Below, piece after piece: positions 1 through 64,000 of a stretch of 64,000 nt of DNA (the stretch's first letter is position 1; each line of letters starts with the position of its first letter). This stretch comes from Octopus sinensis. Lineage: Eukaryota. The stretch spans positions 98,518,001-98,582,000 of the forward strand of contig NC_043005.1 in NCBI RefSeq assembly GCF_006345805.1, read 5' to 3'. The notes below the pieces were generated by a model. It was not told the origin of the DNA. It saw only the letters and a program-made list of their open reading frames with translations, and did no database searches. A program made the translations under genes and the position numbers.

Positions 1-211
1 ATATGGTTTCATAATGTTTTGACGCATTAGTGTGTAAGATGCTCAAATTTATAATTTTTCAACTGAGTTTGAAGTTGTGAATGCTATTGTTTATCAGGTT
101 TAGCAAGATGAAGCGGTAACATTTTTCTTCTTTTCATTATAGAAGACTGATATTTTTTAGAGGTTGTATGTATCTGCAATTTGCTATCCGTCATAATAAT
201 GTAAATTCAAG

Positions 212-410
212 TTATGAAGCAGTAGATCTTTTTAATTCATCATTGTCGTTATTATCGTCGTTGTCGTTGTCCTCCTCTTCCTCCTCCCTCTCTTCCTCCT
301 GCTCCTCCCTCTCTTCCTCCTGCTCCCTCTCCTCCTCCTCCTTCTCCACCTCCTCCTCCTCCTCCTCCTTCTCATCATCATTATCATCATCACCATCATC
401 ATTGTTATAT
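212..410. repeat. Compound (TCC)/(TCA)/(TCG) trinucleotide microsatellite
   Basis: Visible tandem trinucleotides, which explain the poly-Ser and poly-Glu ORFs. Confidence 0.95.
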
Positions 411-887
411 TTAAAATAATTGAGAGAAAAACAGCATCTCAAAATAATACAGTAATGAAAGGGTTTGTAGGAGCTGAATCCATTTCTGAGGGTTTATAGA
501 AGGTACAAACCCACAAACTCTCATTTGTTACATCATTGTTGTTTAACCCCAGGTCAGTCATGATTTCCTAATTAAGCATACATATGATCAACGCCTTGAG
601 AGTTGTGTCTTTTCTACATCTAGAACAACATTGTCTAATGTGTCCTGCCATTTTAAAGATGTATATGGTTTGTAAGATTTGTATACTTCAGTTATTTCTA
701 GCAGATCATGTGACCAAGAAGAATCTCCTTCATTGATTCCTCAGCTTCACCCAAGATGCCATCTTCAGTAATGACAGCTCATAAACATAGCATCTTATTT
801 CTCACTATGAGCGAGTGAGTGTTCTAACTTAAAGTTTGCACACTCATAATCATTGTGTTTTTTTCATTATTATTAAGAGTTTCCAAA

Positions 888-1040
888 GTAGCGGGCTGGC
901 AGAGCAATTAGCACACTGGACAAAAATGCTTTGTAGCATTTTGCCAGTCTTACGTTCTGAGTTCAAATTCTACCAATGTTGATTTTTTTTCTTTCATCCT
1001 TTCGGAGATGATGAGCAGTGGTGTCAGTGTAATCAGCCTC
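888..1040 (+). mobile_element. Degenerate tRNA-derived SINE (family A)
   Basis: Matches the gagctggcagaa...gttctgagttcaaattc...ctttcatcctttcgg motif of better copies in this window. Confidence 0.7.
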
Positions 1041-1303
1041 TTTCCAGTTTCCCATAATTGTTTAGAAGTATTTATTTGCTCTGTTAGTCATCATACAAAC
1101 TCAATATGCAAATGATTATAATGTTTTTTTCTCTCTCTCTCTTTTGGTAGCAAGCAATTTCTTTCTCTCAATCAATCCATATATATCTTTCTCTTGGTAG
1201 CTTCATCAAAAGATTAACTCAGAGAAGTAATTGATTATTGTCAAAACTGACACCTCATGAAAGTGCTGTATTGTTCCTTGTTTCTCAAAGAATTTACTGC
1301 TCT

Positions 1304-1522
1304 TTAAACCTTTAGCATTCAGACTCCTCTGTCAATTGTAATACATATTTGTTCACGTTGTTTTGAATGAACCATGGATTATCTTGTAGTTTCAAGATTT
1401 TGATGATGTAATTGTTTATATTTACAATGACATTTGGACAAAGAATGAAAGGCAGGATATAGCTGAATTGAACAGGTAGGATATTTTGACTGGCTATGGC
1501 TGGTTTAAACTAAAAGCCTAAA
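1304..1522. mobile_element. Degenerate piggyBac-type MITE
   Basis: Starts ttaa-acctttagcattcag. Related in inverted orientation to the 42735-43440 element. Confidence 0.5.
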
Positions 1523-3299
1523 CTAAGCAACTAATTATTATTTCTGATATTTTTATTATTATAAAGGCTCCCCCTTAACTGCTTCAAATTGTATAAATGT
1601 TCTCTCTCTTGGTCACCAGTCAAACACGAATATCCACATCCTATTTTGACAAATATGACTGAAGAGAGAGAAGTTCAAAGAACTTTTACCACTACTGACA
1701 ATGTAAGGATTCTCTCTTTTCAAGAAGAGAGCAACCTTGTGTCTGAAATTTGATGTTGCTTAATAGCAAAATGTTGAATGTAATGGATGTCTGAAGGTTG
1801 GAGAGAAATTAGGCAAGTGTGCTCTACTCAGAGTTAGTGTGCATGAATGACAACATACAAATGAGTCGAGAAAGAAAAATTCAGGTATTAGAGGAAATAG
1901 ATGTAGTGTAGGGCACTGCCCAAAGACTGTAGATTAACTGTAGACAAGAACTTCACTATGGGCTAACTAGTAGTGAGCTAGTTTGCAAAACAAGGGGACT
2001 TCTGGTTAGGCAAGAAAGGAGACTGAGATATTGGAGGGTCGGCCCTCACAGTAGGTAGCTGAATGAAGCAAAAATAAATAATACACCAACACATCTTGTT
2101 ACTGGTTGTTTTTGTGTGTAGCTTAACCAAGCTATAGTAGTGTACAAGAGAGAAAACTGAGCTGGTACACAGATGTGATGTGCATGTGTAAAAAAAGTGA
2201 CAAGGAATCCAAGTAGAAGGAACTTGTAGGAGAGGAACACTAAAGAAGACATGAAAAGAAGTGGATGCTAAACTTCAAACAGGACATCACAAATGACCAC
2301 CACAACTACTGTACTGAAGAATACATATTAAGTGCATGCAAACATGGAAAAACAGGCACAAAATGATGATTCTGGATTCAAAATTCACTGAGATCAATTT
2401 TACTTTTCATGCTTTTCGAATTGATAAAATGAAGTAACACCTAAGTACTGGGGCAATTCTCTCTGTCTGTCTCCCTCTGTGTCTCTGTCTCTGTCTGTCT
2501 CTCTCTCTCTTTCACACACACACACACACACACATTATCAATTATATCCAATTATTGGTTGTTATTTGACCGAAAATGTTAGTCAGTCCTAAGTCTAAGT
2601 AAATGAGTAAGTTTGAGCTAAGAACTAACAACTTTTGGTCATAAAAACTGACTAACTATAGAAACTGTCCAAGGAATCCAAAGAAAATTTTTGCCACCCA
2701 GAGACAAATATGTCAGGTATGAACAGATTAATGCATGATGCTGCACAAGTCAGACAAAGAATTAAAGTGGTTGTGGTGATGCTGATAGTGATGGTAGTAG
2801 GGTAGTGGTGGTAGTAATGATGATGACGACAACGATGGTGGTGGTTTCTGGTGATGATGATGATGAGGAGGAGGAGGAGGAAGTGGAGGTGGAGGACTAG
2901 GAGCATGAGCTCCATCCTGGCCTATCCTAAATGGAATATTTACTTCAATGAAATTACAGTGGGGAATAACATTCCTGATACAGAATGAGGAATTCAGTTG
3001 GATATTCTCCAGTAAAGAAACAAGCAAAATACATTTTACATATACGTACACACACGTGCACACACACACACACATCCACTCCCCTACATGCATGCATAAA
3101 AATTATTGGGTGAGTCCCTATGTGTGTTTATGTATACAAATGCACATGTATATGTAACATGTACACATGTGCACATACACCTACATAATGACAAAGACAA
3201 GTACAGACGTACACACTCTGACATTATACATTTGTAAATAAACAGAAAGTGGGAACTAGAAACAGATTAGTTTTATCTACAAACAATCTATTTATGCAT

Positions 3300-3367
<68 letters not shown>

Positions 3368-3563
3368 CAAATAGGTGTTTATAGATAAAATTTTATGTGT
3401 TTTTGTTCTCACTTTCTATTTATGTATGTTTGTGCTTCCGTTATTATTTATGTGTATGGACACATGCATATATGTACATAGGCATATGTTTATATACATA
3501 TATTCTTGTATGTGTGTATATTAACTATCCATCTACCTGTGAGTAATTATATATATATATGTA

Positions 3564-4481
3564 TATAATAACAAAATAATAAATAAAACATATGTCTATA
3601 TACATACATATATGTACATACCTACATCTATATGTATATATACATGCATATATGGGTACAGGACACCAAAAAAACGTCGAACACAATGAGAAACGAAAAC
3701 ATAAAAACAAAACTAAGGAAATGGACATTTTTTTAAACAATGAAAAAATAGAGTACAAGACATACAACACAAGGAAGATTCCCCTTCTTCAGCCGCCTCT
3801 GCTTCGTCTACTCCGTGTTTCGAAGGTAAAGACGAGACACGACTTCGGTGAAACAGTCCTTCCCACAAAGCAAATTAAATAAAATTTGGGATTTTTTGCA
3901 GAGGGGTAAAAGTGGTAACAAAAACAGGACAGTAAAAACAATACAAATAAAAAACAGTAAAAGACAGCACAAGGAGAATAACAGTAACACAAACAGTAAG
4001 GGCTGTTAAGCCTGAACGAAAGGAAATATTATTTTGAACGCTTTGAGAATGGCTTGAGAGAGGGAATAGAAAAGGCCGTCTATACTTGTTGGAGGCAGTA
4101 GTCAGAAAGACAGTGGCCCTCTGGTCACGTGTCAGCGACGAGAGGGAGGAGGAGGAGTAAGAGAAAGGGAGAGAAAAAAGGGAAGGGTTGCAGAGAAAAC
4201 CAGAAAGAATGAAGAATGTGAGAGAGGGACAGTAAGGTTAGAAAAAAGGAAAGGGTGGTATAGAAAACCAGAAAGAATGAAGAATGAGAGAGGGAGGGGG
4301 ACAGAAAGGTTAAGAGTGCGCATTATTATTATTAAGATAAAGCTTACTTGGAAAAGGATGCGTGGCGTTCCATCATATAATAACAAAATAATAAATAAAA
4401 ACATATGCATATATACATACATATATGTACGTACCTACATCTATATGTATATGTATATCTATATGTATATACAGGACACCA
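3564..4481. mobile_element. Unclassified element with ~105-bp direct repeats, adjoining (TA)n
   Basis: 3564-3668 and 4375-4481 are similar direct repeats ending in ACAGGACACCA. There is also an internal ~50-bp tandem duplication. Confidence 0.6.
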
Positions 4482-5019
4482 ATTGTTATTATCACTACAT
4501 CTACACATTCAAAGCAGTTTTCCAATCGTCCTTCAGCAACAACACTCCTTGATAAACTCAGTTACTACTACTAAATTCAGGCCCCAACAGACAAAGAGGA
4601 TGTTTTTGAAGCCAAGAATTTGAAGTTACGGAGACAATATTTACAGGGAAACAGTTGTATAATCAAGTACCTGCATGCCTGGAGAACTATGTTGCATGGA
4701 AACAATTGTAGTGATTAAAAAATAAACGTCCAACCATACTCTTTCTTGTTGACTCCAAGTTTATATATATATGATAATGGATTCTCTTGCTGTGAATGAC
4801 AAATGAGGATTCTATGGACATGAATGTGTCCCTTGAGGCCTGCTGGTGTTTTGCAAGATTTTTGGCAAATGGAACAAGTTGAGGACTCAGTTTGTTTGAG
4901 TGCTTGAGTACTAGGTGTTTTCTTTAGTAGACCAAAAGGCCTGCTTCACTTCATGCCACTAAACCACAATGACATACATGCACCTATACATGCACGTACA
5001 CACACACACACACAAATCA

Positions 5020-5300
5020 AGGCACTGGAGTCACTGACATGCCTGCACTAAGTAGTCTTTATTCATATCGGACACCATCTGGACAATGGTGGCTTTCTGT
5101 GAAGGTATATTTGAGGATGTTGATTGACCTCTCTTTCAACAGTGCTCCAAATGTAGTAGCCTATGGGATTTAAATCTGGCAAGTTTGGAAGCCACAAGTT
5201 TGGTGTTACATAATCATAAGAGTTGTCTGGCATCCAATGTTGGCTACATGGGCTTTATAAGAAGGTGCTGGACTTGTTAAAACATGCATGGCTTACAACT
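5020..5300 (-). mobile_element. Tc1/mariner (maT/DD37D-like) transposase relic
   Basis: Minus-strand translation gives VTPNLWLPNLPDLNPIGYYIWSTVEREVNQHP and KATIVQMVSDMNKDYLVQAC, resembling the WPPNSPDLNP motif. Confidence 0.7.
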
Positions 5301-5450
5301 GAATATTTCATCCTTCTAGAACAGTGCTCTGCAACCTTTTTTCACTTGTGGAACACTTATATTCTTTTCAAAATTTGGTAGCACACCTGAACTAAAAATG
5401 TGAGAAGTTGAAATATGTCACAAACACATTTTGACTAGCCTAAACTTTGC

Positions 5451-5474
5451 GCACACACACACACACACACACAC

Positions 5475-5555
<81 letters not shown>

Positions 5556-5610
5556 CATACATACATACATACATACATACATACATACATACATACATAC
5601 ATACATACAT
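5451..5610. repeat. Compound (CA)n(GATA)n(CATA)n microsatellite
   Basis: Directly visible. Confidence 0.98.
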
Positions 5611-6386
5611 GCATACAAACATGCATACATATATATATACATACTTACATAGTACATACATACATATACACATACATATATACACAGGTATATGTGCACT
5701 TGCATACACATATACACATACATATACACAACACACACACACACATTTTATATGTGCACTAAATATTGAAGAATATATAAATATATTACATATTTTCTTC
5801 TGTTTTGCTAAGCTAAAACCTGAATATCATTCATCACCTTGTTTACTGTATATGTATCTCTATTACATCACTATTACTAATTATTTAATTAATTCCATTT
5901 GTGTTGAAAGATCAACTGTTAATCATATTTATACATTCAGTTTATGTAGCAAATTTAGTCAAGATTCTCCAATTTCTGAGGATACTTATCTGTATTTTGA
6001 TTTGTTTTGTTTGTATTTAAAAAACTTTTTTCATATTCTTCTTCTTCTGAGATCTACTTTCTCATGTTTGGCCAAAACTGACTGAATTATTCTTCCCCCT
6101 CATAATCATTTAATGTCTATTTTTCTATGCTTGTATGAATTAGACAGAAACTGTTGAGGAAGATTTTCAACATTTGGAAGCATCTTATTTATGTATATAT
6201 ATATAGGTGAGGGAGTTGGATGTATAAAAAATAAAAAGGAATGAAAAAACTACAGAAGGCTTGTGTTACAAGGTTAAAGAATATATTTAAGTTGTTATGT
6301 TAGAAAAATGTTAGAAAATTTTGTATATAGTAACATAGTTTTTGGAGAAATAACTGGTTTCGTATTTTTTTTCAAATATATGTATA

Positions 6387-6458
<72 letters not shown>

Positions 6459-6628
6459 TACATATAAATATACATGCTGCATATATATGTGTATGTGTGT
6501 CTGTGTATATATACACACATATATAAATATATATATATATATATACATACAGTTATGTTCATGGAAACAGGAAAAATAGAACTCAGATTATGAGTATATG
6601 TATATTTTTTATTTCTCTTTATTTCTTT

Positions 6629-6941
6629 ACAATTGCAGTGTGGAAGATGCTTATAAGCCATTTAAGAACACACAAAAAACTGTTAGATTCACTTCAACAT
6701 TTAAAATTAATTTGTGTCAAAATATTTTCGTCGCTTTGAAACTGTGACCTGTTGACTGACAAAACTTTGTTCTGTATCAGCACGAAATTTTGATGCAGCA
6801 CAAAGTTTTGTCATAGAAGAGGTCATGGTTTCAAAGTGGCAAAAATATTTTGACACAAATTATATTTAAATGTTGAAGTGAATCTAACGATTTTTTGTGT
6901 GTTTTTAAATGGCTTATAAACATTTTCCACATTGCAATTGT
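6629..6941. repeat. Palindromic foldback/MITE-like element, ~150-bp arms
   Basis: The left arm (acaattgcagtgtggaagatgcttataagccattt...) is the reverse complement of the right arm (...aaatggcttataaacattttccacattgcaattgt). Short loop near 6781-6790. Confidence 0.85.
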
Positions 6942-8739
6942 TTTTGCTTCAGCACACAATCTCAGATCAAGTCACTTGCTATGAGAATACATCTCCTTTA
7001 TTTCTTTACTTATTTATTTATTTATGGATTTGCTAATTGAACAGCATAACAGGGGTCTGTTCATTTTTTGCTTGGTTACAGCTAAAGAATTCAGACCTAA
7101 GCTGAGTTTAGAGACTTTATTATTACAAATTTTGATAGCTACTCATATATTTTTATAAGTTCAACTCTCAAAGTGGCTGTCAAGCAGTGGACAAACACAA
7201 AGACATGCACACACACAATCAGCTTCTTCCACTTTCCTTCTACCAGATTTATTCACAAGACTTTGGCTGACCCAGCGGTATTGTAGAAGACACATGTCCA
7301 AGTTGCCACACAGTGTGGGATTGTACCTGATATCATGTGGTTGGGAAGCAGCCTATGAATAACAGTAATGAGAATTTCTAAAACTGGCTTAAGTGGGGAA
7401 GATTAGTTCATTATTATGTGTTTGGTGGATATGGCGAAGGAAGTTATATGGTGAATATAGCTGAATGATCTAAGGATAAACCTTTTCTTCTAAAACAAGC
7501 CCAAATCAACTTCTTCAATCTAATATTTGGAGAAGAGAGAAGGTCAACAGTGAGGTGCTGTCCTCTACTAAATTTTATGAAAGATAGGTAAGAGTGGGTA
7601 AAATTGGTGAGGCTAAATGAGTTCATATTAACTATGCAGATGTAAGCTTGGCTGCAAGAACTGGGAAAAGTTTTGGTCTTTTGAAGTATCAGGGTATCCA
7701 GGATTGTGTGTTGGGTGAATCATCCTTTGTGGTTGCTCCTTCATGTCTAGGAATATTTTCTTTTTTTGGTTTTAAATTCTTTTTATAGTTCTGAATAGCA
7801 ATCTGTATATCTTACTCAACATGTATATACTGTAGAAAGCCACAACATTGTGGTATTCATCTTGAGAAAGCATCTTCTATAAGTGTATAGTGATAAAAAG
7901 CACAGAAGTGCATTAGAAGCAGATGAAAAGCATTTACCAGCAGTAGTGAAATTATTAAATATAGATTTCTGTGTCTTTGCACATCATCAGTGACATGCTT
8001 AGACAAATTTTGCCTCTACTGGTGTAGATGAACAGGGGGCAACAAAACACTGGTGTTGCAAATAGCTGGTGGGCTGGGTAAACATTCATTATGAGCAATG
8101 GAAGTATATCTTACTTAACATCGATGACTGTAAAAACTCTCAACACTGCTGTATTTGTCTTGGGAAAGTATCTCATATAGATGTATAGTGCTAAAAGGCA
8201 CAGAAACATCATTATTATCATTACCTATTATTGTTAGTTAATGTTTTTATTGTCATGGTTTGTCTCACTCTTAGTTAATCTAAATCTCATGATGTTTCTT
8301 ATTGATGTCTTGTGTAATTTGCCTTTGTGTCGTCCTCAACGTTTTGGGCCCTTGAAACCAATAAAAGAAATTATTAAATGAAAATATTGATAGAGTTTGT
8401 TAAAGTATTTAGTTCCTTTCTGGCCTCAGTTGAAATTCCGTTGGAGTTGACTTTCCCTTCCCCCCCCCCTTCTCGGATTGAATAAACAGGCCCAGGTCAA
8501 AGAGTACTTATTCAATGCTTTTCACACACGCCCAAAATTTGAAGCTGGACCTTAAATGCATCAGGTGATGTGTTCTGGAGAAGTGATACATTAGTATTGA
8601 CATAAGAGCAAAAGTGAGAGAGGGAGTGGGGGAAGGTGTCCTGAGCTTTAGCCATGGGCTTTTTATGCAGAATCTATTAAACATATACTTGTAATTTTAA
8701 TTACAACATAACTACACACACAAACACATGCACGCACGT

Positions 8740-8775
<36 letters not shown>

Positions 8776-8789
8776 TGGTTAATTAAAAT

Positions 8790-8925
8790 GTTTTGATATG
8801 CAAATGAGTAAAGCAATGCCTGTAATATCCTATTAGTTACTGTCATGCTTCTCCCCTCCCTGCTCCGTCTCTGTAGAACAGAGTAAATAAACATCCTGGT
8901 AAGTAAGTAAGGCCCAGGTGAGATT
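8790..8925 (+). promoter_or_regulatory. Putative promoter/first exon with octamer motif and tandem splice donors
   Basis: ATGCAAAT at 8798-8805, forkhead-like GTAAATAAACA, donors CTG|GTAAGT (8899) and CAG|GTGAGA (8918). Confidence 0.3.
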
Positions 8926-10774
8926 AGTTGAGTTGTATTTCTGTTTGTTCCGGAGGATGAGAAAAAGAGAGAGAAGTGAGTGGGTGAGCATAGTGCAAGG
9001 AAAACCAGAGGTTTTGCTTCAGATTAAATATATATATATATGTACTATAGGGCAGCTTTTAAGCTAGCTCCTGTGGAGGGATCTTCATTAGGCCTTGGGC
9101 CCAACAATGACGCTTCATGCATTGAGTACATATTAAATTTTATTAAACTTGAACAATATTTTTCAAGCAATGAACAATTTTCATCAAAGCAATGATATAA
9201 TTTGTCAACTTGGAACTTATTGCAAAGCTGTATGATAAACAACAGTGCCACCACCATCGCCACCATATCTGCCATATACACCATTCAGACTTCTGATGCC
9301 ACCACTATCAATACCTTTGATTTCACTGTCTTCCCCTCCACTGCCATCACCTCTGTCTTTCACACTGCTTACTCTCACCATCATCCCTGACTGCCTTGGC
9401 TACCACCACCACCCACCACCACTGCCTCTGCCACTATCACAATTACAGCTCATATTATTACTACCACCCCATTACCATCATTGTTCAGTATGTTAGTCCA
9501 GCATGCTGGTTTAGTGTTCAGTCCCTCTTTCTCTCACATACCCACTCTTTCTCTCTCATCAACACCACTACTTTTAATAAAACATCTTCAACTCTGCCTA
9601 AATTTCTTTGTCTCTCTTTCTCTCCCTCTCTTTTTCTTTTTCACTCTGTCTCTCTATCTGTCTTCGCCACCACCCTCACCATCTTTATGACTACTACTAC
9701 TCTCATCCCAGCACAAGGAATAGTAGAAGTATCACTGAATAGTGAAATTGGGAGTCAAAGTGTGACACACTGACACACAGAAATTAGTTTCCACATTCAT
9801 TATATTAGATTTAACATCATCATTATTATCATCATCATCATCATGTGTGTGTGTGTAATTGTCTGAAAAGCAATGGCTTTTCAATTTTTTTTTATTGACT
9901 AGCAGACCTTATTTGACATGATCTGCTCAGAACTCATGCCATGACTATTGGGATGATTTCCAGGATATGAGAATATAGTATTGTATTTTTTTATTATTAC
10001 TTTTTTAATTCAGGTTTTGTTACTTGAGTCTTGCATACACAGTGGGCTTGCTGCCTGCAGCCTATGGTACCATGCTATCTGTTCTTTTTGACTATCTAAT
10101 ACTTTCCTAATAATTCTACAGGGCACTCACTCTATTCTGATTTCCTTTATATTCCTCTTGATGCCTCCTGATACTGTCCCCAAGGACCCAACAATAATTT
10201 GTGCTATCTTCTTCATTTTCCACAGTCAAACTATCTCATATTTAAGAGCATTGCATATGTCTATTTTTTTATCTTAATTTTTTACTATTTCTGTGTCAAA
10301 AGGGCATGCAACATCAGTTATAGAACACATGGGGGGTCACCTTGTCCATCACCACTAGGTCTAGCTTGTTTTCCTATCTGTTCGGATTTTGAAATCCTAC
10401 AGGATTTTGCAGATTCCTGACTCTGCCATTCTCTGCAGTTTGTGCTCATATCATATCTTGTCTCTCTCTAACCTCCACTTTTCATCAAGTTTCCAATGTA
10501 GCACTTTTGCTACCTGATTGTGTTGTCACAACTTGTATTGGTTTTGAGATGAATTTGTTCCAGGTGATGAGACGTTAGAGTATGACACAGAAGACAGAAA
10601 CAGGTGTCTTGCTATAGAGAAGATACATGATTGTCAGAGAGAGAGAGAGAGATGAGACATATATACTACTGAATAATTATGTGTGCATGTTTATAAAAAA
10701 GAATATGGAAACATAGAAACTGAAGTCTAAAAAAATGTAATTTAAATTAATCTAATTTATTTTCTCTTTCACAG

Positions 10775-10855
10775 GTAATATTGGTTGAAGTGAATGCTTT
10801 TCTCTCTTATCAAGACTCACATCTCAAAGTAACAATTGAATAACATTCTGGGCAG
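10775..10855 (+). other. Putative non-coding 5' exon of the 11571 gene
   Basis: CTAAT branch point at 10751, acceptor ttttctctttcacag, candidate donor GGCAG|GTGACA. Confidence 0.4.
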
Positions 10856-11570
10856 GTGACAGATACAGAATTTCATACCTGATTAGCCCATACAATATTC
10901 AAATATTGGAGCAGCCAACACTCAATGAAACCCACAATTTTTTTCTATCTGAATATAATAATCCAGTGATGGAGACAAGGAATGACTACACTGATAAATT
11001 TAATCATTAACTAGAAATACTCAGTAAAATCCCACAATTACTTCTATGTATACAACTATTTTATTTTAAAACATATATTGTCTTACAAAAACAGAAGTTA
11101 ATTTAATGAATACAATTAATTTAAGGAAAACAGAGAAAGCATGAAATCTGGGAGAAAATATCTTCAGTTGACTGAACCAAGGATATCAGAATATCTCTCT
11201 TACTCTGAAGTGGTGTAATATCATCCTTACCAGAGTAATATCGCCTTCATCTTCAAAACTTAGAAATACTATAATTTAATAGAAGAATTATGTTGCAATA
11301 GATATATGATTTCAAACAGAATTCACTGAGAATACACAACAACAACAGAAAAAGATAAAAGCAGCAATTATAATTAATGACATAATTTTCCATTGATTTT
11401 TAATTTCTTTTATTTGCCACAATTGCAAGATGTTTATAAAATAGAATGACACATTTGTTTTGGCATTTAAGACTTTTATAACAATAAAAATCGTAATAAT
11501 TTGGGATATTGTATTTATTTTCAAGCATTCATAAAGATTCTAGCTTTCATATTTCCTCCTCTATAGAAAA

Positions 11571-11906
11571 ATGCCACTCCTTCACCGGATTCTTCGAGAT
11601 AACATAGAAATGGCTGTATCTACATTATCATCTCTAAATCAAACTGTTCCTGTCGTTGGGAATGTAAACATACCAATCATACGGAATCTCAACAACTCAT
11701 CTACAGATTCAGGAATACTGAACACCTCTGTGGACAATTCCCTTACTTCAGGCCAGATTAAAATGAGTGAGTTACTAATCATCAAAGTAGTAGTACTCGT
11801 TGGTGTGGTTAGTATCTTGCTATTATCATCTTGCCGTTTTGTCTTTAAAATGTTTTCTCGTTACATAACGGACAGTAAAGATGACAGGGATCTTTCTTTT
11901 GGATAA
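11571..11906 (+). CDS. Uncharacterised 111-aa single-pass membrane protein
   Basis: Non-repetitive ORF. One hydrophobic span (LLIIKVVVLVGVVSILLLSSC) is followed by basic residues and preceded by N-glycosylation sequons. Pyrimidine-rich acceptor (ctttcatatttcctcctctatag) 4 nt before the ATG, and AATAAA near 12192. Confidence 0.65.
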   Translation: MPLLHRILRDNIEMAVSTLSSLNQTVPVVGNVNIPIIRNLNNSSTDSGILNTSVDNSLTSGQIKMSELLIIKVVVLVGVVSILLLSSCRFVFKMFSRYITDSKDDRDLSFG

Positions 11907-12402
11907 ATACTTTGCTCAGCATCCCATCACCATAGCCATTCCCAATATCACTGTAATACCCTTCTTCAATTTGACTGAACTTTTCAATAAATTCTCCAGA
12001 AGAAAAAAAGAAATAACTGGTTGAATATTTTCACAGAAAACTGACTGAAATATAAATATCTTCCTTATCCTTTCTAATTGCTTAGTTCTCAAGATTGTTT
12101 TCTGCTGCAGAAATAGAGACTAAATTTTAAATTAAAAGAAAAGTTTATGAAATATTCATTATTTTTTAAAGGATTTTATTCACAGTTTTGAAATAAATAA
12201 AGAAAATGCTTGAGTCTGATGTCTTGGTGGATTATGTATGAGCAGTTCAATGTACAAAATATTTTATTTAAAAAGCAAAATCATGGTAATGCTAAAATTT
12301 CATTCAAAGCAAGTTGAGAAAGCACGTTTTTCTTAGTATATGATGTTTAAGTGTAAATATGTATAGGTCCATTGTATAATTGTGTGTGTGTGTGTGTGTG
12401 TG

Positions 12403-12715
12403 TAGTGAAGACTCATGGCTTAGTGGTTAAGATATTTGGCCCATGTTTGTAAGGTTGTGAGTTCAATTCCCAGCAATGTGTTGGTCCTTGAGCAAGATAC
12501 TTAATTTCATATTGCTCCAGTCCACTCAGCTGGTAAAAATGAGTAGAACCTATATTTCAAAGGGCCAGCCATGTCACATTGAATCTCCTTGAGAACTACG
12601 TTAAGGATACATGTCTGTGGAGCACTCAGCCACTTGCATGATAATTTCTCAAACAGGCTGTTCTGTTCATCAGATCAACTGGAACCCTTGTCATTGTAAC
12701 CGTCAGAGTACCAGT
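12403..12715 (+). mobile_element. tRNA-derived SINE with CORE/Meta-like central domain (family E)
   Basis: A/B-box-like head plus gtccttgagcaagatacttaatttc...ctccagtccactcagctg. Second copy at 48490-48780. Confidence 0.7.
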
Positions 12716-13353
12716 TTGTTATGTATGAATGTTATAAAATGTGTTTGTCAGGCATCACAGTGCAGTAGTATATTCTACAACAGGGTTTCAATTTCACACT
12801 GGAATTGCTTCACTTCATTTATGTTCTTCTTGTATGAATGTCATAAATTCAATATATGGAAGTCTGGTGCAGTATCATGTTCACAACTTCACTATCTTTA
12901 CATTGAAGTTGATATAACAGAACAATATTTACATGGATTAAATGTCTGAGATGAGCTATTAATACAATTATAATTTTTCTGATTATTTTATCCATCTTTA
13001 GAAGAAAAAAAACATCTTTTAGTAATTGCATCAAATCAATTAAAGTAAAATATAGATAGAAATATTTGAAATTTGGCACAAGGCCAGCAAGTTTGAAGGA
13101 GTTATGTTGATTACATTGCCCCCCCCCCCCCAGTAGTCAACTGGTACCTATTTTATCAACTTTGAAAGGATAAAAGGCAAAATTGACCTTGGCAGAATTT
13201 GAATGCAGGATGTAAAGATGGACAGAACTTTGCTAAAGAAGCTTTTATAGATTTTACTCTTTGCCACAGGATGGTTTAGATGTTGGTACAGAAAGAAGGT
13301 TACCCCTGTTAAGTACCCATTACTAATTGCAGTTTATTGTGAAATCCCTAAAA

Positions 13354-14232
13354 TACTGGGTCATCCCATAAATAATGCGGTTTTTGTCAAGTGCATGAAG
13401 TAAAAGTTGAAGGGGGATGGGATAAACTACTTGCATCAACTTACTATAAAAGCAGGTGGTAATTTTACTTTGTGCTTATTCTTAGTGAAGGTTTTGAAGA
13501 GTGCAGTTCGATTTTAACAACTTTTTTTCAAAGCTATAATGGAAGTGACAAAGGAGTATATTTAGAATATTTTGCTTTGAGTTCAATAAAGGCAACGATG
13601 CAATGGAAAGTGTGAGGAATATTAATGCAGTATATGAAGATCAGACAATGGTGGTTCCAGAAATTTTGAGCTGGAAACTACAGCCTAAAAGATGAGCCTT
13701 TAGAGATCGATGAGGATATCCTGCAAACCCTGGTGGAACAAAATCCCATTGTAACTGTTGAGGAACTAGCAGAGAAGCTTGAATTTGGTCATTCAACCAC
13801 TCATTCAAGTCAGCACTAGAAGAAAAACAATCATCTTTGGTTTCAAGACAAAAGGTGTTCTTCCATCAGGATAATGCTTGGCCACATACAATGAGGATGA
13901 CATTTAAAAGGCTTGAGCAGTTTGAATGGGAAATGACTATATTCGCTGGACATTGCCCCATCTGATTATCATCTATTCCGCAGTCTTCAAAATCATTTGG
14001 ACAGAAAAAATAAGAATTCTGTAGATGAGGTCAGAACAGTACTGCAGGAGTATTTTTCATCATGGACAAGTGAATTTTGGAAGAGGGGCCTTGCGAGTCA
14101 GCCAGATAGATTGAAGAGCATTGTAGAAAATGAAGGAGAGTATATTTTAGATTAAAAATGAACTTTGTTTATCTTAATTTTGAAAAATAAAATAAATATT
14201 TAAAAAATGCATTATTTATGAGATGAGCCAAT
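13354..14232 (+). mobile_element. Internally deleted mariner element with both TIRs
   Basis: ~30-bp TIRs (tactgggtcatcccataaataatgcggttttt / aaaaaatgcattatttatgagatgagccaata). Translated remnants IDEDILQTLVEQNPIVTVEELAEKL, FHQDNAWPH and YSLDIAPSDYHLFRSLQNHL. Confidence 0.92.
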
Positions 14233-15735
14233 ATGTGCAAAATGGAAGCTGCATGTTTCTATGCAAGGAAATGTGAATTGATATGAAGACTTTGAGAAGC
14301 TTAAATTACAAGAGAACACAGTGAAAAGTAGCCAGAGTTTGTTATAGGGAGGTAAGCTACAGGAGAAAGTTAACAGAAAGTTGACTTTTCCATTGACAGG
14401 TATGTTTCTCAACTGTGAGACTGAGTCTATCAAAGAAGGATGATGTGTTTACAGGCAGACGTTATTACTATCTTCTGCTTCTTTTTCTTCTCATCCTCCT
14501 TTTTACCACCTTCACATTTTTCTTCATTTTCTGCAAAACTCCCTCAACCTTAAGTCTTGAAATCCCAGTTTCAGCCACTCCTACATTCTTTATTTTATTC
14601 TCCACATCATTTGTATAAAGAGGGCCATTGTAGGTTATGTTTGAGTTTTGAGTTTTGTTTCCTCTCTTTATTCCTGCTGTGCAGAGTAATCCTGTGTGTT
14701 GTCGAAGAAATACTGCTTACCTTGGACAGTTCCCAAACTCATAAACATAAGCCACTTCCCCATGTGGTTTTTCAAGAAAAAATTTCATATCCAGATGTCA
14801 GTCATAATTCAAGTACATTTTGTTTAAAGAACTTCAAGTATTCTTGAAGTAGTTTCAGTGTATGTGTGTACATACATACATCATCATCATCTTACAGTAA
14901 TTTTCCATGCTGGGATGGGTCAGAGGATTGTTACTGTCAAATCAGCATGGATTCAAGGATGCTGCTTGCCTAGACACATCAGGAAATCACATGTCGCTCA
15001 CTTTTAATTTGGGGGCTTTTTTCTTCTATGGCTGGATGCTCTTAATAATATGTACCACTTTACAGAATGTACTGGATGTTTTTTTATGGCACCAGCACCA
15101 ACACCAACAAAGGTTTTTATGGTACCAGCACCAACAAAGGTTACCTTGCAACTTGAAAGACTAAAGAACATGAGAGAAAGAGAGAGAGAGAGAGAGAGTG
15201 TGTGTGTGCGTGTGTTGACTCTGACAAGATGATGAATAAGGTACCATATTGGAAGAAAGAAAGGTGTGGGTTAGAGAAGATATGAGACAGTATAGAGATG
15301 ATAGAGAGGCAGAGGTGAGGGAGCTGTGAATAAATGCAATGAGAGGAAAAGAAACTGGTGGATAGAATAGAGGGGAAGAGAAGTGGGTGGGGCAGAGGAG
15401 AATGCAGTGAGAGTATCCCAGCCAGTAACATTCCCTTGTTAGCGTTTCCTTTGCCATATTTGCCCAACAGAGAAGATTTTGCTCTGGGACAGAATGTTTT
15501 AATTTGCTGCAGTCACTTTTTATCTGTGTACATGTGTGTTTTAACACCAGTTTCGCTATGCTTGCATAGACAGGCAGGGCTTCTTGAGTACTGCCTGTCT
15601 CTGGTCAGGTTTGTCCTTTTTCATCTCCTCCATGAAGTTCATCCAGATCTTTAGTCTTCCTCATTTCATCCCATGTCTTTCTGGGCCCTCTCAGTTCCAC
15701 AGATTTCATCTGTTGTAAGTGTTTTACACGTCTTT

Positions 15736-17296
15736 AAATAAATACTCAAATTAGACTGATATCAAAAGAGGCTGGTACGTGTGTGTGGGTATATCAATAC
15801 CTGATTAACCTTTTGGATGAGAGCATAGGTCTAATCAATCTATGTTTCAATTTTGATAACAATTAGCCTCATAGTTTAGGAGGAATTTTATTAAAGATGA
15901 ATAAGCTGAACTTAATAGATCCCTCTACAGCACTATACATGCAAACAGCATTTTTTTAAACCCCAGTTGCTCTCATCCAAAAGGATCACATGCCTTTACC
16001 AGAGCAGTTTTCTCTCTTGCATATTACACTTGCTTCCTTTTAGGTTCAGTTTTCCTATTTGATTTTATCAAATGGGTCCTGGTTGTCAATTGATTGCATT
16101 ATGTGAAGACAATATTGAGTGGTCACTTAATAATTAGACTTTCCTTATGATGCTACAAACACAATAGCCAGAGGTTCAAATCAGGTAATCTTGGAAGCCA
16201 CATCATACTGAAGAGCATATAAACACATGGTTTTCATGGTCCTTTCTAGATGTGAGTGACAGTAAGAGAAGTAAAATAAAAACCAGAGACTCTCTAGACA
16301 ATAGCAGGTGACATATTCAGCTAAACCTGAAATCTTTAAATCAGTTGTTCAAAAGCAATCCCATGTAGCTCTGATGAGTGTGAAAAAAGCTGCAGCAGTC
16401 TGAATATTGTCATGATGGAAATAAAGTCTAAACTGTTAATTAACCAAGTGAATAATCTCATTTTTATTAAACTTAATGGCCTTCCAATACCAGCATAGGA
16501 ACCAGATGTCTATGTACACAATTGGCTCAGGTTTTATCCTCCAGTATCTGAAATTCAAACAAAAGTAATGAAGTCTAAGGGTTTCAAATGCAAAACTTCA
16601 AGGGAAGCCTAAATAAATTATTTTTAGAACTGTATTTAACAAACTGTATTGCCAAGAGGGTTTGGAATCATGATTAGGTACATATCACCATTATGAAGTA
16701 GAATTTAGTATCAATGCTGGCTGGGGTAAAGAAAAAAAATGCTGTTTGCATGTATAGTGCTGTAGAGGGATCTATTAAGTTCAGCTTATCCATCTATATA
16801 TAAATGGCAAAATGTGTGTGTGTGTGTGTGTGTGTCCTTTATACAAATCCATAATTTTTCAGTTAGCACTTTCTATGGTCATTCAAAACCGTCCAAGGGT
16901 GATCGTGCACATCTTTACATTTCCCCAGTCACCCCGCAAAGCCATTAAAAAATAAATAGAAGTGACTTTTTTTGTGAATTTTCTATCCAAATCCCAATCA
17001 AAATGCCCAAAACTTGATACGCCAATTGAATGCCAGCTAGCTGTATGTGATTGGTCAGAGATTTGGACAGTATGTGCGCACGCATGCAGCTGTATATGCA
17101 TGCACTAGCACTATGACCAGGCGTTGCTGGGTTATAGTGCTAGTCTTTAATAAAATTCCTCCTAAACTATGAGACCAATTGTTATCAAAATTGAAGCATA
17201 GATTGATTATACCTATGCAAAGGTTAATCAGGTATTAATACACCCCCACACATGTACCAGCCTCTTTTGATATCAGTCTAATTTGAGTATTTATTT
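15736..17296. mobile_element. Long-TIR (~230 bp) non-autonomous element, right arm interrupted by a Helitron-like insert
   Basis: 15736-15966 is the reverse complement of 16721-16792 joined to 17144-17296. Confidence 0.8.
16793..17143 (+). mobile_element. Non-autonomous Helitron-like element
   Basis: 5' TC start, internal (GT)n, 3' hairpin actagcactatgacc...ggttatagtgctagt, CTAG end. Inserted at A|T with no TSD. Confidence 0.8.
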
Positions 17297-17874
17297 TTTT
17301 CTAAGGCAGTTACTGCGACATGGGCTTGCTGTGCTCACTTGTACATCCCCATCATCTAAGTAGCACCTTCAGCATTCTCCTACTTCTTTTTCAGTACTAT
17401 ACCACTGTGTATATATGCATTCAATAACAGAGACACTGTCTATATTTATCCCAGGGTATTTCCTACAGATGGTATTGTATGTTGTTTTAGTCACACATCA
17501 ATCACAGTGGGATGTATTAAACCGGTGACATTTTGGGGCAGCGATAAGTTATTCACTGAGGAATAAATTGAGTTCTGGAAGTGCTTTGTAGTGTGCTTTC
17601 TTGCAGACTACCAACCAAGTCATCAGTCTTTCCCCTCTGACAATTTTATCTTTACTACCCCTGCTGCCTCCTCCCCACTTTCATCTGCATCCTGCTATCT
17701 CCCCCAACACATGGCTTCTCGCACATCTGCCCTTCAACACTACCTGTTCTGTTAGTCTGCCTCCCACCCCTCTCCTTCTTTACATACAGTCTTGCAAACT
17801 GATTTTTCAACTCACCTTATGCCTTGTGGGGGTCTTCTAGGTACCTTATCACCATCATCTCTTTTAGCTCCAAC

Positions 17875-17965
17875 TATTATTATTATTATCATTATCATTA
17901 TCAACTATTCATTTTGCATAATAATAATAATAATAATAATAATGATAATAATGATAATGATGATG

Positions 17966-18030
<65 letters not shown>

Positions 18031-18092
18031 GATAATGATGATAATGATAATGATGATAATAATAATGATAATATAATAATCATCATCATCAT
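17875..18092. repeat. Compound (AAT)/(GAT)/(CAT) microsatellite
   Basis: Directly visible. Confidence 0.98.
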
Positions 18093-18538
18093 TTAGTGTC
18101 CGCTTTCCATGCTAGCATGGGTTGGACGGTTCAACTGGGGTCTGTGAAGCTGGAAGGCTTCGTCAGGCCCAGTCAGATCTGGCAGTGTTTCTACGGCTGG
18201 ATGCCCTTCCTAACGCCAACCACTCCGTGAGTGTAGTGGGTGTTTTTTACGTGCCACCTGCACAGGTGCCAGACAGAGCTGGCTAACGGCCACGAATGGA
18301 CGGTGCTTTTATGTGTCGCCGGCACGGGGGCCAGGCGAGGCTGGCAATGGACACGAACGGATGGTGCTTTTACAGGCCACCGACACGGGGCCAGACAGAG
18401 CTGGCAAACGGCCATGAACGGATGGTGCTTTTACGTGTCACCGGCACGGGGGCCAGGCGAGGCTGGCAACGGACACGAACGGATGGTGCTTTTACGTGCC
18501 ACCGACACAGGGCCAGACAGAGCTGGCAAACGGCCATA

Positions 18539-18540
<2 letters not shown>
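18080..18540 (-). mobile_element. 5'-truncated RTE-type LINE 3' UTR with five ~60-bp tandem units
   Basis: Same 3' end as the RTE copy at 27095-27742, with (GAT)n tail. Confidence 0.85.
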
Positions 18541-18574
<34 letters not shown>

Positions 18575-18682
18575 TAAAGGCAGTGCTCCAGCATGGCCGC
18601 AGTCAAATGACTGAAACAAGTAAAAGCGTAAAAATAATAATAATAATAATAATGATAATAATAATAATAATAATAATGATGC

Positions 18683-18716
<34 letters not shown>

Positions 18717-18720
18717 AATG

Positions 18721-18752
<32 letters not shown>

Positions 18753-18774
18753 TATAATGATAATAATAATAATC

Positions 18775-19340
18775 TTGCCCTGATGCAGTACCAGACAGTG
18801 GCTCTCATGGCTTCTGATCTTAACTGATTGGAAGTGTTATCATGTACATTGTTTTGTCTTGGTATAAAAGATGGGCTACAGCAAATATTGTGCTCAATAC
18901 CACAGATTTGCTTGTCAGTTGTTTGACCGTAACCAGTTGAGCATGTCCTTTAGTAGCTGACAATATGTGCATCACTGATCACAAGCAGAAGTAGTGGAGG
19001 AGATCATAGCTGTGTGTTGAAAGGAGTTCTTAAAGGTTTGGATAATTCACCTTTGGAAACGTGGGTGGTTCGTTCAACATCCTTAAACAACCCTTACGCA
19101 GGGACCTTTTAGCAGGATGGGCTACTTGACCAGAAGAAAATTGTAACTTGGTCCCACCTGCAAGGTCATGTGCTGTTTATCTTGATATGAGATCACCATG
19201 TCGCACACATTTGGTTGTGATGCATGTGCCTGGTGTACCCTTATCAGACAGGTAGTCATGATGGGTATACTGGGCTTCGTATATTTTACCCCAGTGTCAC
19301 TTTGATGGCATGCACTGCTCTCTCACTCAATAATAACAAT
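18775..19340 (+). mobile_element. ~560-bp (AAT)-tailed non-coding retroposon
   Basis: Ends gtcactttgatggcatgcactgctctctcactc(AAT)n. A homologous copy lies on the minus strand at 59755-60160. Confidence 0.7.
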
Positions 19341-19360
19341 AATAATAATAATAATAATAA

Positions 19361-21648
19361 CTTCTGGTTGAAATATCTAACAGGAATGTACAAAAAGCTG
19401 GCTGAAAACTTTAACAACATACTAGCAGAGCCAGAGACAATGCCAGAATGGCTCACGAAGGAGTAAACCATTATAATTCCCAAATCAAATGAGACAGCAA
19501 AACCTGAAAACTACAGACCTATAACCTGTCTCCCTACAATGTACAAGGCATTTACTGCAGTGATATCGCAGAGATTGAACAAGCACCTGGACAAAAACAA
19601 CCTGTTTCCAGAAGAGCAGAAAGGATGCCGCAAAGGCTCATATGGCTGTAAAGATCAACTAATGATCAATAAAGCCATAACTGAAGACAGCCACAGAAAG
19701 AAGAAAAGCCTCAGTATGGCCTGGATCGACTACAAAAAGGCGTTTGATAGCATCCCCCACACATGGATCCTCGAAACACTAGCCATTAACAAAGTAGCAC
19801 CAACAATTCATAGGACACTCTATGAATAAATGGCAAACAGTGCTACAGCTCCAAACAAAAGAGGGACTCATGAAAACCAAAGCCATCCCCATTAGAAGAG
19901 GAATATTCCAGGGAGACATGCTCTCTCCACTCCTTTTCTGCTTGGCACTGTCACCTCTGTCTGATATGCTAAATAGAACTGGATGTGGATATAAATGTTA
20001 CAGCAAAACGATCAGCCACCTTTTATAAATGGATGACCTAAAACTATACGCTGCAAATGATAAACAGCTGGAAACACTATTAAAGACAGTTCATGGATTT
20101 ACCAAAGAAATAGATATGAAATTTGGATTAGAAAAATACGCCAAAGTAACCCTGAAACTAGTTAAGAGTAGCAACATCACACTAGATAAAACCAATAAAA
20201 TAAAAGAATTAGACCAAAGCCAAACTTACAAATACTTAGGAATCCATGAACTAGATAAGACACAACACACACAAATGAAAGAGAAGATAAAAAAAGAATA
20301 TTATAGACGAGTTAGATCAATACTAAAAACAGAGCTCAATGCTAAAAACAAGATAATAGGTATTAACACTTTAGCTGTCCCAGTTATATGTTACAGCTAC
20401 AATATTCTTAACTGGACACTAAATGAACTGACCAAAATAGATAGGAAAGCAAGAAAAATAATGACAGGATCTAGGATGCATCACCCAAAATCTGACATAG
20501 AAAGACTATATATACAATGTATAGAAGGTGGTAGCGGCCTTATACAGCTGGAAAACTACTATAAAATAACCACCATAGGACTGCAAAAATATCTACTTCA
20601 GAAGGAAGGAAAACTGATACAAATAGCGGCAAAACACAAGCAAAACAAAAAACTGTTCTCAGTATTTAAGGAAGCTGACAAATACAAACAAGAAATCATA
20701 CCACCTAATAAATATGAAGAAAAAGAAGAAGAAGATGAAGAAACAACAAAAGCTATAAAACAAATGAAATCCAAACTAAAACTAGAACAGCAAAGAACCA
20801 TGATAAAACGATGGCAAGAAAAGCCCCTTCATGGTAAATACTGGACTAAACTAAATGCAAAAGAAATAGACAAAGAAAAATCCCAATAATGGTTGAGAAG
20901 CTCAGGACTCAAAGCAGAGACAGAGGGATTTTTAATTGCAGCACAAGACTAAAGCCTCCCCACCAGAAATTACCAAAAACATGTAATGAAAAGAAATATA
21001 ACAAGTAACTGCAGAATATGTGGAGATGGACAAGAAACAATAAATCATATTATCTCTGGCTGCCCAGTCCTGGCTAAGAAGGAATATATTCACAGACATG
21101 ACAGAGTTGGGACGAACATACACTGGAAGCTATGCCAACATTATGGAATAACAACAGAAAAAAGATGGTATAGGCACACACCAGAAAAGGTCACAGAAAA
21201 CAAGATGCCGATACACAGATAAAGAAATTAAGGCCAACAGACCAGATATAGTTGTCAGAGATCATGAAGGAAAAAAATACTTTCTAATTGATGTATCAAT
21301 ACCAGAAGATGACAACGTGTCTCTAAAAGAAATGGAGAAACTTTCAAAATACAAAGACCTGGAAATAGAGGTAACCAGAATGTGGAATCTAAAAACAGAA
21401 ACAATTCCTATCATAGTAGGTGCATTAGGCATTATAAAAAAATATTCAGACAAATACATAACAAAAACACCAGGACTTACAAACATATAACATACAGAAA
21501 ATTGCACTACTAGGCACTGCACACATCCTATGCAGAACACTTTCCATACAATAACCATCAGAGCATCACAACAAATCACAGCACATACCCAAGGCACACA
21601 GAGCTGCGCTCGGTAGTGAAGTGAAAGCACGCTATAAAAATAAAACTA

Positions 21649-21651
<3 letters not shown>
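19361..21651 (+). mobile_element. 5'-truncated R4/Dong-like RLE non-LTR retrotransposon, copy 1 (pseudogenised)
   Basis: RT motifs NYRPITCL, WIDYKKAFDS, RGIFQGD and mutated YMDD (TAA-MDD). CCHC knuckle CRICGDGQETINHIISGC. RLE motif RPDIVV...LIDVSIPED...KLSKYKDL. Flanked by (AAT)n on both sides. Confidence 0.93.
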
Positions 21652-21683
<32 letters not shown>

Positions 21684-21684
<1 letters not shown>

Positions 21685-22110
21685 TCTTTTGCTGTAGGTA
21701 CAAGGCCTGAAGTGGGAGGGGACTAGCTGATTACATCAACCTCAGTGTTTCACTGGTACTTTTTGTCGACCCGAAAGGCTGAAAGGCAAAGTCAACCTTG
21801 GCAGAATTTGAACTCAGAATGTGAAGACGAATGAAATATCACCATTTTGTCTGGCATGCTAACAATTATGCCAGGCTGCCACCTTAATAATAATAACCCT
21901 TTCTACAATAGACACAAGGCCTGAAGCTTTTGGTGTAGGGGCTAGTCTATTATATTGACCCCCAAAGTTAAACTGGTACTTTTTTTATCAACCCCGAAAG
22001 GATGAAAGGCAAAGTTAACCTCAGCAGAATTTGAACTGAGAATGCAAAGACAAAATGCTGCCAAGTATTTTGTCCACTATGCTAATGATTCTGCCAGCTT
22101 ACTGCCCTGA
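21684..22110 (-). mobile_element. Two degenerate family A SINE copies
   Basis: Each contains gaaaggcaaagtcaacc...gaatttgaactcagaa. Confidence 0.75.
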
Positions 22111-22564
22111 TAATAACAACAACTTAGATTTCATTTGGTGAAAAACAAAAAAGATGATACCCATCATGCTCAGTGGAGATTTATGGAAGCCTAACTGTGT
22201 GTTACATGATATTTCCTGCATCTGAAGCATATGGTGCAATAATTTAAATACCCAGGTTGCTGTTAATGAGACTGTTGGTATTAATTAATGAGCTAAACTG
22301 GTCATTAGTTTTATCTTGGTCCTACACTTATCAAAACACACACCAGATTTTCTTTTCCTTAAATATGAAAGAAAAGAGAAATACAAAGAAAGGGAAAAAG
22401 AAGGAAAGAAGAGAAACCAAGAAGGTATAATAATAATAATAATCATAGAAATTAGAAAAGCTGTTGTCATGGTGAGTCATTTCATGGCAACAAAAATAAG
22501 ACTGCAAATATTGTGAGTTCAGGGAAAAAGACAACAAACCCACACACACACACACACACACACA

Positions 22565-22605
<41 letters not shown>

Positions 22606-23019
22606 ACAAACATACACACAAACACACACACAGCTGCTTTTATATTTGTATATGTACTTACGTGGATGATTGTGTCTGCATGTACGTCTTTTTTTTATCT
22701 GTTGTTTATCTTTATATTAAACCGACTATATGTCTATCTTCCAAGCCATGCTTGCGTGTGTATGTATGTATATACATACATACCCTGTTGCAAGAAGAGA
22801 AGCCAGACATCAGGTGTATCTAACAAGGATAAAGGCCCAGAGACCAAGAAGTGTACCAATGATGACCAGAGGCATAAGTTATTCTAGATACCTAGGCAGT
22901 GTGTCTGAGAGAAAATCGAGACTTCACAGGGGAAAATTATGTACAGAATGGTAATATATCTCCAGTGCACGAAAGTGCTATTATGTGAGATTGTTGAATG
23001 AGAAGAATGCATGAGAGGA

Positions 23020-23230
23020 AGCAGGTATAACCCATGTACACCCAATGAGAGAGTAGCCATCTTAGTTGACAGCATTATGATGGATGAAGCAGTTCAGGAT
23101 AAGAAGGCAGGGAAAGCCTCTGGTTCATCAGGTATTACTGCTGAGATGCTTAAAATATCTGTGTGAGATTTATGATGTTCACCCACATAGTAAATCAAGT
23201 AGTACAAAAGAGTATTTTATTCAGTAGGGG
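23020..23230 (+). mobile_element. RTE-type RT fragment
   Basis: Translates to DEAVQDKKAGKASGSSGITAEMLK. Confidence 0.6.
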
Positions 23231-23769
23231 TAGACTAAAAAGGGAGAGATGAGATGTTCAGTTGGCAGAGAAGTTGTGAGGGGAAAGGAAGACAGTGAGT
23301 GGGGGGAGCTGTGGGTGAATGCAGCAAGGGTAGTGAGAGAAAGGGCTGGAGAGTACCATAGAGGTACTTTTGAAAAGTTGAGGTGCACCTGAGCACTGTA
23401 TACAATAATTTCATTATTATTATTATTATTTTAGAAGAGCAGAGGATGAATGAGAGAAAGTATCCCAGGCATTGAAGCTGTGATGCGAAGGCAGTGGGTA
23501 AGAGAGGCAGGAGGTTGCAGTTGGTGAAAGCAATGAGAGCAGAGAAAAAGAGACCTGAGGGAAGAGGAGGGTAACATAGAGGTGTGTGCGAAGAGCAGAA
23601 GATGAATGCTATGAGAGTATCTTAAGCAGGGAGGCTGTGGAGAGAGAGCACTGGATGAATACAGCACAAGCATCCCAACCATCAACACTCTCCTTGTTAG
23701 CATTCTCTCTGCCATACTTGACGAAAAGAGCAGCTTTTCACAAGTACAGCATGTCACCAATTGTGGTAG

Positions 23770-24340
23770 TCACTTCTTACTTGTGAGGTTCAACATCCTG
23801 AGATCAGTTTTCATCACTTCCTCCCATGTCTTTCTGAAGTCTTCCTCTTGCACAGGCACCATCCACTTCAAGCGCTCACCATGTTTGGATACATCTGTCA
23901 TCATGCATATGCAAGCTGTATCTGATACTTCTTACACACAGTTTTTCTCACAGCTCATCTGTACCATGTCAGTCATGCATGCTGACATTACACATTTACT
24001 GAAGCATTCTTGATTCATTTATGTCTAATGTTCACAAATCTTTTGCATTCAAAGCCCAGTTCTCACTACCATGTAGCACCACATTTCACATACAAGCATC
24101 ATACAATCTGCCCTATACTTTGAGTGAAAGGCTCTTTGTTACCAACAGAGGTTGTAACTCCCTGAATATTTTCCACCACGTTAGTGCTCTCATTACTATG
24201 CTTTCAGCACCCTCAAACCCGCTGCCAATTAGGTTACTTTGCTAACAAAAGCTACTGACTATTTCTAGAGAGCCTTCTGAGCTGCACTCTGGGCTTAATG
24301 CTCCTGCACATTTGGCACATACGAAAGTTACCTTTCCTAT
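23770..24340 (-). mobile_element. Degenerate RTE ORF2 C-terminal fragment
   Basis: Minus strand gives WWKIFRELQPLLVTKSLSLKV*GRLYDACM...LHGSE. Confidence 0.75.
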
Positions 24341-24610
24341 TAGCCAGTCTGTGGTTTCACTACACCTCCTGTGTATCCATTGTTTACTCTGGGCACACTT
24401 TAGGAAGTTTCTTTCAACATCTTTTATGCATATTAAGCATATATATTTTCTTGTTTTCTTTTCTTAGCATAAATTTAGTCTTGTTTAAGTTTACTTTAAG
24501 GCCCTTAAATTCCAGGTTTTGCTTCCATATCACCAATTAAATCACCAAATCTTCCACATATTCTACTATAAGGATACAGTTTAAGACCATCCGTTATGAT
24601 AATAATAATG

Positions 24611-24646
<36 letters not shown>

Positions 24647-24649
<3 letters not shown>

Positions 24650-26202
24650 GATTTACCAAAGAAATAGATATGAAATTTGGATTAGAAAAATACGCCAAAG
24701 TAACCCTGAAACTAGTTAAGAGTAGCAACATCACACTAGATAAAACCAATAAAATAAAAGAATTAGACCAAAGCCAAACTTACAAATACTTAGGAATCCA
24801 TGAACTAGATAAGACACAACACACACAAATGAAAGAGAAGATAAAAAAAGAATATTATAGACGATTTAGATCAATACTAAAAACAGAGCTCAATGCTAAA
24901 AACAAGATAATAGGTATTAACACTTTAGCTGTCCCAGTTATATGTTACAGCTACAATATTCTTAACTGGACACTAAATGAACTGACCAAAATAGATAGGA
25001 AAGCAAGAAAAATAATGACAGGATCTAGGATGCATCACCCAAAATCTGACATAGAAAGACTATATATACAATGTATAGAAGGTGGTAGCGGCCTTATACA
25101 GCTGGAAAACTACTATAAAATAACCACCATAGGACTGCAAAAATATCTACTTCAGAAGGAAGGAAAACTGATACAAATAGCGGCAAAACACAAGCAAAAC
25201 AAAAAACTGTTCTCAGTATTTAAGGAAGCTGACAAATACAAACAAGAAATCATACCACCTAATAAATATGAAGAAAAAGAAGAAGAAGATGAAGAAAAAC
25301 AAAAGCTATAAAACAAATGAAATCCAAACTAAAACTAGAACAGCAAAGAACCATGATAAAACGATGGCAAGAAAAGCCCCTTCATGGTAAATACTGGACT
25401 AAACTAAATGCAAAAGAAATAGACAAAGAAAAATCCCAATAATGGTTGAGAAGCTCAGGACTCAAAGCAGAGACAGAGGGATTTTTAATTGCAGCACAAG
25501 ACTAAAGCCTCCCCACCAGAAATTACCAAAAACATGTAATGAAAAGAAATATAACAAGTAACTGTAGAATATGTGGAGATGGACAAGAAACAATAAATCA
25601 TATTATCTCTGGCTGCCCAATCCTGGCTAAGAAGGAATATATTCACAGACATGACAGAGTTGGGACGAACATACACTGGAAGCTATGCCAACATTATGGA
25701 ATAACAACAGAAAAAAGATGGTATAGGCACACACCAGAAAAGGTCACAGAAAACAAGATGCCGATACACAGATAAAGAAATTAAGGCCAACAGACCAGAT
25801 ATAGTTGTCAGAGATCATGAAGGAAAAAAAAGCTTTCTAATTGATGTATCAATACCAGAAGATGACAACGTGTCTAAAAGAAATGGAGAAACTTTCAAAA
25901 TACAAAGACCTGGAAATAGAGGTAACCAGAATGTGGAATCTAAAAACAGAAACAATTCCTATCATAGTAGGTGCATTAGGTATGATAAAAAAATATTCAG
26001 ACAAATACATAACAAAAACACCAGGACTTACAAACACATATAACATACAGAAAATTGCACTACTAGGCACTGCACACATCCTATGCAGAACACTTTCCAT
26101 ACAATAACCATCAGAGCATCACAACAAATCACAGCACAAACCCAAGGCACACAGAGCTGCGCTCGGTAGTGAAGTGAAAGGACGCTATAAAAATTAAAAC
26201 TA

Positions 26203-26205
<3 letters not shown>
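24647..26205 (+). mobile_element. R4/Dong-like element, copy 2 (shorter 5' truncation)
   Basis: About 99% identical by eye to 20093-21651. Flanked by (AAT)n. Confidence 0.93.
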
Positions 26206-26221
<16 letters not shown>

Positions 26222-26243
<22 letters not shown>

Positions 26244-26845
26244 AATTATTGTATACAGTGCTCAGGTTCACCACAACTTGTCAAAAGTGCGTATAAAGTA
26301 TATGCAGTAATGTACAAATGTCTGGAAAGTAAACAGTGTATGAGTCAGATACATGCTTGCGCGTGTATGGAGGGGAAAAAATCAGGTGTAGTGTTGGCGA
26401 ATCTCAGGAAGCATGGAAGTTTTGAAGGATGCAGTGCTCCAACAACTAACAACTGATGCTGGCAGTTTGTTCCATAATTCAGCAACTCCCAGCATGAAAA
26501 AATGTTTCCGAAAGTCATGGGAGCTGTGCTGTTTTCTGACTTTGTAAATATGTCCACGGGTGTTAGATGGGTGGAGTTTGAAAAGGTGCTCAGAGTTATT
26601 GTTTGTAAGATGGTTAATAATTTTATGGGTGTCTGCCAAGTCAGCTGCCAGACGTTGGAGTTTCAATGTATCCATGCCCAGGGAAGTAAGGCATTCAGAA
26701 TATGGCAAATGCCTGATGGAGGGTATTCTCTTAGTTGCACGTCGCTGAACGGCTTCCAGACGATCAATATCCTGGGCAAGATAGGGGTTCCAGACCGGTG
26801 ATGCAAATTCCAGGAGAGGTCGTACCCCAAGTTATAGCCTGGGGA
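26222..26845 (-). mobile_element. CR1-type LINE 3' fragment
   Basis: Homologous to 43549-44376 (EFASPVWNPYL...AVQRRAT). Confidence 0.88.
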
Positions 26846-27094
26846 ACAATAAACATGAGAGAGTGAGTACTAAACCTTGATGGATACTTACATACATGCT
26901 AAACTGAGTACTGATCTCATTGATAATTCTCTCTTTGCAGACAATATCTCTCACAAGAAATTCATTTACATCTCATTTTCTTAGCAACCAGTAGTTTTCT
27001 CAGCATATTACATGATAGTGTCTTAACACTAGTTTCATCCAATTAAAAATGGTCTCCTGTTGCACATTCTTAATTTTTGTATGATTATCATTGT

Positions 27095-27742
27095 GAAAAA
27101 GTGCCACGCCCTAGCAGTTGAGGGAACCTGTGGAAGAGGCAGACCCAGGAAAACCTGGGATGAGGTAGTGAAGCATGACCTTCGAACATTAGGTCTCACC
27201 AAGGCAATGACTAGTGACCGGGACCTTTGGAAGTATGCTGTGCATGAGAAGACCCGGCAGGACAAGTGAGACCATAACCCGTGGCCTCTACCTGGGATGT
27301 AGCCAGGCCACTTATGCATACCTTTCCTTCTTGGGACGCAAAACTCTGTTTGCGAAGACATGTTGAAGCAAGTGAAATCGAAATCGAAATCGATCAAAAA
27401 CCAATGGAAATTGTAGTTGTGATACCAGTGCCAGTGGCATGTAAAAGAACCATCTGAACGTGGCCGTTGCCAGTGCCGCCTCGACTGGCCTCTGTTTCGG
27501 TGGCACATAAAAAGCACCAACTGATCGTGGCCACTGCCAGCCACCCCTGGCACCTGTGCCGGTGGCATGTAAAAAGCACCCACTACACTCACGGAGTGGT
27601 TGGTGTTAGGAAGGGCATCCAGCTGTAGAAACACTGCCAGATCAGACTGAGCCTGGTGCAGCCTCCTGTCTTCCCAGACCCCAGTCGAACCGTCCAACCC
27701 ATGCTAGCATGGAAAGCGGACGTTAAACAATGATGATGATGG
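27095..27742 (+). mobile_element. RTE-type LINE 3' end (ORF2 C-terminus, 3' UTR, (GAT)n tail)
   Basis: GTCGRGRPRKTWDEVVKHDLRTLGL...DRDLWKYAV, then a UTR with tandem units. Confidence 0.9.
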
Positions 27743-28324
27743 GTAACTGATTTGCAACTTTTAACAGCTTCTTTATGAATAACATCAGATTTGGTAATTT
27801 ATTTGGAGCCATTCTGATATCGGCATCAAGTTACAAGCTGTTTTTATGGAAAACTAACCAAGTTTCAAACTCCAAACGCTTGATTCATTGATAGCAAATC
27901 TAGGTATTTTCACCAACTTGTCATCTAAATATTTATATATACTTTATCAAAGAAACAAGAAGCCTATTTTCAAACAATCAGGAGTGGCAGCTCAACCTAG
28001 CTTGGCCCTACTAACATGACTCATCCTGTTAACTTCAACTATATAAACAGATAATGAGGTATCACCTGACAGGCACTCTTTGGTTAAGAAACACAGCATA
28101 ACTCACTGGTTGATGTCAGCAAAACCATTGTCACTGTTGCACATCATCAATGGCAACAGTGAGAAACTATCAAAGTAATTTGTGACATTTATAATCAATT
28201 AGGTCATGTTGTTACTTATACACACTGAAAACACTTATCAAATTGATCCACAACCACCAGTTTTTCACTGCTGTTACTAGCATACACATATACTATCCAC
28301 AGTTCAAACATACTCACACATGCT

Positions 28325-28712
28325 CTTTACTCTTTTATTTGTTTCAGTCATTTGACTGCGGCCATGCTGGAGCACCACCTTTAGTCGAGCAAATTGACCC
28401 CAGTCTTTGTAAGCCTAGTACTTGTTCTATCAGCCTCTTTTGCCGAACCGCTAAGTTACGGGGATGTAAACACACCAGCATCGATTGTCAAGCAATGTTG
28501 GGGGGAAAAACACAGACACACAAACACATATATATACATATACATATATACAACGGGCTTCTTTCAGTTTCCGTCTACCAAATCCACTCACAAGGCTTTG
28601 GTCAGCCCGAGGCTATAGTAGAAGACACTTGCCCAAGGTGCCACGCAGTGGGACTGAACCCAGAACCATGTGGTTGGTAAGCAAGCTACTTACCACACAG
28701 CCACTCCTGCAC
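28325..28712 (-). mobile_element. tRNA-derived SINE (family B)
   Basis: Head ggagtggctgtgtggtaag...gggttcagtcccactg, internal (TA)/(TG) spacer, gagtaaaa tail. Confidence 0.88.
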
Positions 28713-28914
28713 CTGGTAGCACAAGTGCTCATAAACACAAATGCTGAAGTTTTGTTTACCAAAAAATATTTAACACTTTCTCTATATGGGGTGGCAGAGG
28801 TTCCAACCAATCAAAACAATGGAAGTACATTATATCAGTTACATACATTTATACCACAACCCAAACATTACACTAATAGCAGTGTAAGGGTGCTATTTCA
28901 TATGAAATGCTCAA

Positions 28915-29130
28915 ATACCTATTTCTTTATTACCCACAAGAGGCTAAACAGAGAGAGGACAAACAGATTAAATCGATTATATTGACCCCAGTGCGTAACT
29001 GGTACTTATTTAATTGACCCCGAAAGGATGAAAGGCAAAGTTGACCTCAGCGGAATTTGAACTTTGAACGTAGTGGCAGACGAAATACTGCTAAGCATTT
29101 CGCCCGGCATGCTAATGCTTCTGCCAGCTC
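28915..29130 (-). mobile_element. Family A SINE
   Basis: Near full-length match to the 32332 copy. Confidence 0.85.
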
Positions 29131-31739
29131 AATACCACAAATACATATGTATCCAAACATATCTGTATATTGGAATCAATTTTTATAACACATGGAAGAA
29201 GCATTCCTACATATGTAATAGCAGTCTTTCATGGTTTATTGAGTAGATAGAGTATTAGATTACTCTCTGAAGCAGCAATTATTTAGATCTCATCAGCAGC
29301 GAAGCACGTATTTCACCTAACTCTAAATAGATTCTGTGAATTAGAACAGCTTACTTCGGTAGTTCTAAATAACTAAACAAATATCTAATTAAGTTGCTTA
29401 GTTGAAGACTTCTTTACTCCATAATTCTAATACTTTGGCTCACATACTGAATTATAAATCTGCTGTTCATAAAGGAAATGGTAAGGCAACCAGTAGACAA
29501 TTAGCTTTGAATCTAGTTATATCCGAAGTGCCTTAGCTGTTGAGTTAGTCTTCTGTAGTACTAAATATTCAAATGTTAAACATATTTTCATATTTCAAAA
29601 GGACCACATTAATCCAAAAATCCAGAACCCAAAGACTTCCTCTTTCTCAGAAATTAAGTTGACAGTTAATATTGTAAACCAACTAATTAATATGTCATCT
29701 ATTGTAAAGCAAAAAGCTTCTACTCAACTGTTTCAAATCTTTTATATAAAACCATACTTAATAGTGTAGGTAGCAGAGTGGCAGAGGTGAAGAAAATCCA
29801 TTAAGCCAAACAAAATTCCCATATATCAAAATGTAGAAAGCCTCCAAAATTGAATAGAACAATAAAACTCAAATTGTTCTTTATTATTAGCATTTCATCT
29901 GCTATGGAGTATATGTTTCACAACCCATTCCAAAGATATATCTATATCAATTTCTAATTAAATCATTTAAGAATAAGTACATATATATGTGTGTAAAAGT
30001 GTATGGATTTATGAGTACAGAAGAATTCACACCATATTTTATTCTTTTTTAAAAAACAGACTTTATTTTTATAAGGTGAAATGAATATAATCAATACGAT
30101 ATATTACTGGTATTAACCTTGATTGGATGAAACAAAAATGAGTCGTGTATGATTTGAAATTCAAAAAGGGAAACATTGAATTAAATATTGTGAAGGACCG
30201 GCTTCATGTTCTTATCTTTTTGGGGAACAATGTTGGAAGGGAGTTAACTTTTAATCATTTTTTGGCATAACAAAAGATAAAGCTATTTATTTTTCTCACA
30301 GTAAATCTATTTAATTGCTTATTCATAATGATATTTATTAACAAAGTAATCAGCTCTGTTGACTTCTGTGTTATATTCATGTACATTAGCAAAATAAGTG
30401 AAGTGAAAGAGCAACAACACAGACTCAAAACTCTTCCTTTAAATCAGTGGCTGCAATTAATGTTTTATCAGAACATCACACATCATTGTAACTAAATTGA
30501 CATTAGGGTAAGCTCACATTTAAAATCATTCTTTTAGAAACTGGTTGGCCCATATTTTTATGAAGTCAATAAATTTCTCCAGAATTAGAGAGAAAGGGCT
30601 TAACCATTTTAAGCATTGGAAAATGAATACAACTTCAAAGATTGCTTAAATTTAATTTAATAACCAAATCATTTTTAGGATATATTTAAAAAATTTTTCA
30701 ATTATTGATAAGCTTAATCCCTATATCTATAAACACATAAGATGTAGATGGAAATAAGACATGCCATCTTTCTCAAGAATATATTTCATGGGAGGGGAAA
30801 TGTATTTTCCAACAATATTTATTGACAGGGATAAAATCAAATCTAAATTTTGAACCATGCTATCTAGTTGATATAACTTTAGTCTATGATCACAAGTCAT
30901 AATAAAGCACAGTATCACATAATGTGAAATTCTTAACAGCTTTTAATAAGCATTAAATAGCATTCAGTGATGACATGTAAGAAATAATATATTTAGCCAA
31001 TGTAACATATATCAAATTATCAAAGTTGAAAAAGATAGTGGCCCATCAAAAAGATGAGGGTTTGTATTGCATAAGCAACAAAGGCACTTAACTTTCAAGG
31101 ATTTCATCCACTTAGCTGTAAATTATATCATAGGAATTAATTGCTGCAGTAACTTTATAATTGAAGAGGCTGACCACACAAAGCTCAAATTCTCTTCTTG
31201 AAGGCAATGAAAAACTTCTCATATATTTTCTTGTATCGCTATATGACTTCAGTGAACCGGTGAGGAACTACTTATTTTAAGTGTTATAGTGAAGCAGACA
31301 CTGACATGGAGACATTTGAGGATGAAAACATCGTAAAAATTTTGCTGAGACTCAGAAAATGAGACAGAATTAAGAGAACTTAAAAGAGACAATGTAGCTG
31401 CTTATTTTGTTTAGGATAGTCACATTTTTGTCTTTAAATTCTTTGAAGTCTGAATATCGTTCATAAACAAAAAAAAACTGAGGATTAAAAGAAACCTCCA
31501 TTTGGCAATTTGTTTTAGTTTTGACATTGAAATAATTCTTCCCCTGAGATGAATCCACTGAATAGCTGAAGCAAAATTTAATTTTATAGACACGATTAAA
31601 TATTCCAGATAAATAATTTTTAAATACGTTAAATTTCCGTTGTATAAGTATTTAAACATAAAGACAGTTTTTCCATATTTTTACAATATATTTCAATACT
31701 ATTATGTTTCTATAAAAATCCTCCTAAATTCAGTTATCA

Positions 31740-31868
31740 TTACGTTGGTTGCTTTGGTTTGATTCTCCAATATTCTTCTGTCATCATCTCACTTAGTCGT
31801 GACCTTGTTCGACTAAAGGCAAAAAGTTCTTCTTCTCCAGTAAATATACTAGACTGAGCCAAATCACT
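31740..31868 (-). CDS. AFG1L: AFG1-like ATPase terminal exon 13 (SDLAQSSIFTGEEELFAFSRTRSRLSEMMTEEYWRIKPKQPT*)
   Basis: FTGEEExFAFxRTxSRLxEM motif. Stop TAA at 31740-31742. Tandem CAGCAG acceptor. Confidence 0.97.
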   Translation of the reverse strand, partial: SDLAQSSIFTGEEELFAFSRTRSRLSEMMTEEYWRIKPKQPT

Positions 31869-32331
31869 CTGCTGCATAAATAAATAAATAAATAAATAAA
31901 TATTAGATAGATTTGCAGTTTCAGGGATTTACAAGAAAAAACAACAGGATGTTATGATATTGATCATTGTCCATAAAATATTATCAACACAAATAACAAA
32001 ATTGTTTTTTATTAAAGGCCTGTAGCCAATGGTAATTATTTTATCCAACTTGGGGAAATGAAAGGCAAAGTTCACCAAGCAGAACTTCAGCATAAAATAT
32101 AGTAGTGTGAAAATGCTAGCATTAAAACAAAGAGTGAACTATAAATATTGTATATCATGGATACTGTATATTGCAAACATGTTATTGATATGTTAATGAT
32201 GGTATATGCTTTCTGCGTTTGCTCATGACTAGGTATATAGATATTGTAAGTTTCATAAGCTTGGTCAAGGTGACCAAAATAGTGAAAAGGAACTGATACA
32301 AATGAGATTCATTGAAGGTATTATCATACAT

Positions 32332-32743
32332 AAGGCGGCGAGCTGGCAGAATCGTTAGCACGCCGGGTGAAATGCGTAGCCGTATTTCGTCTGCTGTTAC
32401 GTCCTGAGTTCAAATTCCGCCGAGGTTGACTTTGCCTTTCATCCTTTCGGGGTCGATTAAATAAGTACCAGTTACGCACTGGGGTCGATATAATCGACTT
32501 AATCCATTTATCTGTCCTTGTTTGTCCCTTCTGTGTTTAGCCCCTTATGGGTAGTAAAGAAATAGGTATTTTGTCTGCCGCTACGTTCTGAGTTCAAATT
32601 CCGCCGAGGTCGACTTTGCCTTTCATCCTTTCGGGGTCGATTAAATAAGTACCAGTTACGCACTGGGTCAATATAATCAACTTAATCCGTTTGCCTGTCC
32701 TTGTTCATCCCCTCTGTGTTTAGCCCCATGTGGGTAGTAAAAT
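32332..32743 (+). mobile_element. Family A SINE dimer with 16-bp TSD
   Basis: Body tandemly duplicated. TSD AGGTATTATCATACAT at 32316-32331 and 32744-32759. Confidence 0.92.
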
Positions 32744-33044
32744 AGGTATTATCATACATTCCAAAAACCAAAAATGTTGAAACAGCAGCAGTTGGGGAAT
32801 GAAAAGGTATATATTTGTGGTGACTATGAGGTAAATATTAGTCACAAGATTTGTTCAAACTTTTATCAAATCCCATGTGTTGAATCTGCCTTTTGCTGTT
32901 AGCTTGCATGAAATTTTGGATGAAAAGATACTTATGTACCCTTCTGAATCAGACATCTTTCTTTACAGTAAATTCTACTGGTCAGTATTGGAAAGATAAA
33001 ATTTATTGGTCAGCCTAACAAGGATATACAATGTATTCATAAAC

Positions 33045-33583
33045 CTAGCAAGGCTACATAATGTACTCTTCCTATAGGAAAATGCATTATAGGAAAGTCA
33101 TTACAGCAGGCCTATATTATTGTGGCCAAAAAGAAAATAAATTACCTTTGCACATTAGAAAATATAATAAAGACTAGCTATTTTGAGCCGTGCTTCACTC
33201 GGGTTTTGGTGGTGTTTTGTGCTTATTGTCTCCTTTTCCCTTTCTTCTTTTGTTTGTCTTCTTTGCCTGGTTCTTTTTATTGCCCTCTTCTTTACCCCCC
33301 CCCTTTCCAAAATCCCCCAAATTTTTACACCCACATTTAAAGATAACCACCTCTAGCCCCTGCAGCAACACGAAAAGCCACCATTATTCAAACAGCGCAA
33401 CATGTCTATCCCATAAAACTCAATTTTTCCCATATGGCAACCAAATTGCCCACCCCATTTTACCCCCCATTGTAAATTTTGGTGCCAATCCAACCCCATC
33501 TACTGCCCCTTAAACCGTCCCATCCCAAAATGAGACAAATAACCAAGAAATCAAACAACTTTTTCACATTTCAGCTTTATAGA
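33045..33583 (-). mobile_element. Probable Helitron-like element
   Basis: Minus strand begins A|TCTATAAAG and ends in CTAG. No clear 3' hairpin. Confidence 0.4.
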
Positions 33584-33817
33584 TATTGATAACAACTGAA
33601 AATAAAATAAAATTTTCTATGTATGAGCTGTTATACAGGCAGTGAGAAAATAGGAAGTTGTGATGCTAATACTTTTCTTCACGATGAATACTAATGAGAG
33701 CTGTAGCTGGATTAACTATCCAAACAATAACTGTCTGTATCCAACTAAACTAAATCTCTGACGAAAAAGTACCTCAATATTCACAGTCCATTTCACATAA
33801 ATTTAAATGTAGTTAAG

Positions 33818-34135
33818 ACACCTGTGCCGGTGACACATAAAAAGCACCATCCAAACGTGGCAGATGCCAACGCCGCCTGGCTGGCGTCCGTGACAGGTAA
33901 AAGCACCAACCGATCGTGGCCACTTGCCAGCCTGCTCTGGCCCCTGTGCTGGTGGCACGTAAAAAATACCCACTACACTCACGGAGTGGTTGGCGTTAGG
34001 AAGGGCATCCAACTGTAGAAACTCTGCCAAATCAGACTGGAGCCTGGTGCAGCCTCCATGGCTTCCAGACCCCAGTTGAACCGTCCAACCCATGCTAGCA
34101 TGGAAAACGGACATTAAATGATGATGATGTTGATG
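33818..34135 (+). mobile_element. RTE 3' UTR fragment with three tandem units
   Basis: Matches 27420-27742. Confidence 0.85.
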
Positions 34136-34288
34136 ATTAGCTTACAATATTGAGTTTAAATCTCACCAGGGTTGATTTTTGCCTACAAATAACAATAGTT
34201 CCAGAGTGATATTATCTAATGTTTAGTTATTGTTGCTTAGTTAACTCTTGCAGTTCAAGTAATAGCATAGTAGCTTCCTTGTCATATA

Positions 34289-34679
34289 CCTATTTCTTTA
34301 CTACCCACAAGGGGCTAAACACAGAAGGGACAAACAAGGACAGACAAACGGATTAAGTCGATTATATCGACTCCAGTGCGTAACTGGTACTTATTTAATC
34401 GACCTCGGAAGGATGAAAGGCAAAGTTGACCTTGGCGGAATTTGAACTCAGAACGTAACGGCAGATGAAATACCTATTTCTTTATTACCCACAAGGGGCT
34501 AAACATAGAGAGGACAAACAAGGACAGAAATAGGTATTAAGTTGATTACATCAACCCGAGTGCGTAACTGGTACTTAATTTATCGATCCCGAAAGGATGA
34601 AAGGCAAAGTTGACCTTGGCGGAATTTGAACTCAGAACGTAACAGCAGACGAAATACCGCTAAGCATTTCGCCCGGCGT
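34289..34679 (-). mobile_element. Family A SINE dimer with 16-bp TSD
   Basis: TSD GCTTCCTTGTCATATA at 34273-34288 and 34680-34695. Confidence 0.92.
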
Positions 34680-35111
34680 GCTTCCTTGTCATATATCAAG
34701 GTCAACTCAACCAAATATAACGCTTTCCTACAAACGTGTGGCCTTATATCATTAGAATCATTTGTTATATTCTAAGAAATAGATGGATATAAAGATGTCT
34801 TTCGAATTTGTAATCAAAGCTTTCAGAAAAGGGACATTCTTATCAATTGTTGGCCTCACTGATTAAAAAAACTTTTAAGAGGAAGATAATACCTGTTACA
34901 GAGATTATAGGTGAATTGGTACTGAAAAGCCAGTTTACCCATCTTCTCTGTGAGTCTTTTAGTTCTTTACAAAGTGGAAGAAGCCTTGAAAAATTGAATG
35001 CTGATTATACAAAGAAGTACAAAGATTTCTCCAAGAAGTCTTTGTGTTTCTTCAGAATTGTTCTCCACCACATGAGCTACTGACATTTTTGTAAATTCAA
35101 GACATACTCAC

Positions 35112-35228
35112 CGAATGAATCCCTAGATCATCCATCAACATACTGTGATCTTGTTGGCATTTCACATTGAATTCGCCAATATAAAATATCAGGGACAGTT
35201 TCACTTCAGCTGAAATGATCAACTTCAC
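35112..35228 (-). CDS. AFG1L: AFG1-like ATPase exon 12 (VKLIISAEVKLSLIFYIGEFNVKCQQDHSMLMDDLGIHS)
   Basis: LMDDLG motif. 117 nt, AG/GTGAGT. Confidence 0.95.
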
Positions 35229-36139
35229 CTGAAATTGTAGAAACAAAACAAAAACGAATGTTTAATGCTGTAAGTGTGACACTTGTTACTTGTCATTCTC
35301 AACTTCAAGGAATAATGTTCAGATGTGATAAGCATAAGGCTAATTTCTTCAGAAGGTTGTACAATTTATTAAATCAAAACCTGGGCATTACTAGCATTAA
35401 TCCCATCTTAACTTTTATCCCCTTACCCAATCACTTCTCCTAACAACTCTTCAATTGTGCCCTCTTCTGTCTGTACCACAATTTATACAGATCCTCTCAG
35501 CTTTCTTACTGCATTAGAATCTCAAGAAAACCACTCCTTTCTCATCTTCGTGGCACCACCACTCTCTCTCGTTTCCAATACTTTAAACTAAACCCTTCCT
35601 CCAGTTATTTTTTAATTCCAAACTATATCTCCCCAGAATTTGCTTCTTAACCAAATTTTTCTCACAATTTTGTATCAATTCAATGACAACATCAATAACA
35701 TTAATGTAAGCCACATGGTTCTGAGTTCAATCCCACTCAGAGATACCTTGGACAGGTGTTTTCAAATGTAGCCACAGGTTCATCAATTCCTTGTGAGAGG
35801 AATCTGAAAGACAGGAACTGTGTAGAAGCTTATAGCACATAGCTTTATCATTTCATACCTGATTTTCATTCTGGTATTTGATTGGTCAGAATGTAATCAT
35901 TTAAGTTAGTTGTTATTCACGGTTATGGCCCTCCTACATGAGCCACAGAACCACAACTCACTTATTTCTCAATTTTTAGTGAAGTTTCTATAGCCAGATG
36001 CTTTTCCTAACACCAATTACTTTACAATGTATTGAGTGCATTTTATCGAAGAATCAGCACTAGATAGGCTGTCCCATTGCTTGGAAAGGCTAAAGAGACC
36101 CACTCTACTCTATATTGTTCCTCATCATTTACCAGAGCA

Positions 36140-36345
36140 CATGGCCACTGCCAGCCTCCTCTGGCACGTAAAAAGCACCCACTACACTCATGGAGTGGTT
36201 GGCGTTAGGAAGGGCATCCAGCTGTAGAAACACTGCCAGATCAGACTGGAGCCTGGTGCAGCCACCTGGCTTCCCAGACCCCGGTTGAACCATCCAACCC
36301 TTGCTAGCACGGAAAACAGACGTTAAACGATGATGATGATGATTT
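36140..36345 (+). mobile_element. RTE 3' UTR fragment
   Basis: ggcacgtaaaaagcacccactacactc... through to the (GAT)n tail. Confidence 0.85.
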
Positions 36346-36871
36346 TATGTAGCATCAGCAACTAGGCAGATTGTCTTCATTTCTTCAAGGCAAACATGAC
36401 TGAAACAGAAGAGAGAGTATGAGTATGAATGATGGTGGTGGTCTGTTAATGATAGCAGAAGTATCAGTGGATGTATCAAGAAAGACAATTTCATTGGTAT
36501 AGATATGTACTGGAAATAAATGATCAAGTTAGGTAAAAAAAAAGTTGTTGTTCAGCCCTGGGTCAGCTTCATTGAGCAAACTTATAATCAAAGATATCTC
36601 AGATTGGAGCAGTTTGCTTTTAAGATCTCTTTGTCTAAAGTACACTTTCCCTTGTAAGATAATAGGGTGAGATTTGAACAGCATTCAGGCTCCTTGTTGA
36701 CTTGTGTATAAAAATTTTTTGGTGTTGATGTAGTGTTCTTTGGTCTACTTCTACATGTGGTAGAAGTAGGTTAAGGAAGGCTTTGAAAGAAGTATGTATT
36801 ACAAAATTGAGAGTGCTGTATCTCTTAGATGAAACAGTCAAGATGCATGAAAAATTGGCATGTGACAAGCA

Positions 36872-37047
36872 TTACTCTTTTACTTGTTTCAGTCATATTT
36901 GACTGTGGCCATACTGGAGCACCGCCTTTAGTCGAGCAAATCGACCCCAGGACTTATTCTATCGGTCTCTTTTACCAAACCACTAAGTGACGGGGATGTA
37001 AACACACCAGCATCGGTTGTCAAGCTATGTTGGGGGGACAAACACAA

Positions 37048-37078
<31 letters not shown>

Positions 37079-37232
37079 CATATATACCATGGGCTTCTTT
37101 CAGTTTCCGTCTACCAAATCCACTCACAAGGCTTTGGTCGGCCCGAGGCTATAGTAGAAGACATTTGCCCAAGGTGCCACGCAGTGGAACTGAACCCGGA
37201 ACCATGTGGTTGGTAAGCAAGCTACTTACCAC
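36872..37232 (-). mobile_element. Family B SINE, slightly 5'-truncated
   Basis: Matches 28325-28712. Confidence 0.88.
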
Positions 37233-37368
37233 AATGAGATTCGTTGAAGGTATTATCATACATTCCATATTGTAGTAGGAGAAAGTAAATGTTAAATCCA
37301 TGAAGAAGATGATTGTGTTTACATTCAACAAACAATCTATTATAAAGAAGAAAAAGAAGTTAACTTAC

Positions 37369-37509
37369 TTGGTTATCATATAATGTATCTATTAAGGTGA
37401 CAAATCGGCGTGCTGCTGTCCTGTTGTTCAAGGACATGGCTGGAACATTACGTAAAATAATAACATCAAAATGTCGACATATCTCTAAGTAATCTATGGC
37501 GCCAAGAGC
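37369..37509 (-). CDS. AFG1L: AFG1-like ATPase exon 11 (ALGAIDYLEICRHFDVIILRNVPAMSLNNRTAARRFVTLIDTLYDNQ)
   Basis: LGAxDYL and RRFxTLID motifs. 141 nt, AG/GTAAGT. Confidence 0.97.
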
Positions 37510-37574
37510 CTGAAACAACAATGGTATATTGATAAGAAAACAATTATTTCTTGATATTTATGCTTGTCTTAAAG

Positions 37575-38135
37575 ATCACCCGAATGGTGCCTTTTAAGTG
37601 CCACTGGCACGGAAGCCGGTTAGCCGCTCTGTCAACGATCACGCTCGTATGGTGCTCTATGCACCCTGCTAGCATGGATGCCAGTCATCGATTTTGATTT
37701 TGATTGATTTCACTTGCCTCAACAGGTCTTCGCTGGCACTTGTGCCCGTGCTAGTAGGGTACCAAGAGCACCTTCCAAGCGTGATTGTTGCCAGAGCAGC
37801 CAACTAGCTTCTGTGCCAGTGACATGTAAAAGGGCATCATTCGAGCGTGATCGTTACCAACGTTGCCTTACTGGCACCTGTGCCAGTGGCATGTGTAAAA
37901 AGATTCGAGCGAGGTTGTTGCCAGTACCACCTGACTGGCCCCCGTGCCGGTGGTACGTAAAGAGCACCCACAACACTCTCGGAGTGGTTGGTATTAGGAA
38001 GGGCATCCAGCTGTAGGAACTTTGCCAGATCAAGATTGGAGCTTGGTACAGCCATCTGGTTCGCCAGCCCTCAGTCAAAATCGTCCAACCCATGCTAGCA
38101 TGGAAAGTGGACGTTAAACGATGATGATAATGATG
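37575..38135 (+). mobile_element. RTE 3' UTR (variant) with several tandem units
   Basis: Repeated gtgccagtggca/gtaaaa units and the conserved terminal ~170 nt. Confidence 0.8.
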
Positions 38136-38334
38136 ATAAGGAGGAAATTAAAATGAAAGAGCTAGAATCTGCTCAGAGATTCACTTCAATTGCAACTAAC
38201 CCTTTATTTTATGTTGCTCTTTATCAGGATACTTTCCTTTCATGAGTCACCGGGTCTTGTATTTTAAAGGAAGCAAAAATCGATCATTATAATATTCCTG
38301 CTTTCACCAGGGACATGAGCAGTGTTGCCACATT

Positions 38335-39120
38335 CATCATCATTTAATGTTTGTTGTCCATGCTGGCATGGGGGGTTGGATGGTTTGACCAGGGCTGGTA
38401 AGCTGAGGGGCTACACCAGTCTCCAGTCTGATTTGGTATTTCTACAGCTGGATGCCCTTCCTAACACCAACCACTCCAGGAGTAATAAGTGCTTTTACCT
38501 GCCAGCAGCATGGGTACCAGTTATGTGACACAGACATCAGCCACATTGCCTCTGTGTGGGTTAACGCTCGAATGATGCGTTTTACATGTCACTGGCACAG
38601 GTGCCAATTACATTTCACTGGCATCACGGGCACCAGTTACATGACACCGGCTTTGGCTACATTGCTTCCATGGGGTGCAATGTCCGAATGGTGCTTCTTA
38701 TGCATCTCTGGCACAGGTGCCAGTTATGTGACACAGGCATCGGCCACATTGCCTCTGTGAGGTCAAACGTGTGAATGGTGCTTTTCATGTGCCAGTTACA
38801 CGGCACCAGCATCAGTCATTACTACAATATCACTTGGCTTGATGGGTCTTCTTAAGCAAGGCATATCCCCAAAGGTCTTGGTCACTAGTCATTGCCTCTG
38901 TGAGGTCCAATGTTCAAAGATCATGCTTCACCACCTCGTCCAGGGTCTACCTCTACTACAGGTTCCCTCTACAGTTAGAGATCAGCACTTCTTTACACAG
39001 CTGTCCTCGTCCATATGCCTCACGTGACCATACCAGTGCAGTTGTCTCTCTTGCACACCACACCTGATGCCTCTTATTTCAAACTATTCTTCTAAGACAC
39101 TTACGCTCTGTCATACATTA
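38335..39120 (-). mobile_element. Degenerate RTE 3' end with ~63-bp tandem array
   Basis: (CAT)n start, tandem units at 38480-38810, ORF2 remnant GTCSRGRP near 38950. Confidence 0.75.
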
Positions 39121-39134
39121 TAACGAAATAATAA

Positions 39135-39480
39135 CAACAAACAACAAAGTCTGTTTAAGGGAATGAAAGACCAAATTAATGATCAACAAGGTGGTTTTGA
39201 GGATTCACAGAAGGAGAATGACAAATCTATGCATTGTGTGGATTGATTATAGAAAGGCATATCGTTTAGTCTCATACTTGTGAATCAAACATTACCTAGA
39301 ACTGTTCAACACATCAAAAAAATATTAGATGTCTGTTAGAAAATGCATTGAAGAATAGAGTTTAACCATCAGGAGAGGAAAGATTAGCAAATATACTGAT
39401 CAGAAGAGGAATCTTTCAAAGAGCAGCCAGTCCCTTATTTTGTTTGTAATAGTACTTATCTTTTTGTTGATTATATGAAA
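39135..39480 (+). mobile_element. Old R4/Dong-like RT fragment
   Basis: Remnants of LMINKVVL, VWIDYRKAY and IRRGIFQ. Confidence 0.65.
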
Positions 39481-40224
39481 CAAAGCTAAGGAAGGAATAA
39501 AATAGAAGGAAATTGTATCATATCTTAGCTCTCCTCCCCCAATCTACAGGTGGATGGCTAGAGCAAACCTATCCACTCAGTCCAAGCTTTCCATTACACA
39601 CTGGGAGGCAACACTTCTCTCTTCCCCATCATTTTCCTTTTCAAGTATAACTTCAAAATATATTGAGGTGTGGGCTTAGCCTAAGAGGAACCTCTTTCAA
39701 CAAGGCCATCAGACAGATAAAAACTGCCGGCCCTTCCCAGTCAAAGGAAGATTGTGTGCTGGCAGAATAGTTAGGGCAACAGAAAAATTGAGTTGTGGTA
39801 CTTGTTCTAGCACTTCTTGCACTCAGTTCAAATCCTGCTGGAGTCAACTTTGCTTTTCATCCATTTGGGTCCATAAAAATAATTACCAGCTGAGTGCAGG
39901 GGTGCATGGCATTGGGTAACCCTTCTCTTCAAAATCGTTGGCCTTGTGTCTAAATAAGAAACATATAGTAATAATAGAATCAAATGTTAGCACGAGGCCA
40001 ACAATTTTAGATGATGGGGACAGTTAATTAGATTGACCCAGGTGCTCAACTGGTATTTCATTTATTGACTTAAAAAGATGAAAGGTAAAGTTTTGAACTC
40101 AGAACACAAAGAGAGAGAAGAAATGCTGCAAAGCATCTTGTCTGATATGCCCAACAATTTTTACCAACTTACCATCTCAACAACAACAACAACAACAGCA
40201 GCAGCAGCAATAATAATAATAATA

Positions 40225-40277
<53 letters not shown>

Positions 40278-40709
40278 GAAGAAGAAGAAGAACAACAACA
40301 ACAACAGCAATTACTACTACCCTGCTAAGCACAGCCCAAATTCTATGGAAGACAGTTGCACAACACACAAAGTCCATCCAAAAAAATAACAACACATTAA
40401 TTACTATCTGACATTTTAACACCAACAAATTACACGATTCGCATTCTACACAATTGTCAAACAGCACAGTGTACTCTACATAATCACTGTCAGAAATCAA
40501 AGCACTTAGCACAACACATACGAAATGCAGTCAACCCCCAACAAGATAATGCAACTCACATAGCACATACTTTTCACAATAAACACTAAAATAATACCAG
40601 AAACAACAAAACAAAGCTGATTGATATAGCATCTAAACGCGTTTCTCGCAAAACAATCCTGTGTACATCTCAGGACAAAAAGGGTGGACATTCAGAATGT
40701 AATGCTTAC

Positions 40710-40810
40710 TTCACAACACATTGCTTTAAAGGAAGTATCCAACAGCCGTCGACATGTGACAGGTAAATGGAGATTTCTTCCTAATATTTTGAGATCACGA
40801 GGTTCCACAT
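40710..40810 (-). CDS. AFG1L: AFG1-like ATPase exon 10 (DVEPRDLKILGRNLHLPVTCRRLLDTSFKAMCCE)
   Basis: PRxLKxxGRxL motif. 101 nt, AG/GTAAGC. Confidence 0.93.
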
Positions 40811-40904
40811 CTGGAAATAAAATACAAAGGAAAATTTCTTTTAAATTTTAATGAAATGAATTTATTTAAAACATAATTTAACACATCATATCAATCGTTA
40901 TACA

Positions 40905-41143
40905 CTAATGTATAGGCGTAGGAGTGGCTGTGTGGTAAGTAGCTTGCTTACCAACCGTTATATATGTGTGTACCGTTGGCGATTTTTTTCCCTCTGTCTT
41001 TCCTTCTCCTATGTTTCCGACGAAGAGCTCCGCTTGAAACGTTAAACCCTCCTTCTTCCCTTCTTTCCTGAGCATCCAATAATACAATATTTGTTCCACA
41101 TCCTCGCGTTGTTGTGTTTTTTTGTGTTTTCTTGTTTGGATTA

Positions 41144-41233
<90 letters not shown>

Positions 41234-41470
41234 TGTATGTGTGTGTGTATGTTTGTGTGTCTGTGTGTGTTATCCCAACATCGCTTGACAACTGATGCTG
41301 GTGTGTTTACGTCCCCGTAGCTTAGCGGTTCGGCAAAAGAGACCGATAGAATAAGTACTAAGCTTACAAAGAATAAGTCCTGGGGTCAATTTGCTCAACT
41401 AAAGGCGGTGCTCCAGCATGGCCACAGTCAAATGACTGAAACAAGTAAAAGAGTAAAAGAGAGTAAAGAG
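40905..41470 (+). mobile_element. Family B SINE with internal deletion and nested insert
   Basis: Head and 3' half of family B. 40970-41145 is foreign sequence inside the (TA)n spacer. Confidence 0.85.
41013..41047 (+). ncRNA. Degenerate minimal (Penelope-type) hammerhead ribozyme motif
   Basis: GTTT-CCGACGA-A-GAGC-TCC-GCTT-GAAA-CGTT-AAAC. Core position U4 is C, so it is probably inactive. Confidence 0.5.
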
Positions 41471-42880
41471 TAATGTATTTGGACTAGTATCCTGTTCTTG
41501 ATTATTATAGACACATTGTTTTTACTGCTATACTGTTGTATTCAATAATATTCTCAGAATTTTGAACTAAAACTTTTATGAAATCCATTAGGGTAGACTG
41601 TTCTTATTCCATTGTTCATATCAAGGATATTCACCATATTAGTTACTTCAGTACTTGTGAACATCATCATAATTTTACATAAACTTTTTGTGCTGTCATA
41701 AGTTGTATGGCTCAATAAGATCCAGTAGGTGGGAGGACCAAATCTTACTCCTGTGTCTCAATTTTTACTAGGTTCTACAGCTAGCTGCCCTACTTAACAC
41801 CAACCGTTTTGCAGTGTACACTGAGTGCAGTTTATCTTGGCACCAGCACTCTTTATATTATGTACTTGGTGTTTTTTTTCTTTTCTTTTTTACAAATGGA
41901 ATGAGAACAATCAAGCTGTGGGATTTAATAAAGTGTTTGACTTCAAACTTCAAGAACAATACTGAATATGACAGACAGCACCCGAAGAAAGCCTGTAGTA
42001 CATTGGCTGAAACATGAAGAAATTGAGGCAAATCATATTAAATGTTATTTTAGCAGATTATATTAGATTATAAGGTAAATGATCATATTAAATTAGTTTC
42101 AAATTATAGGAAATTAAAAGAATGTTTGCAGGGATCACATGTATAATTAATTATATATCAGTTTAGCTTTATTTCCTGTATACCAACAGTAGAAATCTTC
42201 CAGCTTTGTTTGTGTTTAATAACCCAAAACTAATTTAATAGTAGTACATGGTTTATGAGTAAAAGTTTAAAAATACATTAATACAGTGAAAAATTAATAA
42301 AAAGTTAGGCTGTATAATATTAATAAAATGTTAGGTGTGCTTAATGTGTTAAGGAAATGTATATCCATGTTCCTGTGTTTTATAATGTCTGGTAGAAAGC
42401 TTCCATACATATTTTTACATTTATAAGAACAAAAGTGCATAACCTGATTATGGCAATTGTATAGAGGTGAAAAAAACCCAACAAAATCTGATAACATACA
42501 TATTTTTATACTGGTGGTAAATGACATCGCCAAAAGATTTTTCATTCAACTTAAGTGTCGCACGATTTGTAACAGCTGAAAGAGAGTGGATTCCATTCTA
42601 TCGAGGCAAAACAAAGCGCTAATGGCTACTTAAAAGCTAAAGGAGAAAGAAAGAGAGAGTGAAATAAAACTACTGGCACATAGTTGTTGCCAAGCAAAAA
42701 CACCAAAAGACAGTGGAAACAGCTAAACTTCTGTTTAGCCCCTTAGCAATTAAACTGACCATATCTGGCCCAAATATTCAACCTGTTTTAAGTCAAACTG
42801 GCCTGACCTGATCTCTGACATCTACCGGACAATTTCATTCTAAGAATAAACAATAATATCATTGAAATTTTGAAGCTATG

Positions 42881-43367
42881 AGCTACTTTCCTCTCTGGTC
42901 AATCTCTCATCAACTTCTTCAAGTATCACTTGAAAAGAAAAGTGAGAGTAGAGAGGCAAGTTTTGTCTAGCGAATGTTTCAAAAAAAGACGGGTGAATGT
43001 AGCAAGGATGGCTTGTATGAATGGTGAAGCCACCTTGAGCATAATCCTATGAACCCGGAAAAATTTAAAACAGAGAGTTTGCAAATAAATGTGCTAACAT
43101 GTGACATTATTGACCGAGGTTACCATGGTCTTTTCCGTAGGCTTTTCTTTCCACGGATAAACCTCATCTACTTCCCCCTTTACACTTTATATCATGACAT
43201 TTCTGTGATACACGATCCCTATTGATCGTTTTTTTTCTTTTCTTTCCTTTTTACGATCCCTTTTGATCGAAAACCTACCCCCACTTTTTTTTTTCAAAAA
43301 AAAGAAAAGCTCTACTTTGTAATTTGTCCCGTCTGTGTGCAGCCCTGTGTGGCTAATAAAGAAACAT
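42881..43367 (+). mobile_element. L1/Tx1-like LINE 3' end nested in a piggyBac-type MITE (42735-43440)
   Basis: Translates to LINFFKYHLKRKVRVERQVLSSECFKKR, with a 3' UTR ending AATAAAGAAA. The flanks rejoin into the MITE. Confidence 0.55.
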
Positions 43368-43548
43368 AATGCATAATTAATTCAAAACAATGTGAATAAA
43401 TAAGCATAACATTTGACAGAATAATCTGAATGCTAAGTAGCAAAAAGGCTGACAAATTAGTAGTCTCTGATTGGTCCATATAACACTTGTGACAAAGTAG
43501 CGAAGCATTAAAATGTTACCTGACCAATCAAAATTATTTTGGCAACAG

Positions 43549-44376
43549 TCACTATTTTGGGAGGAGAAACCCAGCGTCCACCTACTCCCTCCACAACACT
43601 ATTCTCAAAAAGTCTTCATGTGAACGTGACCTGGGTGTTATTGTCGACAGTGATTTGCGTTGGACAAAACAATTCGCTAAAATTGCCAAGAAGGCTGAGG
43701 GTATCTTGGCATCACTCACCAAATCCTTTGTAAGCCGCTCTCCAACTATCTATTTGCGACTTTATATAGCTATGGTAAGACCTCACCTGGAATTTGCATC
43801 ACCAGTCTGGAACCCCTATCTTGCCCAGGATATCAATCGTCTGGAAGCCGTTCAGCGACGTGCAACCAAGAGAATACCCGCCATCAGGCATTTGCCATAT
43901 CCTCAACGCCTTACTTCCCTGGGGATGGACACATTGAAACTCCGACGTCTGGCAGGTGACTTGGCAGACACCCATAAAATTATCAACCATCGTACAAACA
44001 ATAACTCTGAGCACCTTTTCAAACTCCACCTATCTAACACCCGTGGACATATTTACAAAGTCAGAAAACAGCACAGCTCCCATGACTTTCGGAAACATTT
44101 TTTCACGCTGAGAGTTGCTGAAGCATGGAACAAACTGCCAGCATCAGTTGTTAGTTGTCGGAGCACTGCATCCTTCAAAACTTCCATGCTTTCTGAGATT
44201 CGCCAACACTACACCTGATTTTCTCCCCTCCATACACACACAAGCATGTATCTGACTCATGCATTGTTTGCTTTCCAGACATTTGTACATTACTGCATAT
44301 ACTCTGACAAGTTGTGGTGCACCTGAGCACTGTATATAATAATTTCATTATTATTATTATTATTATTATAATTATT
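43549..44376 (+). mobile_element. CR1-type LINE 3' fragment with (TTA)n tail
   Basis: ERDLGVIVDSDL...MVRPHLEFASPVWNPYL...LEAVQRRAT...WNKLP (ORF 43655-44218). Confidence 0.92.
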
Positions 44377-45408
44377 TTAAATATAAAAGCAATAGAATTC
44401 AAAACTTAGGCTTCTGTGAATTAAACACCACCTCAGATAAAACCGTGATTAGGGTAACACCTTATTCATACTCATTCAAGTAGTAAATAACAAATGAGGA
44501 GAATATTTGAAATCAGAGACAATATCAACTTGCACTTGTGATAATTACCTTCATTTCAGTGACTGTAGTTTTGTTCTTATCCATTAGACCACATAATTAC
44601 ATAATTTATTTTACTGATTGAGATAATTGGTACTTTTTTTTTTTGAAGTACCTTCATATTCTAAACACCTATCAGGAAGTTTAGTGAGAATTAGTAAATG
44701 AGGTACATGTATATCCAAGGACCCAATCTTCAGCAAAACACTAGTGTTAATAATCCTTTCTACTATGGGCATAAGGCCTGAAATTTTAGTGGGTGTGGAG
44801 AGTGTCGATTACATCAAGTCCAGTACTCAAATGGTACTTATTTCATAAACCCTGAAAGGCAAAAGCTCAGAGTCAGAAAAATGCCACTAAGTATTTTGTC
44901 CAACATGATAATGGTTCTGCTAGCTTGCCACCAGTATTAATAAGGTTGATTTTTAACATACACACAAATCCACAAATTTGGTGGCGGGGGTAGCTGATTA
45001 AACTAACATAAATGGATATAACTAAATATCATAAGACATTTTTTCTTTTCCTGGTGCTTTATCAATAGACTGTAGCAAAGTGTATCTGGTGTACTTGATT
45101 TGTATGAAATGCTTGGCAATTATTCATAAATTAATTAGCATAATGTAGAAACATATTCCACAAAAAAATTTATCTTTTGTGGAATGGTGTATTAAAAATG
45201 CAAGAAAAATTCTTAAAAAGTTGCATTTCATAAACTAGTATTAAAGAAATCTTTTTTAAACTCATTCACAATACCTATCTCAGCTTTTTGTGAAGTTAAA
45301 GAGAAGAGAAACAAATTTTTCCTGAGCAAACTGCTGGTCAATTAATGTTAGATTTCCTCTCAGGCTATACAAAGCACTGTAGACCAACAAATAACTTGGC
45401 AATTTTAA

Positions 45409-45618
45409 CCCTTTCGTTACCTACCTGGCTGAAACCAGCTCTGGCTTTGAGTACAAATGTCTTGTTTTGAATTAAAATCTTCCACCAAACCTTAGTCACA
45501 ATTTATGTACCTAACACTAGCTGAATGGTAACTAAGTTATTTAACTAAATTCTTTGTTATATTTAAAATAATTGAAAGAAACACAGAGCATCCCAAAATA
45601 AATAGAGTAACGAAAGGG
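45409..45618. mobile_element. piggyBac-type MITE
   Basis: Perfect 12-bp TIR CCCTTTCGTTAC/GTAACGAAAGGG with TTAA on both sides. Confidence 0.85.
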
Positions 45619-45836
45619 TTAAAGTACATCGTCTGCTTGAAATGATACTTTCTGAGAACTTGAAAGTTAAAATTTTGTTATAGATTAAGAACAAACATAC
45701 AATGTCTTGATTTAAAAGTAGTTGAGTAAACAGATCAAGAATAACATAACACTTGCTACAACCTGTCTTAGTCTATCTAGGGACTAGATCATAAATGTGT
45801 TTAAATTAAACTGCATGTGATTACTCAAAGACTTAC

Positions 45837-45907
45837 CAGATTTCTGAGACTCACACAAAGAACTGAATACTTCATCCACTTTTGTTTCACAATCAGCTTC
45901 TGTGGTT
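45837..45907 (-). CDS. AFG1L: AFG1-like ATPase exon 9 (LTTEADCETKVDEVFSSLCESQKS)
   Basis: Resembles human LTSEADVEAVMDKLF (recalled). 71 nt, AG/GTAAGT. Confidence 0.92.
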
Positions 45908-47066
45908 CTATAAAATCAAAAGAAATTTCTTTATAGTCATCAGGTTTTCCTTTTTACTTCTTTTTAACTTCCAATTTTCCATATTATATAAAAAGTGCAA
46001 TTAGTTATGAAGACTTAAGCACCATCATATCACTGAAGTAATTATTAACTACTTTTGAAGTAAGAGTTGTTTCTACCATTAACCACACAATACAAATTAG
46101 AAGTGGAACCTATCTGTCAGCAAAATAGGTTGGAGCGATCTAAGTTCATATGTTTACTCATGTATAAAATGCACATTTTTTTTAAATGATCCAAAAATTA
46201 CCCCATGTCTAATGTGGCCATATTTCAGAAGGGTGACTGAGCACCATAGACAAGAAAAATGGAAGTCCACTAGGTATAATAATTGTTACTAATAGTAAAA
46301 CATTGACGATAGCCAAATTATCACAGACTTGTTAACACAAACTTATGAAAAATTGCCTACAGTACATCATAGTTATGTGGTGAGTTCCCATCATCTCATT
46401 ACACCCACTTCCTTAGCATACATAATCCATGTCTGATAAGTCTTACATTATTGAAAGACTCTGATACCTTTAATAAACATTTTTTAGCTACCTAAATAAG
46501 AATTTCTCCCAGAAAAATGAAAAGAAAGTTAAATTTTCATCTGCCTGTTAGCTATTACCAACAAGTGGATGACAACAAAATCATAGCTGTGGTGCATCAC
46601 CTTGATGGTTGATCACAGTTACACAAAATATCATAGCCAAAAAATGAGCTTTACAATCTGTATGACAATTCTCTTGATCAAAATATAAACAACTATACTC
46701 AGTTGATGTAAAGGAAAATAAAGTTGAAATATGGAACTCTTATAATGCAATTCACTGATGCTAAATTCATTGTTTCATTCTTTATTCCAATGTAATGCCA
46801 CCATATTGTATTTACATGCATAAAATCATATATTCCCCATTGCAACAAAATTACTTTAAAATATCATTCAATAAATGTATGATGAAGCATACTAAATTTG
46901 GTTGTTTTTCCACAAAATACACTTGTAAAAAAGGGGTGTGGCATAAGGAAGAGTGTGTTTTATATGCTGGTAAATACAGTGTATGCCTTGTCCATAGAGA
47001 AGCTACTAATCACAACCCAACAGCCAATCTAGAGGATGAGGAGGATTTTTCCTCCCATTTGTTTAA

Positions 47067-47266
47067 CTCTTTTGTTACCAATCCAGCTGAAACCAGCTCT
47101 TGTTTTCCTAAGTTTTGAATTAAAATCTTCCACCAAACCTTAGTCACAATTTATGTTCCTAACACTAGCTTAATGATAACGAAGTTATTTTACTAAATTC
47201 TTTGTTATATTTAAAGTAATTGAAAGAAACACAGAGCATCCCCCCAAAAATACAGTAATGAAAGGG
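47067..47266. mobile_element. piggyBac-type MITE, second copy
   Basis: Same body as 45409-45618, TTAA flanks. Confidence 0.82.
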
Positions 47267-47925
47267 TTAATGTCACAGAAACTGAATATAAGTACTGGAT
47301 TCTTGTGTTTCTAAAAAAAAAATTACTTTAACTTATTTGCAAGAGATCAAACACTTCCACAAGGTGATATGAACTCCCAACCCAGGAGTTGGAAGTACTC
47401 CACCATTTTATCCTTACATCTCATAAAAATTATGTCAAAAGAACTTGATTTGACAAGATGAATTATAGGGCTATATTTATAAAAGTCAACAAAGAGATTG
47501 ATTTTTAGATAATGCACTTAGAGGAGGAAGGGAAGCACTCATAACCCTTTTTAGAGTTAATGGCACTTCTCTTCCTCTGTGACTAATGGAAGAAAGAAAG
47601 TGATCCTCAGACACAACACCCAGCCTCAATCAGCCCAGTGGATTCCACTAAAAGCACTTATAGGTGTTCAGCTAGGCAATGAATTAATTATGTTTCCCAA
47701 GAACAAATTCTGTCTACCCAGTTTAACTCGCAAGGTCTTAGTTGATCCATGGATGTAGTAAAAGATACTTACCAAAGGTCTCATGGAGTGAGCTCAAAAC
47801 TGAAACAACATTTTAATTTAATAAAGGAAAATGAACAGAAAAACTCAACATTGGTATAAAATATTTGCTTCAGTCTAAATCTAGTCACCATACTCTATAG
47901 AATTGAATAAGATGATATTACGTAC

Positions 47926-48008
47926 AAAAAATAAGTCTTCCCTTCAGTAATCAATTGCTTCATTCGGTAGTCTATACCTGAGTCCAGACACAATACATAA
48001 CAAAAATC
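47926..48008 (-). CDS. AFG1L: AFG1-like ATPase exon 8 (DFCYVLCLDSGIDYRMKQLITEGKTYF)
   Basis: LDSGIDYR motif. 83 nt, AG/GT, phase-consistent. Confidence 0.95.
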
Positions 48009-49871
48009 CTGTGAAAAACAAATGTTTAAAAATGTGAAAAATTATGATGAATGGAACAACATTTGAAGTGTGATTTGTTGTTGTATTAATTGTCAATATT
48101 ATGACACACGATGACAGTAACATAGTACAAACAATAGAGCAATGGACTACATGACATTTACACACAATCATTTAAATCAAAATCTTGCTAATGTTAAAAT
48201 TTTACTTGTCGTTCCATGAGGTATGTTAAATAAGTAATAGACACACAAGGGTGGAAGTAAATATGGTATTGTGAAAATGTAAGAAATCCGTATTCTAACA
48301 TATGAAGTTGGAAGAAATAAGGGATGAAATACCTTACAGTAGTCAATTTCAATTCACCCCTTCTGAGTTCAAATCCTATAAAATGAGTTCCAGTAATATA
48401 TTCAGGTTGATTCAAATACAACTATATCGCTTCCCTTATAAAATTTAAGGCACTCTACTGTCTCTATCAACTTGCAATAATAGTAAAAACAATGCGCATG
48501 GCTTAATGGTTGGAGTATTTAGTTCAAATTGTGTGCTCATGAATTCGAATCCCAGCTGTTTTTTGTGTCCTTGTTGCTCAATCCACTCAGTTGGCAAAAA
48601 TGAGTAGTACTAGTATTTCAAAGGGCAAGACTTGTCACATTCTGTGTTGCATTGAATCTCCCTGAGAACTACGTTAAGGGTATGTGTGTCTGTGGAGTGC
48701 TGAGCCGTTTGCATGTTAATTTCACAAGCAAAGGATCAACCGAAACCCCCATTGTCATAACTGACAGAATGCAAGTTAAGTTAATAACAATGAGAACAAC
48801 AACAATAACTGGTTAACATTTTGGCACAAGGCCAGCAATTTTGAAGGGATGTGCTTAGTTGACATCATCAACTCTAGTACTTAATTAGTCCTTTATTTTA
48901 TCAAGCCCAAAGTTGACTTTGGTGGGATATTAGATATATTTCATTTTAACAAGCAAGGGAAATAACCCATTCGCCCAGATTTTAACAGCCAAGGGAAATA
49001 ACCCATTCGTTTTCCTAAATCATTTGGCATAAATCAAATTGAGTTTGCTTATTTCTTAGTATTTGAACTGTTAGAGTTATTTTCGCAATTTATCCAGTAT
49101 AACTCTTAAACAAGTATTTTCCTAAGCAATAGATCCACTTATTTCAGTTAGTGATTTATTCATGAATATACCAACACTTGCGCCGCTGAGGGTAATATTT
49201 TCTGGGAATGCACAAAAGCCCTTTTCAGAGTTATTTACTTTGAATTGTTATTATTTCATATATGATTAGCCTGTTATTACGTAACATGCTTCCCGATTTT
49301 AGTACACATACCTTATTAGTATTTCCTCCTAGTTTCTATATACTCTGGGAATGCATTAAAGCCCTTTTCGGGGCTACTTTAGTTGCATTCTTACTATCGG
49401 GTAACTAAGTTCATGTTATTACATAATTGACTTCACAATTTGGGTATTCATAATATATTGGGAATTCCTAAAAACAAGGTCCTGTGTAAGACAGTTTAGT
49501 AGTCTCTGAAAATGCACAAAAACCATTTTAAGGGCTACATACTTTATATTGTTATTATTGGATTAGCAAAACAATTATGAGAATGGAACCAAGGGATAAG
49601 CCCTGCTTTCCAGGGAATTACCAGATATGTCAGCTAGTAATAAAAATAATAGCTTCAAATTTTGGCACAAGGCCAGCAGTTTTAGGGGTGGGGTTAAGTC
49701 GACTACATTGACTCCAGTACTTATTTTATCATCCCCGAGACGATGAAACGCAAAGTCAACCTTGACAACATTTGAACTCAGAACGTAAAAACAGACAAAA
49801 TGCTTAGCAGCATTTTGCATGGCATGTTAACAATTTTGCCAGCTCACCATCTCCTCCTCCTGATTTAAGTA

Positions 49872-50209
49872 TCTGAGACCCCCTTCGGTCACGACACTGA
49901 CCATGGGATTGCACCTAGAAAGTTACCCTCCCAGGCACAAGTCCGGGCAAGGTTGTTTATGGAAGACCCGCAGTTGCCCACGCATGCCGGCCTCCCCTCT
50001 CCACGCCACCAGTGTTATCCAAGGGAAAAGCAGGGGCCGATACAGCTTGGCACCTGTGACGTCGCAACTCATTTCTACTACTGAGTGAAGTGGAGCAACG
50101 TGAAATAAAGTGTCTTGCTCAAGAACACAGCACGCAGCCTGGTCCGGGATTCAAACTCACAACCTCATGATTGTAAGCTTGACGCTCTAACCACTGAGCC
50201 ATGCGCTTT
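49872..50209 (-). mobile_element. tRNA(Arg)-like SINE (family D) with 12-bp TSD
   Basis: TSD CTGATTTAAGTA. Homologous to 61735-62060. Confidence 0.88.
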
Positions 50210-50512
50210 CTGATTTAAGTACAAGACTACCAATTCTGAGTGGAAGAGGTTACTTGATGACATCCTCCCTACAACTAGGCTGATACACTATTTTATCAAT
50301 CCTGTAGAGGTGAAAGGTAAGTTGACCTTGGTGGGATTAAGAAACTAGTTGGGCAAAACTAAACACTGTAAAGTATTCAATAAAGCACTCATCATTACCT
50401 TCCTTAAAATAGAAAGTGTAACCATTTATATAGTATCAGGCATGATTTGAAAAAAGAATTCTTACATCTTTTTTAAAGTAAAATATGGAAAGATCAATTG
50501 TATGTTGTTTAC

Positions 50513-50571
50513 CTTTAATATATCAATAAATGGTACAAAATTAGCTCGTTGAAGTCCATTTTTATAAAGAT
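50513..50571 (-). CDS. AFG1L: AFG1-like ATPase exon 7 (DLYKNGLQRANFVPFIDILK)
   Basis: LYKNGLQRANFVPFI motif. 59 nt, AG/GT. Confidence 0.97.
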
Positions 50572-50739
50572 CTGTAAGAAGAATAATGTCAAATAATGAG
50601 AAATATAAAAAAACTAATACATATTGAACAGAGATGCATGCGCACACACACAAACCATACACTATAGAAAGAAAAGGAAAATGAAATCAATTCAGTATTA
50701 TGTATTTAACGAGGGCAGGTTTGTTCTTCTAACAGGATT

Positions 50740-51000
50740 GTCCTTTCAGGTGCCAATACTACACAAAAAGCACCTGTGCTGGTGCTGCGTAAACACACCC
50801 TGCATAGATGCACTTGTGCCAGTGGCATGTAAAAGGCACCCAGCACACCCTGTCAAGTGGTTGGTGTTAGGAAGGGCATCCATCTGTAGAAACCATGCCA
50901 CAACAGACAATTGAAGTCTGGAGAGCTCCCAACTGACTGGCTCCATGTCAAACCCTCCAACCCATGCCAGTATGGAAAGTAGATGTTAAACAATGATGAT
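50740..51000 (+). mobile_element. RTE 3' UTR fragment
   Basis: Conserved terminal region and (GAT)n. Confidence 0.8.
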
Positions 51001-51078
51001 GAATTGTTAAAATGGTCAGAAATGAACATCAAAAAGTGATGTAGGAAGAGTAAATTAATTCATAACATGTTGAAATTC

Positions 51079-51238
51079 TTTTCTATTCTAGGCACAAGGT
51101 CCGAAATTTTGGGGGAGGGGGCCAGTTGATTAGATCAACCCCAGTATGGAACTGGTACTTAATTTATCAACCCCAAAAGGATGAAAGGCAAAGTTGACCC
51201 AGGCAGAATTTGAACTCAGAACATAAAGGCAGATGAAA
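51079..51238 (-). mobile_element. Family A SINE fragment with 18-bp TSD
   Basis: TSD ATAACATGTTGAAATTCT on both sides. Confidence 0.85.
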
Positions 51239-51792
51239 TAACATGTTGAAATTCTAAAAGTTAATTACAGTGTTACTTGGCAGTTCTAAACATTTGATGA
51301 GGATAATTTCTTCAATATGCAGGTTTCCAAAATTTTCTTAAAACTATAACATTGACAACCATCATAGCGCTGGTGATAAGGTATGAACTATCCACCTCTA
51401 ATTAGTCATAAAACAGTCAATCAAACAACTGCCTGTCAACCTAGCAATTCAAATCCTAGTTTTGAATGTGTTCACATCATCCTTTATAATTAACCCTTTT
51501 GATATCAACCTGCCTGAGACCACCCTTGGCTCTGTGGCACAAACATTTTGTTTTTAAAGAGTTCTGAATTAAAACCTTCTGTCAGAACTCAGTGTTAAAT
51601 TATGGTCCAAACACCAGTTAATAATGACAAAACTATTTTACTAAATACTTCATTATTTTCAAAATTAATTGAGGTAAAGATAAGGTATGCCAACAGAAAT
51701 ATGGTAGTAACAAAAATGTTAAACAAGGAAAAATAAATAAAATTAGGAAAAAATGTAAAACTCAGTTCCAATGCATTTGTTTTCTGACGTAC

Positions 51793-51892
51793 CGTCTGGA
51801 GGTCGATTGGAAGTAGCAACTACAACAATTCCATTATTGAAAAGTTCAGTAAACAAACTCTTCAAGATCATAGCATCTGCAATATCAGTCAC
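51793..51892 (-). CDS. AFG1L: AFG1-like ATPase exon 6 ([33 protein letters not shown])
   Basis: [10 protein letters not shown] and ATSNRPP family motifs, translated by hand. 100 nt, AG/GT. Confidence 0.97.
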
Positions 51893-52029
51893 CTGAAATT
51901 GTTAAAAATGGTTTATTTAGTATTTTATGTAATGTAGTATTTGTCTTCTTCTTTTCTTATTGGTCATTCCTTGAGAAATGAACTGCATTCCTGGTCTTCA
52001 TAGGCCCTCTGAGACAAGTGAGATTGGGG

Positions 52030-53420
52030 CCATTAATGTTTTATTAAACAGCTGCGTTTTGAGGGAAGTGAGAGAAACATATGTAACAAAAGAATTCCAA
52101 AGGGTTGATCTTCTTAGGACAGGCTGGATATAGTGGTTTGTGTGGAGCCTGGGGATGGGGGTGCATAATTTGGGCAATGGTAAGACAGGAGGCAAGTGAG
52201 TCAAGAATACCTGAGAGGAGAGAAGATGAGACTAGGAACAGAGGCGACAACAGTAGCAGTAGAAAAAGCAGAAAGAAGAGACAACATTTCTGCTAGTCTG
52301 AGACTCAAATATTTGTGTGTAATTTCAAACCTAAATCACATTTAATCACTTTACAAGCCTTTTTTGGATGTAAACTAGGATGTCTGAGTGTATAGCAGCA
52401 GCATAACCGATGTAGGAGGAATATTCCATTGTGAGTCTCAAATGATCTTTAGAGAGGGTCAGTAGTTACTGTGGAGCAGAAGTATTTTCTGAGTCTGAAG
52501 GAGTTCAGTCTTTGAGATGCTAACTTTGTAATGCCGAAGGTGTGTGTTTACCAGCAACGATCCTCGGTTATAATAAGGCTTGTCAATTTCAAGTGATCAT
52601 GTGGGTTTTATTTGCATGTTGTTCATGTTTAGGGAGGGAGAGATGCGATAATGTCTTCTTGATAACGTTAGTGATTGGGTCTTTTTGCTGTCACAGGAGA
52701 CAAGATTTGAATGACCGCATTGAAGGATAATTTTGAAGTTTTTATTTGTGGACTAAATGTAGATGTGGCAAGAGATGCTTAAGTTGCATGTGAATGATAC
52801 TAGTGTGTGGAAAGATAGACGGGAATGAATGGTAGTACCATTTGTGATGGAGCATGCATTGCTGAGGATGATGATAAGCATGTCATTGATGTATAGGAGG
52901 AAAAAAATGGAAGACAAAACTGAACCATGGACCACACCAGAATTGATAGAGTGTAGGTCAAGGAGAGTTTCATCAGCACATGCCATGATAGTACAAGTTG
53001 ACAGGAAGTGATCAATCCAACAGATGGAGCTCCTGCCAGACAGGGTTGAAAGCTTTGCAAATGTTGAAGGGTAACAATAGTACTTTCACCAAATTTTTTC
53101 AAGGGCAAGAGTCCATTGATAAGTGACATAGGAGTGTGTGTCTCCTGTAGATTTGGCTTTACAAAAGCTGTACTGGTGTTCATTAAAGGAGACAGATTTG
53201 AGATGATGGAAAAAGTTGTTAATGGATTGTCTCTCCTTTTGGAGATGTCGGGTGATAAGCTGGGTCAGTGGGATTGCACTTTTTAGAAATGGGACATACT
53301 GTAGCATATTTCTAAAAACTGAGATATATTTCTGTGGAAAAAACAGAATGTGAAGAGTTTGGTGAGAATAGGTACTTGCTCTGGGGCACATTGTTTGAGG
53401 ATAATAGCAGGATATTTTAA
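52030..53420 (-). mobile_element. Degenerate CR1/L2-group RT region
   Basis: Remnants INSGVVHGSVLSSIFFLLYIND, HQYSFCKAKSTGD and STLWNS. Confidence 0.7.
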
Positions 53421-55667
53421 AGGCTGGTGACCTTATTAGTTTTGAGCAAGCAGAGGTACTTTCACACTTTAATGCAGTGGAAAGGAATAGATGGAGAGGA
53501 GATTTACCTTGTGGGTGCAGTGTGGAGTGGGATACAAAATGGGAAGAAAAGGAGAAGCAGTGCTCAAGATTTGTGTGGATTCTCCTAGACAGTTTAATAA
53601 TAAGCTTATACTTATATTTATACATACAGTAAACTTTGTATAAGTTAAAGTCTTGATTCTAAACATCTAATTTAGGGATGTGTGTGTGTGTGTGTGCGCA
53701 TGTGCATACGCATGTGTGTGTAAGTATATGGCATTATAAACCAACTGGAGATTAGAAGGATGAAAATGTGATGCCAAACACAAAGATATCAAAGTCAGAT
53801 TTAATAACAAGGAAAATTTCAAATTTAATCAACTTTGCATTATGTTGTTATTGTTTTTACTCTTTCAGTATTTGATTTCATTCACAATCTATGATGTCCA
53901 AATATTTTTCTAAGGACTTCAGCAATGTGAGTAGAATTCAAGGAAATGTTAAGGGAGCATATAATGGTTTCTTATGCTAGCATAAGGCCAAGTTACGTAG
54001 GAAGGAGGACACCGTGGAAAGATGAAAGACAAAGCTGATTGAAATTTGAACTCAGAGGGTCTGAGCATGTTTAGCCCTTTGCTCTCTTTTCCTCGTGAAA
54101 TTAGTGCAATAAAAAAATGCTGATTATTTACAATTAATACAAGAGACTAGAGGAGTTGATTAAATCAACTTCAATATACCCCAAGTATTTATTTTATTGA
54201 CCTTAGAGGGATGGAAGACAATGTTAGACAAGGATAAATTTGAACTCAGAACATAAAGGACAACACTAAACAATGAAAACCATTTCTTCTACTGTTTCTG
54301 TTGCTGCATATTTTTTTTTATGGTGATGATAATAATTATTGCATTTGCAACAAGGGTGATGGATGAGAGGAAAGACTGTAATGACAAATTGCAAAGAAGT
54401 GCAGATTTTTGCAGAATCAATCATGAAAGAGATATACATGGAAAACAGTATACAAAAAAATGAAATGTGACAGCCCAATAGGGGGATTACCACCTAAGGG
54501 CCAATCAAAGAAGCTTACAGAACCTGGATTATCTGAACTACTGTGATGATCTCTGGCCTCCAGACATGTTCTGAAATTAAGGCTATTTACACAATCAGTT
54601 CATATCAATCTCACCCAGAAGTCTTTAAATGGTTACAATAGCAATAAATTCTCAAATCACACCCTACTATCTTAGATAGGGACACATTAGATAATGTGCA
54701 TTTGAGTTCCCTGTACAAAGGAAAAACAGGACGACAATGATCACGGGATGTTGGAATGCCGAGGACTGCTTATTTAGAGATGAGCTAGGGCTAAATGACA
54801 ACAGTGTTTCAGCCAGTCCACTGGAGGGCTGCAACTTCCTTGCTTTCCACTTCAAGTAGATGTTGAAATTAACGAAGGCTTGGCTGAAGAGCAAAGTATC
54901 TTTCCTCTGGTCTTTCAGTCATGTTCACTGTACAGTTTTTTTCACCATGGCCACCAGACAGGATAAAACTAGCTGCACTTCTTGGCCAAAGACAGTAAGT
55001 TGCTTCTAATGTTGAACATGGACACAGGCAAGGTTGGGTGGTTAAGAAGTTCACTTCACAATCATGAAATCCTAAGTTTAATCCCACTCCATAACATCTT
55101 GGGCAAGTGTCTATTCTATAAGCTCAGGTTGACCCAAGTCTCTTTGAGTGAATCTAGAAGGATGGAAACTGAGTAGAAGCCAGGTGGAAGGATTGCATCC
55201 GAAATTCAAGGATCCAACCATATCAAATTGTTATGCTGATTCAGCTTGGGAACTATGTTAAGAGTACATGGGTTTGTGGATTTACTCAGTCAATTACACA
55301 TCGATTTATTGAGCCAGACGTTCAGTTGATCAAACAACTGAATACTTGCTACTGAAGCTTCCAGTGGATCCATCACATATGACAACAGCAGTTCACTGTA
55401 ACATCACAAGTCACCAGTGATCAGACACTGATTACAAGCATGCAGAATGGTTCCATTGCTCTGCACACAACACAAATAGAATGGACTGACAGTACTTCAA
55501 TACCTGTAAGTTTATTCCAAACTGACAATGTTCTCTGTAGCACTAGCAGAGATTTCTGAAAGTTTTTTAAAGCCCTGGGATGAATATCTTCTTCAGCAGG
55601 GAAGAGCTGATGCTTAGTCCTTCCCTAAGAACATTGATGCTCTTATTCAATCAATAATCCTCTACAG

Positions 55668-55911
55668 CAGTGGTTCTCAACCATTTTTTTACCTATGGGC
55701 CCCTTTGATTTCTTTGATTTTTATTTTACTCAGGTACACCTTAAAAGTCCCATTATATTTAAATACTTAAATATTATAAGGAATTGTATAAGAAAATGTT
55801 AAAATATCTTATGCATTGTAGAATTATAATCAATTAATTGGATATAAATTTTACCAACAAAATCTTATTTGGACCCCTGAGGGCCATATGGACTCCAGCT
55901 GAGTACCACTG
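55668..55911. mobile_element. hAT-like MITE
   Basis: CAGTGGTTCTCAA ... GCTGAGTACCACTG termini. No TSD found. Confidence 0.55.
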
Positions 55912-56256
55912 CATCATCTGACTGGTAGAGAACTGTGAGCACTTGACAATATTCCTGATGCCAAGTACTCAATCTTAGTCCTTGGTAATGCAGGGTTACA
56001 GCGCTATTCAAGAGATGATTTATGGGGGCACATTACCTGACACAGATAGCTTTAGTGCATCATCACCCATGCACACTAAGTTTTTTGCATTGGCAGTAGA
56101 TGGACATTCTGACCAGTAGAACACATTGCTTCCACAAGAAGTGAAAAAGCAGAAGGTGCAGGTCAACTGAAAACTAAGGTAGAGTATGGTAGTCAGAGAG
56201 GAATAAAGAGCAACTAGTCTGAAGGTAATAATAATAATAATAATAAGATGTCTTAC

Positions 56257-56387
56257 TTGAAATTCATCGAAACATAAAAGCCAGGTGTTGGTGCTGATTT
56301 CTTTTGCAACAGGAGGAATTGGGTCAAATGCTTCTGAATGATTTACATTCCTCTGTTTAGGCATCTCTTTCTTCACTTTATGAATTT
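56257..56387 (-). CDS. AFG1L: AFG1-like ATPase exon 5 (IHKVKKEMPKQRNVNHSEAFDPIPPVAKEISTNTWLLCFDEFQ)
   Basis: Walker B LLCFDEFQ. 131 nt, AG/GT. Confidence 0.97.
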
Positions 56388-57545
56388 CTGAAATAATCAG
56401 TCAACGCATGTATATCTGAACATGTAAATCGGTGAGATGTAAGTATATATTATATCACTGTTTTAATGCTAGCATGATAGTTCTTCCTTTTTTTGTTCTC
56501 TCACTTATGATATTCTTATGTCATTAGAGCTGGAGTCAACTTTCATGCTCAGCTCTCATTATATCATACATATTGTATTCACTCAAAATACACAATCAAA
56601 CCCATTGCACTGGCTGAAGCAGCTCTTTTCTCAATACATCTTCAGACACATTAAATATTGTCAGGGTTGATTCAACCAACTATTAACTGGGAAAAGAGCA
56701 ACATGTTGACTATTTGGATATTATTTATGTTTTTCTTTTTCTTTTGGTTTACTGTTACTGGTTTCAGTTGTTGAACTGTGGTCATACTGGAGCATTGACT
56801 TTAAGGTTTAGTTAATCATATTGACTCCCAGTACATATTTCAGTCTGTTACTTATTATCTCTATTTCTCAAAGAGCCAAGTTCCTTTTTATGGAAAGTGT
56901 TGCAACTTGATGCACCATTTTACATGTGTATACACCCATAAGTATACAAGAGGTTTCTTCAATCTCCATCTACTAAATTTCACTCACAAAGTTTTAGTCA
57001 ATCTAAGGCTTTAGTAAAAGTCATTTACCCAAGGTAACATACAGTGGGTTTGGATCCAGGTTGTAAAGTCAACATCTCAACAACATTGCTATACATACAC
57101 CTATCTAAAGAAACACAGATCACAACTGACAATGATACTGACACAGGAGAGGAGAATAAAATTAAGTGACATTGATACTTTTCTGACAGACATTAATTAC
57201 TGGAGAATGTGAGGTAACATGAAGTCAGGGTGGCAAGCCTGAGTGCATAATTATATAACTAATATTTATTTTATCAACTTCAAAAGGGTGAGAGGCAAAG
57301 TCAACTTGAGCTAAGTTTGAACTCAGGATATTAAAAAGTAAATACAATAATATATTAGTCCAATATTCTACTTTTTCTGACAATTCTCCATCCTTGATGA
57401 TATTTGTTTATTTTAGATGGATTTAGATGGACCTACATTTTAAAAGAAGGAGCACAAAATAAAATAGCCATACTTTTCCCAAAGACATCAGAAACATATT
57501 ATCTTACTGCTGACATAAACAAGAAAATTGTAAACGTAGACGTAC

Positions 57546-57647
57546 TTTTATGGACATCAAGCATGAATTCATGAAAGTGTACCCGGAGTTTCTTCTCAAT
57601 CACACAGTTATTGTGGAAGAGATCCATCAACATGGTCTTACCACAGC
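57546..57647 (-). CDS. AFG1L: AFG1-like ATPase exon 4 (GCGKTMLMDLFHNNCVIEKKLRVHFHEFMLDVHK)
   Basis: Walker A GKT plus the family motif RVHFHxFMLDVH. 102 nt, AG/GT. Confidence 0.97.
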
Positions 57648-57799
57648 CTAAAGAATAAAAAGAGTGAAATGTACAACTATCAATTATCATTTTAGAAGAC
57701 TCTTGACTGCAGCTAACACAACAGTCCATTTAAAAGAAATCATCATTGAAGTAAAAAGTAACACAAAAAAGAAATTTTTTAAAAATTGCACCAACCTAC

Positions 57800-57860
57800 C
57801 AACATCTCCATATAAATAAATGCCTCTGGGTGCTTTTTGGTCATTTTTTAATTTTAACAT
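57800..57860 (-). CDS. AFG1L: AFG1-like ATPase exon 3 (MLKLKNDQKAPRGIYLYGDVG)
   Basis: PRGIYLYGDVG is the first half of the AFG1 Walker A motif. 61 nt, AG/GT. Confidence 0.95.
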
Positions 57861-58185
57861 CTGCAACAAGAATTTGAAAACATATTGAAGATTTGCAAAA
57901 CCAATTAGAGAAAATATCTGAAATATCAAACAAAGAATGAATTCCCTTTTAAAGTGAGAATAAAGGAAATTAAGTTGAGCATCAGGTAAGACTGATTAAA
58001 TTATTAAGTTCATCTTTTTAATTTAAATTACTACAGAAATTTCCCTAGGTAGAAAAGCACTAATCTACTGTAGATAACTTCTGTAGATGAAAATTAAACT
58101 CCCTATCACAGCAGCTACATGCAGTTGTGAGCCAATCTGCTCTGTTTCCCATCCTACATATAGCAACTAAGTGGGATTCTTGAGA

Positions 58186-58575
58186 GCTAAGAGTATGGAG
58201 TATATTGCAGTACTGTTGACATCATAGCCAGCTGTCAGTACTCTATCAATTCAACTATCCATGTACTTATCCTTCGAAATAGAGGTGATAGAAATGGTAT
58301 CTTATCTAAATAAAATAAGACAAGCAGGGCAATGCATCAGTCGCCAAGAGAGCACAATCCAATATCTATGACACCTTATCATCATATGCTCAATAATCCA
58401 GTTATGCTATGTCTTGTCCTAAGTATGACTTTAAACGGCATCTGATTGTGGGGCCCTGGTTCAGGAGCTCGTGGGTTTTGATGAATGTGGATAAGTACAT
58501 GGATAGTTGAATTGATAGAGTACTGACAGCTGGCTATGATGTCAACAGTACTGCAATATACTCCATACTCTTAGC
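58186..58575. repeat. Perfect 87-bp inverted repeat with 216-bp spacer
   Basis: 58186-58272 is the exact reverse complement of 58489-58575. Confidence 0.95.
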
Positions 58576-59458
58576 CACTATTGTTCCCAGATCTACGCTG
58601 ACCCAGAGTAGTAGCACCTGTCAAGGTCTCATCTATGGGCTAATAAGCATATTAGAGCTTGCCTGCCTATGCATGTGAGGACTGGATCTGGCAGACTGAG
58701 CAGAAGAAACCTTCAAGTTTCAACAGAAAAGTAGACGGCTGCCACAATGCATTGTGAAGTGCAGAGAGTAAGATGAGGCTAGTAAGACATCTTGGTCTTC
58801 CACTACATCCATTTCCATCCCCACTTGTCTTAACCTGGTCTTGTCACTGGATTGAAAATGGTTGCAGATGAGAGAGTGAGGGTGATGGTATGTAACACTT
58901 CTTCACTTTAAACAAAGTTATGCAAGTCATCAGTTATCCTTAAAGACAACTAGACAGTCCTTCTTGCTCTGATAGATGAACATGAATACTATGACATACA
59001 TACCGAAGCTATTATATGAATGCATACACTGTAACTGAAAAGATTAATTAGACTAAGATAATGACAAATTGAGTGCAGACATGGATGGGTGGCTAAAAAT
59101 TTAACAACACAACTAAATGTTTTCAGATTCAATCTCACCACTATGCAACATCTTGGGCTATCTTTTATCATAACCTCAGGTTGACCTGGACCATTATGAG
59201 TGATATCTGTAAGATGGAAACTGTGAGGAAGCCTGCTGGAAGGACTATTTTTGTTTTATAGGTGCTCAATTTAACATCAATACTCGAACCTTGGATGCTT
59301 TTAGCAGAATCCACTCTGTTGCAACCATTAAGGCTAAGTTTCCAGTCTGAGGATAACTTCCTCCTATCAGTCACAGAGGCAATGAAAAAGACTATGGGTG
59401 CTACTCTTCTGCCTCTCATTAGGCCATAAAAAATGTATTTAATAGGAAAGATTGTTAC

Positions 59459-59655
59459 CTTTTGAAACCAAGTAGAAGTCACTGGCTTGTAGTCTTTTAA
59501 GTGGTCATGGAGTGATTGTAGGTTTCCAATAACGCTAATTTGGTGATCATCAGCTTTCAATTGTCCATACTTGCATAGATCATAGTAGGTATCCAGTAAA
59601 GGTGAGTTCTGTTTAGTGGAATTACATCTTGTCAGACAGTAGAAAACCTTCTTTG
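59459..59655 (-). CDS. AFG1L: AFG1-like ATPase exon 2 (AKKVFYCLTRCNST...PLLDTYYDLCKYGQLKADDHQISVIGNLQSLHDHLKDYKPVTSTWFQK)
   Basis: AG/GT boundaries, 197 nt. Resembles the AFG1L N-terminal helix region (human GPLDHYDFLIKAHELKDDEHQRRVIQCLQKLHEDLKGY, recalled). Confidence 0.9.
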
Positions 59656-59754
59656 CTGAGATAAAATGATACAGAAAGATAAGTATATATAAGTACATAA
59701 TACTAGGTATGGATATCACTAGAAGAATGGAAATACATGCATAGAGAAGATATT

Positions 59755-60160
59755 ATCATCATCATTATTATTATTGAGTGAGAGAGCTGCAAATGCCATC
59801 AAAGTGATGCTGGTGTACAAATATATGAAACCCAATATACCCATTATGACTACATGTCTGATAAAAATACACCAGGCACATGTATCACAACTACATGTGT
59901 ACAACATGGTGATGCCAGATCAAGATAAACAGTGTATGACCTTGCAGGAGAGGCCCAGTTAAAATGTTCTTCAAGTCAAGTAGCTCATCTTACTCAAAAG
60001 GTCCTTGAATAAGGGTCATTTGAGGATGATGAAAGAAACATCAATGTTTCCAGAGGTGAGTTATTCAAACCCCAAAGAATTCCTCTCAACACATAGCTAT
60101 AATGATCCCCAACCACTCCTGCTCATGATCTGAGATGCATACATCATCAGCCAAATAAGG
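59755..60160 (-). mobile_element. (AAT)-tailed retroposon, copy 2
   Basis: Homologous to 18775-19340. Confidence 0.7.
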
Positions 60161-60431
60161 GACATACTAAATGGTTAGGGTTAAGCAAGTGACAAGCAAA
60201 TCTGCAATACTGAACAGACATTGTTACTATCATTTTTTAGCCCAAGAAATTTTGAAAGTACAGCTCTTCTCAATGAGTGACCAGTTTTATTCCTGTTGGG
60301 AATCTTTCTCTCCCTGTCTGAGTGTGTGTGTTTCTATATATCCCTCTCTCTCTTTCGGAGAGGCACTGAGCAGCTATACGCACACATACACACACGGCAG
60401 TAACTTCCGCCTGCCGAATTCAATCACAAAG

Positions 60432-60492
<61 letters not shown>

Positions 60493-60495
<3 letters not shown>

Positions 60496-60712
60496 TAGAA
60501 AAAAAATACCTTTTATCAATTCAAAATGAACAATTAAATTACACCATCTAGAAAATTACATATAATAGAAATATTAAAATTAAAATAACAATGAAATGTC
60601 AATGATTAGACATTTTATTGTTATCTTAATTTTAATATTTCTTTTATATGTAATTTTCTAGATGGTGTAATTTAATTGTTTTGAATTGATAAAAGGTGGG
60701 TTTTTTTCTAAT
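60493..60712. repeat. Palindromic element (~105-bp arms) embedded in (TA)n
   Basis: Arms 60493-60600 and 60609-60712 are reverse complements. Confidence 0.88.
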
Positions 60713-60832
60713 CTTTTATATATATATATTATATTGTGTAAAATTTGATTTAGTATTTCTAAATTGAATTTTTTCCCTGTAAGTTTGGATTTATATTCCC
60801 TGAAATAATAATTATATATATATATATATATA

Positions 60833-60885
<53 letters not shown>

Positions 60886-60912
60886 CATATATTTACAGAA
60901 AGTTAATTATAT

Positions 60913-61071
60913 GGTCAAGCATAGTGATCAATGGCTTCGTATCCATAAAGCGCTAAGCCTTATAGACAACTTGTCAGACACCAGTTATATGTCTGCAGCC
61001 ACTGGAATCTGACGAATCATCTATAAGGCTAAGCGCTTTATGGATGCAAAACCATTGGTCACTCTATGACC
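60913..61071. repeat. Imperfect hairpin, ~70-bp arms
   Basis: Core atccataaagcgctaagccttataga / tctataaggctaagcgctttatggat (25/26 complementary). Confidence 0.85.
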
Positions 61072-61734
61072 AGACATACAACTTAAATACATCACTGCTC
61101 TAAATTTTAGTCATCATCTTCATCATCATGCTTCTTTTTCAGATATATGATCCACTGACGTTATATATATTTGTATATCTATAAAAGACAGGATGTGTGT
61201 GTATACGTGAATGTAATTTATGCACATCCACAAATTAGCATGCATGTTGCTCCAATTTTAGGAGGACATTTGTGACAACCCTAGCTGTATTTTCGTCAAA
61301 TTATTTTTCCCGAGGCACCATGTCCATCAACAAATCCCAAGGCCAAACACTATTGGTGGCAGGCATACATTTGGGGTTTTCCATTCAATCAAGTTAAAAA
61401 ATTGATAAACCGATTCCTTACAGGATTTCCCACTAAAATTGGCTACACCCCATTTTCAACTATAACTTTTACCAATTTTGACATATTTTGCTCAAACTTG
61501 CTACCAGCATTACTTAGGACTCATCGGATCTTTCAATGCTTTAAGTTCTAAAAAAAGAAAAAACAAAAAAAAACAACTGATGAGTGGAAATAATCGATAC
61601 ACCGATTCCTTATGGGATTTCTCAATCAAATTGCCTGCAACCCATTTTCAGCCAAACGTTTACCAATGGATTTCGCTCAAATTTGATGTCGGTGTCATGT
61701 ATTTTGGTTTGAAATAAAGCACTTGATCCCTTAA

Positions 61735-62060
61735 TAATCCTGTGGTTAGAGCGTCGAGCTTACGATCTTGAGGTTGTGAGCTCGAATCCCGGACCGGGCT
61801 GCGTGTTGTGTTCTCGAGCAAGGCACTTTATTTCACGCTGCTCCAGTTCACTCAGCTGTAGAAATGAGTTGCGACGTCACTGGTGCCAAGCTGTATCGAC
61901 CTTTGTCTTTCCCTTGGATAACACTGGTGGCGTGGAGAGGGGAGGCTGGTATGCATGGGCGACTGCTGGCCTTCCATAAACAACCTTGCCCGGACTTGTG
62001 TCTAGGAGGGTAACTTTCTAGGTGCAATCCCATGGTCATTCATGACCGAAGGGGGTCTTT
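61735..62060 (+). mobile_element. tRNA(Arg)-like SINE (family D)
   Basis: Head gtggttagagcgtcgagcttacgatc...ctcgaatcccgg, followed by a CORE/Meta-like domain. Confidence 0.88.
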
Positions 62061-62684
62061 ACCCTTTACCAAGCTTTAAGAGAAAAAATAAATACTGGAG
62101 TTGTTGATAGTTGATTCGTTTGACTGAAATTCTTCAGGGCAATGCCCCCACCATGGCCATAGTCTAATGACGCATAAAAGATAAAATGAAAGTTAAATTA
62201 TTTGGGAAGTTCATTTGTAATCACGATGTAGTTTATCCTCTATTCTAACTAGATTACACGTACCCAAGTTGCAAGGATGCCGGTACTCTCCTTTTTGGCT
62301 GAAGTAAACCTAAATCGACCCAAAATCGATGTTTTTACTTTCTTTCTTTGCTTATGTTTGTGTTTTCTTCGGTTTGGGATTTGTATTTTAATGTGGTTTT
62401 GCATCATTTATGTATTATATCCATACGTGTTATATATGTAATGAAATGAATCCAATATATATTATAAACTCGGGTATTAATTGTCGGGTATTTGATCAGC
62501 TTGCAATGTCGAGGTCAACTCCACCCATTAATTAATACCAGGTATTTTCCGTTATTGAATCTCAATGTACACAGAATTTTTCAGAATTTTTTTCCCCATT
62601 TCAACACCTTGTTGAAACCAATTGTATTTACATGTCACTATATCCAAATACAACGTAAACTTAAACAGTGCGTCATAATAATAA

Positions 62685-62905
62685 TAATTGTGTACAGTGC
62701 TCAGGTGCACTACAACTCATTTAAAGTGTATATATAATCAGGTGTAGTTTCGGCGGATTTCGGAAAGCATGAGGGCCTTAAAGGATGCAGTGTGATGGCA
62801 GTCAACAACTGACGCAGGCAGTTTATTCCATGCTTCAGCAACTCTGAGCGTGAAAGAATGTTTCCGAAAGTCATGGAAGGAGCTGTGTTGTTTTCTCACT
62901 TTCAT
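62685..62905 (-). mobile_element. CR1-type LINE 3' fragment
   Basis: VRKQHSS...FRKHSFTLRVAEAWNKLP, same family as 43549. Confidence 0.88.
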
Positions 62906-63016
62906 GTACTGGTAAATATACAAAGGTTCGAGTATTTCGTCCTTACTCAGACGAAGTCGACATAAAAAGACCTTGTAAATCACTATTACGTAACTATTTT
63001 CAAGAACTACAACAGC

Positions 63017-63053
<37 letters not shown>

Positions 63054-63364
63054 GAGTAGTAGTACTAAAAATAATAATAATCCTTTCTACTAAGGCACAA
63101 AGCCCGAAATTTGAAGGGAGGGGCAAGTCGATTACATCGCTCCGGTGCTCGACTGGTACTTATTTCATCGATCCCGATAGGATGAACGGAAAAGTCTTAT
63201 TAACAATAATAAATTCGTAAATACAACCGAAAAATCAACAAGCAATAAAAGTAAACAAAAAACGATTAATAACAATTTTCTCCGTGAAGTCCGAACCTGG
63301 GAAAATAAATCTTCCAAGATGCTTGTGTCAACTGATAAATACAGAAAAGGAGAGATCAATCTAC

Positions 63365-63443
63365 CTTGTGGCGTGAGTACCACACCTATGTGAGGTCTCC
63401 GAAAAAGAGTCCAATACAAGTGATGGATCGGTGCCATGGTCAT
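63365..63443 (-). CDS. AFG1L: AFG1-like ATPase, probable coding exon 1 (MTMAPIHHLYWTLFRRPHIGVVLTPQ, putative mitochondrial presequence)
   Basis: ATG at 63443 with an in-frame stop upstream. Donor CAAG|GTAGAT gives phase 1, which matches exon 2. The peptide is Arg-containing with no acidic residues, and the surroundings are CpG-rich. Confidence 0.6.
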
Positions 63444-63919
63444 TCGGAGACTTTGTCCGACGAGGTTATCCTGTCATTCAAACGAAGGGCGCCATAAGTC
63501 ATTCTGCACAAGGGGAAACAACTCTGGATGACAGCTGTATCGGCTTTCCTCCTCCTCCTCCTCCTCCTGCTGCTGCTGCCATGGACGGATGATTCTGTTG
63601 GCATTTGAGTAGAGAGGAGTTGATATAATCATGGCAAACTTTGTGATAACTATAACATTTTGGCTTATATGTATGAATATTCGATTTTTCTAATTAACGG
63701 CATCATTGAAAAATGCACATGATGAAAGTTGTTGGTGGGTATGAAGAGGTACATAAAAATGCCAAAATAACAGAAAAATAAGAAAATTGTATTTATCACT
63801 CACCAACTTTTACATAGGTCCCATTACTTTTAATCTGTACCATATATTGTCATCAATGTAGTTCACAAATGCTCTTCCTAATTTCACAAATGTTGTACAG
63901 GTATGCATTCAAAACCACT

Positions 63920-64000
63920 ATATCATCATCATCATCATCATCACCGTTTAACGTCCGCTTTCCATGCTAGTATGGGTTGGACGATTTGACTGAGGACTGG
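63920..64000 (-). mobile_element. RTE 3' end, running off the window
   Basis: (CAT)n-gtttaacgtccgctttccatgctag. Confidence 0.85.

What the first reader, a model, noticed from the sequence alone, without database searches (positions are those of the whole stretch)
11571..11906. Orphan single-pass membrane microprotein gene
Seen: a 111-aa ORF in a repeat-free island, with its own acceptor 4 nt upstream. There is no signal peptide. The Asn/Ser/Thr-rich N-terminus has sequons NQT, NNS, NSS and NTS. One TM span ends in Cys, followed by RFVFKMFSR (positive-inside) and a short acidic tail. Established: this N-out type III layout with a single coding exon is typical of small regulators such as KCNE, Reprimo or cortexin. 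Inference: an uncharacterised mollusc/cephalopod channel- or receptor-accessory subunit. I recognise no homologue and claim only architectural similarity.
Basis: partly seen in the sequence, partly recalled or inferred. Interest (0 to 1): 0.7.

Follow-up and report, generated by a model that had tools for sequence, protein, structure and literature searches.

The report
Conserved small membrane glycoprotein gene, not orphan
The 111-codon reading frame is a real, intron-free octopus gene for a small single-pass membrane glycoprotein, but it is not an orphan: it belongs to an unnamed, unstudied protein family also found in bivalves, an annelid and probably a lamprey.

Summary
The window is Octopus vulgaris, and the protein is already deposited without a name.

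ORF length alone proves nothing, since about 1.3 such ORFs are expected per window. Conservation does. A related octopus genome has the same 111-codon frame with no indel, while its flanks have 18. dN/dS is 0.21. In the membrane span and tail, all 10 substitutions are synonymous (P about 1e-5).

"Orphan" is refuted. An exhaustive HMMER search and profile searches recover about 75 small proteins with the same build. Named members come from Owenia fusiformis, Sinanodonta woodiana, Dreissena polymorpha and Lampetra planeri, all labelled "hypothetical". None reaches any Pfam threshold, none matches a PDB chain, and hhalign does not support cortexin or KCNE.

The conserved start motif (MPLCHRIL in relatives, MPLLHRIL here), an in-frame stop 11 codons upstream and intron-free coding sequences elsewhere show the coding sequence is complete.

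Sequon excess and a strong positive-inside bias support an N-out, C-in topology. Invariant K72, V75, L76 and V79 lie on one helix face. This suggests, but does not show, that the protein works through helix packing with a partner, as an accessory subunit would.

The parts
11571..11906 (+). Complete intron-free coding sequence (111 aa plus TAA) of a small single-pass membrane glycoprotein. It is already present as an unnamed protein in NCBI nr and UniRef for Octopus vulgaris.
   Evidence: ORF. Exact match to a gene on OX597823.1 of GCA_951406725.2. Orthologue P0001 is 90% identical with no indel and dN/dS 0.21. Family homologues.
11571..11768 (+). N-terminal ectodomain (aa 1-66). It is predicted disordered and evolves fast. 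It begins with MPLLHRIL, the octopus version of the family start motif MPxC[HKR]R[IL]L, in which the family Cys4 is replaced by Leu.
   Evidence: dN/dS is 0.73, indistinguishable from neutral. AF2 pLDDT is 50-55 with no secondary structure for aa 1-58. The MPxC start occurs in 35 of 75 relatives.
11637..11645 (+). Sequon NQT (aa 23-25).
   Evidence: It is conserved in the orthologue.
11691..11702 (+). Overlapping sequons NNS and NSS (aa 41-44).
   Evidence: They are conserved in the orthologue.
11721..11729 (+). Sequon NTS (aa 51-53).
   Evidence: It is conserved in the orthologue. Across the family, 278 sequons are observed against 103 expected.
11769..11834 (+). Transmembrane helix (aa 67-88, ELLIIKVVVLVGVVSILLLSSC). 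It carries the family-invariant K72 (11784-11786), V75, L76 and V79, the near-invariant L83 and S86, and C88 (11832-11834).
   Evidence: Hydropathy. AF2 helix 59-101 with pLDDT up to 95. Invariant columns. Helical periodicity of conservation, permutation p 0.007. All substitutions against the orthologue are synonymous.
11835..11903 (+). Cytosolic part (aa 89-111): a basic juxtamembrane helix RFVFKMFSRY (family motif [KR]xVF[KR]TFS[RK]Y) followed by the acidic tail DSKDDRDLSFG.
   Evidence: Positive-inside bias is 3.8 against 0.93 K+R in 74 of 76 family members. No amino-acid change against the orthologue.
11545..11566 (+). Candidate 3' splice site (pyrimidine-rich tract plus AG) 4 nt before the ATG. 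If used, it would mean a 5'-UTR intron. No RNA evidence was available.
   Evidence: Sequence. The AG and part of the tract are conserved in the related octopus, and an AG lies 2 nt before the ATG in relative L006. This is an inference only.
11986..11991 (+). AATAAA, 80 nt after the stop codon, a candidate polyadenylation signal. A second AATAAA lies at 12192-12197.
   Evidence: The first is conserved in the related octopus contig L002. The second is changed to AATAAAG context but still present as AAATAAAG.
10775..12398 (+). Block colinear with contigs of a related octopus genome. It evolves at roughly the neutral rate outside the ORF (12% substitutions, 18 indel events). The ORF inside it has 7.7% substitutions and no indels.

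Best explanation
Window 11571-11906 (+) is the complete, intron-free coding sequence of a real Octopus vulgaris gene.

Its 111-aa product belongs to an unnamed, uncharacterised family of small single-pass membrane proteins. The family is found in cephalopods, bivalves and annelids, and probably in lampreys.

Shown or strongly supported:
- The protein has a short, disordered N-terminal segment rich in sequons.
- It has one extremely conserved transmembrane helix, with an invariant Lys near its outer end and a conserved face (K72, V75/L76, V79, L83, S86).
- A conserved Cys lies at the inner end of that helix.
- A basic helix RFVFKMFSRY and an acidic tail follow.
- Charge bias and sequon excess place the N-terminus outside (lumenal) and the C-terminus in the cytosol. 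Because there is no signal peptide, the transmembrane helix would act as a reverse signal-anchor (type III).

Inferred:
- Selection acts almost only on the transmembrane and juxtamembrane helix, not on the ectodomain. The protein therefore most likely works through helix-helix packing in the membrane with a conserved multi-pass partner such as a channel, transporter or receptor. That would make it a small accessory or regulatory subunit.
- K72 would pair with a polar or acidic group of the partner.
- C88 would be S-acylated.
- The glycans would serve folding or trafficking rather than recognition.

Confidence differs by layer: about 0.9 that this is a real coding gene of this family, about 0.75 for the N-out/C-in topology, and about 0.4 for the accessory-subunit mechanism.
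For: Identity of the window: the ORF's exact product is a called gene on OX597823.1 of GCA_951406725.2 and is in NCBI nr and UniRef. That assembly is the O. vulgaris reference.

Purifying selection: orthologue P0001 is 111 aa and 90% identical, on contigs colinear with window 10723-12398.
- The ORF has 0 indels against 18 indel events in 1246 flank nt (P about 0.008).
- dN/dS is 0.21, with 11 of 26 changes nonsynonymous against 18.7 expected (P about 0.0009).
- Codons 67-111 have 10 synonymous and 0 nonsynonymous changes (P about 1e-5).

Family:
- phmmer against 1.84 billion representatives gives 40 hits at E<=1e-3. P0003 is the best, at 6.8e-15 over the full length.
- Profile searches add more.
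- K72, V75, L76 and V79 are invariant, and L83, S86 and C88 nearly so.
- Named members come from Owenia, Sinanodonta, Dreissena and Lampetra.
- hhalign of the family against the lamprey protein gives probability 98% and E 6e-14.

Complete coding sequence: the start motif MPxC[HKR]R[IL]L sits at residue 1 in 30 relatives. An in-frame stop lies upstream. The coding sequences of relatives L002, L005, L006 and L007 are uninterrupted.

Topology:
- 278 sequons are observed against 103 expected in the N-terminal regions.
- K+R is 3.8 after the helix against 0.93 before it, in 74 of 76 members.
- One subfamily carries an N-terminal hydrophobic, signal-peptide-like segment, which implies the same orientation.

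Structure: AF2 predicts a single helix, aa 59-101, with pLDDT up to 95 and the rest disordered.

Interface: conservation within aa 70-88 has helical periodicity, permutation p 0.007.
Against: - No transcript, ribosome-profiling or proteomic evidence could be examined. Transcription is only suggested, by the existence of a deposited gene model from a pipeline that uses Iso-Seq and RNA-seq.
- No orthologous protein from the RefSeq annotations of other Octopus species appeared in the 90% cluster.
- The species behind the orthologous contigs (SRR11869384, SRR11869391, SRR11869394) is unknown.
- The octopus protein has lost the family's Cys4.
- The accessory-subunit mechanism has no direct support: there is no partner, no co-evolution test and no expression pattern.
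- Nearly the whole helix is conserved, so the "one face" argument is modest. The periodicity is not significant for the wider windows aa 67-90 or 60-101.
- The lamprey link rests on 31 aligned residues of a hydrophobic helix. The lamprey protein lacks sequons and the FSRY motif.
Confidence: 0.6

Rival explanations
1. Chance ORF in AT-rich non-coding DNA. Under this view the deposited gene model is an annotation artefact.
For: ORFs of this length are expected by chance, at 1.27 per simulated window. No Pfam domain is found. No transcript data were seen.
Against: The frame is preserved without indels in a related genome whose flanks carry 18 indel events. Codons 67-111 show 10 synonymous and 0 nonsynonymous changes (P about 1e-5). 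The best homologue has E 6.8e-15, and about 75 family members share invariant residues and the same start motif.
Confidence: 0.02
2. Not a stand-alone gene. Either the ORF is the last coding exon of a larger multi-exon coding sequence, or it is a downstream cistron in the long 3' exon of the annotated 80-aa gene. That gene's coding part ends at 10788 on the same strand.
For: A splice-acceptor-like site lies 4 nt before the ATG. The upstream gene's terminal exon starts at 10775 on the same strand only 783 nt away, and the whole stretch 10775-12398 is colinear in the related octopus.
Against: Reading in from upstream is blocked by an in-frame TAG 11 codons before the ATG. The first residues MPLLHRIL match the residue-1 motif MPLCHRIL of relatives in other phyla. 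Relatives have uninterrupted coding sequences of similar length. The public annotation lists the two as separate genes. A shared transcript (bicistronic, or a mis-called upstream ORF) is not excluded and would not change the protein.
Confidence: 0.12
3. A lineage-restricted (cephalopod or mollusc) orphan or de novo gene.
For: The first word-indexed search found only one 90% cluster. There is no Pfam family. None of the relatives carries a functional name.
Against: The exhaustive HMMER search and the profile searches find relatives in Annelida (Owenia), Bivalvia (Sinanodonta, Dreissena) and probably Cyclostomata (Lampetra), with invariant residues.
Confidence: 0.01
4. A short sialomucin-like surface glycoprotein, comparable to SMAGP, CD164/MGC-24 or ECSCR. 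Its function would lie in the glycosylated ectodomain (adhesion, anti-adhesion or a protective coat), with the helix serving only as an anchor.
For: The ectodomain is rich in sequons and Ser/Thr throughout the family. There are weak sub-threshold Pfam hits to ECSCR (8 of 39 members), MGC-24 and TMEM154.
Against: The ectodomain is short, unalignable across the family and evolves neutrally between the two octopuses (dN/dS 0.73). The anchor is the most conserved part, with invariant K, V, L and V, which a passive anchor would not need. The Pfam hits cover only the hydrophobic helix, at 13.9 bits against a cut-off of 27.
Confidence: 0.12
5. A self-associating helix that forms a homo-oligomeric pore or membrane-organising bundle (viroporin-like or phospholemman-like), rather than binding a different partner.
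For: A conserved polar stripe (K72, S86, then S/T87) lies on one helix face. One member has a sub-threshold hit to the coronavirus E family, E 2e-4. Cys4 in most relatives could form an intermolecular disulfide.
Against: The single Pfam hit is sub-threshold and confined to a hydrophobic segment. No oligomer modelling or assay was possible. Octopus lacks Cys4. Nothing separates self-association from partner binding with the present data.
Confidence: 0.1

Closest known systems
Unnamed family of hypothetical proteins: Owenia fusiformis CAH1788895.1 (UniRef A0A8J1Y343), Sinanodonta woodiana KAL3831895.1, Dreissena polymorpha DPMN_063409, and an unnamed Lampetra planeri protein
   Same: These proteins are 50-190 aa and have intron-free coding sequences. 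Many start with MPxC. They have a sequon-rich N-terminal region, the core motif E-L-Q-L-I-K-x-I-V-L-V-V-V-V-x-I-L-L-L-S-T-C-[KR]-x-V-F-[KR]-T-F-S-[RK]-Y, and a short acidic tail. The octopus protein has every invariant residue.
   Different: Octopus has Leu in place of the family's Cys4, and a longer tail ending in LSFG. That tail is shared only with its closest relatives P0003, P0029 and P0033. No member has a described function, a Pfam model or a structure.
KCNE / MinK potassium-channel accessory subunits (Pfam ISK_Channel)
   Same: From general knowledge, these are also small, N-out, single-pass proteins with an N-glycosylated N-terminus, no cleaved signal peptide and a single coding exon. 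They act through transmembrane helix contacts with a channel.
   Different: No sequence relationship was found. There is no Pfam hit for the ORF at E<=10 or among 39 relatives.
Cortexin (Pfam PF11057)
   Same: Size and layout are similar. There is a faint resemblance around the inner end of the helix: LL..C.[KR]....[FY]SR.
   Different: Only 1 of 39 relatives hits the Pfam model, at E 0.075. Cortexin lacks the invariant Lys and the V-L-x-x-V motif.
ECSCR, endothelial cell-specific chemotaxis regulator (Pfam PF15820), and sialomucins CD164/MGC-24
   Same: These are single-pass glycoproteins with a Val-rich helix followed by basic residues. Eight of 39 relatives give weak hits to ECSCR.
   Different: The hits are 13.9 bits against a cut-off of 27 and cover only profile positions 21-51, the hydrophobic helix. 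ECSCR and CD164 have signal peptides and long mucin domains (general knowledge).

Membership tests
Unnamed MPxC / LIK-x2-VL-x2-V / STC / FSRY family (defined here) | Invariant Lys, Val-Leu and Val in the transmembrane helix (K72, V75, L76, V79), and Cys at its inner end (C88) | tested here: met
   All are present in the window protein. The columns are invariant or at least 98% conserved in 65 non-identical sequences.
Unnamed MPxC / LIK-x2-VL-x2-V / STC / FSRY family | Basic juxtamembrane motif [KR]xVF[KR]xFS[RK]Y followed by a short acidic tail | tested here: met
   The window protein has RFVFKMFSRY followed by ITDSKDDRDLSFG.
Unnamed MPxC / LIK-x2-VL-x2-V / STC / FSRY family | Sequon-rich, otherwise unconserved N-terminal region of about 40-120 aa | tested here: met
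   The window protein has 4 sequons against 1.9 expected. The family has 278 against 103.
Unnamed MPxC / LIK-x2-VL-x2-V / STC / FSRY family | Start motif M-P-x-C-[HKR]-R-[IL]-L at residue 1 (present in about half of the members) | tested here: inconclusive
   O. vulgaris has MPLLHRIL and the related octopus has MSLVHRIL. The motif is recognisable but the Cys is replaced.
Unnamed MPxC / LIK-x2-VL-x2-V / STC / FSRY family | Statistically significant sequence similarity to members from other phyla | tested here: met
   phmmer against P0003 gives E 6.8e-15 in a library of 1.84 billion proteins. Pairwise BLASTP gives 7e-9 against Sinanodonta and 6e-6 against Owenia.
Unnamed MPxC / LIK-x2-VL-x2-V / STC / FSRY family | Coding sequence in one exon | tested here: met
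   The gene range equals 3 x aa + 3 in the window and in L002, L005, L006 and L007.
KCNE (Pfam ISK_Channel) | Match to the family profile | tested here: not met
   No hit at E<=10 for the ORF, and none among the families hit by 39 relatives. hhalign probability is 0.1%.
KCNE (Pfam ISK_Channel) | Physical and functional association with a Kv channel | not testable with these tools
   This needs co-expression electrophysiology or co-purification.
Cortexin (PF11057) | Match to the family profile at the gathering score | tested here: not met
   One of 39 relatives hits at E 0.075. hhalign probability is 4.8%.
ECSCR (PF15820) | Match to the family profile at the gathering score (27 bits) beyond the hydrophobic helix | tested here: not met
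   The best score is 13.9 bits, covering profile positions 21-51 only. The window protein itself has no hit.
Type III (N-out, signal-anchor) single-pass membrane proteins (a topological class, not a homology family) | No cleavable signal peptide, one transmembrane helix, positive-inside charge bias with the C-terminus cytosolic, and an N-terminal domain that is translocated and glycosylated | tested here: inconclusive
   The sequence criteria are met. There is a single hydrophobic segment, K+R of 3.8 inside against 0.93 outside in 74 of 76 members, and sequon excess. Actual glycosylation and orientation need experiments.

The most novel reading that the evidence does not exclude
The octopus gene is one member of an ancient, bilaterian-wide family of type III single-pass glycoproteins that has never been described. 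Its almost invariant transmembrane helix, with a membrane-embedded Lys, would be an obligate auxiliary subunit of an equally conserved channel, transporter or receptor complex. That would be a new class of accessory subunit, missed so far because the genes are tiny, intron-free and usually unannotated.
Probability: 0.3. Interest if true: 0.6.

Novelty: new variant of a known kind. Interest (0 to 1): 0.4.

Why it matters
Small single-pass membrane proteins are routinely missed or left as "hypothetical", yet several known ones (KCNE, FXYD, the regulins, MRAP) set the properties of major channels, pumps and receptors.

This finding turns a supposed octopus orphan into a handle on a conserved family. 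The family's constraint pattern is unusual: an invariant helix with a buried Lys, next to a freely evolving glycosylated ectodomain. That pattern points to a specific partner within the membrane.

The family could be given a profile model straight away, so that members are annotated across invertebrate genomes. Finding the partner would be a tractable experiment. For the octopus genome itself, the result is modest: an existing unnamed gene model is confirmed and placed in a family.

Tried and rejected
- **Pfam scans.** The ORF has no hit at E<=10. Among 39 relatives there are only sub-threshold, helix-only hits to ECSCR, MGC-24, TMEM154, CoV_E and cortexin, which I rejected as compositional.
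- **PDB.** A profile search found nothing at E<=1.
- **First homology search.** The word-indexed search found only the 90% cluster and would have wrongly supported "orphan". The exhaustive HMMER search overturned that.
- **False positives.** P0004 (2277 aa) and P0008 (1940 aa) are tandem-repeat proteins in which a weak 15-residue match is summed 7 to 12 times. I rejected them as homologues.
- **Core-only profile at E<=10.** This was meant to find named gnathostome homologues. It returned only short family members plus the Dreissena protein, and no jawed-vertebrate member.
- **Source species.** I tried to identify the species behind SRR11869384/391/394, SRR6517992, GCA_022702835, GCA_013332915/975 and the ENA metagenome records through full-text paper searches. 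Only the O. vulgaris and lamprey assemblies were resolved.
- **Literature on named members.** Searches for their accessions found no paper.
- **Are contigs L002-L004 transcripts?** They end in a (GT)n run, a poly-G run or a T-run, and they include intron-like sequence upstream of the annotated acceptor at 10775. They look genomic and give no evidence of transcription.
- **hhalign against human cortexin-1 and KCNE1.** Probabilities were 4.8% and 0.1%.
- **tRNA and Rfam scans of the window.** Nothing was found.
- **Structure-library search.** I skipped it, because a lone helix gives meaningless matches.
Full report
**1. What is at the coordinates**

The + strand carries an ATG at 11571 and a TAA at 11904-11906, giving 111 codons. 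The frame is closed by a TAG 11 codons upstream of the ATG. An AG at 11565-11566, preceded by a pyrimidine-rich tract, lies 4 nt before the ATG.

The product is MPLLHRILRDNIEMAVSTLSSLNQTVPVVGNVNIPIIRNLNNSSTDSGILNTSVDNSLTSGQIKMSELLIIKVVVLVGVVSILLLSSCRFVFKMFSRYITDSKDDRDLSFG. It contains the sequons NQT, NNS, NSS and NTS. It has a single strongly hydrophobic segment (best 19-mer aa 68-86, mean Kyte-Doolittle 2.9). Cys88 is followed by RFVFKMFSR and an acidic tail.

No repeat of note overlaps the ORF, and there is no paralogue elsewhere in the window.

**2. Is it more than chance?**

By length, no. The window is 33-42% G+C, and first-order Markov simulations give on average 1.27 ATG-ORFs of at least 111 aa per 64 kb. 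The case has to rest on conservation.

**3. Where the window comes from**

The exact protein is a called gene on OX597823.1 of GCA_951406725.2, and it is present without a name in NCBI nr and UniRef. That assembly is the chromosome-level Octopus vulgaris reference (PMC10700109). Its annotation combined Iso-Seq and RNA-seq transcript assemblies, protein alignments and ab initio predictions. So a public gene model already exists. It carries no function.

**4. Conservation in a second octopus genome**

One 90%-identical 111-aa protein (P0001) was found on five short Logan contigs from runs SRR11869384, SRR11869391 and SRR11869394. These contigs are colinear with window 10723-12398. They end in microsatellite, poly-G or T-runs, so they look like genomic DNA of a related species that I could not identify.

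- The flanks differ at 12% of sites and carry 18 indel events in 1246 aligned nt. The ORF differs at 7.7% and has none (P about 0.008).
- Nei-Gojobori dN/dS is 0.21. Eleven of 26 substitutions are nonsynonymous, against 18.7 expected (P about 0.0009).
- The signal is concentrated. Codons 67-111 (membrane span and tail) have 10 synonymous and 0 nonsynonymous changes (P about 1e-5). Codons 1-66 have dN/dS 0.73, indistinguishable from neutral.
- The two out-of-frame readings do not show this pattern.

This is a protein-coding sequence under purifying selection.

**5. It is not an orphan**

An exhaustive phmmer search of 1.84 billion representative proteins returned 40 hits at E<=1e-3. The best is P0003: 114 aa, 45% identical over the full length, E 6.8e-15. 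It shares the octopus-specific tail (...SSCRFVLKLFSRYIVVGKDERDISFE).

The others are 47-190 aa proteins that all carry the same core, roughly LNELQLIKxIVLVVVVxILLLSTC[KR]xVF[KR]TFS[RK]Y, followed by a short acidic tail. Two long hits (P0004, P0008) are tandem-repeat artefacts.

Profile searches added about 35 more members. The named members are:
- Owenia fusiformis CAH1788895.1 (annelid)
- Sinanodonta woodiana KAL3831895.1 and Dreissena polymorpha DPMN_063409 (bivalves)
- an unnamed Lampetra planeri protein

All are "hypothetical", "uncharacterized" or "unnamed". Many others come from metagenome or read-archive contigs whose host I could not determine.

Pairwise BLASTP of the octopus protein gives 7e-9 against the Sinanodonta protein and 6e-6 against the Owenia protein. 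The lamprey protein aligns to the family profile with hhalign probability 98% and E 6e-14. However, this covers only 31 residues of the helix, and the protein lacks sequons and the FSRY motif. I call the vertebrate link probable, not certain.

**6. The coding sequence is complete**

Thirty relatives begin with M-P-x-C at residue 1, and five more have it just inside. It is typically MPLC[HKR]R[IL]L, for example MPLCHRIL in P0033. The octopus MPLLHRIL is the same motif with Cys4 replaced by Leu, and the related octopus has MSLVHRIL.

Three things rule out the ORF being the tail of a larger coding sequence: this conserved start motif, the upstream in-frame stop, and the uninterrupted coding sequences of relatives in four other loci.

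What remains open is the transcript. The annotated 80-aa gene on the same strand has its last coding exon at 10775-10788 (cacag|GTAATATTGGTTGA), only 783 nt upstream. The ORF might therefore share a long terminal exon with it, be spliced from a non-coding exon into the AG at 11566, or have its own start. AATAAA signals at 11986 and 12192 lie downstream, and the first is conserved in the related octopus.

**7. Anatomy and topology**

AlphaFold2, run with the family alignment, predicts one continuous helix at aa 59-101 (pLDDT up to 95) and disorder elsewhere.

Across 76 family sequences, the 15 residues before the helix carry 0.93 K+R and 2.64 D+E. The 15 residues after the conserved Cys carry 3.8 K+R and 0.82 D+E. 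The bias has the same sign in 74 of 76.

The N-terminal regions contain 278 N-x-S/T sequons, against 103 expected from composition-matched shuffles. Five members of one subfamily have an N-terminal hydrophobic segment that looks like a signal peptide, which would give the same orientation.

By the positive-inside rule, together with the fact that sequons are only used in the lumen, this supports an N-out, C-in layout. The octopus protein has no signal peptide, so this would be a type III (reverse signal-anchor) insertion. This is an inference from sequence. Glycosylation itself was not shown.

**8. Where the constraint lies, and the likely mechanism**

In 65 non-identical sequences, K72, V75, L76 and V79 are invariant, and L83, S86 and C88 nearly so. 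F92, F95 and S96 are strongly conserved. The ectodomain cannot be aligned. Within aa 70-88 the conservation has alpha-helical periodicity (permutation p 0.007). The periodicity is not significant for wider windows, because almost everything is conserved.

A passive membrane anchor does not need an invariant Lys five residues into the helix, or an invariant V-L-x-x-V. My preferred reading is therefore that the helix and the basic juxtamembrane segment form a specific protein-protein interface in the membrane. On this reading:
- the protein is a small accessory or regulatory subunit of a conserved multi-pass partner;
- K72 contacts a polar or acidic group of that partner;
- C88 is a candidate S-acylation site;
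- the glycosylated ectodomain serves folding or trafficking.

It remains inferred, and I put it at roughly 0.4.

The rivals are self-association into a bundle or pore, and a sialomucin-like function centred on the ectodomain. The neutral evolution of the ectodomain argues against the second.

**9. Comparison with known families**

- **KCNE, cortexin, Reprimo.** Their single-coding-exon, N-out layout is general knowledge and was not tested here.
- **Membership tests fail.** No Pfam family reaches its threshold for the ORF or for any of 39 relatives.
- **ECSCR.** The commonest weak hit is ECSCR, at 13.9 bits against a cut-off of 27, and it covers only the hydrophobic helix.
- **Structures and literature.** No PDB chain matches. 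No paper in the searchable library mentions the accessions of the named members.

The protein is therefore a member of a real but undescribed family. In kind, it is a small single-pass membrane glycoprotein.

**10. Verdict**

- "Orphan" is refuted.
- The stand-alone single-coding-exon gene is confirmed at the level of the coding sequence.
- The accessory-subunit function is plausible but untested.
- Novelty is moderate. The octopus gene model already exists, but the family it belongs to, and the unusual conservation of its helix, appear not to have been described.

Noticed in passing
window 10775-10788 (+): This is the terminal coding exon (cacag|GTAATATTGGTTGA) of an annotated multi-exon gene with an 80-aa product. 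The gene spans more than 9 kb upstream on the same strand and ends 783 nt before the ORF. The acceptor and the short coding end are conserved in the related octopus contig. Whether this exon continues into a transcript that also carries the 111-aa ORF is unresolved.
   Followed up: partly
window 12381-12480 (+); also 35717, 50146 (-), 61772: A (GT)n microsatellite at 12381-12402 is followed directly by a tRNA-derived SINE-like element. Its B-box-like motif GGTTGTGAGTTCAATTCCC occurs 4 times in the window (up to 3 mismatches) against 0 expected. ARAGORN and Rfam report nothing. The microsatellite is where the related-species contigs end.
   Followed up: partly
window 20029-20889 and 24670-25311 (+): Two nearly identical long ORFs (286 and 213 aa) lie 4.6 kb apart. 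They carry the C-terminal remnant of a reverse transcriptase (RVT_1, 18.8 bits, below the cut-off). They look like two copies of one retroelement. A further retroelement-like ORF at 43655-44218 has no Pfam hit.
   Followed up: partly
between window 11248 and 11268 (L002 580-875): The related octopus genome has an insertion of about 276 nt, rich in T-runs, upstream of the ORF. It is absent from O. vulgaris. Two of the three contigs break inside it.
   Followed up: no
relatives P0045, P0050, P0064, P0065, P0071: Several family members have C-terminal extensions of 70-120 aa beyond the point where their close relatives stop (for example ...RPDHL* against ...RPDHLWVMMV...). This suggests stop-codon loss or read-through gene calls in some taxa.
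   Followed up: no
relatives P0032, P0037, P0055, P0067, P0069: One subfamily (core ...STCTF[IV][FL]RT...) has an N-terminal hydrophobic segment that looks like a signal peptide instead of the MPxC start. The family therefore appears to include both signal-peptide (type I) and signal-anchor (type III) members with the same final orientation.
   Followed up: partly
L007/L008 downstream of the lamprey gene (3463 onward): The lamprey homologue is followed immediately by a long, imperfect tandem array of (CAGAGACACA)-like units.
   Followed up: no
window 52001-54000: This 2-kb bin has a strong local GC skew of +0.34, far above the rest of the window.
   Followed up: no
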